DNA of 64,000 nt, from the IMG/VR virus record IMGVR_UViG_3300005529_000023, positions 1 through 64,000 of that record. One strand, given 5' to 3'. The position numbers were made by a program, and so were the translations under genes. Positions 1 through 64,000 of the stretch are shown piece by piece. The notes under the pieces were generated by a model, which had not been told where the DNA came from, ran no database searches, and saw nothing but the letters and a program-made list of their open reading frames with translations. The DNA is from a virus. Each line of letters opens with the position of its first letter. Position 1 is the stretch's first letter.

Positions 1-19
1 AACATGAGAGTTAGCGTCA

Positions 20-121
20 TTATGCACCTAACCCGTTGTCATGACTCCATTGGATGATCATAGCTTGCTTAGCCATGTGAGACTTGCCATGGAATCCCAA
101 TAGGACTAGTAGACGCAACAT
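20..121 (-). CDS. small hypothetical protein (33 aa, MLRLLVLLGFHGKSH...)
   Basis: GGAGG RBS 7 nt before ATG on - strand; CAATCTA motif at 147-141 upstream; stop abuts another ATG that runs off the window. Confidence 0.45.
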   Translation of the reverse strand: MLRLLVLLGFHGKSHMAKQAMIIQWSHDNGLGA

Positions 122-440
122 ATACGTTCCTCCGATACTTTAGATTGACTGCATATGACATGCCGCGCTAAACCCTTATTTTCCTTATTGCCCTATCACT
201 TTATTTCGTCGAACTTGTTTACACTGACTAAGCCTTAAACGTGTCCAATCTGACTAGCTTCGTCATATCCACAGCTTATAGCGTTTAGGCCATTACTTGC
301 ATAGGACGCCATTCCCTAATGCCTTATTTCCTTTGGCACCCTAAAATGCATTAACGCTCTATGGCCCTATTCGTGCTAACTGCATATCCCGTTCCCTGTC
401 CTATCTGACACATGTTGGGAGAATGACGGACACATGTTAG

Positions 441-456
441 TGGCACGATCCCTGCA
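441..456 (+). promoter_or_regulatory. sigma54-like -24/-12 promoter
   Basis: TGGCACG-ATCC-CTGCA; GG442 to GC454 spacing is the canonical 12 nt; one mismatch to TTGC. Confidence 0.4.
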
Positions 457-707
457 AGAATACGAATTCTCCAGTTAATTCACATAGATACCGTCTATCG
501 GGGTTTGGTGTATTAGGCTGCCTAAACCCCTGGTGTACTGGAACATGAACACTCCATAAAAAAATTTTTCTAGGAATAGTACCCCGATGTTGTCTTTAAA
601 AAAATTTTTTTATTTCGCTGAGTTACAGCGTTTTTATACAATACTGCATAAATTATCAGCTGATGTATAAATCTGCTTGGTCCTTATCCGCCCTAAGGGA
701 TCATGGA

Positions 708-759
708 TTGTACACTATAATGTCCAAAATGGGGTCTTTCTGAGCATTATAGTGTACAA
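708..759. repeat. perfect 15-bp inverted repeat, 22-nt spacer
   Basis: TTGTACACTATAATG (708-722) / CATTATAGTGTACAA (745-759). Confidence 0.9.
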
Positions 760-788
760 GACCCTGCTTTTGGCCCGAACCTTTTGGT

Positions 789-1148
789 ATGGGCAAAATC
801 TCTCCTTATCTCCGTCGCGCTACAAACGGTTATGTTCATTGGTGTCCAGCCTGCAAGGAAATGCACCGTCTTCCAGATGGGTGGACCTTCGTCAATGGGG
901 ATCTGAACAAGCCCACTTTTACTCCTTCTTTTATGCATACAGGACTCATGCGCAATAAGGACGAAAATGGGAAATGGATCGGAGAAGGTAAGAATGCCTG
1001 GCTATACGATGCCCAAGGAAATCCCATCAAGGAAGTTTGTCACTATATCCTGACCAATGGGATACTCCATTATTGCGCTGATTGCACTCATGATATGAGG
1101 GGTATGAGTGTTCCATTACCGGAACTACCGGAAGGGTATGATGACTGA
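789..1148 (+). CDS. small Cys/His (Zn-binding) protein, DUF6527-like
   Basis: CPACKEMH, WTF..GD..KPTFTPS, CHYILTNG, YCADCTH motifs. Confidence 0.6.
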   Translation: MGKISPYLRRATNGYVHWCPACKEMHRLPDGWTFVNGDLNKPTFTPSFMHTGLMRNKDENGKWIGEGKNAWLYDAQGNPIKEVCHYILTNGILHYCADCTHDMRGMSVPLPELPEGYDD

Positions 1149-1359
1149 AATCCAAAACGCAATTAAGGTTCTAACCAAGGCTCTAAAAGCAGATCCCGGC
1201 TATCGTATCGGCTGGCAAGCAAACATCGCCATGGCCTTCTATGATGAGTACCAAAGGCAGCTAGGTAAGAAGCTTCCCAGTGACATCCTCCTCGATGTCG
1301 CCAATAAGGCCGCCAACAACTTCCTAGATAACCTCTGTTACGAGCCTAGGAGTAGTTGA
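1141..1359 (+). CDS. hypothetical protein
   Basis: GAAGGG RBS; overlaps neighbours. Confidence 0.7.
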   Translation: MTEIQNAIKVLTKALKADPGYRIGWQANIAMAFYDEYQRQLGKKLPSDILLDVANKAANNFLDNLCYEPRSS

Positions 1360-1625
1360 TGTGTTGCCGTTGTTCAAATCCTAGCGGCGCCTGTTACCAT
1401 GTAGGTCCGTGCAGTCTGTGTGCTTTCCACGCCGGATACACATATGTTGGAGATCCCCTTCAACCTATTAGTCCGACAGTCCCTGCGCCCTTGGTGCCGT
1501 ATCCGGCACCTGTCCAGCCAGGCCCGTCATTCCCTTCTGTCCAACTGATCACTCCCGAACTGGACCTTTTGCGTGAGATTCTTAAGACCTTAGTCGAAAT
1601 CAAGGCGCTGTTGGAGCAAACATGA
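1356..1625 (+). CDS. hypothetical Cys/Pro-rich protein
   Basis: coupled to both neighbours by 4-nt overlaps. Confidence 0.55.
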   Translation: MMCCRCSNPSGACYHVGPCSLCAFHAGYTYVGDPLQPISPTVPAPLVPYPAPVQPGPSFPSVQLITPELDLLREILKTLVEIKALLEQT

Positions 1626-1876
1626 GAGAAGTAATCGAAGTAAAAGTAGCTGATCTGAACGCCCTTCTAAAAGGGATCGTATCGATCCCACACAAGAGGA
1701 AAATTGTGGCCCAGATTGGTCTTCCTAAGGACAAGGCTCACTACGTCATGGTGCCCCTATTTGACGTGCTAGAAGTCTGGAAAGCTTTCAGAGAGAAGTA
1801 CGATGCGAAAGTCAAACAATCCCCAGGTCGTAGAACTGACAAAAAGTTACAAAGAAAGAAGACTAAATCTAAGTGA
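1622..1876 (+). CDS. hypothetical basic protein
   Basis: ATGA overlap with upstream ORF. Confidence 0.65.
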   Translation: MREVIEVKVADLNALLKGIVSIPHKRKIVAQIGLPKDKAHYVMVPLFDVLEVWKAFREKYDAKVKQSPGRRTDKKLQRKKTKSK

Positions 1877-2663
1877 CTTCAAGTCCATCGTAAAAGATGG
1901 TCGAAAACTTTGTATTTGGTGTCTATCTATTCTTCCGGGTAAAAGACAAAAATGGTGTTCGGATAAGTGTGTTTTGAGCGCATTATCTTGGTGTGCCCCT
2001 CAATCAGCGCACGGCCTATATGCTCTTTTGAAGCGTGATGGAAAGAGTTGTTCGGAATGTAAGCTGGACTATACTCCTTATTTGAAAGATGCTTTCAGGA
2101 AAGTAAGGGGATGGATCGTACGACTTCCGAGATCGTATTTTATTGAGCGTTACATCAGGGCTTTTCGTAGGCTAGTTCCCTATGAGTTGAGACCAGAAGT
2201 TGACCACATTAAAGCGGTGTGTTTTGGAGGTCAATCCATCGGTTTAGACAATGTTCGCATTCTTTGCAATAAGTGTCATAAAGCGAAGACTAAGCTGGAT
2301 AACAAGGCAAGGTTTGAAGCTTTAGGCAGTCCTCTAAAAGGCTTAAAAAGAACTGAAGAATGTAAAAGAAAAATGTCCAAATATCGCCAAGGTTTTGATT
2401 CGCTAGCTAGAAAGGCTCATCGTGAAAAGATTTATGCAACTGCGAGAATCCCTATTATAGCTATTAATTTGATTACCAAAGAAGAACGAGTGTTTCAGTC
2501 GATAAGAGAGGCTGGCAAAGAGTTGAATCTTCAAGAAAGCAACATAGGAAGGGTACTCTCGGGTAGGCAAAATAGAACTCAGCATAAAGGCTGGACATTC
2601 AAGTTAGCCTGTCCAGCTTGTACTGGAACAGGTATGATCCACAAAAACTGTATTTTACGATGA
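1803..2663 (+). mobile_element. HNH homing endonuclease with NUMOD3- and NUMOD1-like DNA-binding modules
   Basis: CIWC..WCSDKC; RDGKSCSEC; EVDHIKAV..GG..LDNVRILCNKCHKAKT (HNH); KGLKRTEECKRKMS (NUMOD3-like); RVFQSIREAGKELNLQESNIGRVLSG..HKGWTF (NUMOD1-like); visibly AT-richer than flanks; true start uncertain. Confidence 0.8.
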
Positions 2664-2854
2664 ACTTCCTTCACATGTATTTTTTCCATTTCGGTGCCTG
2701 GGTGTCGATGATGTTCGGCATTTCCCTCCATCGTGACGGTATTCCCGAGCTTTCCGCCATGCCCAAGATGTTCCGAAATGTCTTGATTCTTGCTGCGATT
2801 TTATCTCTCTTTTCTTCTCATTCCCATCACCACTATAACCTACTCTCTAAGTAG
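2660..2854 (+). CDS. small hydrophobic protein
   Basis: ATGA overlap with HNH stop; two hydrophobic stretches. Confidence 0.5.
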   Translation: MNFLHMYFFHFGAWVSMMFGISLHRDGIPELSAMPKMFRNVLILAAILSLFSSHSHHHYNLLSK

Positions 2855-2908
2855 TCTAATGAAAAAGTCCTGCTAGCGCTTACGGCGGCTGCGCCGCCGA
2901 GAAGGTTC

Positions 2909-2937
2909 TTGACTAATTTTCTCTATTTCGTTATCTT
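2909..2937 (+). promoter_or_regulatory. sigma70-type promoter
   Basis: TTGACT-17-TATCTT. Confidence 0.6.
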
Positions 2938-2947
2938 CTTATTCAAG

Positions 2948-3247
2948 ATGGGACGGATGAAAAGTCAACTCATTGATGACATTGAAGCCGGGGAGCCAGA
3001 TCCCTATGACGACAATGATGACTACTTCGGTGAGCCGGAAGATCCGACACCGAAAGAACTTCTAGATGCCGAACAGAGAGTTCCGCACTCTGCTTTCGTC
3101 CAAAGCTGCCGCGCCTTCTTCGACAAACGTGGCTTCTTGTCTGACAAGCAGAAGAGGGCATTGACTTTCGCTGGAACTCCTAACAGACGCCAAAGGCAGT
3201 TCAGCCCTTGGTTTGGTTACGATTCGGACGGAGATGACTTCACATGA
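2948..3247 (+). CDS. hypothetical acidic protein
   Basis: ORF downstream of promoter; overlaps next gene. Confidence 0.65.
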   Translation: MGRMKSQLIDDIEAGEPDPYDDNDDYFGEPEDPTPKELLDAEQRVPHSAFVQSCRAFFDKRGFLSDKQKRALTFAGTPNRRQRQFSPWFGYDSDGDDFT

Positions 3248-3729
3248 AATACCCAATCGCTAGTATTTACACTGTCATTAAGCAGATTCCTGAAGGGTAC
3301 TCTTCAGAAACTACATGCCCGTTTTGTGGCAGTAAACATGTGAGTAATCGCGGCACTATGATGACGCTGGTTGGTGGTGGATCAGATGTTCCTGGAGATG
3401 AGGACAATCCGAATCACTACAGCGAATATAATTACTGTAGAGATTGTCAGAAGAGATTCTCAAAAGAATACAAGGGTAGGTATCAATGGTATAACGATTT
3501 CGAAAATAACCATCGGATCGTTCGTGGTGTTCACATGTGTTTTGAAACTGCGAATTACAATTGTGTCAAGTGTGATGGGGAAGTTTCTCGAACCTACACC
3601 GAATTAGATGGGTCTCCGCTCAAAGGTGGGCTCTGTTACTCATACAAAGAGGGTGAGAGACGGCATCAGTATAGAGAGTTTTGGATTTGCAAGGAATGTG
3701 ACCATGGTGCAGAGATGGAACTGTTATGA
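3244..3729 (+). CDS. multi-CxxC zinc-finger protein
   Basis: CPFC, CRDC, CVKC, CKEC pairs. Confidence 0.7.
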   Translation: MKYPIASIYTVIKQIPEGYSSETTCPFCGSKHVSNRGTMMTLVGGGSDVPGDEDNPNHYSEYNYCRDCQKRFSKEYKGRYQWYNDFENNHRIVRGVHMCFETANYNCVKCDGEVSRTYTELDGSPLKGGLCYSYKEGERRHQYREFWICKECDHGAEMELL

Positions 3730-4391
3730 ACCCAAACGTTCAAGTTCCTGAGTTCGGGATGTATCTCAAGAGCAACTTCTTGTACGATGAGCTGCCCGAT
3801 GCTCCGACCAAGGAGTACGTCTTCTGCGAAGTCTTTGGCGCCGTCTCTATCACGCGCCGCTGTCTCATGTTTCATGTCATGACCGAGTATGGGAGCCGCC
3901 ACGATCGGGTTCCAATTCACTATTTGGTGGGTGATACACAGCACTCGAACTATCCGCTTGATTGGCTTCAGCTTTGGGACTGCTACTCGCCCAACATGGG
4001 CTGTACTGTTTGGGAGCATCATAAGAACTCTAAGGTTCGCATCCAACTGAAGAATCACAAGTGGATTACCGGCAGGTACCTGTTTACTTTGGATTGGTGC
4101 AATTCTCCTGAATACAATCTCGGGTACGCAGAGATGGCTGGCGGCCATAAGTGCGGTCACGTAATTCTCGGCCTAGAAGACGAAGATGGCAACCCTGTGA
4201 ATCAGCTTTTCTGTCAGCCGAACAATCGGGTTCTTTGGATGGACGGCGGCGCCTTCATTACGAAGAAGTTCGACAAGAGACCTGATTGGAAGGTCTTTCA
4301 CCATGAGTTCACCTGTGAGGGAACTTCTCGCTGGGTGAGCGAAGACAATTTCGACTATTTCTACCAATTCAAAGAGGACAAGGATAAATAG
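3726..4391 (+). CDS. conserved phage hypothetical protein
   Basis: LQLWDCYS, GRYLFTLDW, HKCGHV, QPNNRVLW pattern recalled from large-phage hypotheticals. Confidence 0.75.
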   Translation: MNPNVQVPEFGMYLKSNFLYDELPDAPTKEYVFCEVFGAVSITRRCLMFHVMTEYGSRHDRVPIHYLVGDTQHSNYPLDWLQLWDCYSPNMGCTVWEHHKNSKVRIQLKNHKWITGRYLFTLDWCNSPEYNLGYAEMAGGHKCGHVILGLEDEDGNPVNQLFCQPNNRVLWMDGGAFITKKFDKRPDWKVFHHEFTCEGTSRWVSEDNFDYFYQFKEDKDK

Positions 4392-4392
4392 T

Positions 4393-4701
4393 ATGCCCCG
4401 ATTCATTGTGAGATTAGCCGAAGATAAATACGTTGAATGGTCCACTATTGTGGATGCTCCGGTGACATTTATAGTCTCTCGCGAGCAGATGCTTCAGTAC
4501 TTGGATAGTTGGCATGGTCATTCTTCTTATGCCGAGAATCGAGCCCGACTCGATCGCGCCGATAAGAATGGAACATCGGCCATGTCGCCCCTTTCCATGG
4601 AAGAGTTAATCAGAGAAAATAGGGCTGGAGAAAAAGAGAAATGTATTTCTCTAGAAGAGATCATCGAAAGATATCATCCAAGGAATGCGGGAAAAGTATG
4701 A
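4393..4701 (+). CDS. hypothetical protein
   Basis: ORF in tight operon (YVEWSTIVDAPVT). Confidence 0.7.
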   Translation: MPRFIVRLAEDKYVEWSTIVDAPVTFIVSREQMLQYLDSWHGHSSYAENRARLDRADKNGTSAMSPLSMEELIRENRAGEKEKCISLEEIIERYHPRNAGKV

Positions 4702-5072
4702 CCAAATTATTTAAGAGAGCTTTCTACGAAAGACTTCTGGGAATTGGCGTGGACGAGATGGACCCATGGGCTATTTCACGTCATGAACCAAAAGAGAGGA
4801 AAGATGCCCCTCTTTCTGAAGAGGCTAAGGCGTTCATAGAGAAAGTATTTCCGTGCGAGCCTCCATGTGATTCCTATGGTGTTTGTGATAACTGCTGCGA
4901 GAAGGTTGTTTTTCAGGCAGGTTACAACATTGGCTATAGAGCGGCATTACATTCTGATCATGGACGTGGCGATCAAGATGGGCCAGATGATCCTGATTGC
5001 ATTTGTCGCGGAACAGACAGGCAGTCTGAGTGCGCTCGTTTTGGATGCGGATTCTGTAGGGGCACCACATGA
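4698..5072 (+). CDS. hypothetical Cys-rich protein
   Basis: ATGA overlaps at both ends. Confidence 0.6.
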   Translation: MTKLFKRAFYERLLGIGVDEMDPWAISRHEPKERKDAPLSEEAKAFIEKVFPCEPPCDSYGVCDNCCEKVVFQAGYNIGYRAALHSDHGRGDQDGPDDPDCICRGTDRQSECARFGCGFCRGTT

Positions 5073-5287
5073 CAGAAGCGGAGAAAGCATTGAAACAAGC
5101 GTTAGACTGTCTTTATCTAGAGGTTCCATCTTCGGTGGCTTGGGACATTCAGCAGAAAGTAGAAGCCAGGATTGCTGAGTTGATCGAAGAACGTGATAGG
5201 TACAAAAATGTCTTAGATAGGCCGGCTCTGTATTGCCCTGGCTGTCAGGCGCAGTTGGCTGCGAAGAGGAAAGAAAATGAAAGTTAA
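5069..5287 (+). CDS. hypothetical coiled-coil/CxxC protein
   Basis: operon coupling; CPGC. Confidence 0.6.
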   Translation: MTEAEKALKQALDCLYLEVPSSVAWDIQQKVEARIAELIEERDRYKNVLDRPALYCPGCQAQLAAKRKENES

Positions 5288-5606
5288 AGAACTGATCGCT
5301 GAATTAGAGCGGCTCAATCCTGAAGTGGAAGTCTATATTTCCGTTTATGACTGTGGCGGGATCAATGATCTACATGGCATTGACAACATCGATCAGTTCG
5401 ACCCAGATGAAGCTGTCAATCTCGCCATTAATGTTGGATGCGATACACATAGAAAATGGAGCACTCAACAGAATTGTCCTGTGGAAAAGCTTCAGAAGAC
5501 TATCGCTCAGTGTGAAGACTTGAAAAAGACTATCGATTACTACAAGGAGCAGCTCACGTTTTTGGAAAAAAGGTTCTCAGAGAGAAATAAAAAGGAAGGG
5601 AAGTAG
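5277..5606 (+). CDS. hypothetical protein
   Basis: MKVKELIAELE...EVY N-terminus typical of small phage proteins. Confidence 0.7.
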   Translation: MKVKELIAELERLNPEVEVYISVYDCGGINDLHGIDNIDQFDPDEAVNLAINVGCDTHRKWSTQQNCPVEKLQKTIAQCEDLKKTIDYYKEQLTFLEKRFSERNKKEGK

Positions 5607-5607
5607 T

Positions 5608-5781
5608 ATGGAAAAAGACGTTTCGAAGCATCAGAGATTGGTTATTCTCACTCCCGAGGAAGAGGAGATCTATTTTAACTCTTCTTGGTACAGGGAGTTA
5701 ATGAAGAGGAAGAGGCAAGATCTGATCAAGAAAAGGATCATCGTTCGTCCGGCCTATCACAAGAACAACCCGCATAATTAG
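5608..5781 (+). CDS. small hypothetical protein (57 aa, MEKDVSKHQRL...)
   Basis: not in ORF track; GGAAGGGAAG RBS; ends before terminator. Confidence 0.55.
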   Translation: MEKDVSKHQRLVILTPEEEEIYFNSSWYRELMKRKRQDLIKKRIIVRPAYHKNNPHN

Positions 5782-5820
5782 TTTTCAAACTGTAAGTAAT
5801 CCGTAATTCATTACAGTTAT

Positions 5821-5856
5821 AGGGCGCCCCTTCGGAAAGGGTGCCCTTTTTCTTTT
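5821..5856 (+). terminator. intrinsic terminator
   Basis: AGGGCGCCC/GGGTGCCCT stem, CTTCGGAA loop, followed by TTTTCTTTT. Confidence 0.8.
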
Positions 5857-5871
5857 GTGATATATCCCGGT

Positions 5872-6099
5872 ATGTTTGAACTAGCTGAGCATAATGGCAA
5901 AACATACTTGAAGTATGTCGATAGAAAGAAGCTCCTTGAGGAACAGCCCCAACGAAAGTTCGATCGCGGACTTTGGGTGGAAATTGGGCATTACAGGGAT
6001 AAGGACATTCAGTTCTACATTGACGCCAATCGCGCTCTCGGACTGAGAGTAGAAGTTGACGAAAATGGTACTTATCGTGCTCTAGTTCTGAAGGACTAA
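5872..6099 (+). CDS. hypothetical protein
   Basis: first ORF after terminator. Confidence 0.6.
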   Translation: MFELAEHNGKTYLKYVDRKKLLEEQPQRKFDRGLWVEIGHYRDKDIQFYIDANRALGLRVEVDENGTYRALVLKD

Positions 6100-6100
6100 C

Positions 6101-7234
6101 ATGATCGAATTAAGACCTCTAGCAATCGTTGATCTCTCTATGACTTACGCTCGAAGCATGGGCGAGAATAAGTTGCGCCACTATCGGGTTCCAGCGACTC
6201 AGTTGGCTATTGCCAAGTTTACGGGAAGATCTGCTGAGGATCTAGTTCGAGATCACATTAAGGCCAAGGAAGGTGAGACAGAAGTCAGCTTCCTTCCCTA
6301 CAGAACTTGGGAATTTGATGGAACGCCTAAAGAAGGAGTCCTTCAAGCAAAAGACATTACAGATTTGATTCTAAAAGATAGCCCGGAAGTTAGGCAATCT
6401 TTGGAAAAGGTCAAGGTGGATTCATTGGTCCATCAATACAACATCTATGAGAACAAGTTCAAAGAAAAGTTTCTTGGTAGCATCAGTCGATTCATCAATA
6501 GATTCTTGATTAACCCAATCAATGAATACCTTCGTGAGTTTCAATTGAAGGATGTGCCTTTCGAAGATCGAATGTCATATCTCTTCGAACTTGATAATTT
6601 GAAGTTGCTTCCATACCTTCCAGAGTTTGGTCCTAGACGAGCGGCGTCTCCCTGCAGCTTTCTCTCGGTTGCCTTTCATGAAGACGACATCGAAAGAGCA
6701 ACTGCTTTACTCTTGAAGGATCTTTGTATTCTACAAGAGAAAGGGCTGATCCTCGGCCATCTTGCCATGCCTTCAATGTTGATTCTCGCCGACACTGTTG
6801 GGTCTGGCAAGGGAACGTTTGCCATGTTCTGTTTCTTGTTTTTGGATCAGGAAAAGTTACAGAAGTTGCTAGGGCTAAATGCAGAAGAAATGCCTAGACT
6901 ACCTTTGACTTTGCTTGGAGTTCAGACCGAAAGTGTTGAAGGCGGGATAACTTATCTGGATAATAAGAGTCCTAGTGATAAATACCAAATTGAAGTCGTA
7001 AATGTCGGCGATGCAACAACGGAGCGTGACAGAGCGGCTGTGATCGACATGTACAATGCTACGAAAGATGCGGTGAATGAAGCTGCAAAAAGAACAAAAG
7101 AACGTATTGATACATCGGAGATTCTAAACAAGCATTCCGTAACCATTGGCGATCGAGTTTACATAAATGCGGACATCAAGGATAAGAACGCTAAGATCGA
7201 AACGCTTAGCGATAAATATTCGAAGAATGAGTAG
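6101..7234 (+). CDS. hypothetical protein (377 aa)
   Basis: long ORF; no family recognised; internal GSGKGT. Confidence 0.75.
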   Translation: MIELRPLAIVDLSMTYARSMGENKLRHYRVPATQLAIAKFTGRSAEDLVRDHIKAKEGETEVSFLPYRTWEFDGTPKEGVLQAKDITDLILKDSPEVRQSLEKVKVDSLVHQYNIYENKFKEKFLGSISRFINRFLINPINEYLREFQLKDVPFEDRMSYLFELDNLKLLPYLPEFGPRRAASPCSFLSVAFHEDDIERATALLLKDLCILQEKGLILGHLAMPSMLILADTVGSGKGTFAMFCFLFLDQEKLQKLLGLNAEEMPRLPLTLLGVQTESVEGGITYLDNKSPSDKYQIEVVNVGDATTERDRAAVIDMYNATKDAVNEAAKRTKERIDTSEILNKHSVTIGDRVYINADIKDKNAKIETLSDKYSKNE

Positions 7235-7236
7235 CT

Positions 7237-7425
7237 ATGAGTAAAGAAAAACTTCAAAGCCTGACAAAGTATGCGGACAACGTGAAGAACAAGCTTTCTT
7301 CTTCTGTGCCCGAAAAGCACAAGAACAGATCTGCCGAATACAGGCAGTATCTTGAACGCGAACTCGCAGCATCTACAAAGAAAATCGAAGCACTCAGATT
7401 GCTCGAACCTTCTCCTAAAAAGTAG
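7237..7425 (+). CDS. small hypothetical protein
   Basis: ORF track; operon position. Confidence 0.6.
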   Translation: MSKEKLQSLTKYADNVKNKLSSSVPEKHKNRSAEYRQYLERELAASTKKIEALRLLEPSPKK

Positions 7426-7454
7426 TTGACCATCTAGATGCAGTGCGTTAACCT
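7426..7454 (+). promoter_or_regulatory. sigma70-type promoter
   Basis: TTGACC-17-TAACCT then GGAGGT RBS. Confidence 0.65.
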
Positions 7455-7470
7455 CCTCTTGGAGGTACGT

Positions 7471-7800
7471 ATGCGCCGTTTAGTCTTTGGTTTCATTCTT
7501 CTTTCCTCTTTGGCTCTTGCGAACGATAAAGCTGATTCATTCATGAAGTCGTGTCGTTATAGTTCGATGACGACTCTCACCAATATCGTCAAAGATGCAA
7601 AAGAGAAGTATAAACAACTAGATGCATTTTCTACAGAAAAATGCTCGAAGTTGAAAGACATCCTTGACGACATGGATCTTTGGGGGACTTTGAAAGACCC
7701 AAAGTTAGAGGGCTGCACGCGCGGAGTGGACGCAGCCGTCGGCATGTCGCCAGAGGACGATAATCTGCGCAAGAAGTTCAAGGCGGATCTCTGCCTATGA
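7471..7800 (+). CDS. secreted/periplasmic protein with signal peptide and Cys pairs
   Basis: MRRLVFGFILLSSLALA-ND; GGAGGT RBS. Confidence 0.7.
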   Translation: MRRLVFGFILLSSLALANDKADSFMKSCRYSSMTTLTNIVKDAKEKYKQLDAFSTEKCSKLKDILDDMDLWGTLKDPKLEGCTRGVDAAVGMSPEDDNLRKKFKADLCL

Positions 7801-8516
7801 ACATTTTGATTTGGGCAGGGATGGCGTTCGACTTGATCAACTGGATGAAGAATGACACACCAGATTCCAAAGAAGCCAAGCCTATGGAAGTGTCGCAGGT
7901 CTACTTTGCGCTTCCTGATGATGCAGTGGCGGCCCTTTGGAAGGTTATTGGGTCTTCTGAGTCAAATGAGCGAAAGATAGGTTCGATAAAGGGAGTCCTG
8001 TGCGACGGAAAAACTCCCAGGTATGTCGTAAAATACACAACGCTTTATTCTGATCCTATCACTACTGGAATGCCCAACGATCGTGCTAAGAAGTACCGGG
8101 AGAATTACCAGCTGGATTTTCGGGATTACATGAAGAATAAAATGCTTTATGAGTCTGCGGGCGGGAACTACGATTTCGTCTTTTATGAAAATGGTGGACT
8201 CGATCGCGCTCAAGAATTGCGTAAGATCGGACGCCCCTTCGTTGATATGAAGCTCCTGCTCTCTCTATTCACATACCATTTGGACAGGGTGTCATTGCGC
8301 GAGTCTGGAGTTGAGCAGATTCAGTATATGGGCTTCGACCCTCAAACAGGAGAGTTCTCTGAGGAGCAGGCCATTGGCAATGCCGACATGCTCTGGAAGT
8401 GGTCTCTTAACAAGGACACTGAAGTGTCGCAAGATGGTCAGAGATACACTTTGGTTTGGACCATGAAGAAATTTTGTGCTTACGCAGTTCCTTTGACCGA
8501 TCTAGTCTCCCGGTAA
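7797..8516 (+). CDS. hypothetical protein (239 aa)
   Basis: ATGA overlap; long ORF. Confidence 0.7.
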   Translation: MNILIWAGMAFDLINWMKNDTPDSKEAKPMEVSQVYFALPDDAVAALWKVIGSSESNERKIGSIKGVLCDGKTPRYVVKYTTLYSDPITTGMPNDRAKKYRENYQLDFRDYMKNKMLYESAGGNYDFVFYENGGLDRAQELRKIGRPFVDMKLLLSLFTYHLDRVSLRESGVEQIQYMGFDPQTGEFSEEQAIGNADMLWKWSLNKDTEVSQDGQRYTLVWTMKKFCAYAVPLTDLVSR

Positions 8517-8523
8517 TTGCTTA

Positions 8524-8552
8524 TTGTCTTATTTTCGCCCCTGATGTACCAT
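8524..8552 (+). promoter_or_regulatory. sigma70-type promoter (likely leaderless transcript)
   Basis: TTGTCT-17-TACCAT; ATG 7 nt downstream, no SD. Confidence 0.6.
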
Positions 8553-8559
8553 CTTTCCC

Positions 8560-9003
8560 ATGGTGAAGTACATCAAGGGCGATCTTTTTGAATCCAAAGA
8601 AGAGGTTATCGCACACGGCTGCAACTGTCGTGGCGGATACGGATCTGGCGTAGCCAGGACTATGGCTTACAGGTATCCGAAGGCGCGAAACTATTACCTT
8701 GAGAAGTACGATGAGGATGGCTGGAAGTTAGGCGAGGTCCAGTTCGTACCGCAATGGGACGGCAAGGTAATCGCCAACTGTGCTACCCAGGACGATTTTG
8801 TGCCCCGTGGCATTTGCCATGCAAATTATGATGCAATTCGCGTTTGCATGGAGCGTGTAAAAGACTATGCCAGATCAAAAGGGTTTGGAATTGCTATCCC
8901 CAAGATAGGAGCTGGACTCGCAGGCGGCGATTGGACGATCATCGAAGGAATCTTAAATGATGTCTTCTCTGATTACGATATCACCGTTTACTACCTGGAG
9001 TAG
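8560..9003 (+). CDS. macrodomain (ADP-ribose/Appr-1-p processing) protein
   Basis: YIKGDLF, IAHGCNC.GGYGSGVA, IAIPKIGAGLAGGDW. Confidence 0.9.
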   Translation: MVKYIKGDLFESKEEVIAHGCNCRGGYGSGVARTMAYRYPKARNYYLEKYDEDGWKLGEVQFVPQWDGKVIANCATQDDFVPRGICHANYDAIRVCMERVKDYARSKGFGIAIPKIGAGLAGGDWTIIEGILNDVFSDYDITVYYLE

Positions 9004-9006
9004 TCT

Positions 9007-9207
9007 TTGAGCGAGCAATCTGGGGTCATTAGGCTCAGTCGCAGGCAAGTAGAGTTTCTGATCACTCTCACAGGTGAATCAGATCCTACCTTGGCCATGA
9101 AGCTGTTTGCTAAGGCGATGGTCGCTGAAGGCGTATCGCCAAAGGAAATGCCTGAGTATATTACCAGGCTAATGAACAAAAATAAACCGCAGGGCAGTAC
9201 GGACTAA
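9007..9207 (+). CDS. small hypothetical protein
   Basis: fills gap; TAATG coupling to next gene. Confidence 0.55.
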   Translation: MSEQSGVIRLSRRQVEFLITLTGESDPTLAMKLFAKAMVAEGVSPKEMPEYITRLMNKNKPQGSTD

Positions 9208-9872
9208 TGTTGATCGTATCGAAGTTCCACGATTATTACGACGTGGGCATGAAAACTGGCGTCGATAAGACGTGCGTGTACGAGCGCGAGACTCAAACTA
9301 TCGAGAGAGGTTTTCTCGCCACTACCAAGTATGCGACGGGCTGGCACGGGAGTGTACTCGCCTTTTGTGGCGAGTTCTATCCTTTCTTGTTCTACGTAGA
9401 CCATTACGAGATCACCCGCTACATCTGGACTCTAGAAGAAGCGCTTGAGCTAAATTTCCCGAAAGAGAGATGGCGTTACGGGTATTGGAACGAGTACTCT
9501 CTTTCTACTCCGCAGGGCGTCAAGAAGTTCTTTGAACAGAAGTATGAACATCTCAAAGAACTCTTTCATCAATATCGCACTCCTATTTTTGGTTTCGAAC
9601 CTGTTCTTGGCCGAAGATATTCTTGGATGAAAGACGAGAAGTACAGATCCTTGGAACTCAATCCCTGTCTTAAGAATATCCAGTTCTACAAGGTCAAAAA
9701 TCCTATTGTCGCATTTCAAGAAATTGCCATGTTCATGTCTGGTGTTATCGGCGCTCCTCCGAAGCAACTCATCGAAGTTTCTGATGAAGTGAAAGCTGCC
9801 TCTCGTGGACATGATGGGCCATACTCCTTCAGAAAACCTCCCGGCAAACGAGGAAAAAATAAGTGGCGTTAA
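9207..9872 (+). CDS. conserved phage hypothetical protein
   Basis: SKFHDYYD N-terminus; F.KV.NP..AFQEI.MF C-terminal pattern. Confidence 0.75.
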   Translation: MLIVSKFHDYYDVGMKTGVDKTCVYERETQTIERGFLATTKYATGWHGSVLAFCGEFYPFLFYVDHYEITRYIWTLEEALELNFPKERWRYGYWNEYSLSTPQGVKKFFEQKYEHLKELFHQYRTPIFGFEPVLGRRYSWMKDEKYRSLELNPCLKNIQFYKVKNPIVAFQEIAMFMSGVIGAPPKQLIEVSDEVKAASRGHDGPYSFRKPPGKRGKNKWR

Positions 9873-9925
9873 CGCTGCGTTTCTCTGAAAGTCCTGTGAT
9901 AGAGTAAATAAGATCGGAGAAGTTG

Positions 9926-11914
9926 ATGTTCAGGAATCCCGCCTCAGAATTCATTTACGTTCGCACGTACTCTCGTTGGCTTGATCAGTTCACCCGTAGA
10001 GAAAATTGGTTTGAAACCGTTGATCGTTACATTGCCTTTATCACCAAGCATCATGGAGAAAAAATCCCTCCTAAGGTGATTAGAAAAATTAAAAGCTATC
10101 TCACCGAGTTTGCCGTGATGCCCTCGATGAGGTTTCTGTGGGCCGCTGGCGCTCCGGCAGAACAAGATAACGTTACGATCTACAATTGCTCCTTCGCAGC
10201 AGTTGATAATCCAGATGTGTTTGCCGAAGCTCTTTACATTCTTATGTGCGGGACTGGTTTTGGTTTCTCTGTTGAGAATAAATACGTCAGCAAACTACCT
10301 GCAGTTCCAGAAGAGATTCGTCCAAGCCACGGAATCTATGAAGTGGGAGATTCCAAAGAAGGTTGGGCAGATTCGATCAAGTATTTGGTCAACTCCTTGT
10401 ATGCTGGCCAAGATCCCGACATTCGATATAACAAAGTAAGACCACAGGGTGCGCGCCTGAAGACTATGGGAGGCCGCAGTTCTGGCCCCGGTCCTTTGGC
10501 TCAGCTTCACTACTTCATCAAACAAGTTTTTCATGCGGCTCGCGGGCGTAAGCTTACTACTTTAGAGTGCCATGACATTATGTGCGAAGCTGCCTCGATC
10601 GTCGTGGTTGGCGGAGTTCGCCGAAGCAGTGAGATTTCTAACTCTGACCTAGATGATCCAGCTATGAGATCTGCTAAGAGTGGTAATTTTCCTGTTCGCC
10701 GTTACATGGCAAATAACTCTGCTGTCTATTATGTGAAGCCAGGAATGGTTACGTTCATGGAAGAATGGACTTCGCTTGTGGCCTCTAAGTCCGGTGAACG
10801 CGGAATCTTCAATCTTGAAGCGGCGCGTAAGATGGCACCCAAGAGACGCCTTGCTGAGCAAATTGCGGGAACAAATCCTTGTGCTGAGATTCAGTTGAGG
10901 AATAAAGAATTTTGTAATCTCTCTGAAATTGTAGCGAGAGAGGAAGACGACATCGATACTATGTTGGATAAGGTGGAGACTGCAGTCTGGATGGGTATCA
11001 TCCAGGCTTGTTTTACCTATTTCCCTTATCTGAGCAAGCAATGGAAGAAGAATTGTGAAGAAGAAAGACTTCTCGGAGTCTCTATTACGGGTCAATTTGA
11101 TGCTCCACACGTTTGCACTGACGAGGCTCTTAGAGCATACAAGGCAAAAGCGATCAAAGTAGCTAAAAAAGCTTCCGAGATCATGGGAATTCCTATGCCT
11201 GCAGCCATCACTTGCGTAAAACCATCGGGAACAGTGTCTCAGTTGGTCGATTCTGCTTCTGGTTTGCATCCAAGATTCGCAAAGTACTACATTCGTAGGT
11301 ACAGAATCGCTGCAGTGGACCCTCTTTTCAGGATGATCAGGGATCAAAATGTTCCTATTTCGCCAGAAAACGGAGAAAGAAAGCAGGATTACGTCAAGGC
11401 AGTGAGAATTTACGATGCCGCGATCGAGAAAAAAGAGCCAGAAGTAGAGGCGATGAAGAAAGCCAAGGCAGTTTGCCCAATTTTCGACAATAATGGCTGG
11501 TCTCCAGACAAAGTGAACACCTGGGTAGTCTCTTTTCCGGTCGAAGCTCCAAAAAATTGCATTACGACCGAAGAAGTTACCGCTTTAGAGCAGTTAGAGT
11601 GGTACAAAAAGGTTCAAAAGAACTGGTGCGAGCATAACGCGTCGATCACGGTCTACGTTAGACCCGATGAATGGCTTTCCGTTGGTGATTGGGTCTACAA
11701 AAACTGGGATATCGTCAATGGGATCTCTTTTTTGCCCGCCGAAGAGCATGTTTACGAGCAGGCGCCATACGAAAAGATTACGAAAGACAAGTATGAAGAG
11801 ATGGTCAAGAGTTTTCCTAAGATCGACTACTCTCAACTTGGTAAATACGAGATCGACGACAATACGGAAGGCGCGAAAAGCCTTGCCTGCTCCTCTGGCA
11901 ACTGCGAAGTCTAA
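9926..11914 (+). CDS. nrdJ: class II (adenosylcobalamin-dependent) ribonucleotide reductase
   Basis: MPSMRFLW, YNCSF, GTGFGFSV, GGVRRSS, TNPCAEI, CNLSE, TCVKPSGTVSQL, C-terminal ACSSGNCEV; no NrdB partner in window. Confidence 0.92.
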   Translation: MFRNPASEFIYVRTYSRWLDQFTRRENWFETVDRYIAFITKHHGEKIPPKVIRKIKSYLTEFAVMPSMRFLWAAGAPAEQDNVTIYNCSFAAVDNPDVFAEALYILMCGTGFGFSVENKYVSKLPAVPEEIRPSHGIYEVGDSKEGWADSIKYLVNSLYAGQDPDIRYNKVRPQGARLKTMGGRSSGPGPLAQLHYFIKQVFHAARGRKLTTLECHDIMCEAASIVVVGGVRRSSEISNSDLDDPAMRSAKSGNFPVRRYMANNSAVYYVKPGMVTFMEEWTSLVASKSGERGIFNLEAARKMAPKRRLAEQIAGTNPCAEIQLRNKEFCNLSEIVAREEDDIDTMLDKVETAVWMGIIQACFTYFPYLSKQWKKNCEEERLLGVSITGQFDAPHVCTDEALRAYKAKAIKVAKKASEIMGIPMPAAITCVKPSGTVSQLVDSASGLHPRFAKYYIRRYRIAAVDPLFRMIRDQNVPISPENGERKQDYVKAVRIYDAAIEKKEPEVEAMKKAKAVCPIFDNNGWSPDKVNTWVVSFPVEAPKNCITTEEVTALEQLEWYKKVQKNWCEHNASITVYVRPDEWLSVGDWVYKNWDIVNGISFLPAEEHVYEQAPYEKITKDKYEEMVKSFPKIDYSQLGKYEIDDNTEGAKSLACSSGNCEV

Positions 11915-11950
11915 ATAAAGCAGTTGACTAAATAAGCAAAATAAGCAAAT

Positions 11951-12364
11951 ATGGACGGGATGATTGTAATTCCCTGTAAACAGTCGGTCTTTTTCGACGT
12001 AGACGATACTTTGGTTCGTTGGAATCCTTCTCAGGCAGAAAAGGATAAGTACGGCATCGATTTTACTTGCCCTGGCGGACTTTGGATGAATCCAGACGGC
12101 GAACTTGTTCAGTCCGGTTCATGGACAGAGAGGTTAGTTCCTCACCATCAGCATATCGAACAGCTGAAGGCTCACAAAATGCGTGGTCATACGGTTGTCG
12201 TATGGTCGGCAGGTGGCTGGGATTGGGCAGAGGCAGTTGTTAGGACGTTGAAACTTGAACAGTATGTCGATCTAGTAATTTCTAAGCCAACTTGGTGCTA
12301 CGACGATCTGCAGCCTAACGAGTTCATTCCGAAACCGCAGTTCATTAAATGGAGCGAAGTATGA
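11951..12364 (+). CDS. HAD-superfamily phosphatase
   Basis: FFDVDDTL; VVWSAGG; SKP...DD. Confidence 0.8.
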   Translation: MDGMIVIPCKQSVFFDVDDTLVRWNPSQAEKDKYGIDFTCPGGLWMNPDGELVQSGSWTERLVPHHQHIEQLKAHKMRGHTVVVWSAGGWDWAEAVVRTLKLEQYVDLVISKPTWCYDDLQPNEFIPKPQFIKWSEV

Positions 12365-12888
12365 AGGTAATTTTTCTTGATTTCGATGGTGTGCTGAATT
12401 CTGCAGCTTCGTTTATCAGAGTTTCTTCTGAGAGGAAGAAGCTTACGAAAGAACAGAAGGAAGGACTTCCTCCAGTAAGCGAGCATCTGGACCCTACTTG
12501 TGCTTCTAATTTTCAGTATATCCTGAAGCATTGCAAGGATGACGTGAAAATCGTGATCTCTAGTACTTGGCGCGAACTCTTCAGTCTCGATTGGCTAAAG
12601 GAGCATCTAGCTAAGTACGGCATTGATTCGTCGAGGGTGATCGATAGGACGCCTTCGATCTTTCGATTTGGCGGTTCTTGCCGAGGAGCAGAGATCAATG
12701 AGTGGCTTAACGAGCATAAGGAAGTAACGGATTTCGTTATCATTGATGATAACTACATCGGCTCGGGTCACGAAGAGAACGAGAAAGTCGTAGCTACGCA
12801 TTGGTACATCGGACTCACCCTTCCAGATGCTGTCAAGGCATTGGATATCTTGAAGGAAGACAGCCGCGCTTTAGACATTCCGATTTAA
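12361..12888 (+). CDS. HAD domain of Swiss-army-knife RNA repair type (HAD_SAK)
   Basis: KVIFLDFDGVLN; IVISSTWR; RGAEINEWL; FVIIDD; GLT. Confidence 0.85.
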   Translation: MKVIFLDFDGVLNSAASFIRVSSERKKLTKEQKEGLPPVSEHLDPTCASNFQYILKHCKDDVKIVISSTWRELFSLDWLKEHLAKYGIDSSRVIDRTPSIFRFGGSCRGAEINEWLNEHKEVTDFVIIDDNYIGSGHEENEKVVATHWYIGLTLPDAVKALDILKEDSRALDIPI

Positions 12889-12899
12889 GGAGAAAGAAT

Positions 12900-13184
12900 A
12901 TGCTCAAAGTAGAAGAAGCAGCTAAAGAGTTAGAGGAAAAGAGTTACGATCAAATTCAAGTGGAGACCGCATGGAAGTGGGGCTCTCGTGCTGCAGCTTG
13001 CTTCAAGCGCTCGCTAGAGGAAAATAACACGCAGGAAGCATTCTATGCTCTTTTTCTTGGAATTGAGTACTTACACGAAGCTGTTGAGCACGCTGCTCTT
13101 GCCGAAGATACATCTTTGCTTCAAGCAGTCAAAGATGCGGTAGTGCCGTTGCACGAACAGGCTCTGGAAGCGTTAGGTTTGTAG
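12900..13184 (+). CDS. hypothetical helical protein
   Basis: AAGGAG RBS. Confidence 0.7.
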   Translation: MLKVEEAAKELEEKSYDQIQVETAWKWGSRAAACFKRSLEENNTQEAFYALFLGIEYLHEAVEHAALAEDTSLLQAVKDAVVPLHEQALEALGL

Positions 13185-13185
13185 T

Positions 13186-13305
13186 ATGCAGCCTATTCTA
13201 CTTACTCCAGACCAGTACTTCGCTACCGCTTTTGTGTTCGTTTTAGTGGGCCTGTTTTATACGCTCGACCAGATGTTTTTGGCACCAGATGAGAGGGAAG
13301 AATGA
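13186..13305 (+). CDS. small membrane protein (39 aa)
   Basis: not in track; single TM segment; ATGA overlap with ppa. Confidence 0.5.
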   Translation: MQPILLTPDQYFATAFVFVLVGLFYTLDQMFLAPDEREE

Positions 13306-13751
13306 AGAAGATCATTGATTCCATCGTGGAAATTCCCAGGGGTTCTACTTACAAGTACGAACTAGACGAGGAAACTGGTCAGCTTTATATTGATCGTCCT
13401 CTTCCTAGCCCATTGCCATACAATTATGGATTTGTGCCTGATACTTTATACGAGGACGGCGATCCGCTGGATGTCTGTATTATCGGAGATCCAATCGTTC
13501 CTAAAGCTTTAGTACGAGTGGAAGTCGTTGGTGCATTTCTTTGTGATGACAACGGCGATAAGGACGATAAAATCGTAGCAAAAGTCGTAGGAGAAGAGCT
13601 TCCCCTTCCGCTGTTTACTCATTTGGACGTAGTGTGCGACTATTTGGAAACCTACAAAGAAGGTTTTAAAGTCCTAAATTTCGTCGGTGCAGAAGACGCC
13701 ATGAAAATCGTTCAAGAAAGTCTCGTAAATGAACAAGATCCTAGAACTTAA
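13302..13751 (+). CDS. ppa: soluble inorganic pyrophosphatase (family I)
   Basis: VEIPRGS..KYE; PYNYGFVPDTL.EDGDPLDV; DDNGDKDDKI. Confidence 0.92.
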   Translation: MKKIIDSIVEIPRGSTYKYELDEETGQLYIDRPLPSPLPYNYGFVPDTLYEDGDPLDVCIIGDPIVPKALVRVEVVGAFLCDDNGDKDDKIVAKVVGEELPLPLFTHLDVVCDYLETYKEGFKVLNFVGAEDAMKIVQESLVNEQDPRT

Positions 13752-14754
13752 GTTTGGTTCGCATTTGTACGGTACAGATACACCCTCGTCCGATTTGGAC
13801 TACAAGGCGATTTACCTGCCTACGGCTAGGGAGATTGTACTTCATAAGTTCAAGGGGACAATCTGTAAGTCTCGACCAAAAGCTACGTACGAGCGCAACA
13901 ACAAGGACGATATCGACACTGAGATTTTCAGTCTAGATCGATATCTGGAACTTCTCATGGAAGGTCAGACGGTGGCTCTTGATCTGTTGTTTGCGCCTCG
14001 GTACATGTTCACGTACATGAAAACTGGAGAACACGGAATCGATCTTTTGGATCATATCTACGCTAATCGAGGAAGACTGATCACCAGGAACGTGAACGCT
14101 TTCGTTGGCTATGCGCGCCAGCAAGCTGCAAAGTACGGAATCAAAGGTTCCAGAATGGATGCCTTGAAGAGGGTTATGGAATACCTCGACTCTTTATTGG
14201 CTCTTAAACAGAATCCGTACAATAAGCTGTTGATGTACTCTGACTCTATCGATGCGCTTGTAAAAGAATGTCAAGGTTTCATTTCTCTTGAAAAGACTCC
14301 ATTAGTAGAAGTGGTTCTTTTAAAGGGTCCGAAGGGTTTGATCGATCAACCGCACATTCGTGTGAACGGTAGAAACATCCCGTTTCATGCCACGATCAAG
14401 TATGCCCGTGAGATCGTGGGAAAGATGCTCGATGGATATGGCCAAAGAGCGCACAAAGCTCATTTGGCCGGTGGAGTTGATTGGAAGGCTCTTTCCCATG
14501 CAGTTCGAGTGAACAGCGAAGCCCTTGAACTCTTGGCTAAGAATCACATCACGTTTCCTCGTCCTGATCGCGAGCTTCTTTTGCAGATCAAGAAGGGTGA
14601 GCTACCCTACGAGCAGGTGGCCGAAATCATTGAGGAAGGTTTGGCAAAGCTTTACGAAGCCCATGAACTCTCTCCCTTGAGGGAAAAGCCGGATTATGAA
14701 TGGTCTGAAAACTTCGTTTATGATGTCTATTCGAAGATCGTAAAAGATAGTTGA
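13729..14754 (+). CDS. RlaP-like Pol-beta superfamily nucleotidyltransferase
   Basis: FGSHLYGTDTPSSDLDYKAIY; DWKALSHAVR; LLQIKKGE. Confidence 0.85.
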   Translation: MNKILELKFGSHLYGTDTPSSDLDYKAIYLPTAREIVLHKFKGTICKSRPKATYERNNKDDIDTEIFSLDRYLELLMEGQTVALDLLFAPRYMFTYMKTGEHGIDLLDHIYANRGRLITRNVNAFVGYARQQAAKYGIKGSRMDALKRVMEYLDSLLALKQNPYNKLLMYSDSIDALVKECQGFISLEKTPLVEVVLLKGPKGLIDQPHIRVNGRNIPFHATIKYAREIVGKMLDGYGQRAHKAHLAGGVDWKALSHAVRVNSEALELLAKNHITFPRPDRELLLQIKKGELPYEQVAEIIEEGLAKLYEAHELSPLREKPDYEWSENFVYDVYSKIVKDS

Positions 14755-14779
14755 CTATTTTCCTTATCTATCTTATTTT
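14751..14779 (+). promoter_or_regulatory. sigma70-type promoter
   Basis: TTGACT-17-TATTTT; AGGAGAGG RBS downstream. Confidence 0.5.
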
Positions 14780-14796
14780 CTTATTTAGGAGAGGTT

Positions 14797-15729
14797 ATGC
14801 CGCAACTCACATTGCTGGTCGGTCCCGCTGGTTCGGGTAAGTCCACGTTAGCTAAGCAGCTTATTGCAAATACACCCGATATCGAGGGCGAGGCCGTCTA
14901 CATTAATCAGGATTCTCAGGGCAAAGAACATCTTGCCCTGTACGATGACGCCCTCTTAGCTGGAAAGAGCATTGTTGTCGATCGGATGAACTTCAACAAG
15001 TCTCAGAGAAATCGTTATCTGGATCTTGCAAAGGCCCGTGGCTATCGCACTAAGATCGTTGTCCTCCATGTGCCCTATTACGTGTGTTTTGAACGTTGTA
15101 TGTCTCGCAAGGACCATCAGACCATTAAGGATGAGGTTAATGCGCGAGCTGCGTTGGCTACCTTCTTCTCGAAGTATGAAAGGGTGTCTGACGATGAGGC
15201 AGATGTTGTAGAAAGACTCGGTTGGGAAGGTTATAAGCCACCCGCTGTCATTTGCGATCTGGATGGTACTCTCTGTGACATTAGACATCGTCTACATTAC
15301 GTTCGTAGACCGGAGGGTGAAAAGAAGGATTGGAAGGGCTTCTTCGATGAAATGAATGGAGATGCTGTAAACCAATGGTGTGCAGATATCCTCACGGCGG
15401 TGTCCGATGAAGTTGCCATCGTGTTTTGCTCTGGTCGCCCAGACAATCACAGGTCGGCAACTGTTGGTTGGCTTAAGAGAAATAGGATGTACGAGTTGAA
15501 TGAGGGAAACTACGGTGTTCCAGATTCTCCTTATGGCGATAAGTTTCATCTCTACATGAGACCTCGTGGAGATCAGAGAGACGACAGTATCATCAAGGAG
15601 ATCATTCTTGATTTTGAGATTCTTACTCGTTTCACGCCTCATTTCATGATTGATGATCGTAAGAGAGTGGTCGATATGTGGCGCTCGCGCGGCTATACGT
15701 GCCTTGCTTGTGCGGAAGGGAATTTCTAA
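14797..15729 (+). CDS. pseT: polynucleotide 5'-kinase / 3'-phosphatase (T4 PseT-like)
   Basis: GPAGSGKST P-loop kinase domain; DLDGT HAD domain; SGR; IDDRKRVVDMW. Confidence 0.9.
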   Translation: MPQLTLLVGPAGSGKSTLAKQLIANTPDIEGEAVYINQDSQGKEHLALYDDALLAGKSIVVDRMNFNKSQRNRYLDLAKARGYRTKIVVLHVPYYVCFERCMSRKDHQTIKDEVNARAALATFFSKYERVSDDEADVVERLGWEGYKPPAVICDLDGTLCDIRHRLHYVRRPEGEKKDWKGFFDEMNGDAVNQWCADILTAVSDEVAIVFCSGRPDNHRSATVGWLKRNRMYELNEGNYGVPDSPYGDKFHLYMRPRGDQRDDSIIKEIILDFEILTRFTPHFMIDDRKRVVDMWRSRGYTCLACAEGNF

Positions 15730-16961
15730 TGTTCAAATTTTTTGCAACCGACAATTGGTACAAGAAATGGGCAAAGAAAGAGGAAGAATACGAGAACAAG
15801 ACCGTATCTGAAGAACCTCCTGCCGAAGAGGATGATTCGGGAAGTACCTACAAGGTGCCTTATACGACTATCTTGAACGTAACTCCGCACAACAATGCCG
15901 ATCGTTTAGCAGTGTTTTGGGTCTATGGCTTTCAGGTCATTGCTCCGAAGGACAAGTTCCAGATTGGCGATAAGGTGATTTATATCCCGATCGATTCGAT
16001 CCTTCCTCAGTGGCTTGAGGATCGCCTTTTTCCCGCCGAAGCTAAGATCAAGTTGACCAAGCATCGAGTTCGTCAGATTCGAATTCGTAAGCTTGCATCT
16101 CAAGGTATGTTGATCAGCTTGGATGAGGTTCAAGACAAGGTTGGAACTCCAGAGTTGGAGGCAGATCTCAAGACCATTTTGGGAGTCAAGAAGTATCAAC
16201 CGCCTGCTCCGAAGATTCAAGGCCCAGCTGGTCCAAAGAATCGCAACAAGAAGCATGAACATCCGTTGTTCCACAAGTACAATGGCCTGGACAACATCAA
16301 GTGGTTCCCTGACCTGTTCAAGGAAGGTGAAACCGAAGTTGTGATCCAGGAGAAGTTGCATGGAACCAATGCCCGCGCATCCAAACTGCCCTTCATCGCT
16401 AACACCTGGCTCAAGAAGCTGAAGAAGCTGTTCGGTTTGGCTCCGAAGGTTGAGAAGTGCTATGGATCGAACAATGTGGATATTTCTGCCGCTTCAACCT
16501 ACAAAGGCTTCTATGGCGACGATGTCTACGGTAAGTGCTTTGATTCGATTGATGTCTTCAACAAGCTTCTGCTTGGGGAGATTGTTTACGGCGAGATCGT
16601 CGGACCTGGCATTCAAAAGAACTACGAGTATGGTCTGAAAGAACACCATTTCGTGGTTTTCGATGTCAAAGTCCTTCAACCGGACGGGAAGACATTTAAG
16701 TGGCTCACGCCCGATGAGGTTGCCAAGTTCTGTGAACAGAGAGGCTTTGAACATGTGCCTGTCCTCTACAAGGGCAAGTACTATCGAAACACTGCCTTTA
16801 GCTTCACTCAAGGCAAGTCCGCGTATGCCCCGGTCCAAAAGGTCAGGGAAGGTGTCGTCATCAAGGATGCCGTGGAATACGACTTTGGTGGTAACAAGAG
16901 GGCCTTGAAGTGGGTTTCTGAGGAGTATCTCGATGACAGTTCGAACACCGACTTCCACTAA
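15729..16961 (+). CDS. ATP-dependent RNA ligase, DRB0094-like with N-terminal OB fold
   Basis: H.NADRL..; YIPIDSILP; SQG; motif I EKLHGTN; GEIVG; FDV; REGVVIK; KWVSEEYL; start at the TAATG junction. Confidence 0.88.
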   Translation: MFKFFATDNWYKKWAKKEEEYENKTVSEEPPAEEDDSGSTYKVPYTTILNVTPHNNADRLAVFWVYGFQVIAPKDKFQIGDKVIYIPIDSILPQWLEDRLFPAEAKIKLTKHRVRQIRIRKLASQGMLISLDEVQDKVGTPELEADLKTILGVKKYQPPAPKIQGPAGPKNRNKKHEHPLFHKYNGLDNIKWFPDLFKEGETEVVIQEKLHGTNARASKLPFIANTWLKKLKKLFGLAPKVEKCYGSNNVDISAASTYKGFYGDDVYGKCFDSIDVFNKLLLGEIVYGEIVGPGIQKNYEYGLKEHHFVVFDVKVLQPDGKTFKWLTPDEVAKFCEQRGFEHVPVLYKGKYYRNTAFSFTQGKSAYAPVQKVREGVVIKDAVEYDFGGNKRALKWVSEEYLDDSSNTDFH

Positions 16962-17283
16962 GTTATCTGGTGATGTGCCAGAAGAACATAAGAACCTCGC
17001 CCTGGCCTTGTCCGGTTATGAGAAGGAAGTGAACGATGATCCCTTCTTGCCCTTAGAAAGAAAGGCGCAGAGCTACGTTTGTCTGGCTCATGACTGGTAC
17101 CAATTGGGTATGGATGAAGAAGGAGGTCGCCTTCTTCTGCGTGCTGAACAGATATCTCCTGGATATTTCAAGGAAAAAATGCTTGAACACGCTAGCGAAA
17201 ATAAGGATTTTGCGTTGGTAGTGAAAAATATTACAATAGAGCTTATGTTTCTGGTTACGAGTCAGTTGAAGGAAGCGAAATGA
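16933..17283 (+). CDS. hypothetical helical protein
   Basis: ORF track; start uncertain. Confidence 0.6.
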   Translation: MTVRTPTSTKLSGDVPEEHKNLALALSGYEKEVNDDPFLPLERKAQSYVCLAHDWYQLGMDEEGGRLLLRAEQISPGYFKEKMLEHASENKDFALVVKNITIELMFLVTSQLKEAK

Positions 17284-17564
17284 AGCTAGAGATCCAGATA
17301 GAATGCACCTATTGCGGGAATAAGTGGAACGCCACGTCATGGAGCAAAACGGAAATTGATTCCATGATATGTCCTAAGTGTAAGGATTCTCGTCTCATAG
17401 TTCGAGATAGAACCTCAAAGGTAGACTACTATCAGGGTAGTCCACCGTTTCCGCCTAAAAAGCAAGACGACTTTCCTTGGGGAATGCATTACCTAGGAGA
17501 AATGAGTCACGGACAAGGCTATGTGTATAGTTTGCAAAGACTGGAAGATAGGAAAGTTAACTAA
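17280..17564 (+). CDS. zinc-ribbon protein
   Basis: CTYC..CPKC. Confidence 0.65.
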   Translation: MKLEIQIECTYCGNKWNATSWSKTEIDSMICPKCKDSRLIVRDRTSKVDYYQGSPPFPPKKQDDFPWGMHYLGEMSHGQGYVYSLQRLEDRKVN

Positions 17565-17730
17565 TAAAGAGGCGATCCATGCCCTTGGTGAATTGATGAG
17601 TGCAGCGTCTAATAAAGAGATGTCTCATTATTCGAAAGTTCTCGATAAGATCATGGAGAAGGAAGTTCCAGTTACAGAGTCGGACGATGAGTTAGATAAG
17701 TTATGGCAAGAGGAATCTGAGGATTTTTAA
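17521..17730 (+). CDS. hypothetical protein
   Basis: N-terminal CxxC, acidic tail; coupled to next gene. Confidence 0.6.
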   Translation: MCIVCKDWKIGKLTNKEAIHALGELMSAASNKEMSHYSKVLDKIMEKEVPVTESDDELDKLWQEESEDF

Positions 17731-18080
17731 TGGCGGGTCTGTTTTCACAAGCCATCACTGCTTTTTGCATGAGTGCTGCTTCTAGCGCTACGTATAATAA
17801 CGCATGCAATCATGCCGTGGATGCTGGTACTCGCCAAGTGGGGATCAGACAGCAGGTGGATGGCGCCGAGGATAAGACTACCGCGCTTGTAGCCACTAAG
17901 GCCACTGATGTCGCAGGAAAACACGTTTCAATGGCCGTTGGCGCTGTGGGATTTGTTTATAAGACTTATCGAGATAAGAGTCTGGTTTTCAAACTACCCA
18001 CTATGGGTATTTGCGATTCGCTCAGCAATCAAATTACTCCAAACTCATACATTCTGAGCTTTCAATGGACGCTACGCTAA
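17730..18080 (+). CDS. hypothetical protein, possibly envelope-associated
   Basis: hydrophobic N-terminus, C-terminal LSFQW. Confidence 0.6.
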   Translation: MAGLFSQAITAFCMSAASSATYNNACNHAVDAGTRQVGIRQQVDGAEDKTTALVATKATDVAGKHVSMAVGAVGFVYKTYRDKSLVFKLPTMGICDSLSNQITPNSYILSFQWTLR

Positions 18081-18235
18081 TGTGGAAAAACAGAGAAAAT
18101 GCTAGCATGGCCTTCTTTTTCGTAGTCCTGATGATCTTGGCAATTCTGGCGATTTCAGAGTTGAAGAAAGCTAATCAGACCCTTGAGTACATTCAGATCA
18201 AACCCGTAGGTGACGTGCTGAATGGAAATCCTTAA
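18080..18235 (+). CDS. small membrane protein
   Basis: single TM segment; TAATG coupling. Confidence 0.5.
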   Translation: MWKNRENASMAFFFVVLMILAILAISELKKANQTLEYIQIKPVGDVLNGNP

Positions 18236-18713
18236 ATTCCCTCATCCATCGCTTTTTAAGTCCTGCACAGAAGTCACTGTGTTCGACCAAGAGTTGAAGA
18301 CTCTCTTAGATTCTATGTGGGAAACCATGAAAGCAAACAATGGAATGGGATTAGCTGCAAATCAAGTGGATTTGCCTTGGCACATGTTCGTGATGCAGGG
18401 TCCAGACGGAAAACGTATCAATTTAGTCAATCCATACATTCTTCATCGTTCTGTGGTTTCGGCTAACCTGAAAGAGGGTTGCCTTAGCGCTCCTGGCGAA
18501 ACCATTGTAGTACCTGAACGTGCCGAGTGGGTACAACTCGTTTACGATGACGAAAACGGCAAAGAGCATAAGACTACTTTCACTGGCATTCATTCAGTTT
18601 GCGTACAGCACGAGATGGAACATTTAGACGGCATGTCATTTATGGAAAATAGTTCCATACCGAAAGTAAAGAGGAAACAACTTGCGCGCAAGTGGGGTTT
18701 CAAACTAAAATAA
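18222..18713 (+). CDS. def: peptide deformylase
   Basis: GMGLAANQV, EGCLS, QHEMEHLDG. Confidence 0.95.
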   Translation: MEILKFPHPSLFKSCTEVTVFDQELKTLLDSMWETMKANNGMGLAANQVDLPWHMFVMQGPDGKRINLVNPYILHRSVVSANLKEGCLSAPGETIVVPERAEWVQLVYDDENGKEHKTTFTGIHSVCVQHEMEHLDGMSFMENSSIPKVKRKQLARKWGFKLK

Positions 18714-18716
18714 GGC

Positions 18717-18902
18717 ATGGCGATCAAAAGTGCGCTTTTTCGTTTGAAAAAGGTGCCTAAGAGTGTGTGGGTAGCTGCAGCCGTTCTTCCTGGCGGCCTG
18801 GTTGCAGTAAGCGCCTGGATCGCCATCAAAGAATGGTGGTCCCCGCCAGATTTCAAGAAAATTTTGAAAAAACTAGTGAGGGAAATGAATGATAAAAGCT
18901 GA
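18717..18902 (+). CDS. small membrane protein
   Basis: VLPGGLV hydrophobic segment. Confidence 0.55.
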   Translation: MAIKSALFRLKKVPKSVWVAAAVLPGGLVAVSAWIAIKEWWSPPDFKKILKKLVREMNDKS

Positions 18903-19731
18903 GATTGTCTGTGATTCGGTCGCCCCCTCTGGTGTTAGACTTACTACTTTCGTCCTTACTTACCCACGTTTCATTCATGCTGAATTCATGACTCATAGGA
19001 TGTTTTCCAGAAACGCTTCTAGCTCCAGGGCTATTCCCGTGAAGAAATCCATCCAGATGGTCAAAGACAACCCAGTTATCCCATTAGCTTTCACCAAAAA
19101 CCAAAAAGGTATGCAGGGCGGAGCAGCTTTGGATCAAGAGGATCATGATAAGGCCGTTAAAGCGTGGCTGGAAGGCCGTGACAGGGCCGTAGAGATCGCC
19201 GAACGTCTGGCAGACCTGGAAGTACATAAGCAGTACGCAAATCGCGTTCTAGAGCCTTGGGCTCACATTACGGTAGTTGTTACCGCGACCGACTGGGATA
19301 ACTTCTTTGCGCTTCGTTGCCATCCCGCTGCTCAGCCAGAAATCCATGCTCTGGCTGATTTGATGTATGAAGCATTTACGAATAGCGAACCAGACAGCTT
19401 ATCTCTTGGTCAGTGGCACTTGCCATTTGTGGGTAATATGGAAGCGCTGAGCGATGATGCTGCCGTGAAATGCTCTGTAGCCAGATGTGCGCGTGTTTCG
19501 TACTTGAATCACGAAGGGAAAGTTCCCTCTTTTTCAGAAGACATGCAACTTTACGAACGTTTACTTAGTTCCGCTCCACTTCATGCCTCGCCCGCAGAAC
19601 ATCAGGCTATGGCATCAATAGATCCAGAGACTCGATCGGGCAACTTTCGGGGCTGGGTTCAGTATCGCAAGACGCTTCCCAACGAAAACATAACTAAATA
19701 TGAAGCACAACCACTTCATCAATCTGGCTAA
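18889..19731 (+). CDS. thyX: FAD-dependent thymidylate synthase
   Basis: HAEFMTHRMFSRNASSSRAIP; HKQYANRVLEP; SVARCARVSY; HASPAEH. Confidence 0.93.
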   Translation: MIKAEIVCDSVAPSGVRLTTFVLTYPRFIHAEFMTHRMFSRNASSSRAIPVKKSIQMVKDNPVIPLAFTKNQKGMQGGAALDQEDHDKAVKAWLEGRDRAVEIAERLADLEVHKQYANRVLEPWAHITVVVTATDWDNFFALRCHPAAQPEIHALADLMYEAFTNSEPDSLSLGQWHLPFVGNMEALSDDAAVKCSVARCARVSYLNHEGKVPSFSEDMQLYERLLSSAPLHASPAEHQAMASIDPETRSGNFRGWVQYRKTLPNENITKYEAQPLHQSG

Positions 19732-20065
19732 GAAAGCTAGTGAAAAATCTGATCATCACAAGTACAAGATGGGTTGTGTGATCGCTAAGGGCAACAAAGT
19801 CTTGGGTATTGGTTTCAATACTAACAAGACACATCCGCGTAGCCCGCACACTTACAAGTCTATTCATGCAGAATTCATGGCGTGGATGAATGCCGGATAT
19901 AGCGACATTGCTGGAGCTACCGCATACGTGTTTAGGCAACAGAAAGACGGGACGCTTGCCATGGCCAAGCCTTGCGAGTGCTGCTGGCAGTTTTTGGTTG
20001 AATCTGGTGTGAGTGAAGTAGTCTATAGTTTCGAAGGCACATACAAGAAAGAGAGTCTAGAGTAA
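19700..20065 (+). CDS. Zn-dependent cytidine/dCMP deaminase-fold protein
   Basis: HAE and PCECC motifs; GFN..KTHP. Confidence 0.85.
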   Translation: MKHNHFINLAKKASEKSDHHKYKMGCVIAKGNKVLGIGFNTNKTHPRSPHTYKSIHAEFMAWMNAGYSDIAGATAYVFRQQKDGTLAMAKPCECCWQFLVESGVSEVVYSFEGTYKKESLE

Positions 20066-21132
20066 TGCAGGAAATGTTTACATTTGACGATGTCCTAATT
20101 GTCCCTCAGTTTGTTGATCAGTACGGATTCAGCAGAAAGGACGTGGATCTATCGGCTAAGCTTCTAGAATTGACAATGAGACTTCCGATCATTAGTGCGA
20201 ATATGGATACTGTAACCGGGCCAGAAATGGCGCGAGCAATGCTCAATCAAGGAGCACAGGCGTGTCTGCATAGATTTTGTTCTATCGAAGAGAACGTTAA
20301 GGACTTTGTACAAGCTTCCATCGGTGACGATTCGCCGATGGTTTCCATCGGTCTTGGAAAAGAAGAACTTGAAAGAGCAAAGGCTCTCTTTGATCATGGC
20401 GCGCACACGTTCATTATTGATGTGGCTCACGGCGCACAGCTGTCGGTTGTAAAACAGGCGGTCTATCTGCGAGAATTGTTTGGATCTGGCGCTTGTATCG
20501 TGGCTGGTAACTTTGCGGGCATAGACAGCGTTAAGACGTTTCGAGAAAAAGCCGGCAAGGCCGTAGATGCCTACAAGGTGGGAATCGGTCCTGGTAGTGC
20601 CTGCACTACCCGTATGAAGACTGGCGTAGGGTATCCTCAGCTTTCTGCAATTCAGGAAATCAGCCAATGGCTTACTCCGAAGGGCATTCCTGTGATTGCT
20701 GACGGCGGAATGAAGACTCCTGGTGATATCGCCAAGGCCATCGGCGCAGGTGCTTCAATGGTCATGCTTGGCGGAATGTTGGCAGGAACTTATGAGACTC
20801 CGGGTGAGACTGTTCAGCAGGACGGAAAGCCTTGCCAGTCTGTCAGTTTCGAAACCATCTCGAAAGTCTACAAAAAGTACAAAGGATCGGCCTCAAAGGA
20901 ATCTTATGAAGAGCAGGGCAAGAGTGCTTCTTGGCGTACTGCAGAAGGTGAATCCTTTTTGGTTCCTTATAAGGGGCCTGTTGAAGATGTTCTCCAGGAT
21001 ATTGAAGGTGGGCTTAGGTCTGCGTTTGCTTACGTAGGCGCACAAAATCTTCAACAATTTCAATGGAGATGTCGCTTTGTAAGGATTACTCCTTCTACCG
21101 TCGTCGAGAATGGTGCCCACGGGAAGAAGTAA
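20065..21132 (+). CDS. guaB: IMP dehydrogenase / GMP reductase family (no CBS domains)
   Basis: TFDDVLIVP, SANMDTVT, DVAHG, KVGIGPGSACTTR, IADGG, MLGGMLAG; GuaB vs GuaC not resolved. Confidence 0.85.
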   Translation: MQEMFTFDDVLIVPQFVDQYGFSRKDVDLSAKLLELTMRLPIISANMDTVTGPEMARAMLNQGAQACLHRFCSIEENVKDFVQASIGDDSPMVSIGLGKEELERAKALFDHGAHTFIIDVAHGAQLSVVKQAVYLRELFGSGACIVAGNFAGIDSVKTFREKAGKAVDAYKVGIGPGSACTTRMKTGVGYPQLSAIQEISQWLTPKGIPVIADGGMKTPGDIAKAIGAGASMVMLGGMLAGTYETPGETVQQDGKPCQSVSFETISKVYKKYKGSASKESYEEQGKSASWRTAEGESFLVPYKGPVEDVLQDIEGGLRSAFAYVGAQNLQQFQWRCRFVRITPSTVVENGAHGKK

Positions 21133-21386
21133 TGAGAGAAGACCTGGCCAGATACGACAAAGACCTTAAAAAGACAGTTCAAAAGACTTTTTTGAGAAGA
21201 AACGAGAAGGACAGGAGAAGAATACTCGATATTGCTGATCCCTTCAAAGTTCCCTGCATTGTAATAGTCTACTGGTGCGGTGAAGTATCTGGTTGGCCAG
21301 ATTACCTGAAAAAATCTCTCGATGTGCTGGTAGAGTTTTACGGATATAAAGAAATAGCTAACAAACCCGAAGGATGTCCCTGGTGA
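21132..21386 (+). CDS. hypothetical protein
   Basis: TAATG coupling to guaB. Confidence 0.55.
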   Translation: MREDLARYDKDLKKTVQKTFLRRNEKDRRRILDIADPFKVPCIVIVYWCGEVSGWPDYLKKSLDVLVEFYGYKEIANKPEGCPW

Positions 21387-21389
21387 TTT

Positions 21390-21824
21390 ATGAAAGTTTT
21401 GTTTCTCGATTTTGACGGTGTTTTGAACCTATATCCGCAAATCAGTCGTGGCATTGATTTCTACAAGCCTGCTTGTGTAAATTTAGAACTCCTACTTAAG
21501 AAAGTTCCCGATCTCAAGATTGTGGTTTCTAGCGCTTGGCGAATGCATGGTTTGCAATATGTCAAGAACGTACTTCAGCACAACGGAATTGATCCAAGAC
21601 GTGTCATTGATATCACTGGCGAAGAAAAGATCGGCGGACAACCTCACAGAGGACACCAGATTCAGTGCTGGCTGGTCGCGCACCCTGGAGTTACGAAGTT
21701 CGCAATTTTAGACGATTTCTCTGATATGGAACCCTATATGAATAAGCTGGTCAAAACGAGTAGTTATATCGGATTGACACAGGCTAACGTCGAGAAAGTA
21801 CTAGAGATTTTGGACGAAAAATAA
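21390..21824 (+). CDS. second HAD_SAK-type phosphatase
   Basis: KVLFLDFDGVLN; IVVSSAWR; RGHQIQCWL; FAILDD; GLT. Confidence 0.85.
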   Translation: MKVLFLDFDGVLNLYPQISRGIDFYKPACVNLELLLKKVPDLKIVVSSAWRMHGLQYVKNVLQHNGIDPRRVIDITGEEKIGGQPHRGHQIQCWLVAHPGVTKFAILDDFSDMEPYMNKLVKTSSYIGLTQANVEKVLEILDEK

Positions 21825-21828
21825 GTGC

Positions 21829-21857
21829 TTGCGTTCCTGAGTGTTCTAGTTTACTCT
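21829..21857 (+). promoter_or_regulatory. sigma70-type promoter
   Basis: TTGCGT-17-TACTCT. Confidence 0.55.
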
Positions 21858-21883
21858 GAAATAAGGAAATAGGAGAAATTAGA

Positions 21884-22054
21884 ATGGATCACAGTTTAGC
21901 ATTCACTGCTGGTTGGAACAGTAGCCTCTTAGCGTTTTTCTTTTTGATGGGTGTAGTTCGAAATTACATCGAAAAGAGACCGCTTTGGGCGGTCGTGAGC
22001 GCTGCAGCCGTTTACTTTACGGTCTGTGATGCAGTCAAATTTTTCAACCTGTAA
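21884..22054 (+). CDS. small two-TM membrane protein
   Basis: not in track; AGGAG RBS. Confidence 0.55.
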   Translation: MDHSLAFTAGWNSSLLAFFFLMGVVRNYIEKRPLWAVVSAAAVYFTVCDAVKFFNL

Positions 22055-22065
22055 ATGGAGAAACT

Positions 22066-22401
22066 ATGAAATTGACTAAAAAAGTGGAATTGGGTGTTAA
22101 GGCAGTTGATGCGCTCAAGAGCAAGGGTGGACCTGCTAGGGTACAGGATCTTGCTGTGGAGATCGGAACTACGGTGAATTTCTTGGAGCAGATCATGAGA
22201 CTGCTTCGTAAGAACAACATCGTCAGCGTGAAACGCGGTCCTGGCGGAGGTTACTTCCTTCTCTCGGGCAGCTCTGTCACGGCTCTACAAGTTGCAGAGG
22301 CTCTTGGCGGAAACTTCGGGACGTTCACTCTCGATGCAACCACTCCAACCAATCGCTTGAATAAGGCTATTGTAGAGGCTTTTCAGAACACCACTATCTA
22401 A
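22066..22401 (+). CDS. Rrf2-family winged-helix regulator (Cys-free)
   Basis: FLEQIMRLLRKNNIVSVKRGPGGGY; VTALQVAEAL. Confidence 0.88.
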   Translation: MKLTKKVELGVKAVDALKSKGGPARVQDLAVEIGTTVNFLEQIMRLLRKNNIVSVKRGPGGGYFLLSGSSVTALQVAEALGGNFGTFTLDATTPTNRLNKAIVEAFQNTTI

Positions 22402-22411
22402 TAGGTGCTTC

Positions 22412-22636
22412 ATGTCGGCTGAGAATTGCGGCGGCGTTTTGTCTCCCGAGATGATTGAGGAAGCCACAAAAGTGGCTGTTCAATCTCGTCCTCCGCTCCC
22501 AGTTTTGATTAGCGTAAAGGCTGATAAAATGCTTCAGAGGATCAAGCAAAAATTTCCTGATTGGGAACCTCAGTGTGAAGCTGAAGTCTGGATCAAAGCG
22601 TACAAGCTTGGCTTAATGGACGATGACGTGGGCTGA
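22412..22636 (+). CDS. hypothetical protein
   Basis: ORF track. Confidence 0.55.
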   Translation: MSAENCGGVLSPEMIEEATKVAVQSRPPLPVLISVKADKMLQRIKQKFPDWEPQCEAEVWIKAYKLGLMDDDVG

Positions 22637-22904
22637 TGTCAAAATCATAGACATAGGAACTCGCTTCGGCATGTTGGTAGTAGAAAAGCTCTGCTATGAG
22701 CGAAACGAGATGAAGTGGTACTGCAAATGTGATTGCGGAAATTTTACTCGTGTTACTGGTTCCGCTCTTAGAGCTGGAAATACAAGATCCTGTGGATGCC
22801 TAGCTGGAAGGCCCTACCCAAAAGGTTTGAGAGAAAGTAAGCCTAAGAAGGAAAGCGTGTGGAATAAAGAACAGCACGTATTCATGGTCAGGAGAGGCAA
22901 GTGA
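22623..22904 (+). CDS. stand-alone zinc module of the type found at the N-terminus of HNH/AP2 endonucleases
   Basis: IGTRFGMLVV; WYCKCDCGN; LRAGNTRSCGC; no nuclease domain follows. Confidence 0.75.
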   Translation: MTWADVKIIDIGTRFGMLVVEKLCYERNEMKWYCKCDCGNFTRVTGSALRAGNTRSCGCLAGRPYPKGLRESKPKKESVWNKEQHVFMVRRGK

Positions 22905-23070
22905 GTCGGACCAAGAAGGGTAAGAAAGGCCCGGGATATGACTATTGGGGCAGACGACCCCTTGGCATGGCGATCATGGTACAAAAGGAAAGCGCGTAGG
23001 TATCAAGCGCGAGCGTGCCGTGAATAAGCGGGAATTAAGGAAGCTTCGGAAAGAAGCAGACGATGAATGA
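22901..23070 (+). pseudogene. small basic protein apparently split by a -1 frameshift
   Basis: GTG-start frame MSRTKKGKKGPGYDYWGRRP stops at 22999; -1 frame continues GDHGTKGKRVGIKRERAVNKRELRKLRKEADDE to a TGA overlapping the next ATG. Confidence 0.45.
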
Positions 23071-23507
23071 TTCGCAAACTAATTCACAAAATCAAGATGG
23101 TGCTTCATCCCCCAAAGTGTGGGGAAGTGTATAGTGGAGATTGCTTTGATTTTGTGGTCGGCAAGCCTGTAGAGAAGTTCCTTCATGGAATGACTGACAA
23201 ATATGGTAATTTTCTTTGGGAGTATGTTCCTGGTCGAGATAGCTATAGGTTCACTGTAATCAGCGTTCAGCCAGCTTACTATATTTGTGAAGCCGAACTT
23301 TTGGTATCATTCTGCCATGATATTAACAAGAAGAAGTGGTTGAAGAGAAGTCGAATGAGACGTATCCCAAAGATCATGTTTCATGACTTCATCTTGACCG
23401 AAAGGCTAGAAAAGAATGTCGCTCTCAATCGCCGAGGAGAGGTACCAGGAACTGGTAAGCAAGGAAAAGCGTCTACAGGAGATCCTAAGCGTTCATCCCG
23501 AACTTGA
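23067..23507 (+). CDS. hypothetical protein
   Basis: ORF track; 3' end overlaps next ORF by about 90 nt. Confidence 0.6.
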   Translation: MIRKLIHKIKMVLHPPKCGEVYSGDCFDFVVGKPVEKFLHGMTDKYGNFLWEYVPGRDSYRFTVISVQPAYYICEAELLVSFCHDINKKKWLKRSRMRRIPKIMFHDFILTERLEKNVALNRRGEVPGTGKQGKASTGDPKRSSRT

Positions 23508-23703
23508 ATCTGGTCAGAAACTCACTTCCACGGCAAGAAAATACAAGAAAGCGCTAGAAGAACTTCTCGATGAAGTTGTCAAAGTTACAACATGCGAGGA
23601 GTTTACGGCTATCTTCCAGGTCGCTTGGATGCATGGATTCAAGTATAACGGTCCCAATTTAGGTACAGTCTTAGAGAAGACAAAGAAATTATTGGGGAAG
23701 TAA
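23416..23703 (+). CDS. hypothetical coiled-coil protein
   Basis: ORF track. Confidence 0.6.
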   Translation: MSLSIAEERYQELVSKEKRLQEILSVHPELESGQKLTSTARKYKKALEELLDEVVKVTTCEEFTAIFQVAWMHGFKYNGPNLGTVLEKTKKLLGK

Positions 23704-23707
23704 TCTT
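23701..23707 (+). promoter_or_regulatory. putative phage late-promoter motif
   Basis: TAATCTT, 5 nt before G1 of the ncRNA. Confidence 0.5.
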
Positions 23708-23712
23708 TTATT

Positions 23713-23842
23713 GGGGTCGAGTAGACAGCCCGATTTTCTGCTGGTTCACACGGGAGAGTGATTAAATGGAACAGTCCAACCCACAGCCGGCCGTTTAAAG
23801 AAGATTGGAAACCAGAGGGGCAGCGCCTCTGCGACTCCACCA
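23713..23842 (+). ncRNA. 130-nt miniature tmRNA-like / tRNA-Ala-mimic RNA
   Basis: GGGGTCG pairs with CGACTCC (G3:U70), then A73 and encoded CCA; T-arm CAGAGG-GGCAGCG-CCTCTG; P2-like helix 23730-23738/23800-23808; no D-stem or anticodon arm; intergenic. Confidence 0.75.
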
Positions 23843-23865
23843 ATTTTACAAAGTGATAGCACAAG

Positions 23866-23903
23866 AGGTCGGGGAGAGGCAGTTTCCGTAGGCTCCCCGG
23901 CCT
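23866..23903 (+). repeat. GC-rich hairpin downstream of the ncRNA
   Basis: AGGTCGGGGAG / CTCCCCGGCCT 11-bp stem (one G:U); no U-tract. Confidence 0.65.
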
Positions 23904-23914
23904 AGAAAGAATGT

Positions 23915-24109
23915 ATGACTTTTGAAATCAACGAAAAACAAAAGAAGGCCATTGATAAGTGGCTACGATCGTTGCACAGAAGCAAGAAGCCCTACTACGG
24001 TAGAGACGTGCATTATATTTTTCAGAACACGGGAATAGGCGTAAGTTTGGATGTGAAGGACTTGAAGACTGGCAAAGTCAAAGACTTCACTGACTACGAT
24101 ACTTGGTAA
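23915..24109 (+). CDS. small hypothetical protein
   Basis: ORF track. Confidence 0.65.
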   Translation: MTFEINEKQKKAIDKWLRSLHRSKKPYYGRDVHYIFQNTGIGVSLDVKDLKTGKVKDFTDYDTW

Positions 24110-24258
24110 TGGCCAAACACAAGCGCAAGAAGAGCAAGCGATCGGTAAGATGTACGATGTGTACGACTCATCGCTGGTTGGGCAACCATAAAGAGCGTTT
24201 AAAGGCCAAAGATCGTGCTAAGAAGAAACAGGCAGAGAAAGAGATCAAGGATCATTAA
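24109..24258 (+). CDS. small very basic protein with CxxC..H (49 aa)
   Basis: not in track; MAKHKRKKSKRSVRCTMCTTHRW; TAATG coupling. Confidence 0.55.
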   Translation: MAKHKRKKSKRSVRCTMCTTHRWLGNHKERLKAKDRAKKKQAEKEIKDH

Positions 24259-24521
24259 CGATGAGGTTGATTGGTTTTATATACAATCGACATCGCATTA
24301 TCGTAGATGCCTACTTGGTGTAAATCGAAAGTCTTACTGCGATCCTTGCAGAGTTCAATAACTCCTGCCGTCTGCGCTTCATGGTCTTGTAGCGCACCTT
24401 TTATGTATTTCAACCTAGCTTCTGCGCAGCCAACCTCATAAGAAGTCCTCATAAGATCTTCCAATGTGGGTTGAGTTGCGCATCCAGGAAGAAGCAGTAA
24501 TAAGAGAACAGCCTTATTCAT
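24255..24521 (-). CDS. putative lipoprotein
   Basis: MNKAVLLLLLLPG-C lipobox. Confidence 0.65.
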   Translation of the reverse strand: MNKAVLLLLLLPGCATQPTLEDLMRTSYEVGCAEARLKYIKGALQDHEAQTAGVIELCKDRSKTFDLHQVGIYDNAMSIVYKTNQPHR

Positions 24522-24973
24522 TTTCCAGTGCTTCCGAATCCGCCAGCGCCGCGAGCAGTGTCGCCAAGCTCATCGACAACTTCGATGTCCGCTTGAACAA
24601 CGGGGCAAACAACACCTTGGGCGATTCTCTCACCCTTCTTGATGTCAATGGCCTTTGGATAGTAGCCATCGCAGTAACCTGGGAGATCCGTGTTTTGCAT
24701 GATGACACAAACTTCTCCACGATAGTCTGAATCGACGGTGCCGGGAGAGTTAGCGACGCGAAGAAGGGTCTTGAGACTTAGTCCTGAGCGGGGACGAACT
24801 TGAAGTTCATATCCAGGGCCAACGTCAACTGACAAGCCCGTTTTGACCAATTTGGTTTCACCCGGAAGAATCGTGGTATCTTCCAGAGCATGGAGGTCAA
24901 AGCCGCTAGCGCCTGGTGTTGCGTACTTCGGAACAACTGCATCTTCATGTAACTTCTTGATCTGAATTTTCAT
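24518..24973 (-). CDS. dut: trimeric dUTPase
   Basis: ASGFDL, RPRSGL, GTVDSDYRGE, GERIAQ, RGAGGFGSTG. Confidence 0.96.
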   Translation of the reverse strand: MKIQIKKLHEDAVVPKYATPGASGFDLHALEDTTILPGETKLVKTGLSVDVGPGYELQVRPRSGLSLKTLLRVANSPGTVDSDYRGEVCVIMQNTDLPGYCDGYYPKAIDIKKGERIAQGVVCPVVQADIEVVDELGDTARGAGGFGSTGK

Positions 24974-24984
24974 CTTATTTCCTC

Positions 24985-25257
24985 TCAGTGATTAAAGCGA
25001 TTATTTCGCAATTTTCGTCCGCCGTCAATTAACTTCATGTCGGGGAATTTTCGTGCTTTCTTGCAATTTTGACAGTAGTACAAAGCTATCTTTATCCTGC
25101 CGATCTTTTTGGTCAGTTGATGCCAACCTAACAGGCATCGCAATTTCTTCCAGTTTGCCTTTGGGATGTTGTCTTCATAGGCAATCAGCATCAATCCTAG
25201 AATAAGGCCAAAAAGTACTGTGACGCCCAAGAGCGTGCGGATCTGGTCCGGTTCCAT
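24985..25257 (-). CDS. membrane-anchored protein with C..GWH / CxxC motif
   Basis: N-terminal TM; RCLLGWH; YCQNC. Confidence 0.6.
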   Translation of the reverse strand: MEPDQIRTLLGVTVLFGLILGLMLIAYEDNIPKANWKKLRCLLGWHQLTKKIGRIKIALYYCQNCKKARKFPDMKLIDGGRKLRNNRFNH

Positions 25258-25270
25258 AGATATTCATATA

Positions 25271-25609
25271 TCAGGGAGCAAACTTCCTACACCAATGCGA
25301 GTGGCCTGGATGTCCAAGTTTGTCGGAGCCGCATTCACATTTGATGGCAGCCTCAAGGTCTTCGATGATTATGGAGATTGGGACGAACTTTATAGGGGCG
25401 CTGAAGAAAGTGGTGGGAGGAGCGCAATTGGCAACAAGAATCCAATAAGTATTGGGATCATCCCACATCCATTGATCGTAAGAGCCATTTCCGTTAGACG
25501 TGGTCCAAATCATTCCGGGTGCCGGTCTGCCAGTTATTTTGTTTCCGTCTGGATCGACGTATGAAAATGCGCCCGTCTTGTTGTCTGCAACGTGTCCTAA
25601 TCTCACCAT
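25271..25609 (-). CDS. hypothetical protein
   Basis: start chosen at the ATGGTGA overlap; C-terminal CECG..HSHWC. Confidence 0.55.
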   Translation of the reverse strand: MVRLGHVADNKTGAFSYVDPDGNKITGRPAPGMIWTTSNGNGSYDQWMWDDPNTYWILVANCAPPTTFFSAPIKFVPISIIIEDLEAAIKCECGSDKLGHPGHSHWCRKFAP

Positions 25610-26094
25610 TTGTGACTCAATTGTAGTACGCCAAAATCTCGTCCAAGGTTTGGAGAACAGAAAGTCAGACAACTTACATGCTCATATTGAACACCGGCCC
25701 CATTCCCATTTTTGTCTCTAACTCCCCAGTATGCTTCACCATTGAACTGTGGAAATCTACCTCCCAAGTAAGAATCTGGAGTGCTGATCGTAGCTAAACT
25801 CCAGCCACTCCTAAACTCAAAGGGACGTAAGTCAATTTCCATTCCTGGTCCGGTAGATATGTAGACACTTCCATGCCTGTCTGGCTCCGACGATCCGTCT
25901 CCCCAGGCGCCCGCTTTGAACTGCCAATAGATACCGTTGGCGATAAAGGTTCTATAGCCGATGTTGGCCATCTTCACTTGACCAGTGAAGTGGTCCGCAC
26001 TTCCAAAAATGCCGACTCCATAAGAAAGAAATACTTCCCCGGCTTGACAAGTTGAAGAAAACAGCAGCGCTAGCGCTACTAGTTTTTTAAGCAA
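25603..26094 (-). CDS. PagL-like (lipid A 3-O-deacylase / acyloxyacyl hydrolase) outer-membrane beta-barrel
   Basis: signal peptide (STCQA-G); amphipathic strands; YLGGRFPQF; YEHVS; PNLGRD; C-terminal aromatic W. Confidence 0.65.
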   Translation of the reverse strand: MLKKLVALALLFSSTCQAGEVFLSYGVGIFGSADHFTGQVKMANIGYRTFIANGIYWQFKAGAWGDGSSEPDRHGSVYISTGPGMEIDLRPFEFRSGWSLATISTPDSYLGGRFPQFNGEAYWGVRDKNGNGAGVQYEHVSCLTFCSPNLGRDFGVLQLSHKW

Positions 26095-26278
26095 TTGGTT
26101 TTCCTTTCTTTAGTGCCACCGATAGAGGTCCGCCAAAAGAGGCGATGACGCACAGGTATGCTATGTAGGGAGCTAAGATCCTGGGAACATCCACGAATAT
26201 CAGAGCTGTATAATACGCCACGGATACCATGGTAAAAATGGTCTTAAAGGCAGAGAGGTAAGCTTTAGCGTACTCCAT
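26087..26278 (-). CDS. small two-TM membrane protein
   Basis: hydrophobic segments. Confidence 0.55.
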   Translation of the reverse strand: MEYAKAYLSAFKTIFTMVSVAYYTALIFVDVPRILAPYIAYLCVIASFGGPLSVALKKGKPIA

Positions 26279-26465
26279 TGTTCTTTCTCAGGTCTGCGAG
26301 CTTCTTTTTGAGTCTATCTGCCTGTTGTCTAAAGTAGTCGTCGATGGAGGTTCCGTGACTGCTGATTGCTCGCTCACTTGCCGTAATCAGCCGTTCGAGG
26401 TATTCTTCCTCGGTAATTCTCTGCCTGATAATCGGTTTCTTCTTCTTGGACTTCTTTTTGGCCAT
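26265..26465 (-). CDS. small basic protein
   Basis: MAKKKSKKKK; GAAGGGA RBS. Confidence 0.55.
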   Translation of the reverse strand: MAKKKSKKKKPIIRQRITEEEYLERLITASERAISSHGTSIDDYFRQQADRLKKKLADLRKNNGVR

Positions 26466-26645
26466 ACCGATCCCTTCTTTCCTTATCTTCCTATGTTTCT
26501 TATTTTCGGTCAATTACTATTTAGTAGTAAATATAACTAATTGTAATCATTGATTTTTGGTCAGATTCAGAGCCACTGAGTCAAGTTTCAAAAGCTCGGA
26601 AACTATTTGATATATCTAGGGTATGAACGGTTAGTCTCATCACTA

Positions 26646-26652
26646 CAATCTT
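26646..26652 (+). promoter_or_regulatory. putative late-promoter motif
   Basis: CAATCTT upstream of tape measure gene. Confidence 0.55.
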
Positions 26653-26674
26653 AAGAGAGGGCTAACGGTAAGAT

Positions 26675-29071
26675 ATGGCGATCAAAAAAGAACTTCTAAT
26701 TTCAACAAAGTTTGATACCTCGGACTTCGATAAGGCCGTGGAAAGAATGCAGAATAAGCTGAAGGACTTGTACGCTCCTTCGGACATGGTTCGCGCTCAG
26801 ACTATGACTGCCAATCGCCTGAATCAGTATGGTATCGGTGGTGGACAGCCTAAATCGCACGCTGAATATCAAAGAACTGCCATGCAATCGCGCAGGGAAC
26901 TTGACAGCTACATCAGAGAGCAAGCTCAGGGACAGCAAAAGCTGGCTCAGTTTATCGATAAGCGCGCCCAGAAGATGGTTGAATTGAGAGACAGGCAGAA
27001 AGAGCTGACCAAGGGTACTCAAGAAGAACTTGAGATCAGAGAAAAATTAGTCAGGATGGAGAACAACCTCTATCGTCAAAGAGAGTACTATCTAGAAAGA
27101 AACAAAACGCTCAATCAGGGTCTCGATGCTCGCAACAAAGTTGCGCCAAGAGATATCCCAGGACTTCTTGAAGCTTTCAGAGGCGGCGGCCTGAAATATG
27201 GAATGTCGCAAATTCCTGGCGCTCTCAGACAGAACCCTCTTGGAATGGGCGGAAGCCTCCTCGGCCTAGCTAGTTCAGGTTTGATTGCAGGTTCGGAGTT
27301 CTATCGCGATTGGAAAGGGATGCCAATGCGTTCCGAGGCTGCTACTGGAAGCGCGGTGCAGGGCACTTTTGGTCGTGACATTAACAACATTTATGGTCGT
27401 CGATCTGTCTTTGAACAGAACTTCCAAGATGAACGTCAACGTGCTGCTCAAATGTCCATTGAACGAAACTTGGCCGAACGCAGATCAGACAAGGCTAGCT
27501 TAGCTGGCAACCTAGGTCTTGTAGGGGCAGGAACTGCTACCGCCGTAGGAACTGGCTGGACTGGTATTGGCGCCCTGGCAGGTGTTGGTGCGGCAGGAAC
27601 GGGACTATGGAGAATGTTGAGTGATGAACGTCAACGTTCTTTGATGCTAAGCCCCTTCTCGAAAACTGCCAATAATCGCTATGAGTCCATGTTGAACGAA
27701 AACTTGGGCAAGAATTACGGCGATACCTATGAGGCGTTGAAGAATCAGAATCCATTTAAGACTCAAGCTGTCGGAGAATATGAGCAGAACTACATGAGAA
27801 ACCTTCAGGCTCAACGCCAAATGGGTCTTGGCGATGAAGGTCTATATGGAGAAGGTGGCTTCTTCCGTAAGAATCTCGGCGCCGGTTTCTTGCCAGAAAT
27901 GGGTCTTGAAATGGCCGGAAATATTCAAGGTGCTGGTGGTTCGACCAGAATGCAGAGAGAGTCTGTATTTGGAAATCAGCTTTCTCGTGGATTGAACTTA
28001 ACTAATGCTGGTAGCATTCTCGGTACTCTTAGCGGTCAGATGGGAGGCGCTGAAGTTACGAAACAGGCTACTATCAAAATCCTAGCCGAAGGAATGAAGC
28101 AAGGGTTAGACGATAGTAAGTTCGTAGAAGAAAACCGTAGATTCACTCAGGCAGCTGCAGAGATCATTGCTCGAACGGGCGCTAGAGGCGGCGATGTTGA
28201 CCGCGTAGCTTCGGAATTTGGCAAAGGTCTTTCCGAGAACACCATGAGAGGTATTGAAGGCGCCAGGACTGCCTACGAAGAGTATCAGAACATTTCCAGC
28301 ACGACAACTGGTCCTCGTGGCGTAATGCGAGCGGCGGCTTTCTTGAAAGATGACAAGTTGTCAAAGCTTTCTACCGTAGAAAAGCAAGCGATCATGCAGA
28401 TTCCAGAAGGTGAGCTGAATGAGGACAACCTTCTAGTTGCTGGTGCTGCAGAGAAGCTTGGGATTAGTCCTAAGGATTTAGTCGATCGTATCAAAGGCGC
28501 AAACGAAGGTTCTGTCAGTCGATTCAAAGAAGCTGACCAACTAAGAGATAAGCTCAAGAGCAGAATGAAGGAACTTGGAATCACTAAAATCTCCAGAGAT
28601 AACCTAAAGTCTTTGCCAGCAGACGTAAGAATGGCCGCGTACAATTTGGGTGCATTCCAGACTACTGAGCTAGGCAATAAGGGTGAAATTGAGTCGTATT
28701 CCCGTTTAAATAGAAGTTTAGGCGCAGGAGCCGAAACTCCTTTTGATATCCAATCGGATAGAGAGTCTATCCTTAGAGCGAAAGCAGAAGGTAGAGACAC
28801 TGGAAGAATGGGCGACACCACAGTTGGCGCGATGGCTCAAGACGCTTCTATTGTGAACAGGGAGTTCAATAAGATGCGTGGTGAGATGGATGAAACCGCT
28901 AAGTCTGTACTCAAATTCGGCGAAGCAGTCAGAGATCTGAACGTGCAGCTACAAAAGGCTTTAGAAGATGCAAGAAATGGCAAGGGCAATACAAACGTTA
29001 TCAATGATCTCTTACAGAAGCTAATGACTGCTTCTGGCAATCAGGTTCAGGGCGGGAAGGTCTCTAAGTAA
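26675..29071 (+). CDS. tail tape measure protein
   Basis: 798 aa; N-terminal coiled coil; Gly/Ala-rich hydrophobic middle; heads the baseplate cluster. Confidence 0.75.
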   Translation: MAIKKELLISTKFDTSDFDKAVERMQNKLKDLYAPSDMVRAQTMTANRLNQYGIGGGQPKSHAEYQRTAMQSRRELDSYIREQAQGQQKLAQFIDKRAQKMVELRDRQKELTKGTQEELEIREKLVRMENNLYRQREYYLERNKTLNQGLDARNKVAPRDIPGLLEAFRGGGLKYGMSQIPGALRQNPLGMGGSLLGLASSGLIAGSEFYRDWKGMPMRSEAATGSAVQGTFGRDINNIYGRRSVFEQNFQDERQRAAQMSIERNLAERRSDKASLAGNLGLVGAGTATAVGTGWTGIGALAGVGAAGTGLWRMLSDERQRSLMLSPFSKTANNRYESMLNENLGKNYGDTYEALKNQNPFKTQAVGEYEQNYMRNLQAQRQMGLGDEGLYGEGGFFRKNLGAGFLPEMGLEMAGNIQGAGGSTRMQRESVFGNQLSRGLNLTNAGSILGTLSGQMGGAEVTKQATIKILAEGMKQGLDDSKFVEENRRFTQAAAEIIARTGARGGDVDRVASEFGKGLSENTMRGIEGARTAYEEYQNISSTTTGPRGVMRAAAFLKDDKLSKLSTVEKQAIMQIPEGELNEDNLLVAGAAEKLGISPKDLVDRIKGANEGSVSRFKEADQLRDKLKSRMKELGITKISRDNLKSLPADVRMAAYNLGAFQTTELGNKGEIESYSRLNRSLGAGAETPFDIQSDRESILRAKAEGRDTGRMGDTTVGAMAQDASIVNREFNKMRGEMDETAKSVLKFGEAVRDLNVQLQKALEDARNGKGNTNVINDLLQKLMTASGNQVQGGKVSK

Positions 29072-30972
29072 TGGCGGATTCTAGAGCATTCGTAAAGAAG
29101 ATCGATCCCGTTGGGTCTGGAACGAACGAGCACAACTCGATTCACCAAACCAGTCCAGGATGGGTACTTACGTTCGTTCGCTGGAACGTTCGAGATACCT
29201 TCAGAACGAAGACAAACAATACTACTACGTCACCTCTCTCAGTGCGAGATCCCTTGGTTGTAGAAAACGATTGCGTTTCAGTCGCAGTAACTAATGCTAA
29301 GGGAACGCTGACTCCACAGATGAATGCTACTTTGATCATGACGGACGTGAACTATGAAACAGAGGTTGCTCCCGGCGACTTCGTGTTCGTCAACATGCTC
29401 AATTGGACTACCGGGAACAAAGTATTTAGAGGTTCTAGGCAAGTTGCCGATGCCGCAAGAGCAAGGCAGGCAATCAATGGAGTCAACGACGGCTTCAAGG
29501 GTTTGTTCAAAGTTCAATCTGTACAAAGAGTCCTAATGACCGACGCGAATACTGGTACTAGAATGGTCGCCTTTAAGATCAACGGGTACGGTTTCACTGA
29601 ATTCAATAATACGATATACTTCAATCCATATCTTCTTGATCCTCAACAAGATCCGAAGAACCAATTACTCTTCGCCAGCTTCTTCGGAGAGTTTTGGACT
29701 TCGATGGTCAATGACAAAGGTATTACGGATGTTCAGAACATCCTTGCTGTGCTTATTCAGAGTTTGATTGGAACCGGCATCGCAGAAGGACAACAAAAGC
29801 TGTATAAGAAAAACGCTGTGGCAACGCACAACACCCACTTTTTGGTACCAGAACTGGTTGGAAAACTACTTGGTTTGAACGGCGCAAAAGCAGCTAAGGA
29901 CTTATACAACTACATTTTCGGTATTCAAAATTATGCAGGCGGCAGTAGCGCTACAGATTTGGCCGTAGGAATGAATCCTGAAGGACTTCAGGAAAAGTAC
30001 AACCGCTTTTTCTACACTCAGATTCCATGTCAGGGTTCGTCTTTGCTAAAACCAGAGTACTGGAATCAGGTAAAGACGTGGTCTATCTTGAACCAGTACA
30101 CAAACGCTCCACTCAACGAGTTGTTCACATGTTTCAGGGTATCTCCCAATGGTAGCGTGATGCCTACAGTAGTGTTCAGGCAGATCCCATTTACCACTGA
30201 GGGTTTCGCAGATCAGTTCTACGGTCCAGTTCCTCCTCCAGTAACGAAGTTCCTGAACTTACCTAGGTGGAAGATCAATCCAGCTCTAATCCTAGAAATG
30301 AATATCGGCAGAGAAGAAGCCGCAAGGGTGAACTTTGTTCAGTACTTTGGCCGCTCAACTCTTGGTCAAGATGGAACTGACATCGCCGCTGAAATCGCTG
30401 CTGGAAACTACGTCTATGACGTAGATGACGTGTCTAGAAGTGGCTTGAGACCTTATATCGTCACTACTCAGTTTGACGATCCTACGTCGCAGAATAAGGA
30501 CTACAGAAGTCCTTTTTGGGCAAAGATTCTTGGAGATGCTCTTATCGGCGGACATCTGAAGCTCAATGGTAGTTTCCAGTGTGCTGGAATTCAAGATCCA
30601 GTTGCAGTTGGTGATAACTGGGAGTTTGACGGAGTCGTCTATCACATCGAACAAGTTAACCATGTAGCTAGTATTTCTCCGCAAGATGGAAAGAAGATTT
30701 TCAGAAGCACAATCGTCGTAAGCAGTGGTGTGAGCACTTCTAGCTCTGTCAATGGTGTTCGTTATCCTGAAATGGAAGACACGGTTGCTTACAGGAAGCG
30801 CGACAGAGACTTCAAGAACAATCAAATTCTTCCTGGTGTCTCAGAAGAGCAGGATGTCGTTTATAGGAAGAACGTTTGGCCAACAGATAAAGACAGTAAG
30901 AAGCAGAATGCGCCTTATGCACAACCAAACACTAAGACTGGTTCACAGACTGACAACGGAGACGATACCTAA
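29071..30972 (+). CDS. baseplate hub / tail-associated protein
   Basis: position after TMP; C-terminal GSFQCAGI..VAVGDN..YHIEQVNH hub-like pattern. Confidence 0.65.
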   Translation: MADSRAFVKKIDPVGSGTNEHNSIHQTSPGWVLTFVRWNVRDTFRTKTNNTTTSPLSVRDPLVVENDCVSVAVTNAKGTLTPQMNATLIMTDVNYETEVAPGDFVFVNMLNWTTGNKVFRGSRQVADAARARQAINGVNDGFKGLFKVQSVQRVLMTDANTGTRMVAFKINGYGFTEFNNTIYFNPYLLDPQQDPKNQLLFASFFGEFWTSMVNDKGITDVQNILAVLIQSLIGTGIAEGQQKLYKKNAVATHNTHFLVPELVGKLLGLNGAKAAKDLYNYIFGIQNYAGGSSATDLAVGMNPEGLQEKYNRFFYTQIPCQGSSLLKPEYWNQVKTWSILNQYTNAPLNELFTCFRVSPNGSVMPTVVFRQIPFTTEGFADQFYGPVPPPVTKFLNLPRWKINPALILEMNIGREEAARVNFVQYFGRSTLGQDGTDIAAEIAAGNYVYDVDDVSRSGLRPYIVTTQFDDPTSQNKDYRSPFWAKILGDALIGGHLKLNGSFQCAGIQDPVAVGDNWEFDGVVYHIEQVNHVASISPQDGKKIFRSTIVVSSGVSTSSSVNGVRYPEMEDTVAYRKRDRDFKNNQILPGVSEEQDVVYRKNVWPTDKDSKKQNAPYAQPNTKTGSQTDNGDDT

Positions 30973-31955
30973 TGGGCGTACTAGAGAACGGCTCAGTTTT
31001 ACCTCATGGTCTCTTGGGTGAGAACGATGCCGCCATGATGAGTGGTTTCAACAAGAGCTACAGAAATTTCCCTCTTCGTATCGGCGTTGTCATGGCCTCT
31101 TACCCTGTTGGCAACGATAGAAATAAGACTAGGTTGACTACTGAGTACGATGTACTGGTGTTTGAGCAAAATGAAGATAAGGGAGCAACAAGCATTCTTT
31201 ATAGGAATTGCATGTCTTCGGAAGGCATGGGTTCTATAGCTGATTATTTTGAAAAAGCTCTTCGTCCGCAGAAGAAAAAGAAAAAGAAGGGTGCTACAAA
31301 CCTGAACGGTCAGGATGGAGCTATCGTGCTACTTCTTTGTCTGGATGCTATGTCCGACAAAGCCATTATCATCAGTTCTCTCACCCATCCAGACAGAAAA
31401 ACTAACTTGAAGGATGAAGGTCCATTTCTGCAGGGCGAGTACAATGGCGTCCAGATCATAGTGAATAAGGACGGCAGTACTTCTTTGGTTTTTAAGGGTG
31501 CTACGGACAGTGAAGGTAAGCCAACCAACTCTAAGCAGGGCAACACCACTGTGAAGATTGAAAAGGACGGCAGTTTCCAGGTTGATCACGATACTATCCT
31601 TTTTAGACTGGATCGCACACAAAAGACCGCCACTTTGAATGCAAAGAAGGACATCAATGTTGTTGCGGGCGGAAACATCAACATGACCGCCACGGGAGAT
31701 GTCAATGTTAAATGTACGAATGCCAACGTCGCTGCCTCAGCTAAAGCTGTGGTTAAAAGTGGCAGCAATACTGAAGTTACAGCTGGCGGTGACTGTAAAA
31801 TTACTTCTTCTGGAAAGACCACTGTCAAAGCAAGCCAAATTGAACTCAATGGGTCGGCATCCGGCATCACCACAGAGAACTCACATCAAGGCGTAATTGA
31901 CTTCATCACTGGTGTTCCAGTTCAGGCAAGCCAAGACGTGAAATCGGACGTGTAA
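30972..31955 (+). CDS. baseplate central spike (gpV/gp5-like)
   Basis: N-terminal OB-like region then beta-helix repeats (INVVAGGNINMTATGDVNVK); IELNG. Confidence 0.75.
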   Translation: MGVLENGSVLPHGLLGENDAAMMSGFNKSYRNFPLRIGVVMASYPVGNDRNKTRLTTEYDVLVFEQNEDKGATSILYRNCMSSEGMGSIADYFEKALRPQKKKKKKGATNLNGQDGAIVLLLCLDAMSDKAIIISSLTHPDRKTNLKDEGPFLQGEYNGVQIIVNKDGSTSLVFKGATDSEGKPTNSKQGNTTVKIEKDGSFQVDHDTILFRLDRTQKTATLNAKKDINVVAGGNINMTATGDVNVKCTNANVAASAKAVVKSGSNTEVTAGGDCKITSSGKTTVKASQIELNGSASGITTENSHQGVIDFITGVPVQASQDVKSDV

Positions 31956-31956
31956 G

Positions 31957-32664
31957 ATGCCAGTAAGTGGACCAGCCTTAGCAGCGCTAATTCAGAGTAA
32001 CGTAGACAGTAGAATGGCAGCCGTTAAGGGTTTTCATCCACTTGCTCAGAAGAGACCAAATTTTTTCATTGAAATGTGTACCGCACTGGGAACAGGGATC
32101 ATCTCTGGTGGCCCAACTATCTCGTTCACCACAAATGATAGCGGACAAGAGGGTGCCCCGCTTGTCCCTGGAACTGGTGCGGGAGTTGGCATCGTGACCG
32201 ATCCCTCTTTCTTCATTCAAGATGCGTATTCCAGAATTAGAGGGTTTATCCTGGCGGACTTTGGAAAAACAAGTCACCAAGCATACCCGCCAGATCACGA
32301 CAACTCTGGAGCTTTCCTTCTTGCCCTGGTCACCGGGATCAACGATGCCTTCTTGGCTTACTACCCAACTGCGTGGACCTTGGTTTCCAATCATCCTCAA
32401 ATTTACACGGGAACGGGAATGATCACCGATGGACAGTTCAGCGGACTGTCTTCTTCGGCTATTAAGTCGGCGATCATCTCTGGAGCACCAGATCTAAGAG
32501 GTAGATTTTGGCCAAGGCTCGCACAAGGTGTCGCAGAGAGTTATGTTGCTCTCATTCAACAGCATTCTACTGGACAAGTAACTATCACGGGTACTTGCGT
32601 TCCAGGCCCTTCGCAGGTTTGCGGTATCGGCGGATCTGGCAACGGCTCTGGAACAGCTACATAG
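31957..32664 (+). CDS. putative spike-associated structural protein
   Basis: Gly-rich; directly follows the spike gene. Confidence 0.55.
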   Translation: MPVSGPALAALIQSNVDSRMAAVKGFHPLAQKRPNFFIEMCTALGTGIISGGPTISFTTNDSGQEGAPLVPGTGAGVGIVTDPSFFIQDAYSRIRGFILADFGKTSHQAYPPDHDNSGAFLLALVTGINDAFLAYYPTAWTLVSNHPQIYTGTGMITDGQFSGLSSSAIKSAIISGAPDLRGRFWPRLAQGVAESYVALIQQHSTGQVTITGTCVPGPSQVCGIGGSGNGSGTAT

Positions 32665-32671
32665 GAGTTTT

Positions 32672-33205
32672 ATGTCACTAAAAGAAATGGCACTTGCAAT
32701 GTATCCATATTGGTTGCTTGGGATCTTCATGATCTGGGCTACTGCTAAGTCCAAGTACAAAGAGTACATCAGGGTTGACAAAGAAGGTCTCACTCGTTGG
32801 GCGCGCTTTCTCTTTATCATCTCTATTTATCGTATGATCCTATTTAAGCTATTTCCAACTGTGTTCTCTGGGGCAGCTCATAACATAGCCCTTATTCCTT
32901 GGCCGCTCACCTTGACGGTTTTTTGGGAAGATGCTTGTCACGGCCTTCCTTTGTTATTGCTTAAAAAGGCAATCGGCCTCAAGAAGTGGGCTAAGCCCGT
33001 ACTTCGTATGATCACTCTCATGATGATGGTAGAGTTCGGGATGGGACATGTATATCAGGGTATAATTCCAGCTGTTATGCTTAGCTTCTATGTGCCTTAT
33101 TCAGTTAAACTAGGAGAGAAGTGGGGTTTTGGAACAGTGATGCTAGGTCATATGCTTTTCGATCTCACCACCATTCTTTCGGTGAAATTTCTTCTAGGTG
33201 GATAA
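32672..33205 (+). CDS. CPBP/CAAX-protease (Abi)-like intramembrane metalloprotease
   Basis: multi-TM; WEDACHG, FGMGHVYQG, GHMLFD. Confidence 0.7.
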   Translation: MSLKEMALAMYPYWLLGIFMIWATAKSKYKEYIRVDKEGLTRWARFLFIISIYRMILFKLFPTVFSGAAHNIALIPWPLTLTVFWEDACHGLPLLLLKKAIGLKKWAKPVLRMITLMMMVEFGMGHVYQGIIPAVMLSFYVPYSVKLGEKWGFGTVMLGHMLFDLTTILSVKFLLGG

Positions 33206-33465
33206 TGTCCAAGAAAAGCCCGTTTGTGGGATACTCTGAAGATGAAGTACTCTCTATCGAGGCCGTGACTTACGTCATAGTGGTTGGTTCAAATTTCTAT
33301 ATCAAGGATGGAAATTTCGTTTTTACCAAAAAGAGCGCTGCTTATCACTACAACAAGATCCTGAGAGAACTTGTGGGGCAGTTAGTTAATGGTGACGACG
33401 ATGAGAAAAAGAACGCGAGAAGAGTCCTAAACAACTTTAGGATCGAGCCTCTTAGGCTTCACTAG
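33205..33465 (+). CDS. hypothetical protein
   Basis: TAATG coupling. Confidence 0.65.
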   Translation: MSKKSPFVGYSEDEVLSIEAVTYVIVVGSNFYIKDGNFVFTKKSAAYHYNKILRELVGQLVNGDDDEKKNARRVLNNFRIEPLRLH

Positions 33466-33814
33466 GATCTACGACGATCATTTTGGCGTGGGTCATAGCT
33501 AGGTAGTATTGAAGGATATACCTGTTCTTGTCGTGAAGCTGTCCCGTCTCTTTGTATAGACCTAGGATAATTCCTACGGCTTCATGAAGATCTGGAATGA
33601 AACACTGCTCTCTTGGATGCTGTTTATTTTCGCATCGTACCCTACCTTTATTGTGTTCTGAATAGACTACGTCAGCTTCTCTGTGAAGCTGGTCATTGTC
33701 GAGGTATTCAAGATACAGAATGTAATTGTCTAGGGCATCCCAGCCTCTTTCTTCGTTTTTTAGAAGATGGGATCTAACGTATGTAACCAGTTCTTTTTCT
33801 TCGTGATCCATCAT
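33452..33814 (-). CDS. hypothetical protein
   Basis: ATGA overlap with upstream - strand gene. Confidence 0.6.
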   Translation of the reverse strand: MMDHEEKELVTYVRSHLLKNEERGWDALDNYILYLEYLDNDQLHREADVVYSEHNKGRVRCENKQHPREQCFIPDLHEAVGIILGLYKETGQLHDKNRYILQYYLAMTHAKMIVVDPSEA

Positions 33815-34263
33815 GGCTTGATTAGTTCCCTGCAGGGTAGTTCGTACACAAAGAAGTTTTTCATCCCATGTGCATAGACTTCCGCTGCCAGTTCGTTCCA
33901 AGTTTGAAGGGTGTTTTCAGGGTTCACAAGTTTGATTCTTCCTTCATGATCTGTAAAAGCCGTGACGACATGCCCAACATTTTGTCCGGTCTGTGTGTAC
34001 AAGAGGATTAGAAACTTTCCCAGCAGGAGCTTTGATTCAATATCCCCAAGACTCCTTGGCTTAACGTGTTTGGCAGGTATTTTCAATTTCTTGAGTAAAA
34101 AGGAAAATTGAAATACGTACAAACCGTGATTCCCGTATCCGCACTCTCGTGCCGCTTTTTCTACTTCTTTATAGGTCTTCTTGAGGTTGCACCAAGAAGC
34201 GGCGTTGTAGGCTGCGACGACTGCACAGTCTGTCTGAGTCTTGTTTTTCTTAAGGATTTTCAC
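33811..34263 (-). CDS. papain-fold (C39-like) cysteine peptidase
   Basis: K.QTDCAVVAAYNA; GHVVTA; KLVNP; GTG start at predicted TSS. Confidence 0.65.
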   Translation of the reverse strand: MKILKKNKTQTDCAVVAAYNAASWCNLKKTYKEVEKAARECGYGNHGLYVFQFSFLLKKLKIPAKHVKPRSLGDIESKLLLGKFLILLYTQTGQNVGHVVTAFTDHEGRIKLVNPENTLQTWNELAAEVYAHGMKNFFVYELPCRELIKP

Positions 34264-34269
34264 TATTCT

Positions 34270-34298
34270 AGAATAGCGAAATAAGGAAAATAAGTCAA
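34270..34298 (-). promoter_or_regulatory. sigma70-type promoter overlapping a 14-bp palindrome
   Basis: TTGACT-17-TATTCT; CTATTCTAGAATAG at 34263-34276. Confidence 0.65.
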
Positions 34299-34850
34299 TT
34301 ACCAAGGATCGCAGCGATTGAACATTTCAGAAACGTATTCGCTGTAATGGGTTGCGACACAATCGTCATCGACCAGAACTGGATACATGAGACTCACCGG
34401 ACATCCGTCGTCCCAATATCCCGGCCTTGGACCGCCGTTGAGAGTCCATTGAACGGCCTGCGTGATCCTATCGGCCTCTTTCTCGGGATACATAGCTCCC
34501 TCGCCGTAATCATGGGCGCGCCCGCAATAGCAGTGGGTAAGTTCGTGAAAGACAAGGGTGTATTTGCTTCTCTCGGTGGCGTGACTCCAGAAGTCTTGGT
34601 CTATATCGACTTCTCTGAAGAAACCTCCATTAATACAAAGACCTATAGTGTCACCTTGATCGATTTTCTTGAATCCTAAAGTTACTTTCTTGTCAAAATG
34701 TATGTGATTATAATTACTTAGCCACAGATATTCTTCTACGTACTTAGAGGCGCGAGGATCTACGTCCTTATACTCTGGGTGGAGTCCTGGCTGACCACAA
34801 GATAAGGAAACTAGTAAAATAGCGATAATACCGAGAAAAGACCTTCTCAT
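34299..34850 (-). CDS. lipoprotein zincin metallopeptidase
   Basis: lipobox VSLS-C; FHELTHCYCGRAH (HExxH...H); SLMYP Met-turn. Confidence 0.75.
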   Translation of the reverse strand: MRRSFLGIIAILLVSLSCGQPGLHPEYKDVDPRASKYVEEYLWLSNYNHIHFDKKVTLGFKKIDQGDTIGLCINGGFFREVDIDQDFWSHATERSKYTLVFHELTHCYCGRAHDYGEGAMYPEKEADRITQAVQWTLNGGPRPGYWDDGCPVSLMYPVLVDDDCVATHYSEYVSEMFNRCDPW

Positions 34851-34880
34851 TTTCACTGATATATCATAGCAAGTTAACCG

Positions 34881-34887
34881 CAATCTT
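34881..34887 (+). promoter_or_regulatory. putative late-promoter motif (leaderless)
   Basis: CAATCTT, ATG 6 nt downstream, no SD. Confidence 0.55.
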
Positions 34888-34893
34888 ACTAGT

Positions 34894-37512
34894 ATGGGCT
34901 TATTTGACAATCCATCCTCAATCGCTAGCGATGCCGCTAATCAGATCAAGAGCACAACCGATGGTTTGGTTGATAGCGCTCTAGGAGCCATTGGGCTGAA
35001 GCAAAAGAACTCCATCAAGGGTCAAGGCGGTGCTGCCCCTTGGTCGAACCTCAGTAGCCCATTCTTCAAGTACATCACGATTAAGCCTGATAAATGGGAT
35101 CAGCTATTCCCATATCGTTTACTTGTCGTAGATACTATCAAGAACGTGGTTGTGAACGGCACAACTACGACTAGCATCACCGTCACAGGTGGGAGCGACA
35201 ATGCGATCGTGAACTTCGAGCCTCTTGGCAGGCAGTGGATCTTCACTCTTCCCATTAGTCCTCAGCAATTGAGCATCACAGATCAGTATGCAATCAACAC
35301 CACAGCTACCCTTCGTGGCGTGCTGGAAGAGCACGGTGGCGTGAAGTTCAAGATGATTGCTGCAACCGGCACAATGGGTGTCTGGCCCTATCGTACTAGT
35401 GTAACCTCTCCTCCAAAGAGTCCTACGATCCTGCAATCGTTGTTTGGCGGCACTATCGAAGCCTTTGGAAATTTGGTTAACCAGGCACAGAAGGTCATCA
35501 ATACCGCCACTGGAAACCATCCTGCAAATAAACCTATTACAAAGCGTCCAGAGGTCTCCGATGCAGGCGCGAACAGTACTGGTTATTACCATGCCATGGC
35601 TCTACATCAGTTCTTGGAGCAGTACGCTGAGGCAAAGAAAGATCCTGCGAATGCCGGATGGCGCCTAGTCTTCGACATTCCAAAGCAGAACACTTCCTAT
35701 GTGGTCACTCCAGTTCAGTATATCTGGAACCAGAATGCGAATAAGCCAATGGAGATCATGTACTCCTTCCAGCTCAAGGCTTGGAGGCGTATTGATCTTC
35801 AGGAGAAGGTTTCTCCAACCGTTCCTTCTATTCAGCCCATCAGCCCAGGAATCCTACAAAGGATTATGAATACGATCAGTGCGGCTAGACAGACTACCAG
35901 CGCTGCGACTAGTTTGATTGGAGCAGTTCGTTCGGATGTCGAGACTCCTCTTGATGTTTTACGCCAAACTTCGCTTTTAGTGAAGGATTTGGCGGGTGTC
36001 GCTGTTACGGCGGCAGACTTGCCATTCCAGCTGCAGCGTGACTACGCAAGCTCTATCGCTGCTTCCATGGCTATTTTGGCTAGTTCGATTTCTAGCAGCA
36101 ACTCTGATCCTACAGACAGAGCAAATTTGAATGCGATTGTAGCAGCCCAAAATAAAAATGAAGGTCTTTCGCTGAGCAATGTGGCTGGCGGCCAGCTTGG
36201 AGTGTCTGCAGCGCAGGCTCAATCCGTAGATCCATCGAATAACATCTTCTCAAATCCAGCCAATAACTTCACTTTGATGGACTCCGTTCCCGTTACTAGC
36301 TTAACTCTCAATGCTGCCCAGCAAAATGCGGTAGATCAAGCGATTCAGGCCGCACGTTCTCTTACGGTGGACGATCTAAAGCAGTATAGGGCTACGATCC
36401 AAACTCTAGCACTTCAACTTTCCAATAGTTTCGGAACCGGAGCTGCTTTTTACAGCAAGGTTTACAATACACCAGCTCCAACTACCAGAATTCAGCCTAT
36501 CACTCTTGATGAGTACGATATTTTGAAGTCTTTGTATGACGTAATGCAATCCTATGACATTCTAACCGCTACTACTCAGGTCGATGATGCTAATAAGCAG
36601 ACCAATATGGAATATGTAGCTGGTCTAGCGGACGCTTCTGGTATTCAGTTCAGCATTCCAAACAGTAAAGTTCTAGCCCCAGTTCCTTTTGGACTTTCAA
36701 TTGAGGGTATAGCACTTCGCTATTTAGGTGACGCTCAGCGTTGGCTTGAGATTGCCACCTTGAACAACCTCAGAGATCCGTACATTGATGAGGATGGGTT
36801 CCAGCTAACCTTGCTATCCAATGCATCTGGTCGCCAAATTACGATTTCAGACATCACAAATCTGTACATTGGTCAGCGTGTTCTTCTCGAAAGTAGCACT
36901 CAGGTTCCATCTGCTAGAGTAATTCTTGGTATCGACCGTCTTTCGGATACCAGCTTCCTCATTACTTTGGATGGCGCTCCAAATCTAGATAATTTTGTCA
37001 CCGCCGATGGCGCTTATCTTCAGGCTTATCTTCCGGGAACGGTGAACAGCCAACAGAAAATCTTCATTCCAAGTGATCAGGCAGTTCCAAATGATCCGAA
37101 CATTGTAGTTCCTTCTTCAACTTCCAACGATCCTCTTACCGGGCTCAGCAAAGTTGACTGGCTTTTGACCGATTCTGGCGATTTGGCCGTAAATAGCTTC
37201 GGAGACTTCCGTTACTCCAGTGGAATTACCAATATTATTCAAGCTTTAAAGCTAAAAGTAGGTACTCAGAAGGGTACAATACTGACCCACCCTGAATTTG
37301 GTCTCGGAATTCGTTCAGGGATCATGAATTCTGATTTTTCAGTCCAGGATTTGTACAATTCCATCACTAAATTGCTCGAAGAAGATCCAAGATTTCAAGG
37401 ACTTGACACTTTGCAGGTCAGTTTGAATGGTCCTACTTTGAATATCAACATGGGCGTCATTCTTGCGGGCCAACAGGGCGTATTTCCTGTAAATTTCAAT
37501 CTCACGACCTGA
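34894..37512 (+). CDS. baseplate protein: tube-initiator-like N-terminus, LysM-like domain and C-terminal gp25-like domain
   Basis: SIEGIALRYLGDAQRWLEIATLNNLRDPY (LysM-like); GDLAVNSFGDF..SGITNIIQAL..KGTILTHPEFG (gp25/DUF2634-like). Confidence 0.7.
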   Translation: MGLFDNPSSIASDAANQIKSTTDGLVDSALGAIGLKQKNSIKGQGGAAPWSNLSSPFFKYITIKPDKWDQLFPYRLLVVDTIKNVVVNGTTTTSITVTGGSDNAIVNFEPLGRQWIFTLPISPQQLSITDQYAINTTATLRGVLEEHGGVKFKMIAATGTMGVWPYRTSVTSPPKSPTILQSLFGGTIEAFGNLVNQAQKVINTATGNHPANKPITKRPEVSDAGANSTGYYHAMALHQFLEQYAEAKKDPANAGWRLVFDIPKQNTSYVVTPVQYIWNQNANKPMEIMYSFQLKAWRRIDLQEKVSPTVPSIQPISPGILQRIMNTISAARQTTSAATSLIGAVRSDVETPLDVLRQTSLLVKDLAGVAVTAADLPFQLQRDYASSIAASMAILASSISSSNSDPTDRANLNAIVAAQNKNEGLSLSNVAGGQLGVSAAQAQSVDPSNNIFSNPANNFTLMDSVPVTSLTLNAAQQNAVDQAIQAARSLTVDDLKQYRATIQTLALQLSNSFGTGAAFYSKVYNTPAPTTRIQPITLDEYDILKSLYDVMQSYDILTATTQVDDANKQTNMEYVAGLADASGIQFSIPNSKVLAPVPFGLSIEGIALRYLGDAQRWLEIATLNNLRDPYIDEDGFQLTLLSNASGRQITISDITNLYIGQRVLLESSTQVPSARVILGIDRLSDTSFLITLDGAPNLDNFVTADGAYLQAYLPGTVNSQQKIFIPSDQAVPNDPNIVVPSSTSNDPLTGLSKVDWLLTDSGDLAVNSFGDFRYSSGITNIIQALKLKVGTQKGTILTHPEFGLGIRSGIMNSDFSVQDLYNSITKLLEEDPRFQGLDTLQVSLNGPTLNINMGVILAGQQGVFPVNFNLTT

Positions 37513-37537
37513 TATAGCTAGTCAGATGCCGAGAACC

Positions 37538-37544
37538 CAATCTT
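37538..37544 (+). promoter_or_regulatory. putative late-promoter motif
   Basis: GAGAACC-CAATCTT-TA. Confidence 0.55.
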
Positions 37545-37564
37545 TAATGGGTAACGGAGTTTAG

Positions 37565-40500
37565 ATGGCTAACAACAATATCGTCACAAGCGGGCTACCT
37601 ACCCCTGAAAGTTACGAACAGCTTTTGTCGGATATGCTTTCTGCATATGCTGCAAAGCAGGGTATTAACGATTTCAACGTAGGATCTGCAGTTACGAGCT
37701 TCTTTGAAGTCGTAGCGCTAGTTACCGCTCGTACATCTGGAGATTTGTTCCAGATCCTTAGAGATTTTTCTGTCGATCGCGCTACCGGCGATGCTTTGAA
37801 GCGTCTAGCTGCTGAAAACAACGTAACTCCAATCTCCGCTCGCCCAACCACGGGACTTGTAAGCGTAATTGATGACTCTTTTACCAAGATTTTCACCAAG
37901 ATCTATGCTGGAGCCAATCCTCCAAACGTAGGATCTACTCAGATCAAGGTCAGTGATGCCTCGGCGTTTACTCCTACAGGCAACGTCTACCTTGGCCGTG
38001 GCACTCCAAACGTAGAAGGTCCAATTCCTTATACTTCTGTCGCTCAGAGCGGCGCCTTTTGGGTGATCAATCTTTCGAGCCCAACGACAAAGTTTCACAA
38101 TCTCGGTGAAACGGTTATTCTTGCTCAGGGCGGAAACCGTTCAATCGGTACAAACAACATTGTCATCTCTCCCGGTGTAGGTTCCAGCGCTGACATTCAG
38201 TATAGCGTCACTTCTACTGCGGTAATCCTAGACGGTGAAACCGAAGTCGATAACGTAGAAGTTACCGCAGTCCTACCGGGCTCAGCTGGCAACGTTCCAT
38301 CTGGCGCAATCAAGCAGTTCGCCTCTGCTCCATTTTCGGGAGCTACGGTTACCAACCCTCTTCCATTTGATACTGGCGCAGACAGCGAGACTGACGACCA
38401 GCTTCGTGTTCGCATCAAGCGCGCTCTAGCATCTATCGGTCTTGGAACCGCAACTGCCGTCAAAGCCGCACTTATTGGTGCTACGCCTTCGGATGAAAAT
38501 GCTACCATCGTTAGCGATTCTATCGTCCAAAATACTGATGGCTCTGCTACAGTCTACATTGATACCGGCAATGGCTATGAAGCTAAGTCTTCTGGCGTTG
38601 GTCTGGAATCTATCGTAGACAGCGCTCTAGGTGGAGAAGACTTCTTCCAGCTTCAGACAGGCGGACGCCAAGCTCCAGTTGCTAAAGCATTCCTACAGTC
38701 CACATTGGCCGCCCCGTTCGATCTTATCGGTGGAGATACTCTAGCTGTAGTCGTAGGTGGAGTCACTTATCAGCACGTCTTTGCAACCTCGGATTTCCTA
38801 AGTCCAGGCGGAGCAACGGCGTTCGAAGTAACTGCTTCGATCAATGCCGACACTACTCTTGGATTTGAAGCGACAACCGCTGGCGGAGGCATCTACGTTG
38901 TTCTCCGTGCAAAGGCTGAAACCAACGATAATATCCATACAGCTGTTCCAACTACCAATGGTCGAGACGCATCGGTTCAGATGGGCATGCCATCCAACAC
39001 TATCGAAACACTTCGTTTGTACAAAAACGGTGTTCCTCTAAGTAAGGATGGGGCGACAGCTACGATCTTCAGCCAAGAACAATCGTTTTGGTCTTCTACT
39101 ATTGCGAACGGCGACGACATCATCCTATCGGTTGATGGAACAGCGCCAATTACCTATACAATTCTAGACACGGATTTCATTGCCACTGGACTATACACCA
39201 GCGTTGCTCCAACCAACTCTTTGGCTTCGTGGGTACAAGTACTTAATGCCAAACTTACCGGCGTTACGGTATCTATTGTAGGAACACAGCTTGAGATCAC
39301 AAGCAACTTGGGCGCAAGCAATCGCGCCGCTGTAAGTATTGATCCATCGTCTACTTTGGTTAGCAAGGGAATGTTTAGCTCTACCCTTGGTTTATCTTCT
39401 CAGGGTAAAGCTTCCGACTTCACGCTGGATAGAAACACTGCACAGTTCGAACTCGACACTCCTTTGGCGGCAGGCGATAAGCTTCAGGCTGGTAGCTTGA
39501 ATACGCAGGCTACAGTGGAAAGCACTCAGATTTCCGGTGGAAGTATTACTTTCGCTGCAGACGCCCATGTTTGGCTACTGATCGACAATCCAGGAACGGT
39601 TATCGCAACTGGCGTTGCTGGAAATACTACCCTGAGCGTTTCTAAGCCATCCTCAAACGTTATCCGTTATACTTCGAACATTTCGAACGCTTTTGCGAAT
39701 GTTGTTCCAGGTGATTACGTTATCATCTGGTCAGCAGAGCTAGATCCAACGGATCGAATCGAAGGACGTGTCAATGCCGTTGCACCAACTACGCTAGACG
39801 TTCTAGTTACACCAACAGAATGGGCAGCAGCTGCAACGACTATCTCACCAGTTACATTCTTTGATGGTTTCGTAATTCTAAGAAGTAAACTATCTCCACA
39901 AAAATTCAGAGTTCAGGCCGGAACTAAGAGCCTAGATCAAATCGCTCAAGAACTTCAAAATCAAACAGAAAGTTTGGCCTTCACTGTACTCCAGGGACAG
40001 TTCCTCGTCGTAAGTTCCACTACGATGGATTCCTCTGGAAATATATTGGTTGTTACCGCAGATGCTCAAGGAAAGCTGATGGGGTTGCCAATCAATACTT
40101 CGGATGCAAGCAAGGACTCGTTGATTGCATTCTACGATAGCGGGGACTTTGAAGCGGATTTCCCTCTATTCTTCCATTCCCCATTCGCTTCGGGTGTATC
40201 TGCTAACCCAATCGATAGTTTCATCACTTCGGTTCAATCGGCAAACTCATTCTCTAGCGATCCAAATGCTTTGATTTCGATCTTGCATCCTTATGGATCG
40301 GTTGGAGATGCACAGCCATACGGCGAAGATACGCAGATGACTTCTCTTTCTGGAACCACAATGGGTATTGTGGCCCAACCAGATATTCGTCGCTTGCGCT
40401 CTGTTGACCGTTTCTATTTAGCTAATCCTCTAGACTTCGGCCATCAGGATACAGCTGTCGTAGTTTTGGATGGTGATTCAAGCGGTAAGAGTTTTGAAAT

Positions 40501-43500
40501 TCCCTTCTATCGTAGAGGTATTGCAAACACTTCTTTTGCTTCGAACCCATACAATTTCAACGCTTATGACGTTGACTCTGGCGCTACTGCAAATTTCGTA
40601 TCTGCATTTGGTGCCGGTTTTAACTTCGCAAACTACAAAGTTTTGATGCAAGCCAAGAAGGTATTGAAGCCAACTCCTGCCCAGACAGCAATTCTCTATA
40701 GAGCTACAATGTGGGGCAGAAGCGGCGAAAAGATCAACGTCGGTTACGTGTATCCTTCCGTGCCAAACGCGCCTATCGGAAGCACTGTAGTTGTGGGATC
40801 TTCTGTTCCAATCAGAATCAACTTGCAGTCTGGTGCTCTAGCATCGACTTCTATCGATGCTTCTACGCAATGGAACGTGACTATTACAGCAAACACTCCT
40901 CTAGCTGGTATCGATCAAGTCACTTATACTTGGACTGGAACTGGGACTAACCCAGCGTTGAGCCTATCTGGTGGCGAGTACGTCAACATTTTACCTTCTT
41001 CTGGATTTAGCCTAGCAAACACGGGCATCTTTAGAGTTTCTACGCAGGGTGGCTTTACCCCAACCGCTACTTCGTTCAGCGTCCAGAGAAAGACTGGTTT
41101 TGCAGTTGCTGAATCCAACAAACTAACTGGCGTAAATAACGCCATTACCTTCTATCAGCCTTTGGCGACAACGGCTGCCGCAGTCGCCGCTTATGTTGCT
41201 GCAAACCTTACTCAGTATGTTTCTGCGACCCTTGTAAACGATAGTGGCAGTTCCGGCAGTGGCGTTATCGGCTTGAGCACTTTCGAAGATAGTGGCTTCA
41301 CTTTCGATAGCGTTCAACTTCTGGACGGCATCAATTGGATCGCTTCGAGCAATCTCAGTGGCTCACCTCAGTTCGTATTCAAGTCTCCCCTATCGCTCCC
41401 AACGGATGTAGGGTATGCTTTCAATAACGGCGAAGAAGTACGCTTGATCCCAACCACGATGGAACAGGTTCAAGCACTAATCTCTGTTTTAGCAGTAAGT
41501 GGATTCACTACGGTTGGCAATGCCTTCGTGGTTGATCGTGCTAAGAGGCTCGAACTGGCCACCAGTGTTCTAGGTTCCAGCGGCGCAATTCAGATCATTG
41601 GTGGTCTCGCCAACGAATATCAAGTTCCTATCCTCGACTCTGCATCCCGTTTCGATAACACCTATATGTCGGTGTCAGTTGATTCCGTGTCGTCTCAGGG
41701 CGTACACAGCGATCAGTGGTTCCGTCTACAGGCTACACAGATCCAGAACAAAATTGCAGGCTTGTCTTCGAATTCCAGCGTAACCGCCGTTGGTAGTTCG
41801 CCAATCGGCGGAGAGTCTACTATTACTCTTCTCGGACGCACCTTGACTCAGCGCTACTTCGGTAAGCCAAGGCACAGTGTGAGAGTTCGTGGCGACACCT
41901 TCCGTGTTGAAAAGCAAGGAAGTTTAGTTTGCATTAGCTGGAATGGACAAGGTACCAACCCTACCTTCGTAAAGAATCCATTGAATTTCAACGACGGCGG
42001 CGGAGGCACGCTCAACGTTGCCTTGGTTCCTAGTACGAGCGAAGCCCAATATGTTATCTTGACTGGGAACACTAACTTCACCGAACTTTCCATCGGTGAC
42101 TTAGTAACGGTAGCTGGCTTACCTGTCTCTGGCAATAATGGTACCTTCCTAGTTACTGGTGTATCGGATGATGGTAAAACCATTCAGGTTCTAAATCCAA
42201 ATGCTCAGAATGAATTCTCAAGCGGTACTTATACTCTTGTCACAAACTCTTCACCAGGCGATACCTTCACTGTCGGAGGTCATGCTTTGGTTGCGGGTAC
42301 AGATTTCACTATCGGTGGATCTGCAAACATTACAGCTTCCAACTTAGCAGCTACTATTGCAACGATCTCGCAGGTTGCTGCATCGGCAAACAACAATGTT
42401 GTTACGGTCAAGGGTACTTTCGTAGGACAGTCCCTTTCTCTCGCCTATAGCGGTACTGGAACGGTCACTTTAAGCGGTTCTTCGATCGTAGGAGATTCCT
42501 TTGTGGCCGGCAACTTCTCGGCTTCTAGCGGTGTTTCTGAAGGCGATACGGTCATAATGACTGCTCCTTTCTCTATCTTGAATCAAGGACGTTTCAGGGT
42601 CATTCGTCAGAATAGTAACAGTATTTGGATCGAGAATCCAAACGCTGTCGAAGAAGAAGTGGCCCTAGTTTCTAACTTGATTAGCCTAGGCTTTGATTCA
42701 ACGACTTCTTTCCAGGTCAACGCTACAAACCATAGCTTCTATCTAAGATGGACAGGCGTTGGAACAGAGCCCCACCTTGAAAACGCCAACATGGGCGATG
42801 TGCTTCGTGTAGGCACTGATTTCAATGCTTCCAACCGTGGCGACTTCATGGTTCTACGTTCTGGCGTAAAGTTACAGCAGATTTCGCAACTCACAGTTCC
42901 AACGGGCGCACAGTTCGTTCTAAGCGGAGCTGGTAAGTACTTTACCGTCTATAACGCTGGTAATATCAACGGTTACTATGTTTGGTACAACGTAAACGGA
43001 TCGAACTCGGACCCTGCTCCTGGCGGTGGATTGACTGGCGTACAAGTCGCAATCCTAAGCGGTGATAGCGCAGTAAGCGTTGCAGCTAAGACGGCCACAG
43101 CCATCACTGGCGGGACAGTCGGATTGACGGCTTCGGCAGCTAACGGCATTGTTACAGTTACGACTACCGGCTTTGTTGAAACAAACGATCCAGCCAATGT
43201 CAACGTTCCTGCTCCATTTGCAGTTCTGGTAACTCAAGAAGGTCGTCGTACATTCCTAGAATGTATCAGCCCAAGTGCAGTGAACGAATCGTCTGTTTTG
43301 GTTACTGGCGGTGTCCTAGAGTGTAATCGTCCTCAAATGCTCTTCTCTGAATATGAAGCAGCTGTTCCAGGCGATCTATTCTTGGTCGCAGGATCTGTCC
43401 TTGGCCCAACAAACGCCGGATCTTATGCAATCAAGCAGGTTCTAAGTCGCGACAGCGCTATTGTTACTGGAACTCTATCCAGCATAACAAATGTCAGTTT

Positions 43501-44140
43501 GAACGGTAATGAGACAGCAGTCCTAATTCAGGAAGGCGTCGCCTACTCTGGTTACAAGCAGGTTTGGTTGTCCTCGGCAGAGCCAGGGGCAGCTTCTCGC
43601 AATACACTATTGTTCAATACCAATGCGCAGTATCAAAAGGTAGATGAGTCTGCTGGAGTACAGATGGTATCTGTTGGAAAACTCAACTTCAATACTACGG
43701 TAAGAAGTGGTCTCGACAGTTACAGGTTCAACACGGGTGCTATCGCTGAAGCAAATCGTATCATCTATGGCGACCCAAGAGACGCAACTACCTATCCAGG
43801 CGTTGGGGCAGCAGGAGCCGACATCTTTGTTCGCGAGCCTTTAACTCGTCGTATTCAGCTTTCGCTCGACATTCGTCTGTTGACGGGTGCTCCATTCAAC
43901 ACTGTTTCTCAGCAAGTTCGCAGTAGCGTTGCATCTCTGATCAATTCTAATCCTGTTGGTCAGTCTATCGACATCAGCTCGATCCTGAGCGCTGTGAGAT
44001 CAATCCCAGGTGTTCAATCTGTGGCAATTGATAGTCCAGCCTTTAGTGCAACTAGCGACTTGATCCAAATTGCTCCAAGTGAAAAGGCAAGAATTCTAGA
44101 TCCAACCCTAGACATTTCGGTCAACCAGATTGGTAGTTAA
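37565..44140 (+). CDS. very large baseplate J-like wedge protein (2191 aa)
   Basis: N-terminal J motifs (FSVDRATGDALKRLA; GSAGNVPSGAI; GADSETDDQLRVR); C-terminal J domain (LINSNPVGQSI..IPGVQSV); about 1700-aa beta-rich insert. Confidence 0.85.
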   Translation: MANNNIVTSGLPTPESYEQLLSDMLSAYAAKQGINDFNVGSAVTSFFEVVALVTARTSGDLFQILRDFSVDRATGDALKRLAAENNVTPISARPTTGLVSVIDDSFTKIFTKIYAGANPPNVGSTQIKVSDASAFTPTGNVYLGRGTPNVEGPIPYTSVAQSGAFWVINLSSPTTKFHNLGETVILAQGGNRSIGTNNIVISPGVGSSADIQYSVTSTAVILDGETEVDNVEVTAVLPGSAGNVPSGAIKQFASAPFSGATVTNPLPFDTGADSETDDQLRVRIKRALASIGLGTATAVKAALIGATPSDENATIVSDSIVQNTDGSATVYIDTGNGYEAKSSGVGLESIVDSALGGEDFFQLQTGGRQAPVAKAFLQSTLAAPFDLIGGDTLAVVVGGVTYQHVFATSDFLSPGGATAFEVTASINADTTLGFEATTAGGGIYVVLRAKAETNDNIHTAVPTTNGRDASVQMGMPSNTIETLRLYKNGVPLSKDGATATIFSQEQSFWSSTIANGDDIILSVDGTAPITYTILDTDFIATGLYTSVAPTNSLASWVQVLNAKLTGVTVSIVGTQLEITSNLGASNRAAVSIDPSSTLVSKGMFSSTLGLSSQGKASDFTLDRNTAQFELDTPLAAGDKLQAGSLNTQATVESTQISGGSITFAADAHVWLLIDNPGTVIATGVAGNTTLSVSKPSSNVIRYTSNISNAFANVVPGDYVIIWSAELDPTDRIEGRVNAVAPTTLDVLVTPTEWAAAATTISPVTFFDGFVILRSKLSPQKFRVQAGTKSLDQIAQELQNQTESLAFTVLQGQFLVVSSTTMDSSGNILVVTADAQGKLMGLPINTSDASKDSLIAFYDSGDFEADFPLFFHSPFASGVSANPIDSFITSVQSANSFSSDPNALISILHPYGSVGDAQPYGEDTQMTSLSGTTMGIVAQPDIRRLRSVDRFYLANPLDFGHQDTAVVVLDGDSSGKSFEIPFYRRGIANTSFASNPYNFNAYDVDSGATANFVSAFGAGFNFANYKVLMQAKKVLKPTPAQTAILYRATMWGRSGEKINVGYVYPSVPNAPIGSTVVVGSSVPIRINLQSGALASTSIDASTQWNVTITANTPLAGIDQVTYTWTGTGTNPALSLSGGEYVNILPSSGFSLANTGIFRVSTQGGFTPTATSFSVQRKTGFAVAESNKLTGVNNAITFYQPLATTAAAVAAYVAANLTQYVSATLVNDSGSSGSGVIGLSTFEDSGFTFDSVQLLDGINWIASSNLSGSPQFVFKSPLSLPTDVGYAFNNGEEVRLIPTTMEQVQALISVLAVSGFTTVGNAFVVDRAKRLELATSVLGSSGAIQIIGGLANEYQVPILDSASRFDNTYMSVSVDSVSSQGVHSDQWFRLQATQIQNKIAGLSSNSSVTAVGSSPIGGESTITLLGRTLTQRYFGKPRHSVRVRGDTFRVEKQGSLVCISWNGQGTNPTFVKNPLNFNDGGGGTLNVALVPSTSEAQYVILTGNTNFTELSIGDLVTVAGLPVSGNNGTFLVTGVSDDGKTIQVLNPNAQNEFSSGTYTLVTNSSPGDTFTVGGHALVAGTDFTIGGSANITASNLAATIATISQVAASANNNVVTVKGTFVGQSLSLAYSGTGTVTLSGSSIVGDSFVAGNFSASSGVSEGDTVIMTAPFSILNQGRFRVIRQNSNSIWIENPNAVEEEVALVSNLISLGFDSTTSFQVNATNHSFYLRWTGVGTEPHLENANMGDVLRVGTDFNASNRGDFMVLRSGVKLQQISQLTVPTGAQFVLSGAGKYFTVYNAGNINGYYVWYNVNGSNSDPAPGGGLTGVQVAILSGDSAVSVAAKTATAITGGTVGLTASAANGIVTVTTTGFVETNDPANVNVPAPFAVLVTQEGRRTFLECISPSAVNESSVLVTGGVLECNRPQMLFSEYEAAVPGDLFLVAGSVLGPTNAGSYAIKQVLSRDSAIVTGTLSSITNVSLNGNETAVLIQEGVAYSGYKQVWLSSAEPGAASRNTLLFNTNAQYQKVDESAGVQMVSVGKLNFNTTVRSGLDSYRFNTGAIAEANRIIYGDPRDATTYPGVGAAGADIFVREPLTRRIQLSLDIRLLTGAPFNTVSQQVRSSVASLINSNPVGQSIDISSILSAVRSIPGVQSVAIDSPAFSATSDLIQIAPSEKARILDPTLDISVNQIGS

Positions 44141-44142
44141 AC

Positions 44143-46032
44143 ATGGCCATTACGACCGCTGACGAACAATACAAGAGACTGCGATCCTATCTGAACTCTT
44201 ACATCAAAGGTAAGAATACAGATGCGGTGCTCACTGCTTTGGCCACGGGAAATGCGGCATACCTGATCAACAACGTTGCTGCAGTCAATGACCAACTTTA
44301 CATTACAACGGCCTCGGGCGAATACCTAGATCAACGTCTAGCTGATTTCGGTATCGTAAGGCCACCTTCAGTGGGTCTATCGGACGATGTTTTCCGTCAG
44401 ATCGGCATTGAAGTCAAAAACAGAAAACAGGTCAGAGACCTGATAAATAACCTGCTCGACGCTATTTTTGGCGATGCATTCGTGCGTGCTAACAATCCAG
44501 CTAGAGCTATTGAACCATACAACCTAGCAGATGGCGATACGCTCATCATTAACTTTGATGCGAACAATACCGTGACTCTTAGTTTCAAGGCAGCAGACTT
44601 TCAAAGCATTTCTGCAGCTAAGGCGCAAGAAGTAGCGGACGCTATCACAAAAACCTTAAGAAATTTGGGCTTCAACGGTACTGCGATTTCCCAGAATGAT
44701 GGGAACGGCAATTACGTGAATATTCTTTCCGATACCATTGGCCCCGCTTCCTCAGTCACAGTACTTGGAGGGAGCGCACAAAATCAATTGAGGTTTGATG
44801 CTCCGGTAGCAGCTGGCGGGAATATCTCTACGCAGTGGACTTTGTCCCTACAGCCAGGTGGAGTTATCAGGTTTACTTGGACAGGCGGAGCTAATCCACA
44901 AATTGGCAAAGTAGAAGCGGGTAACTACGTCAACATTTTCGGGGGCGGTTTTGCTTCTTCTACCAATGAGGGAAGTTATACTATCACCAGATCCGTAGGT
45001 GGACTAGTTGGTTCTTCTTTCTTTGAAGTCGTCAATCCCCTTGGTTCGCCAGGTATCGTGACTCAGGGCTCTGCAAATGCAGTTCTATTCTACAACCCTG
45101 TCAGAAAGACTCTTTCAAGTAATCTATCGTTCGCTGCAGCTTACCAAACGCAGGGTAGGGTGCTCCAAATCTTCTTGCCTGCTGCGACTAAGGTTATTCG
45201 CCGTAGTAGAGAGGGATCTGCGCACTTACATGACCCTCCTAATGTACAGTTCACTTTTAATGCAAACCCACATAGCGGCGATCAGTTCTCCTTTACTACG
45301 GGAACTACTTTAACTGCCGGACCAGACTTCGCCATTGGCGGAAACGTGCAGGCTACCATCTTGAATATGGTAACGGCACTTAGTTCTGTTCCTGGGCTCG
45401 ATTCTTTTGCTGGCACCAATACTTTGACGGTGTACCAGGATAGTCTTTCTTTGACTTTGACCGGAACTTACACAGGGGCGCAGGCAATCACAGCAAGTGG
45501 CCCACAGGGAGATCCTACTTCTCTAGAGCCCAACCAACAGGGTCCGTATATGTATGATACTAGCCAGCCTTTCACGGTTAGCAACATCGGAACTGTTTTG
45601 ACCCAGAACCTCGATGGAACAATGGCTAGGGTCTTCTCTGTTAAGGATTCTAGCGAGTTTCCAGATACCCAAGGCTATTTGATTTTTGGTTATGGAAGCC
45701 AGGAACAAGAGGGGCCAGTTCCATACATCTCTCGTCCTTCGAACAACACGCTTTTGATCAGCCCTTCCTACACGGTCAAAACTCCTCATCCATCAGGGAC
45801 CGACGTTGCTCTTGTGGCTCAGAAAGCTCCTGTAACGGTATCCAGGGATGGTTTGAACTTTCCTTTTTATGTTACCGACGTTGTCTCTGGTCGCGTGTAC
45901 GCGCAGGATTTGATCAACAGTATTGCCGCTACCGGAATCAGTATCGTTTTCACGATCCTGTACCCAAGCGATATCGGACTGGGTAAGTGGGGGACTTCTT
46001 TCACTGAAAACCCAACGGTTTGGGGTGAATAA
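44143..46032 (+). CDS. baseplate wedge partner of J
   Basis: TASGEYLDQRLADFGIVRP...SDDVFR motif; follows J. Confidence 0.75.
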   Translation: MAITTADEQYKRLRSYLNSYIKGKNTDAVLTALATGNAAYLINNVAAVNDQLYITTASGEYLDQRLADFGIVRPPSVGLSDDVFRQIGIEVKNRKQVRDLINNLLDAIFGDAFVRANNPARAIEPYNLADGDTLIINFDANNTVTLSFKAADFQSISAAKAQEVADAITKTLRNLGFNGTAISQNDGNGNYVNILSDTIGPASSVTVLGGSAQNQLRFDAPVAAGGNISTQWTLSLQPGGVIRFTWTGGANPQIGKVEAGNYVNIFGGGFASSTNEGSYTITRSVGGLVGSSFFEVVNPLGSPGIVTQGSANAVLFYNPVRKTLSSNLSFAAAYQTQGRVLQIFLPAATKVIRRSREGSAHLHDPPNVQFTFNANPHSGDQFSFTTGTTLTAGPDFAIGGNVQATILNMVTALSSVPGLDSFAGTNTLTVYQDSLSLTLTGTYTGAQAITASGPQGDPTSLEPNQQGPYMYDTSQPFTVSNIGTVLTQNLDGTMARVFSVKDSSEFPDTQGYLIFGYGSQEQEGPVPYISRPSNNTLLISPSYTVKTPHPSGTDVALVAQKAPVTVSRDGLNFPFYVTDVVSGRVYAQDLINSIAATGISIVFTILYPSDIGLGKWGTSFTENPTVWGE

Positions 46033-46457
46033 TGGGTCAGTCACTAATTCTTTCGGGCGCAAATATCAAGCTCTACATCAACAACAAGGTCTACAAGGAA
46101 GTGCAATCTATTGCACTAGACGTGGACTATGGTGAAACAGAGATCTATGGGATCGATGCTGGTTATGCTCAGGAGATCGCTTCTACTCGTGTAACTGTAC
46201 GTGGAAGCGTGCGTGGGTTGCGCGTGAAGTATAGCGGCGGCCTACAGGCTTCAAACCTACGTCCACTCTTTTTGGATCTCGCGGCTGCCCCATACGTTTC
46301 GATTCGTATTCAGGATCGCGCCACAAGCGAAGACATCATCTTCATCCAGAATGCTAAGGTCACGAGAGAGAATCACGCCATTTCTGCAAAGGCTACTTAC
46401 AAGCTCAACTTTGACTTTGTAGGTCAAATTCCTTTGTGGGCTTTGGATCGCGCCTAA
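46032..46457 (+). CDS. tail-tube-fold structural protein
   Basis: LSGANIKLYIN..EIYGID..EI..VRGS pattern; 141 aa. Confidence 0.6.
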   Translation: MGQSLILSGANIKLYINNKVYKEVQSIALDVDYGETEIYGIDAGYAQEIASTRVTVRGSVRGLRVKYSGGLQASNLRPLFLDLAAAPYVSIRIQDRATSEDIIFIQNAKVTRENHAISAKATYKLNFDFVGQIPLWALDRA

Positions 46458-46600
46458 TCGGCGGATTGCATCTGCATTTGATAAAGAAGATCGTCGCACC
46501 ACTGCCTATTGGCAGAGCATGCTTCATTGAATTTAACCATCAAGAAGAACATGGCAGCAATTCCGAGACCGACAACAAATCCTTTTAGGGCATGCTCCAT
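46454..46600 (-). CDS. small membrane protein (48 aa)
   Basis: not in track; MEHALKGFVVGLGIAAMFFLM. Confidence 0.45.
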   Translation of the reverse strand: MEHALKGFVVGLGIAAMFFLMVKFNEACSANRQWCDDLLYQMQMQSAD

Positions 46601-46694
46601 CATTTGATGAGCCCTACTTTTTTCCAGAACCATCTAGAAAACTTCTCCACCCAAGGAGTGAAGACGAACACAAACATGTAAAACCAAAAGAGAC

Positions 46695-46922
46695 TCATCG
46701 ATTCTGTTTCTCTTTCTGGCGTAGTTTGCGTCCTTCTTTTCCGCGAGGATGATGTTCTCGTGTATCTAAGATGGCTTTGATATTGTCCATTTCTATCTTC
46801 AGTTCTGGATAGTTGCCATCATGGTCAAGGTTGTACATTTTCCTGACCTTTTTGAAACGTTCTAGCAAACGATGAGTAGCGAGCTTTTTAAGAGTTTCTA
46901 CTTTCAGAATAGGACCGTACAT
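46695..46922 (-). CDS. small basic protein
   Basis: ORF track. Confidence 0.6.
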   Translation of the reverse strand: MYGPILKVETLKKLATHRLLERFKKVRKMYNLDHDGNYPELKIEMDNIKAILDTREHHPRGKEGRKLRQKEKQNR

Positions 46923-46924
46923 AT

Positions 46925-47473
46925 CTACTCCCTGAACTTCTTCAGCATGGCACAGTACATCCTGAAGGTATTGATGGCGTCATCCTGTGCATTGTGCTTT
47001 TGGCCTTGGAATGTAAGGCTAAGCTTGATCATGCTCCGGGCGAGTCCACCTTGGATTGGTTGTTTTCGGGCAAGTCTCCAACAGACGAAGAGGGTCTTCA
47101 CATCGATCCATCTCCTGCCAAAACACCAACCTTGAAAGCTAGAATTTTCTTTCTGGAGCTGTTCCAGAAGTTCTTGTGAGTCTCCGCCGCCCCAGGTGAT
47201 TGGGTTGACGAAGGCTTTATAGTACTCGTGCATGCTTTGGAGTTGCCTATAGGCTGTCTCAAGAGATACGCCGTTGTCTACGTCTTCTTGTGTAATCTTT
47301 GTTAGATCCGTAATCGCAGGATTCAGTTGTTCATAGGGATTGACAAAAACAGACAGCTTTTCTAGAACTTGACCTGTGGAAATGTTTCCAATACAAGCTC
47401 CGATCTGAATGATCTTTCTCGAAGGCTGATTCATTTCCAGATCTACAGATGTGAAAACGTCAATTGTGCTCAT
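46925..47473 (-). CDS. DEDDh 3'-5' exonuclease
   Basis: SVDLEMNQ; TWGGGD; WIDVK; HNAQDDA. Confidence 0.88.
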   Translation of the reverse strand: MSTIDVFTSVDLEMNQPSRKIIQIGACIGNISTGQVLEKLSVFVNPYEQLNPAITDLTKITQEDVDNGVSLETAYRQLQSMHEYYKAFVNPITWGGGDSQELLEQLQKENSSFQGWCFGRRWIDVKTLFVCWRLARKQPIQGGLARSMIKLSLTFQGQKHNAQDDAINTFRMYCAMLKKFRE

Positions 47474-47615
47474 CTATACCTGTACCTAAGAAGAAATACA
47501 TGATGGCTATCGAAAGATAGATCACGCCAATACTGGCTTCGCCCGCATAGAACTCAAGCGTAGCGCTGAATACCCATATACCTGAGGCTATGTTCCAAAG
47601 CGTTCTTTGCTTCAT
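47460..47615 (-). CDS. small two-TM protein (51 aa)
   Basis: not in track; ATGA overlap with SLT gene; holin-like size is only suggestive. Confidence 0.45.
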   Translation of the reverse strand: MKQRTLWNIASGIWVFSATLEFYAGEASIGVIYLSIAIMYFFLGTGIDEHN

Positions 47616-48052
47616 TTTTCAGCCAATTCATTTCTACAAGATAGTTTGTCCTGTAAGTTCTCTGCTAGATACTTCTGTACTCTTCGAACGTATTTGAGGT
47701 TGCGTGGATAGCCTGGGAATCTCTTGCTCTCGTTGAAAGAGCCGGCATTGTACGCAGCGGTCAACTTGCACCAGTCTTCTTCGCCATATCTCGATACTTG
47801 ATATGCGAGATATCTTGCGGCCCATTTAGCATTCGTGACTGGATTCATCAGTTCCAGGGTCTTGCCCTTGAATCCTAACATCCTGGCTGTGCCCTCTTTG
47901 ACATGGCAAATTCCATAGCTTGGGGAGCCGCCGTCCACTTTATTGATCTGGACAGTAAAACCATTACTTTCGTAGGAACAAATTGCAAAAAGTAGCGTAC
48001 CAGACACCTTCGCGATTTTGGCAGCTTTCATAATGACGGAAAGATAATACAT
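47612..48052 (-). CDS. SLT-family lytic transglycosylase
   Basis: AICSYESNG; SYGICHVK..TA; AAYNAG; YVRRV; GGAGGT RBS. Confidence 0.88.
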   Translation of the reverse strand: MYYLSVIMKAAKIAKVSGTLLFAICSYESNGFTVQINKVDGGSPSYGICHVKEGTARMLGFKGKTLELMNPVTNAKWAARYLAYQVSRYGEEDWCKLTAAYNAGSFNESKRFPGYPRNLKYVRRVQKYLAENLQDKLSCRNELAEK

Positions 48053-48074
48053 CCGTACCTCCGATACTCTTTCC

Positions 48075-48102
48075 AGTATATCGCTATTTTCTTATTTTGC
48101 AA
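48075..48102 (-). promoter_or_regulatory. sigma70-type promoter
   Basis: TTGCAA-16-TATACT. Confidence 0.6.
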
Positions 48103-48119
48103 ATTGTTTTAAATTGTCG

Positions 48120-48126
48120 TAATCTA
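48120..48126 (+). promoter_or_regulatory. late-promoter motif variant (leaderless)
   Basis: TAATCTA, ATG 6 nt downstream. Confidence 0.45.
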
Positions 48127-48132
48127 TAGGGT

Positions 48133-48873
48133 ATGTCATTGAGAGACGAAATTACTCCTTATATAGACGGAAATGGCCTTGTAGCTCCAGGACTTGTAGC
48201 GGTAGGTGCCAAACAGGGATCGGACAACGGTCCAATGTATACTTCAGAACTCTATGTAATGTATGAGAAACTTGGGATGCTCACCGCCCAAGATAAACTG
48301 GATTACGCACAAAAGATCGGGCAATGCATCAATTCAGAGGGTATGCTTTGCCGAGTTCCGATCGGCCAAGATGATGGACAGGAGCAGGTGGACGACTATT
48401 ACGGTGTCTTGAATGGTTGCTACACGCTTGGCAACACGGACATTCCTCGAAAGTTTCTGAAGTCAGTCATTAAGAACTGGGGTTTCATGGACAACGAGAA
48501 TCCTGGGAGTCATTCGAACTGGTCTAGTTTCATGCCTCGCCAACTCCAGCTGATGGCTTCTTTAGTATCTGCATCTTTCCCGGGCTGGAACCCAATCAAC
48601 ATTCTGATCAGAAAGGGCTACGGTATCCTTTACTGGTACGCTGCAATCGTGATCTTCATCAGCTGCATCGGCGCTCCATCAAGCGACACTGACTCGCGCA
48701 GGCTGGCCTGGCACTTGATACAGAGCGTAGAAAACCACTCTCTATTATGCAAATTTGCTGCTACGGTCTGGTATCACAGACTTTACGCTACTTACGGTAG
48801 CGGAATGAAAGGCGTGGCGAAGCTTTACTATCAAGCCGGCCATCCCTTTGCAAAGTACTGGGTTACCGAGTAG
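48133..48873 (+). CDS. hypothetical helical protein (246 aa)
   Basis: long ORF; SDNGPMYTSE, QVDDYYG; aromatic-rich. Confidence 0.75.
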   Translation: MSLRDEITPYIDGNGLVAPGLVAVGAKQGSDNGPMYTSELYVMYEKLGMLTAQDKLDYAQKIGQCINSEGMLCRVPIGQDDGQEQVDDYYGVLNGCYTLGNTDIPRKFLKSVIKNWGFMDNENPGSHSNWSSFMPRQLQLMASLVSASFPGWNPINILIRKGYGILYWYAAIVIFISCIGAPSSDTDSRRLAWHLIQSVENHSLLCKFAATVWYHRLYATYGSGMKGVAKLYYQAGHPFAKYWVTE

Positions 48874-49063
48874 CGAATCTGTCCGTTTCAAGAGGGCAAA
48901 GATCGAGTTCTTCTCGGCTAGTGGGCCTGTGCATCTGGCTTTCGAATCCGTACCACAGATTTCCATTGGCTAACAAAACTATATATTGCTTGTATAAGCC
49001 GATGACGGTTCCGGCCTGTCCGGTGCCGACGATTACTACTTCGCCTTCTTCGTATTTGATCAT
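48863..49063 (-). CDS. small SH3/KOW-like protein
   Basis: GEVVIVGTGQAGTVIG. Confidence 0.55.
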   Translation of the reverse strand: MIKYEEGEVVIVGTGQAGTVIGLYKQYIVLLANGNLWYGFESQMHRPTSREELDLCPLETDRFATR

Positions 49064-49434
49064 TTTCTTAGGATGCCCTTAACACTGCCAGGATCGTATT
49101 TCTGAGCTTTCGTTCTGTGAGGACAAGCATTGCACTTCCTCAGATACCAGGGTTCGCCCATCTTTGAGAAAACCATGATTTCCAGATATCCGTTGCACCC
49201 GGATTCTCTACAAGCCCATGTCTTCTTTAGATTATCCAAGATTTCTTGGCCTTCTTTTGCCTTATCATCTTGGTAGGTTTCTTGGATCATTTCTTTGATA
49301 TTTTCGTAGCGATCCAGGTCCAATCTGGCGAGTTCTTTTCTTAACTGTGCTAACTCTCTTTTCAACCTCTTGTTTTCATTGACTAACTTCTGCTCTCTCG
49401 TAAATTCTTTGTTTCCACGTCGAGTCTTGCCCAC
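49060..49434 (-). CDS. coiled-coil plus C-terminal Zn-ribbon protein
   Basis: CRESGC..CNAC; GAGGA RBS; CAATCTT on - strand at 49471-49465. Confidence 0.7.
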   Translation of the reverse strand: MGKTRRGNKEFTREQKLVNENKRLKRELAQLRKELARLDLDRYENIKEMIQETYQDDKAKEGQEILDNLKKTWACRESGCNGYLEIMVFSKMGEPWYLRKCNACPHRTKAQKYDPGSVKGILRK

Positions 49435-49543
49435 AGCTGTTCCTCTTTGAAGGGTTATATCTCAAAGATTGGCCTATCTGCCTTATTTCACTATATATGA
49501 TAAATACAGGGAAAGCAACGAGATTAGGAGATAAGCGAGAACG

Positions 49544-49550
49544 CAATCTT
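49544..49550 (+). promoter_or_regulatory. putative late-promoter motif
   Basis: GAGAACG-CAATCTT-TA. Confidence 0.55.
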
Positions 49551-49586
49551 TAGAAGGTATACACCTAATCGATCGAAGGTACTTAA

Positions 49587-52274
49587 ATGGCAGTTCAAAG
49601 ACGAGTAAACTGGATCAGTCAGCAGCGCGTAGACGTACCCGACATGAGGTCGCTAGAGTCCGCTGCGTCGAATGACTTTGATCAATTATTTCAAGGATTC
49701 GTTACTGGTACAAGTCAGGGTTACGTAGTCCGTGGCTTCAATATCCTCATGGCCGGCGCAATCGGTGGCGCAGCTTCCGGCCTGCAGATGAACGTCGATC
49801 CCGGCGCTCTCATTCATATTACGTCTTCACAGTCCGGCACTATTCTCATGGTGCCTCCTGGAACTCCTCCTCAACAGTTGAACAGCGCTACAAATACCAT
49901 CGTCGATGGCGCCTTCGCCCCAAATGCGATCAACTATGTCAGCATCGAGTATGAACGTTTCATTGATAGTACGACTTCAGCTCAGATTTACATTTGGAAC
50001 CCAACTACCAATAATGAAACGACTAAGAATGCTCCTCGCGCTCAAATCCTTCGCTATCGAATCAAGATCGGAACCGCAACTCCTCTAACTAACTACCTGC
50101 CAATCGCAGTAGTCATCACAGATTCCGGTAACAACGTTGTTTCGATCACTGACGCGCGCTGGATGCTCGGTCGTCTTGGTCAAGGTGGAATCACTCCAAA
50201 CCCATTTTTCACCTATCCTTGGTCGCAAGGACGTGTAGAGAATCCGCCTACCTCTACTTCCAACACTGTAGATCCATTCTCTGGCGGTGACAAAGCGATT
50301 AGTAGTCTAAAGGACTGGATGAACGCTGTAATGTCGTCCATTCAGGAAATCAAAGGAACGACCTATTGGTACTCTGCGTCGTCTTCTGGTTCCATTGAAA
50401 CACTCCGAGAAGACCTTGGGAATACCGTCATCACTGGTAAGGGTTCGATCGCTCACGGTGTGCTGCCCTCTGATAAGGTAACTCCAACGGCCGCAGGCCA
50501 GATCAATTGGGACCAAGATATCAACATCCGTGTCGTTGGGTCCGCACTTACCTACGCGCTTACTGCTAATCCTACTTCTACAGACATTACACTCGCTGAC
50601 GATCGCGTTGCTTACGTCACTTTGGTGCGCGGAATCGTTGTAAGCCCAAACCTCATTTTCACCAACGGTCTACGGCAGGTCACCTCAGTCGGAGCAATCT
50701 CTTGGACTGGTCCACTTCAGGCTGGCGACTATCTCAAGCTCGGTTCTGATACCGATGCCGGATACTACGAGATCTTCTCAGTCGATTCGCTTACACAGGT
50801 CACATTGGTCAATGCCTTCGCAGGAACCAGCACTGGTCCTGCTGGTGCAAAGGGTAAGTATGCCTTCGGAACTTATCAGGCATCGGCTTCTCCAAGTACA
50901 TCACGCGACATTTTTATTGCTACTCGCGAAAATGTTCCAGCAGGCCCAGATGTTTTCTGGTTGTTCATGCGTACGGACAATGGCGGAGCACAGCCACGCG
51001 TTTACATTCGATTCCTTGGTAGCGAGCTTGATGAAGGTGAAGACAGAGATATCTCTGATACAACTTCTGCCGAACTTCTAAAGTACATTGGTTCAGCTAG
51101 CGAGGCTACTTACAGACCACTATTCGTATCTGCCCTCAACCCCGGAAGTATCGCACAGATCACGCAGATCACCTGCGGTGACGCATCTACGATGGCTTCG
51201 AACCAGTATTTCTACCTTTACTCTCCTGGGAACTACCGCGTCTATGCAGTTTGGGTGAACAAAGATGGCACTGGTACTCAGCCATTCGTTCCATTTGCGA
51301 ACAACTATATTGAATGGGATGTCACCACAGGGTTCACGTCTACCCAGACCGCTTCTGCTCTTGCTACCGCCCTAAATGGGACTCTGGCAGGAGACTTTCA
51401 CGCTGTACCAGCACTAGCAGTAGTCACGGTAACGAGCACATCAGCTGGTTCATCGAATAGCGCTACAAACTTTAACGTAGGCGCTCCATTCGCAATTTTG
51501 GTTACCCAGAGCGGAACTGGAACTGGTAACTTCACTGTTCATGATGGTGACAATCTCACCTTAGCAATCAAAGAACTGGACCTTGCAGTTGCAGAGCTTG
51601 CTGAAGTTGAACCTAGCTATGACGAGACTGTCGATATCGTTGCTTCAGGCGCTACACCTCCAACTTCTCTCAATGGACCAGTGATTGCTGGAACAAACAT
51701 TACACTGCCTTTGAACAGTCGCATGGGCAGTATCCAGCAGAGATACGTCGTTGGAAATGGCTCACTAGAAGTGTTCCTGAACGGCCAATACTTAGTTTTG
51801 GGTATTGATTGGCTTGAAGTAGGCGCCTCAGGCGTAGCAAGCGATCAAATTACCATCGAGCAGGATCTCGATGTTGGCGACGTTCTAGAGTTTAGAGTTG
51901 ATTCGAGCGGTGGCGGAGCAGGCGGCGGAGATATCGGCCCAGCCGGTCCTCCAGGCCCAGCCGGTCCTCCAGGCGCTAACGCCGTTGGCGGTCCAGTTTC
52001 TATCTCGACCAAGAGTTTGAGTTACACCGTTCTTTTGACAGATAACGTCCTGCTTGCCAATGCCCTTGGAGGCGCAATTACCTTCACGCTCCCAAGCGCT
52101 GCCTCGGCGACTGGACGCGTATTCTGGTTCAAGAAAGTTGATAGTAGCGCAAACGCCATGACTATTTTGGCTGCTGGTGTAGATCTTATTGACGGTGCAA
52201 GTAGTCAGACTACAACGGTACAATACGAATCCTTTACCATCATTTCCGATGGAGCAACTTGGTGGATCATCTAA
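49587..52274 (+). CDS. baseplate-attached tail fibre / adaptor protein (895 aa)
   Basis: beta-rich S/T/G composition; VFLNGQ..GIDW module; short collagen-like GPAGPP repeat. Confidence 0.75.
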   Translation: MAVQRRVNWISQQRVDVPDMRSLESAASNDFDQLFQGFVTGTSQGYVVRGFNILMAGAIGGAASGLQMNVDPGALIHITSSQSGTILMVPPGTPPQQLNSATNTIVDGAFAPNAINYVSIEYERFIDSTTSAQIYIWNPTTNNETTKNAPRAQILRYRIKIGTATPLTNYLPIAVVITDSGNNVVSITDARWMLGRLGQGGITPNPFFTYPWSQGRVENPPTSTSNTVDPFSGGDKAISSLKDWMNAVMSSIQEIKGTTYWYSASSSGSIETLREDLGNTVITGKGSIAHGVLPSDKVTPTAAGQINWDQDINIRVVGSALTYALTANPTSTDITLADDRVAYVTLVRGIVVSPNLIFTNGLRQVTSVGAISWTGPLQAGDYLKLGSDTDAGYYEIFSVDSLTQVTLVNAFAGTSTGPAGAKGKYAFGTYQASASPSTSRDIFIATRENVPAGPDVFWLFMRTDNGGAQPRVYIRFLGSELDEGEDRDISDTTSAELLKYIGSASEATYRPLFVSALNPGSIAQITQITCGDASTMASNQYFYLYSPGNYRVYAVWVNKDGTGTQPFVPFANNYIEWDVTTGFTSTQTASALATALNGTLAGDFHAVPALAVVTVTSTSAGSSNSATNFNVGAPFAILVTQSGTGTGNFTVHDGDNLTLAIKELDLAVAELAEVEPSYDETVDIVASGATPPTSLNGPVIAGTNITLPLNSRMGSIQQRYVVGNGSLEVFLNGQYLVLGIDWLEVGASGVASDQITIEQDLDVGDVLEFRVDSSGGGAGGGDIGPAGPPGPAGPPGANAVGGPVSISTKSLSYTVLLTDNVLLANALGGAITFTLPSAASATGRVFWFKKVDSSANAMTILAAGVDLIDGASSQTTTVQYESFTIISDGATWWII
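51936..51971 (+). repeat. exact 18-nt tandem duplication (GPAGPP x2)
   Basis: GGCCCAGCCGGTCCTCCA twice. Confidence 0.9.
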
Positions 52275-52288
52275 GGGAGGGTTGATAT

Positions 52289-52735
52289 ATGACATATAGC
52301 CCAAACTTTAGAGGTGCATCGGCCAAAGCTTCTAGTAGACAGACTCAAACTGGATACCAGAATGGAACCGTATCTACTCTGACTAAGGGAACTCCTGTTA
52401 CGATCAATGGTAGCAGCCAGATGATCCTAGTGGATGTTACCAGTGAGTCTTCTGTTGATGCTATCGTAGGTCTAACCAGTGTAGATACTCCGAGTGCTGC
52501 AAATGGTACTGTCGTTGATTGTGGTCGTTTAGAAAACATTACAACGTCTTTCAATGTTCGAGATATTCTATATATCGACAAAAGCGGTGCCTTGACTAAT
52601 ATCCAGCCAACGGTTGGAGTGAACAGTTTTGTTCACGGGGATTACGTAGTCCTAGTTGGTGTAGTGGTTGAAAATGAATTCGACAATACCAAGAAAGACA
52701 TCAAGCTCATGCTATCTGTGGTTGGTCAGCTATAA
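52289..52735 (+). CDS. small structural protein (DUF2190/cement-like fold)
   Basis: GTPVTI..IVGL..G.V..G..LYI..SGALT..P..VGV pattern. Confidence 0.55.
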   Translation: MTYSPNFRGASAKASSRQTQTGYQNGTVSTLTKGTPVTINGSSQMILVDVTSESSVDAIVGLTSVDTPSAANGTVVDCGRLENITTSFNVRDILYIDKSGALTNIQPTVGVNSFVHGDYVVLVGVVVENEFDNTKKDIKLMLSVVGQL

Positions 52736-55692
52736 TGTCAGACATTTTTCTATTAGCACAGATTGAAGATGCAAAAGCTCGAAACGTAGATCTTACGTCG
52801 AGTACTCCAGTACTATTGTCTGTAAAGGTCGGCGGCGGAGTCAACACAGAACTCACGAAGGCTATTTTGGATAGGTTGGTCCCTCTCCAGAATGGTACGG
52901 ATGTAGACGCTACATACCATACTCACAATACGCTTTATTACCTAAAGACTCAGCTAAGCAACACAGGCGTTGGAACAGCTGGCTCTACTTTAATTGGTGA
53001 CAATAACAGCTATTCTAATTTCACTCCTACCGCTGCAACTCTCAAGGGCGCCCTAGCCGGCCTAGACGTTGCTTTGGCAGGTACGACAGCCTCATCTGCG
53101 ATCGATACGGTTTTTAGAATCAAGAACAATTCCGATAACACAAAGCAGATTGCATTCAATGCCTCTTCGATCAGCCCCTCGTCTATTCGCACAATTTCAA
53201 TGCCAGATTCAGATATCAATCTGATTCAGGTACTAACTTCTGTTCAGACCGATGGTAGCCGCGCTTATACTGCGAACCAGCCAATGAATAGCTTCAAACT
53301 TACTGGTTTGGGCGCAGGAACTACCGCAGGTGACTCAGTTAGATATGAACAGGCTATTCTAGTTAATGGAGCCAATCCGTTCACTGCTAATCAGCCAATG
53401 GGCAGCAACAAATTAACCGGCTTGACTCCTGGTTCTGCGACGGGCGACTCTGTTAGCTACGAACAAGCCGCTTTAGTGAATGGTGCAAATCCATTTACCG
53501 CTAATCAGTCGATGGGTGGCAACAAGATTACCAATCTTGCCAATGGCAGTGCTTCTGGCGATGCCGTCAATTATGGTCAGTTAACTAGCCTATCTACAGG
53601 TCTTATTTGGCAGAATCCTATCAACGATCCAGATCTCGTTAATGATAGTTTGAGTGCTCCTCCAGGTTCTCCTGTCTATAGCTTGCTTTACATCATCGCC
53701 GGAAGTCCTACAGGTGCTTGGGCCGGTCTCGCTGGTCATGCCGTGTGGTGGGATGGAGTTGAGTGGGTCGATCTTTCTACTGGTAACACGGCTGCATCTG
53801 GACAAGGTACACCTGTTCAGGTTGGCGATAGATTCTTAGTTGCATCTGATACGCCGCAGCTTTATACCTTCACTGTAACTGCTGCCAACGCTACTAAGGG
53901 CGCAGTATACCAGACTAATGGTTACAACTTCATTGTAGCTGCAACAATCACTGGCGCAACAACGCTTACTGCTACTAGCGCTGGCATCCCAGCTGCCACA
54001 AGCGGAACACTGACAAAGATTTCTGGAACTGGAGATGCGACTATCGCATTCTCCAATTACACAAGTCAACTCGGTGGCGGCTTAGCTGGACAGCACAACA
54101 ATCTAGCTGTGGTTACTGGAAATACTCCAGGATCGTTTACTTATTCCTTTACTGCTCCATCGAATAACTGGGCTCTTACGGACCTTGCCGCTGGATCTCA
54201 GCATTATAATGACTCCTTCACGTACAGTTCTACGCTTGTGTCGTGGGTCAACTTCTCTGGTCCAAGCAAGAATGCTGCTGGAACCGCTTTAGCCTTTACA
54301 GGCAATACATTGAATGTTCAGGTCGATAATTCTACGATCGACACCAATGGTTCAAATCAGCTAGAAGTCAAAAATAGCGGTATCACGAATGCTAAGTTGG
54401 CTAATATGGCGGCAAATACTGTTAAGGCCAACATCACAGTTGGATCTGCTGCTCCGACAGATGTTGCATTCGTATCTACGAGTACACCTAGCTCTGGTGT
54501 TTTCAGAGATGCTTCCAGTAACTTCTCTGCAAATTTAGTTACTGTGTCCGCTCTTCTTTCTGCATCTTCAAATCCAGCCTCTACTGGTGCCGTACGTTTG
54601 GCTAATGCTGATGCTATAAATTGGAGAAATAATGCCAATTCAGGGGATATTGGATTTTTCCCGGCATTTCTTGGTGGCTTAGACTTTATTGTCACTGGTG
54701 TTACACTAGGTTCTTCTGCGGGAATGGCTGTATCTAATGCTAACATTCCAAACAACTTTGGGCACATTGAAGTAGCAAGAAATGGTCAATCGTCAATCGC
54801 CGCTACGACATATAGCAGTAGCAATGCAGGTACTTCTGGTAAAGTCTTTTTCCAGAGAGCGCGTAGTACATTTGCTTCGCCTACCATCGTAAATAACGGT
54901 GATACTATCGGAGCCTTAGTTTTCTCCGGTTATGATGGAGCAAGCTGGAATTCTACGTCTGCTTTAATCAAAGCTGAAGTAGATGGAACACCAGGAGTCA
55001 ATACTGTTCCTGGAAGAATTGTATTCGCGACAGCTGCAACTGGAAACCTAGCTACTACCGAAGCTCTACGCCTTAGCCAAGATCAGTCTGCACTATTCGC
55101 AGGCAATGTAAAGGCGCCAAACGTAGTTCCTAAATTGGCAAGTACTGCTACGGCAGGTGGAACTACTACGCTAACCGTGAACAGTCTGGGTGTACAGCAA
55201 TTTACAGGAAGCGCTAATCAAATTGTTGTTCTACCGGACGCCACGACTCTCATTGTTGGCTGGCCATTTGTCATTTTGAATAGGTCTACCGGAACTATCA
55301 CTGTCAATCAAAATGGCGGAACTAACTTAGCTACCATTACTGCCGGAAATTGGGGCGTCTTCAGGGTTACCGATATCAGCACCTCGGCGGGAGTGTGGGA
55401 TAACGGTAATAACCTACAATATTCGTCGGTTTATGACCAACGCGTTACAGTTGTGGCGTCCGGTGCTACCGGGAATCAGATCAATGGGCCAGTTACCCCA
55501 GGAACTAACGTCACGCTTCCAAGTTCTCAGACGTATAACTCTTCGGAATTACAGATTTATTTGAATGGACAGCGTCTCGAAGTAACAAGCGACTGGAGCA
55601 CTGTGGGATCGGTCCCAAGAACCCAAGTTACCTTTGTGGATACTCTGCAGGTCGGCGATACCATTGACTTTGTGATCCAGAGGAACTTCTAA
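52735..55692 (+). CDS. tail fibre protein (985 aa) with three ~39-aa repeats
   Basis: repeats ending in KITNLANGSASGDAVNYGQL (YadA-neck-like); C-terminal IYLNGQ module. Confidence 0.75.
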   Translation: MSDIFLLAQIEDAKARNVDLTSSTPVLLSVKVGGGVNTELTKAILDRLVPLQNGTDVDATYHTHNTLYYLKTQLSNTGVGTAGSTLIGDNNSYSNFTPTAATLKGALAGLDVALAGTTASSAIDTVFRIKNNSDNTKQIAFNASSISPSSIRTISMPDSDINLIQVLTSVQTDGSRAYTANQPMNSFKLTGLGAGTTAGDSVRYEQAILVNGANPFTANQPMGSNKLTGLTPGSATGDSVSYEQAALVNGANPFTANQSMGGNKITNLANGSASGDAVNYGQLTSLSTGLIWQNPINDPDLVNDSLSAPPGSPVYSLLYIIAGSPTGAWAGLAGHAVWWDGVEWVDLSTGNTAASGQGTPVQVGDRFLVASDTPQLYTFTVTAANATKGAVYQTNGYNFIVAATITGATTLTATSAGIPAATSGTLTKISGTGDATIAFSNYTSQLGGGLAGQHNNLAVVTGNTPGSFTYSFTAPSNNWALTDLAAGSQHYNDSFTYSSTLVSWVNFSGPSKNAAGTALAFTGNTLNVQVDNSTIDTNGSNQLEVKNSGITNAKLANMAANTVKANITVGSAAPTDVAFVSTSTPSSGVFRDASSNFSANLVTVSALLSASSNPASTGAVRLANADAINWRNNANSGDIGFFPAFLGGLDFIVTGVTLGSSAGMAVSNANIPNNFGHIEVARNGQSSIAATTYSSSNAGTSGKVFFQRARSTFASPTIVNNGDTIGALVFSGYDGASWNSTSALIKAEVDGTPGVNTVPGRIVFATAATGNLATTEALRLSQDQSALFAGNVKAPNVVPKLASTATAGGTTTLTVNSLGVQQFTGSANQIVVLPDATTLIVGWPFVILNRSTGTITVNQNGGTNLATITAGNWGVFRVTDISTSAGVWDNGNNLQYSSVYDQRVTVVASGATGNQINGPVTPGTNVTLPSSQTYNSSELQIYLNGQRLEVTSDWSTVGSVPRTQVTFVDTLQVGDTIDFVIQRNF

Positions 55693-55701
55693 GTAAGATC
55701 A

Positions 55702-55708
55702 CAATCTT
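55702..55708 (+). promoter_or_regulatory. putative late-promoter motif
   Basis: CAATCTT-TA. Confidence 0.55.
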
Positions 55709-55727
55709 TACGATATAGGAATGTAGA

Positions 55728-58391
55728 ATGTCTAAAACGCTATTTGATATCAGACAATCACAGACAAGGGTACTCCAGGATCAGCTGAATGCATCTGCAA
55801 CAGTTGGCATGGATTCAACTCTTGCGTCAATCAACAATGAGTTGACATCTCCTGGACGCCTTATTGCGGCTGCAACACCAAGTCTCGTCGTGACAGTTGG
55901 CTCGGGCACGGTTGTCAACCCAAACACGTCTAAGAACAGAGTTCTACCTTTCATCAGCAATGCTCCAGTTTCATTTACTGGCGGAACAATTACCTTCCCA
56001 GGCGGTTCTGGCGGTGGAACAATCACTGTTAGCCCAGGCACAAATGCAACCATTACAATCGGAGCAAGCCAATTCGTAGCCGTCCTAGTTCAGCTCAATG
56101 CTTCTGGACAGCTTAGCCTCGTTGTCGGCTCTGCCGCTGGAAGCCTTGGTGCCGTTACGATTCCAAGTGGATCTACCAGCCTTCTATCTCTTGGTTACAT
56201 CATCGTTCAATCGAACGTGTCGAGCGTTATCCAGAATATTACGAATTCGATGCTCTATCAGTTCGTTGGAGGTGGTGGATCGGGCGGAAGTGGCAGCGGA
56301 ACTGGTGATGACTTGGATGCTCTCCAGTACAACGCAAGCTTTACCGAACCTCTAACTTCGCTACCTGGATCTACAACTTCTTCGATCGATACTACGAATA
56401 CGAAGGGTACGTACTCGGCGGCCAATAACACCTACACGCTATCTTACGATGCAAGCAAGACGGTAACAGCTAACACTGGAACTACAATGCATCTAAGCGC
56501 TACGCCTGCTTACACGGTCGCTGTCGGCGATATGCTTGTTGTAGGTACACAGGCTCGCAAAATCACTGTTCTTGGCTCGATCAACTCTGACGGCGGCAGT
56601 GGCACTCCATTCACTATCGAAGCTGCATTTACTACAAACCCATCAGCTTCTGCGGCCACAGTTTCTCAAGCTGTCTATTCGCAGGACATCAATAACTTTG
56701 CCGGCGATGGTGTTTCGATCGCAAGCATCTACACCGACAGCATCTTCGATGCACTGGTTACGTATAATGATACGAACTCCGGCATACTTTACAATAGCAC
56801 TGATCCAGCAGTCGTAGCGTATACGGTTTCTGCCGATGGAACAAACTATTCTTCCGTCGCTACTCGCGAAGCAAACCTAAGTGTGCAGACGAGCTACACT
56901 AGCACACCAACTTCGGGAACAAACCTATATCTACGTTTCTTTGCCAATAAGACTTCTGGATCTGGAACTGTCAACTTGGTCGGTGGCTACAAAGCATTCT
57001 TCCATAGAACTTCTCAGACTGAAAGTGGCGGTATCCTCAATCAGGCATATTGCTTCACGAACAGCGTGGGTACTCCAGTCAACTGCTCTAATCCAACGGT
57101 GGTTGGTGGTAAGACTCAGATCGTCCTAAATTTCTCTTATCCAGTCGGAGTCAATTCTGGAACGGCAAATGGTGGAATTCTTGTTTACCTAAATGGTCAA
57201 AAGATTCCGCGTTTCGTCAACTCTACTCTAACTCCAGATGCAAGTTACACCGAAACATCGGCTAACACTATTACATTGGATGTAGACTACAGTTCTTTGA
57301 ACTACGCAGTTGAAGTGTATCAGAACGTTGCAGTTGTTGATTCCAACACTCAGAACACAACAAACATCACTGCTATTCAGACATCTCAGTTACGCAATAG
57401 CTTGATCAATGGAAACTTCGACTTTTGGCAGCGTGGTACATCGGTGACTGTGGCCAATGGAGTTAGCACGTACCAAGCAGACCGCTGGTATGTCAAAAAC
57501 TCTCTTGGAACAAACGGAGTCATTACGTACTCCCAGAATGCTCCTGGTCTAACCAATTCCAAGTTTGGCGCTAAAGTTCAAATTACTACTGCTCCAACTG
57601 CCGCTCAAGCAAACGGATGCGAGCTATATCAAACTCTGGAGAACGAAGACAGCCTAATCTATCTCAACAGCACAGCTTCATTCTCAATCAACATCAAAGC
57701 TCTAGGCAACGTCACTTCTGTTGGCCTTCAGTTCTTCTATGCTACATCTGAAACCAAAGTTACTACGGCTCTTGGTTCTGAAAAGTCGGTTACTGTCAAT
57801 ACAACCTCGTTCGCCCTAGGACAATTGGTTGCTCAGAGCATTAGCACATTACCAACTACCTCTGGCGTTCTAGGTGTTCGTGTTCGTATTTTAGGTGTTT
57901 CGTCTGGCAACACATACGACCTGAACAATGGATTCATCGTAGAACAAGCTATGATGAATCTTGGGCCAACATGTTTACCATACTTTCAGAGAGCTGCTAC
58001 GACTATAGCTGGAGAGCTTATGCTTTGTCAGCGCTACTACGAGAAGAGCTACGCCACTACCACTAACCCCGGAACAGCCGGCGACACCAATTCCCCGCTA
58101 CAGTTACTTGTAGGCATCAACGGCTCCGCCTCCAACTCTCAGATTGCCGGAACTCAGTACTTCAAGGTCCAAAAGAGGGTAGCGCCTACGATGACTGCTT
58201 ATGAGACGATCAGTGGCACGATCAACCTAGCCAACCCACTTGTGAACAGCGGGTCCAGATCGGGAACTACGACCTTTACGGCAGCCAATAACAATCTATT
58301 CTCGACGACGTCGAACTTCGCATACCAGTTCAACAATGGCACAAGCTTCGCAGGTATCTTTTTCGGCTGGACGGCGGAAGCGGAGATTTAA
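55728..58391 (+). CDS. tail fibre / receptor-binding protein (887 aa)
   Basis: C-terminal NSLINGNFDFWQRG...ELMLCQRYYEK carbohydrate-binding-like domain. Confidence 0.75.
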   Translation: MSKTLFDIRQSQTRVLQDQLNASATVGMDSTLASINNELTSPGRLIAAATPSLVVTVGSGTVVNPNTSKNRVLPFISNAPVSFTGGTITFPGGSGGGTITVSPGTNATITIGASQFVAVLVQLNASGQLSLVVGSAAGSLGAVTIPSGSTSLLSLGYIIVQSNVSSVIQNITNSMLYQFVGGGGSGGSGSGTGDDLDALQYNASFTEPLTSLPGSTTSSIDTTNTKGTYSAANNTYTLSYDASKTVTANTGTTMHLSATPAYTVAVGDMLVVGTQARKITVLGSINSDGGSGTPFTIEAAFTTNPSASAATVSQAVYSQDINNFAGDGVSIASIYTDSIFDALVTYNDTNSGILYNSTDPAVVAYTVSADGTNYSSVATREANLSVQTSYTSTPTSGTNLYLRFFANKTSGSGTVNLVGGYKAFFHRTSQTESGGILNQAYCFTNSVGTPVNCSNPTVVGGKTQIVLNFSYPVGVNSGTANGGILVYLNGQKIPRFVNSTLTPDASYTETSANTITLDVDYSSLNYAVEVYQNVAVVDSNTQNTTNITAIQTSQLRNSLINGNFDFWQRGTSVTVANGVSTYQADRWYVKNSLGTNGVITYSQNAPGLTNSKFGAKVQITTAPTAAQANGCELYQTLENEDSLIYLNSTASFSINIKALGNVTSVGLQFFYATSETKVTTALGSEKSVTVNTTSFALGQLVAQSISTLPTTSGVLGVRVRILGVSSGNTYDLNNGFIVEQAMMNLGPTCLPYFQRAATTIAGELMLCQRYYEKSYATTTNPGTAGDTNSPLQLLVGINGSASNSQIAGTQYFKVQKRVAPTMTAYETISGTINLANPLVNSGSRSGTTTFTAANNNLFSTTSNFAYQFNNGTSFAGIFFGWTAEAEI

Positions 58392-58393
58392 TC

Positions 58394-59494
58394 ATGGCTA
58401 AAATTTTTGGCGTACACGTACCATCAGAATTAAATAACTTAGCCATCAATGGTGGCTTTGACTTCTGGCAAGAAAAGGCTGGAACGACAACTACAATCAA
58501 TACGGCTACAAGTAGCTTCACTTATGCCGCTGACATGTGGGCTGTTTCATCTTCTGGAGCCACGGTCAAGAACTATAACTATCTAAGATCATCTTCTACT
58601 GTTCCTACACTAGCTCAGTCTGGCTTCAATAGCCGTTACAGTATGCAGTTTCAAGTCCTAACTGCAATTGGTTCATTGGCAGCTAGCGATGAGATCCTTC
58701 CTTATAACTATTTTATGGAAGGTCAGGACTACGCAAGAATTCACAGCAAAAAAGTTACTTTCGGTTTCTGGTTCAACGCATCTGTCGCAGGCACTTACAG
58801 TTTCGCAATGCAGAACAACGCGGGTAACAGAAGCTATGTTACTACCTTCACACAGAACTCAGGCGGTGTTTGGGAGTACAAGACCATTACAGTAACCCTG
58901 GACAATACAGGCACATGGCTTTTCGATACAAACTTCGGATTGGCCGTTTACATTGCTGCAGTATCTGGTTCGACGGGATCTACGTCTACGCTTGGTTCCT
59001 GGCAGAACGGAGCTTTTGTGGCAGCTACGGGTGCTACAAACTATTTTGCTACTATTAACGCCACACTGAATCTTGCTCAATTCAGTATTGTTGAAGGACC
59101 AATTGGTCTTGGGCCAACGGGTTTCGTTAGATCTGGAAAAACCATTGAAGCTGAGTTCGCTTCTTGCCAGCGCTACTATGAGAAGACTTATCAGTTAGAT
59201 GATATTCCAGGTACAGTAACAGCCAACGGACAGGCCCAAACTGGTCAGCCAAACAACGCTAACTGGCAGTGGACACATTATTTTAACACGACCAAACGTA
59301 CTCGTGGATACACCACACTAATTTATGATCCAGTTGCAGGAACTAGCAGCCACGTTCACAACACTACCGCAGGTAGTTTGACTGCTGCATCTAACGGTGG
59401 TGAAACTAACCTAGCAACCTTTACATGTAGCCAGGCTCCTGGGGCTTCAAATACGCTTATCCAGTATCACGCTACTTTTGATGATAGGTTCTAA
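58394..59494 (+). CDS. tail fibre tip / receptor-binding protein
   Basis: NLAINGGFDFWQ...EFASCQRYYEK domain. Confidence 0.75.
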   Translation: MAKIFGVHVPSELNNLAINGGFDFWQEKAGTTTTINTATSSFTYAADMWAVSSSGATVKNYNYLRSSSTVPTLAQSGFNSRYSMQFQVLTAIGSLAASDEILPYNYFMEGQDYARIHSKKVTFGFWFNASVAGTYSFAMQNNAGNRSYVTTFTQNSGGVWEYKTITVTLDNTGTWLFDTNFGLAVYIAAVSGSTGSTSTLGSWQNGAFVAATGATNYFATINATLNLAQFSIVEGPIGLGPTGFVRSGKTIEAEFASCQRYYEKTYQLDDIPGTVTANGQAQTGQPNNANWQWTHYFNTTKRTRGYTTLIYDPVAGTSSHVHNTTAGSLTAASNGGETNLATFTCSQAPGASNTLIQYHATFDDRF

Positions 59495-59500
59495 TAGATT

Positions 59501-60871
59501 ATGCCAATTACAAAACAAATCAGCTCTAGAGCAAATTTAAAGCAGTCTACGACTGGTGATTTTCCGCTAATCCCAGCGCAGGTTGTTTCTAATATGTATG
59601 GCCCCGTTACATCGACGGCAGGTCAGACTATCATCAATTTGACCTTCGCTGTCTCTCAGACTAATACGGCAAACTTTATCCTCGCAATAGACGGTAAGAT
59701 CCTTAGTCTCGGCGCTTCTAACGATTATCAATTTACCAATGTTCAATCTAATGGAACTTCTTCCCAAATCACATTGAATGCATCGATCGTTGCTGGATTG
59801 AACATTCAGGCTTGGTACATAGGCGTTGCTCAGCCTCCAGTTTCTGCTACTTCGCTATCTACCTTGCAGGCACAGGCAAACCTTAGCACGGCTAGCATTC
59901 CAAAGAACTATCTTTTAAATGGAGCCTTTGATTTCTGGCAGCGTGGTACGTCAGTCACGATTGCTAACGGCGTCTCTACCTATCAGGCAGATCGTTGGTA
60001 CGTGAAGAACTCTCTGGGAACAAACGGTGTAATCACATTCTCCCAAGTCGCTGGATCACTCAATGGATCTAAGTTTGGAGCACAAGTTCAAATTACAACC
60101 GCTCCTACCGCTGCTCAAACTAACGGAACAGAACTCTATCAGACACTTGAGAACTTAAGCTTCCTTGAGCTTTACAGCCAAAATGCATGTTTCTCTGCAA
60201 ACATCAAGGCCCTTGGAAACGTAAATCAAGTTGGTCTGCAGTTCATGTCTAACACTTCAGAAGCTAAAGTCACTACGACTATCGGATCTGAAGTTACAGT
60301 TGCAGTAAACACTTCCGGGTTTACCCTTGGTCAGATTGTAAATCAGGCCCTCGGAAGTGCGATGACTACTTCTGGAGTTGTTGGAGTTCGCATTCGTATC
60401 ACTGGCGTCTCCTCTGGAAACTTATACGACCTGAATAATGGATTCATTGTAGAACAGGCGATGTTAAATCTAGGTTCTACTGCCGCAAATTTCTCTAGGG
60501 CTGGAAGACATCCAAGCTCTGAACTTGCTATGTGCCAGCGTTATTATACTAAGACATATGATTTGACAGTTGCACCCGCATCTATCACTGCCGTAGGGGC
60601 ATTAAATTCCAGTATTTCTCCAGCTTCAGGAGCCAACCAATGTGTAGCGCAGTGGTCTTTTTCTTCAAGAATGAGAGTTTCTCCTACAACAGTTACATTT
60701 TATCATCCTACAACAGGTGCCACTGGCTCTTGGGGTGATAATGTAAATAATCCTATTAACGTTGCTGTACAAACACAGGGTCAATCGAATTTGACAGTAA
60801 TCAATAGCGGTAGCGTCTCGGCTAGCGGAAAATTTGTCTATGGACATGTTACGGCGGACGCGGAGATTTAA
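59501..60871 (+). CDS. tail fibre tip / receptor-binding protein, paralogue of the 55728 C-terminus
   Basis: NYLLNGAFDFWQRG...ELAMCQRYY; ends TADAEI vs TAEAEI. Confidence 0.75.
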   Translation: MPITKQISSRANLKQSTTGDFPLIPAQVVSNMYGPVTSTAGQTIINLTFAVSQTNTANFILAIDGKILSLGASNDYQFTNVQSNGTSSQITLNASIVAGLNIQAWYIGVAQPPVSATSLSTLQAQANLSTASIPKNYLLNGAFDFWQRGTSVTIANGVSTYQADRWYVKNSLGTNGVITFSQVAGSLNGSKFGAQVQITTAPTAAQTNGTELYQTLENLSFLELYSQNACFSANIKALGNVNQVGLQFMSNTSEAKVTTTIGSEVTVAVNTSGFTLGQIVNQALGSAMTTSGVVGVRIRITGVSSGNLYDLNNGFIVEQAMLNLGSTAANFSRAGRHPSSELAMCQRYYTKTYDLTVAPASITAVGALNSSISPASGANQCVAQWSFSSRMRVSPTTVTFYHPTTGATGSWGDNVNNPINVAVQTQGQSNLTVINSGSVSASGKFVYGHVTADAEI

Positions 60872-60874
60872 ATT

Positions 60875-61507
60875 ATGCCATTAAGTAGCGTACTAAAAAA
60901 TCCTACAGTTCAAACTTTCACTTCTGGATCTGGAACGTACACCACTCCTTCTGGAGTAAAGTACATTACTGTATTGATGGTGGGTGGAGGAGGAGGCGGC
61001 GCTGGTGAAGCAGCCGGTGCGGGACCTGGCGGTAATGGTGGAGACACTTTATTTGGATCTCTTCTAACCGCAAAAGGTGGATCAGGTGGTAATAACAATT
61101 CGATTGGTGGAATTGGTGGTGTAGCTGGGACTGTAAATGCACCAGCGGTTCAAGTTTTAAACATGCCTGGTGGGGACGGTGCATCTGCCGGAGCTAATGT
61201 CAGTGGTGGCTCAGGTGGCATGGGCGGTGCCTCGTTTCTTGGTGGAGCAGGCCAGGGAGCCCTTGGTGCAGGGACTGGCACCGCACAGCCTGGTCATACA
61301 AATACTGGTGGTGGAGGCGGTGGTGCTACTTTAAATGGTGGTTCAGGTGGTGGAGGTGGTGGAGGCGGCGGTGTAGTTATTGCGAATATCCCTTCACCTA
61401 GTGCTTCATATTCTTATACAGTTGGTGCAGCGGGTAGTGCTGGCGCTGGGGCAAATCCTGGTGCTGCTGGTGGATCTGGCTACATTGTAGTAACTGAATA
61501 CTATTAA
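60875..61507 (+). CDS. glycine-rich tail-fibre-associated protein
   Basis: QTFTSGSGTYTTPSGVKYITVLMVGGGGGG...GGSGYIVVTEY. Confidence 0.8.
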   Translation: MPLSSVLKNPTVQTFTSGSGTYTTPSGVKYITVLMVGGGGGGAGEAAGAGPGGNGGDTLFGSLLTAKGGSGGNNNSIGGIGGVAGTVNAPAVQVLNMPGGDGASAGANVSGGSGGMGGASFLGGAGQGALGAGTGTAQPGHTNTGGGGGGATLNGGSGGGGGGGGGVVIANIPSPSASYSYTVGAAGSAGAGANPGAAGGSGYIVVTEYY

Positions 61508-61557
61508 AATAGCGATCCCAATTTCCATAATTCGATACGGATGTTTGGATTTAATTT

Positions 61558-62550
61558 TTAACGGCGATCGTTCTTCAAAATTTCCTTAACAGCTTCTTTG
61601 ACTAGTTTGCGATCCTGTCCAAGATTGAATCTTCCATGAGAATCACTGGCCCAAAGCTTTGATCCCGGTGTCCAAGTGATGCCGGATTTAGTGAGTAGTC
61701 TATGGCAGGCACCATCCACAGGGGCGTAGTAGAACATCCCATCCTGGCATATTGGTTGGTTTCCGAAAAACTTTTCTAGTTTGCTCCATTCCCCTCTATT
61801 ATCATTCAGGGCATTCTTGGCCCTGTATTCAAAGTTCTCCCAAAAGGTCTTGCTTCTATAGTCCTTCAAAACTTGTAACAGGATCACGTTACTGGCACTG
61901 CTCAACCCGCAGTACTCCGCTTCTACAAGCGCCGCCAATCGTAGGGCTAAGGCATCGTCATTGGTGGCTATCCAGCCAGTACGGAGCCCGTTTAGGCCCA
62001 AAAGTTTTGAGTAAGATCCGACTATGAGATCATGAGTAGGCGGATGGTAAAATCCAGAGATGTATACCTTGCTGTAATACACAGCATCCCAAATTACTGG
62101 CGTTGGAGTCCAAATGTTTTCGTTGATCGCCCCGGTAGGGTTTGCGGGAGAATCGAGTAGGGTCACTGGATTCTGTTGACTGAGCACCTTTTGAGTAGTT
62201 GGCATGTCATAGAAGTGTTGCATGCCAGCGGCCTGAATCATGGCCGGATAGACGGGGAAGAAAGGAGGTTTGCGCGTGTAAACTGTTTTGTGCCCTTTTT
62301 GCTCATATGCGCGCAGCGCAATGGTAACTCCGCCCGTTGCTCCATTGGTTAGAAAGATGTGCTTATAAGTCCGTCCTATTTGTCTTTCGAGTACTTTGCG
62401 CGTGATCTCGATGAGGGTTGGATCTCCATTGTGGGGTGTATAGCGTAGGTTCTCATCGCTCATCTTGAAGAAGATGGTCTTAGGAATTCCTTCTAAAAAG
62501 GCATGACGAATGGCTACAGCATTTCCCCAAGCTAGATCGAACTGTTTCAT
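61558..62550 (-). CDS. PLP-dependent class I/II aminotransferase-fold enzyme
   Basis: LTNGATGG; DSPANPTG; WDAVY; SYSKLLGLNGLRTGW (PLP Lys); RFNLG. Confidence 0.85.
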   Translation of the reverse strand: MKQFDLAWGNAVAIRHAFLEGIPKTIFFKMSDENLRYTPHNGDPTLIEITRKVLERQIGRTYKHIFLTNGATGGVTIALRAYEQKGHKTVYTRKPPFFPVYPAMIQAAGMQHFYDMPTTQKVLSQQNPVTLLDSPANPTGAINENIWTPTPVIWDAVYYSKVYISGFYHPPTHDLIVGSYSKLLGLNGLRTGWIATNDDALALRLAALVEAEYCGLSSASNVILLQVLKDYRSKTFWENFEYRAKNALNDNRGEWSKLEKFFGNQPICQDGMFYYAPVDGACHRLLTKSGITWTPGSKLWASDSHGRFNLGQDRKLVKEAVKEILKNDRR

Positions 62551-62882
62551 TTTTTCCTATTTACACCTACGCCAGCTGCCGCAATGACGTTTAATGGCAT
62601 ATCCTCATGTCTACTGATAAGAGCTAGCATGATCGTTTTGTGAGGCTCTGGAAGGGTCTCGGCGAAGTTGTAGAAGTCCTTGAGCACATGGGTGTACGTA
62701 TTACAGAGCATGTCTCCAACTGGGGTAAGCGAGCCGCCCGAACCCCTAGCTAAATTCTTTACCCTAGCATTGATTTCGTAGATACCATGCTTCTCAGGGG
62801 GCTTCTCTTTCGGAACTTCTTGACCAAAGTGTTCGGCTAGTTCGGATGCACTCATTGGCGTTCCTTCGCTTTCGTTACTCAT
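62547..62882 (-). CDS. hypothetical protein
   Basis: ATGA coupling. Confidence 0.65.
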   Translation of the reverse strand: MSNESEGTPMSASELAEHFGQEVPKEKPPEKHGIYEINARVKNLARGSGGSLTPVGDMLCNTYTHVLKDFYNFAETLPEPHKTIMLALISRHEDMPLNVIAAAGVGVNRKK

Positions 62883-63073
62883 TCTTCCTCATCTCTGTAA
62901 GGATTACCTGCATCAGAGTACAAGGTCTCAGCTTCCTGCAGAGTATCGCAATCGTGATCCTCGAATAGGCCCATGAGTTCCAGGGCTACTTTCTTACGTT
63001 TCTTCTTTGGAACGAAATCCTTGAAGAGATCCCAAACATTTCCTGCTAATTCGCTACCGCTAGCCCAGCCCAT
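62879..63073 (-). CDS. small hypothetical protein
   Basis: MGWASGSEL..F...DCDTL pattern; GGAG RBS. Confidence 0.7.
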   Translation of the reverse strand: MGWASGSELAGNVWDLFKDFVPKKKRKKVALELMGLFEDHDCDTLQEAETLYSDAGNPYRDEEE

Positions 63074-63081
63074 GTTGACTC

Positions 63082-63519
63082 CTATGCTGCGTGACAGGGG
63101 CAGGCATCGTGATGAGCCTTCCTGTAGTCTTCATCCATACAAGCGCGAAGGATTTCTCTTCCGAGGTCTTCTGCGCCATTGTCACCGTAGGTGCAAACAC
63201 CGCTCACCTTTGGAATGTCCGTTTTCAAGACTTGCGAACAAACCTGCTGAACAGACTCTTGAAAAGACTTACCAAGAAAGGTCTCAACACCGGCTGGTGT
63301 CCGAAAGTGGGCGACGAACATTCTCGTCACATCCTCCCTATCAATACCAAAGGAGTAGTCGGGATTGTCGCAGAGATGGCTATGAGCCTCAACCATGGTC
63401 TCGATAGTTGCCTTTCTTTCCTCATCCGACATCTTGTTTAGTTCCTCGGGAAGAACGTCGCACCAAGCGTAACAAGTTCCATTGCAGGGTTCGTACTTGA
63501 ATCTAAAGAGCTTCCTCAT
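63082..63519 (-). CDS. hypothetical Cys/His-containing protein
   Basis: ORF track; start chosen at MRKLF. Confidence 0.6.
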   Translation of the reverse strand: MRKLFRFKYEPCNGTCYAWCDVLPEELNKMSDEERKATIETMVEAHSHLCDNPDYSFGIDREDVTRMFVAHFRTPAGVETFLGKSFQESVQQVCSQVLKTDIPKVSGVCTYGDNGAEDLGREILRACMDEDYRKAHHDACPCHAA

Positions 63520-63871
63520 TTTCATTCCTTTCGTGTATGTGGACATAAACAGGTTTATTCAATGATTTCATTTGGTTAATCATATGTCTAGTACCAGGAC
63601 TTTTCCCATCCCAAACAGCAACTAGAGCATCGGCGTACTTTGCCATCTCGGTATTTCTATAGGGACCAGCAGCTCGGCCGAATTTCTTCCAATCGGCAGG
63701 AAAGACTTTGACCGGCATATGATGGAGTCTCGCCAGTGCTTCCCCGACGTGATCTACGCCTCTAGCACCGCCAGACACAACTTCCGTGAACTCGAAGCCA
63801 GACTTCCTGATGGCATCAGCTACTACTGCCCAATCTTCAATATCACGGCTGCCAGCGATGATGACTTTCAT
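63503..63871 (-). CDS. SLOG superfamily (YspA/DUF2493-like) protein
   Basis: KVIIAGSR; VSGGARGVD; PADW; AAGPYRN..MA; VWDGKSPGTRHMI. Confidence 0.88.
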   Translation of the reverse strand: MKVIIAGSRDIEDWAVVADAIRKSGFEFTEVVSGGARGVDHVGEALARLHHMPVKVFPADWKKFGRAAGPYRNTEMAKYADALVAVWDGKSPGTRHMINQMKSLNKPVYVHIHERNENEEAL

Positions 63872-64000
63872 GTTTTGTTTCCCTTAGCTTTTTTATTAGC
63901 CGAGTTAAGGGGATTACAATCGTTGCAAATATGGCCCTTCGAGTAAACCTTGTTATCGAATAGTTCTAGCCAATCATCCGGTGTAAGCCAATGTTCTCCA
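63868..64000 (-). CDS. partial ORF (5' end outside window)
   Basis: open frame ...HICNDCNP...KT* with TGA overlapping the SLOG ATG. Confidence 0.5.
   Translation of the reverse strand, partial: GEHWLTPDDWLELFDNKVYSKGHICNDCNPLNSANKKAKGNKT

What the first reader, a model, noticed from the sequence alone, without database searches (positions are those of the whole stretch)
23713..23842. 130-nt miniature tmRNA-like, alanine-chargeable RNA encoded by a phage
Seen: 5' GGGGUCG pairs over 7 bp with CGACUCC (23832-38), giving G1:C72, G2:C71, G3:U70, discriminator A and an encoded CCA. A T-arm with a GGCAGCG loop stacks on it. A 10-nt unpaired D-loop-like segment containing GAC follows the 5' strand, then a 9-bp helix (CCGAUUUUC/GAAGAUUGG) and a second helix (GCUGGUU 23740-46 / AGCCGGC 23785-91) enclose the interior. 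There is no D-stem or anticodon arm. Established: G3:U70 plus A73 are the AlaRS identity elements; this D-loop/P2/T-arm layout is the tmRNA tRNA-like domain; GGCRGUA-type T-loops occur in alphaproteobacterial and mitochondrial tmRNAs; ordinary tmRNAs are roughly 260-430 nt. Inference: this is either a minimal trans-translation RNA that releases ribosomes stalled on cleaved mRNA, or a decoy for host SmpB, AlaRS, EF-Tu or anticodon nucleases. Both ends are present, so it is not an attP fragment. Deviation: the T-stem can form 6 bp rather than 5. At this size, ARAGORN/tRNAscan would probably miss it.
Basis: partly seen in the sequence, partly recalled or inferred. Interest (0 to 1): 0.9.

Follow-up and report, generated by a model that had tools for sequence, protein, structure and literature searches.

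The report
Phage tag-less miniature tmRNA gene
This 177-kb uncultured phage carries a real, conserved 130-base gene that copies the alanine-accepting, tRNA-like end of the bacterial ribosome-rescue RNA (tmRNA) without a conserved tag message; one phage precedent is published (DS6A), and the RNA most likely competes with the host's rescue system.

Summary
Thermodynamics and chance alone are weak support, but comparison with other sequences is decisive.

- **Orthologues:** seven lie at the same syntenic spot in related phages. They keep the acceptor stem, the base of P2 and the 6-bp T-stem (98% of cells paired, 11 of 18 pairs with compensatory changes).
- **Link to tmRNA:** the unusual T-arm (loop GGCAGCN) also occurs in RNAs that Rfam scores as true tmRNAs. 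A D-loop motif close to the window's occurs in some of these. They come from phages, Eremiobacterota, Bacillota and Alphaproteobacteria.
- **Wider family:** the same T-arm occurs in 73-131-nt tRNA-like RNAs of unrelated phages, which ARAGORN does not call and Rfam does not score at gathering.
- **Sister phages:** some carry a full-length tmRNA at another locus. None of 12 near-complete genomes has both forms.
- **Tag frame:** the 10-codon frame is not conserved, and the interior is swapped between relatives.

It is therefore a tmRNA reduced to its tRNA-like domain (TLD) with no tag coding sequence (CDS). The kind was published for mycobacteriophage DS6A, whose form inhibits host tmRNA in E. 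coli. Charging, SmpB binding and expression are untested. This scan has noted such mini-tmRNAs before, in at least 22 other genomes.

The parts
23702..23712 (+). conserved 11-nt leader directly 5' of G1
   Evidence: An AAUCU-type leader precedes G1 in all 8 orthologues. It is not repeated elsewhere in the genome. Its role is unknown; a processing context is inferred.
23713..23719 (+). acceptor stem, 5' strand (G1-G7)
   Evidence: It pairs with 23832-38. Pairs 4-6 covary in orthologues and family members. G3 is kept in 7 of 8 orthologues.
23720..23729 (+). D-loop-like unpaired linker (10 nt, no D-stem)
   Evidence: The motif is shared with the other minis and with some phage full-length tmRNAs. 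Orthologue L147 and minis L094/L099/L108 carry a near-canonical tmRNA D-loop ending.
23730..23746 (+). P2 helix, 5' strand (10 + 7 nt)
   Evidence: The five basal pairs covary in 7 orthologues, with 4 of 5 pairs changed on both sides. By eye, the upper helix is also kept in L151 with one compensatory change, read from the sequences.
23747..23784 (+). apical 38-nt region ('type I' interior)
   Evidence: Long identical runs are shared with L151, fewer with L149. It is replaced by three hairpins in five other orthologues. Rfam gives no match, and there is no significant similarity to full-length phage tmRNA bodies.
23766..23798 (+). 10-codon AUG...UAA frame (proposed tag); judged not functional
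   Evidence: In L151 the same frame has no stop and runs through the 3' end. Differences are mostly at second codon positions. The frame is absent from type II orthologues.
23785..23808 (+). P2 helix, 3' strand with a 7-nt bulge (23792-98)
23809..23812 (+). linker before the T-arm, ending in the conserved AC
   Evidence: AC is invariant in 9 family members and 7 orthologues. It matches the ...AC that precedes the T-stem in full-length tmRNAs.
23813..23831 (+). T-arm: 6-bp stem and 7-nt loop (GGCAGCG)
   Evidence: four pairs covary. The same arm occurs in Rfam-scored tmRNAs.
23832..23842 (+). acceptor 3' strand, discriminator A73, encoded CCA
   Evidence: Most of the phage's own tRNA genes also encode CCA. 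ACCA is kept in 7 of 8 orthologues.
23843..23902 (+). U-rich trailer, a conserved ~20-nt block and an 11-bp hairpin (23866-23903 in the fold)
   Evidence: The fold is -23.5 kcal/mol, z = -2.9. The block and hairpin recur after the RNA in G004 and L140, where compensatory changes were seen by eye. In L147 and L144 the block recurs further downstream, where the print-out is cut off. They are absent in L151, L139 and L149. A terminator or processing element is inferred.

Best explanation
This is a phage gene for a tag-less miniature tmRNA. It consists of a complete tmRNA-type tRNA-like domain (TLD) and a P2 helix capped by a lineage-specific insert.

Shown here:
- The gene is real and under purifying selection on structure.
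- Its T-arm is that of bona fide tmRNAs, and its D-loop motif resembles that of some of them.
- It has no conserved coding frame.

Inferred:
- The RNA is cut out of a polycistronic transcript like a tRNA (RNase P at G1, 3' trimming to the encoded CCA).
- Host AlaRS charges it with alanine through G3:U70 and A73.
- Host SmpB and EF-Tu bind it; the phage encodes no SmpB.
- It then competes with host tmRNA for SmpB and for stalled ribosomes. Nascent chains are therefore not given the host degradation tag, and the tmRNA-linked quality-control response is blunted during infection.

Whether the ribosome is merely blocked or is actually released without a tag is not decided.
For: - **Structure and covariation:**
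- **Synteny:** seven orthologues lie at the same spot, downstream of ThyX and the Rrf2-like gene and upstream of the PagL-like gene.
- **T-arm signature:** it retrieves 24 viral loci, and 20 have a fully paired 6-bp T-stem. Nine of the 24 are Rfam tmRNAs (standard or permuted) and 10 are 73-131-nt minis that ARAGORN does not call and Rfam does not score at gathering.
- **D-loop:** the 5' D-loop motif of the minis resembles that of some full-length phage tmRNAs.
- **Bacterial occurrence:** in bacterial genomes the same arm sits only in roughly 350-nt or permuted tmRNAs.
- **tRNA arrays:** one mini lies between tRNA genes, only a few nt from each.
- **Sister phages:** five carry full-length tmRNAs at a different locus. 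Among 12 near-complete genomes, 2 have the mini, 3 have the full-length form and none has both.
- **No phage SmpB:**
- **No conserved frame:**
- **Published precedent:** DS6A is listed as 'TLD only', and a similar molecule inhibits tmRNA in E. coli, perhaps by titrating SmpB (PMC4131195; PMC11915505, both citing Mao et al. 2009). The DS6A gene was located at 28478-28560 of its record and has the same layout.
Against:
- The linker is 10 nt, against about 12-14 nt in the tmRNAs compared. It lacks the GG and part of the ...UCGAC block seen in several of them, so SmpB and T-loop contacts may differ.
- One orthologue (L144) has A3:U70, and one (L149) lacks an encoded CCA. Charging may therefore not be essential.
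- A pure SmpB sponge does not explain why the 38-nt apical region shares long identical runs with L151.
- It also does not explain why a UAA at RNA positions 51-53 is shared by the window and L151.
- Sister phages carry full-length, presumably rescue-competent tmRNAs. This pattern fits 'tag-free rescue' as well as it fits 'inhibition'.
Confidence: 0.6

Rival explanations
1. It is a complete but minimal tmRNA. After alanine transfer the ribosome resumes on the apical loop and terminates. Termination would occur either after the 10-codon frame (23766-98) or at once at the UAA at 23763-65, giving ribosome release with a one-residue or very short tag.
For: A UAA sits at RNA position 51-53 in both the window and L151, and a few codons later in the same frame in L149. 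Some type II relatives have a stop in the loop of their first hairpin, near position 41-45. Natural tmRNAs with 2-residue tags exist (PMC11915505). Sister phages carry full-length tmRNAs, so rescue is something this clade invests in.
Against: No frame or peptide is shared across the eight orthologues, and the 10-codon frame loses its stop in L151. Peptide ends are not hydrophobic Ala-Ala-like. There is no room for pseudoknots. From my own knowledge of tmRNA-ribosome structures, a 38-nt loop closed by 17 bp seems too short to thread the mRNA channel. The 73-89-nt family members have only a closed hairpin and cannot template anything. Stops in A/U-rich loops are expected by chance.
Confidence: 0.13
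2. It is a tRNA-like processing or decoy element whose target is not trans-translation. One form is an RNase P/RNase Z 'punctuation' site that splits the polycistronic transcript. Another is a scaffold presenting the interior module as bait for host RNA-targeting defence or tRNA-modifying enzymes.
For: The RNA lies 9 nt after one ORF. In L151 and L139 the next start codon follows within about 5 nt of the CCA. Interiors are exchanged as modules, independently of TLD type. In G004 and L147 the interior scores as a tRNA-like cloverleaf (RF00005, 26.1 and 27.9 bits, just under the cut-off of 29). The phage invests heavily in RNA repair: RlaP, PNKP and an RNA ligase at about 13.7-17 kb, and a HAD_SAK phosphatase at 21.4 kb.
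Against: A mere cleavage signal would not need G3:U70, A73 and an encoded CCA kept in 7 of 8 orthologues. It would also not need a tmRNA-specific D-loop and T-arm. The window's own interior has no tRNA-like or other Rfam match.
Confidence: 0.15
3. It is an inert relic: a decayed tmRNA gene, or an attP-type fragment left by integration into ssrA.
For: Sister phages have full-length tmRNAs. Three syntenic relatives have lost the element (L141, L145, L150).
Against: Compensatory changes in three helices and kept identity elements across phages with only 65-76% ThyX identity show selection. Both halves of the TLD are present. The locus differs from that of the full-length genes. No integrase lies nearby in the window.
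Confidence: 0.04

Closest known systems
'TLD only' (CDS-less) tmRNA of Mycobacterium phage DS6A (record JN698994, 28478-28560; Hudson, Lau & Williams 2014, PMC4131195; PMC11915505; Mao et al. 2009 as cited there)
   Same: It is phage-encoded. It has an acceptor stem with G3:U70 and A73, an unpaired D-loop, a single P2 hairpin and a T-arm, and no tag frame. It shows that such an RNA can inhibit host tmRNA.
   Different: DS6A is 83 nt. It has a canonical 5-bp T-stem, a UUCGAUU loop and a 14-nt D-loop, and no encoded CCA. It scores 43 bits on RF00023. The window's RNA is 130 nt, has the 6-bp/GGCAGCG arm, a 10-nt linker, a 17-bp P2 and a conserved 38-nt cap. It gets no Rfam score at all, and model R2 does not find DS6A.
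CDS-less organellar tmRNAs (jakobid and other mitochondria, Rfam RF02544; ~65-bp plastid forms; PMC11915505, Jacob et al. 2004)
   Same: These are tmRNAs reduced to the tRNA-like domain. They are thought to work with SmpB without a tag frame.
   Different: They are organellar, vertically inherited and much shorter. The window gave no RF02544 match at E<=10.
Standard and permuted tmRNA (SsrA; Rfam RF00023, RF01849, RF04321), including the full-length tmRNAs of sister phages
   Same: The acceptor identity set, the D-loop motif, the ...AC linker and the 6-bp/GGCAGCN T-arm are shared with Rfam-scored tmRNAs.
   Different: The window's RNA has no pseudoknots, no conserved resume codon, tag or stop, and about a third of the length. 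It lies at a different genomic locus from the sister phages' full-length genes.
tRNA-Ala
   Same: G1:C72, G2:C71, G3:U70, G4:C69, A73 and CCA.
   Different: The window's RNA has no D-stem and no anticodon arm. The acceptor and T helices together stack to 13 bp. ARAGORN and RF00005 give no call.

Membership tests
tmRNA sensu stricto (SsrA; Rfam RF00023 and clan) | Acceptor stem with G3:U70, discriminator A73 and a CCA end | tested here: met
   G3:U70 is kept in 7 of 8 orthologues and in 9 of 9 family members.
tmRNA sensu stricto (SsrA; Rfam RF00023 and clan) | Unpaired D-loop in place of a D-arm, carrying the conserved tmRNA motif | tested here: inconclusive
   There is no D-stem. The linker is 10 nt and keeps only part of the motif. 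Orthologue L147 and other minis carry a near-canonical ending.
tmRNA sensu stricto (SsrA; Rfam RF00023 and clan) | P2 helix joining the 5' and 3' parts of the TLD | tested here: met
   Four of the 5 basal pairs covary.
tmRNA sensu stricto (SsrA; Rfam RF00023 and clan) | T-arm stacked on the acceptor stem | tested here: met
   It is the 6-bp / 7-nt-loop variant, identical in type to that of RNAs scoring 75-98 bits on RF00023.
tmRNA sensu stricto (SsrA; Rfam RF00023 and clan) | mRNA-like domain: resume codon, conserved tag frame with a hydrophobic end, and a stop | tested here: not met
   No frame is shared among the 8 orthologues, and the stop is lost in L151.
tmRNA sensu stricto (SsrA; Rfam RF00023 and clan) | Pseudoknots PK1-PK4 (or substitutes) forming the ring | tested here: not met
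   Only 38 nt lie beyond P2. The folds show simple hairpins. The folding tools cannot predict pseudoknots, but the size excludes the ring.
tmRNA sensu stricto (SsrA; Rfam RF00023 and clan) | Score at or above the Rfam gathering threshold | tested here: not met
   There is no match even at E<=10 and none for the whole genome.
CDS-less / TLD-only tmRNA (DS6A type) | Complete TLD closer to tmRNA than to tRNA, with no tag CDS | tested here: met
   The DS6A layout was compared.
CDS-less / TLD-only tmRNA (DS6A type) | Binds SmpB and inhibits or replaces host tmRNA | not testable with these tools
   Known only from the literature for the DS6A-like form (PMC4131195, PMC11915505).
tRNA (RF00005) | Cloverleaf with a D-arm and an anticodon arm | tested here: not met

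The most novel reading that the evidence does not exclude
The TLD is a constant, SmpB/AlaRS-recognised scaffold on which phages display exchangeable cargo modules. In this clade the cargo is either the conserved 38-nt type I loop or a nested tRNA-like cloverleaf. These mini-tmRNAs would then do more than sponge SmpB. They might act as one-codon, tag-free ribosome-release devices, or deliver a decoy to the stalled ribosome or to RNA-targeting defence enzymes.
Probability: 0.15. Interest if true: 0.8.

Novelty: new variant of a known kind. Interest (0 to 1): 0.5.

Why it matters
- **Scope of the phenomenon:** tag-less tmRNA mimics would be a recurrent phage tool rather than a DS6A oddity. This lineage is invisible to ARAGORN and Rfam, and one clade alternates between full-length and miniature forms.
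- **Testable questions:** it makes two open questions approachable. One is what phages gain from touching trans-translation. The other is how small an RNA can be and still engage SmpB, EF-Tu and a stalled ribosome.
- **Practical point:** a covariance model for this T-arm type would improve annotation of phage genomes.
- **Limit on surprise:** the kind itself is already published, and this scan has met it repeatedly.

Tried and rejected
- **BLAST against cultured phages:** nothing for the region or the RNA. Nothing useful for two other minis.
- **Exact 20-mers in viral contigs:** none.
- **Two metagenome pattern scans:** none.
- **Neighbour-protein routes that failed:** the 95-aa upstream protein has no homologues. 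The 798-aa protein and the GMP reductase gave no related viral loci.
- **Single-sequence model R1:** it found only one of the orthologues.
- **Myxococcus phage Mx1:** the nearest isolate (TerL 34% identity) lacks the RNA.
- **Promoter and terminator scan:** nothing on the + strand.
- **5' leader motif:** it is not a repeated promoter in this genome.
- **Interior versus full-length phage tmRNA bodies:** no significant similarity. One of 40 comparisons reached z = 3.7, taken as noise.
- **Type I interior motif in viral contigs:** the only match is a viral record of the same length as L149's contig (85,756 nt), taken to be the L149 phage.
- **Weak R2 hit at 47696-47773:** E is about 0.1-0.2. A 146-aa ORF on the opposite strand spans the site. 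Rejected as noise.
- **Chance:** rejected by covariation.
- **attP fragment and pseudogene:** rejected by the presence of both halves and by selection on the stems.

Full report
**1. What is in the sequence**

The 130 nt at 23713-23842 (+) lie in a 211-nt gap between two co-oriented ORFs (23416-23703 and 23915-24109).
- a 7-bp acceptor stem with G3:U70, A73 and an encoded CCA;
- a 10-nt unpaired linker;
- a P2 helix of 10 + 7 bp with a 7-nt bulge;
- a 4-nt linker;
- a 6-bp T-stem with loop GGCAGCG.

ARAGORN and Rfam report nothing, even at E<=10. On its own the element is not compelling. The fold z-score is -2.1. A bare acceptor/T-hairpin/NCCA layout arises about 0.5 times per random genome of this size.

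The window belongs to a 176,870-bp IMG/VR phage record rated complete. The phage has 17 tRNA genes elsewhere. Most encode CCA and none is tRNA-Ala.

**2. Relatives**

The phage is far from cultured phages. The best large-terminase (TerL) match is Myxococcus phage Mx1 at 34% identity, and Mx1 lacks the RNA.

A TerL alignment retrieved 80 related viral loci. A single-sequence covariance model (R1) found one orthologue, in a 170-kb record called G004. The gene order around it is the same as in the window.

Using ThyX, 4 kb upstream, as an anchor, I fetched syntenic stretches from other assemblies. A family model (R2) found the RNA in six more: L139, L140, L144, L147, L149 and L151. It was absent from L141, L145/146 and L150.

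In a MAFFT alignment of seven orthologues, the acceptor stem, the base of P2 and the T-stem are 98.4% paired. Eleven of 18 pairs change on both sides, and slid controls give 39-49% paired. G3:U70 and ACCA are each kept in 7 of 8 orthologues. L144 has A3:U70 and L149 ends differently. This is a real gene under selection for this structure.

**3. Why tmRNA**

I scanned all viral contigs for the T-loop plus the acceptor end. The scan gave 24 loci, and 20 have a fully paired 6-bp T-stem. They fall into three groups:
- Nine are Rfam tmRNAs, either standard (75-98 bits) or permuted/alpha.
- Ten (eight distinct sequences) are 73-131-nt RNAs that ARAGORN does not call and that Rfam does not score at its gathering thresholds. 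They have the same layout, a simple or elaborate P2 hairpin, and G3:U70 in every case. One lies between tRNA genes, only a few nt from each.
- The other five are unclassified. Two are probably chance matches.

The 5' linker motif of the minis resembles the D-loop of some full-length phage tmRNAs. The ...AC before the T-stem is shared too.

In bacterial genomes the same arm sits in roughly 350-nt tmRNAs of Eremiobacterota/Vulcanimicrobiota and some Bacillota, and in permuted alphaproteobacterial genes.

**4. Pattern within the clade**

Five TerL relatives carry full-length tmRNAs above Rfam's cut-off. These genes lie next to homologues of this phage's genes at about 118-128 and 160 kb, not at the mini's locus.

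Among 12 near-complete genomes, two have the mini, three have the full-length form and none has both. No SmpB gene is present in five of these phages, including the window's own.

**5. No conserved tag**

The proposed 10-codon frame (23766-98) has a counterpart only in L151. There the start and the stop are gone, the frame runs out of the 3' end, and most differences are second-position changes.

Five orthologues have a different interior ('type II') of three hairpins, each with compensatory changes. In G004 and L147 that interior scores as a tRNA-like cloverleaf just under Rfam's tRNA cut-off (26.1 and 27.9 bits). L140's does not.

Interior type and TLD type are shuffled among phages. The window and G004 share a nearly identical TLD but have unrelated interiors. 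The window and L151 share the interior but differ by compensatory changes in the stems. The middle therefore behaves as an exchangeable module.

The type I cap nevertheless shares long identical runs with L151 and contains a shared UAA at RNA positions 51-53. A pure sponge model does not explain this.

**6. Comparison with the literature**

Hudson, Lau & Williams list mycobacteriophage DS6A as 'TLD only'. They note that a similar molecule, chargeable or not, strongly inhibits tmRNA, perhaps by titrating SmpB (PMC4131195). The 2025 tmRNA database paper repeats this and adds CDS-less mitochondrial and plastid forms (PMC11915505).

I located the DS6A gene. It has the same layout with canonical loops, is 83 nt long, and scores 43 bits on RF00023.

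The window's RNA is thus a member of a published kind. It comes from a different tmRNA lineage, carries a longer P2 and a conserved cap, and is undetectable by the standard tools.

After reaching this view I searched the scan's notes. At least 24 earlier findings in 22 or more genomes describe phage mini-tmRNAs and reach the same reading. These are not independent evidence.

**7. Mechanism**

Shown here: gene, structure, tmRNA-type TLD, no conserved frame, no phage SmpB.

Inferred: tRNA-like processing, alanylation, binding of host SmpB and EF-Tu, and competition with host tmRNA at stalled ribosomes.

I cannot decide between inhibition of tagging and tag-free release. The alternation with full-length tmRNAs in sister phages fits either. 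A templating role is unlikely on size and topology, and because the smallest family members are closed hairpins. It is not excluded for the roughly 130-nt class.

Noticed in passing
L089:1544-1603 (-) and L147:12680-12743 (+), inside the orthologous mini-tmRNAs: In 'type II' orthologues the P2 helix is capped by three hairpins. In two phages these score as a tRNA-like cloverleaf on RF00005 (26.1 and 27.9 bits, cut-off 29), including a T-arm-like hairpin with one extra loop base. This looks like a tRNA-like body nested in a tmRNA TLD shell.
   Followed up: partly
window 23843-23903: A conserved ~20-nt block and an 11-bp hairpin (-23.5 kcal/mol, z = -2.9) follow the CCA. They recur after the RNA in G004 and L140, where compensatory changes were seen by eye. 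In L147 and L144 the block recurs further downstream, and an extra conserved insert of roughly 60 nt lies between the CCA and the block.
   Followed up: partly
window 23702-23712: An 11-nt AAUCU-type leader directly 5' of G1 is conserved in all eight orthologues. Similar A/U-rich leaders precede unrelated minis (L099, L110). It is not repeated elsewhere in this genome, so it is not a general promoter.
   Followed up: partly
window 13729-16961 and 21390-21824: There is an RNA-repair set: an RlaP-family nucleotidyltransferase, a PNKP (kinase + HAD phosphatase), an RNA ligase with an OB domain, and a HAD_SAK_2 phosphatase. RlaP, PNKP and the ligase recur in most syntenic relatives, usually with a peptide deformylase gene.
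   Followed up: partly
L147:12961-13524: In one relative, a serine recombinase (Resolvase + HTH_7) gene sits about 175 nt downstream of the mini-tmRNA. None of the other syntenic loci has it.
   Followed up: no
L108:275-798: A ROOL RNA (RF03087, 233 bits) lies beside a tRNA. It is about 2 kb from a 73-nt mini-tmRNA in an unrelated 131-kb viral contig.
   Followed up: no
G000 genome 114528-114642 (+), outside the window: A second acceptor/T-hairpin/GCCA layout of 115 nt turned up in my motif scan. About two such layouts per genome are expected by chance, and it was not examined further.
   Followed up: no
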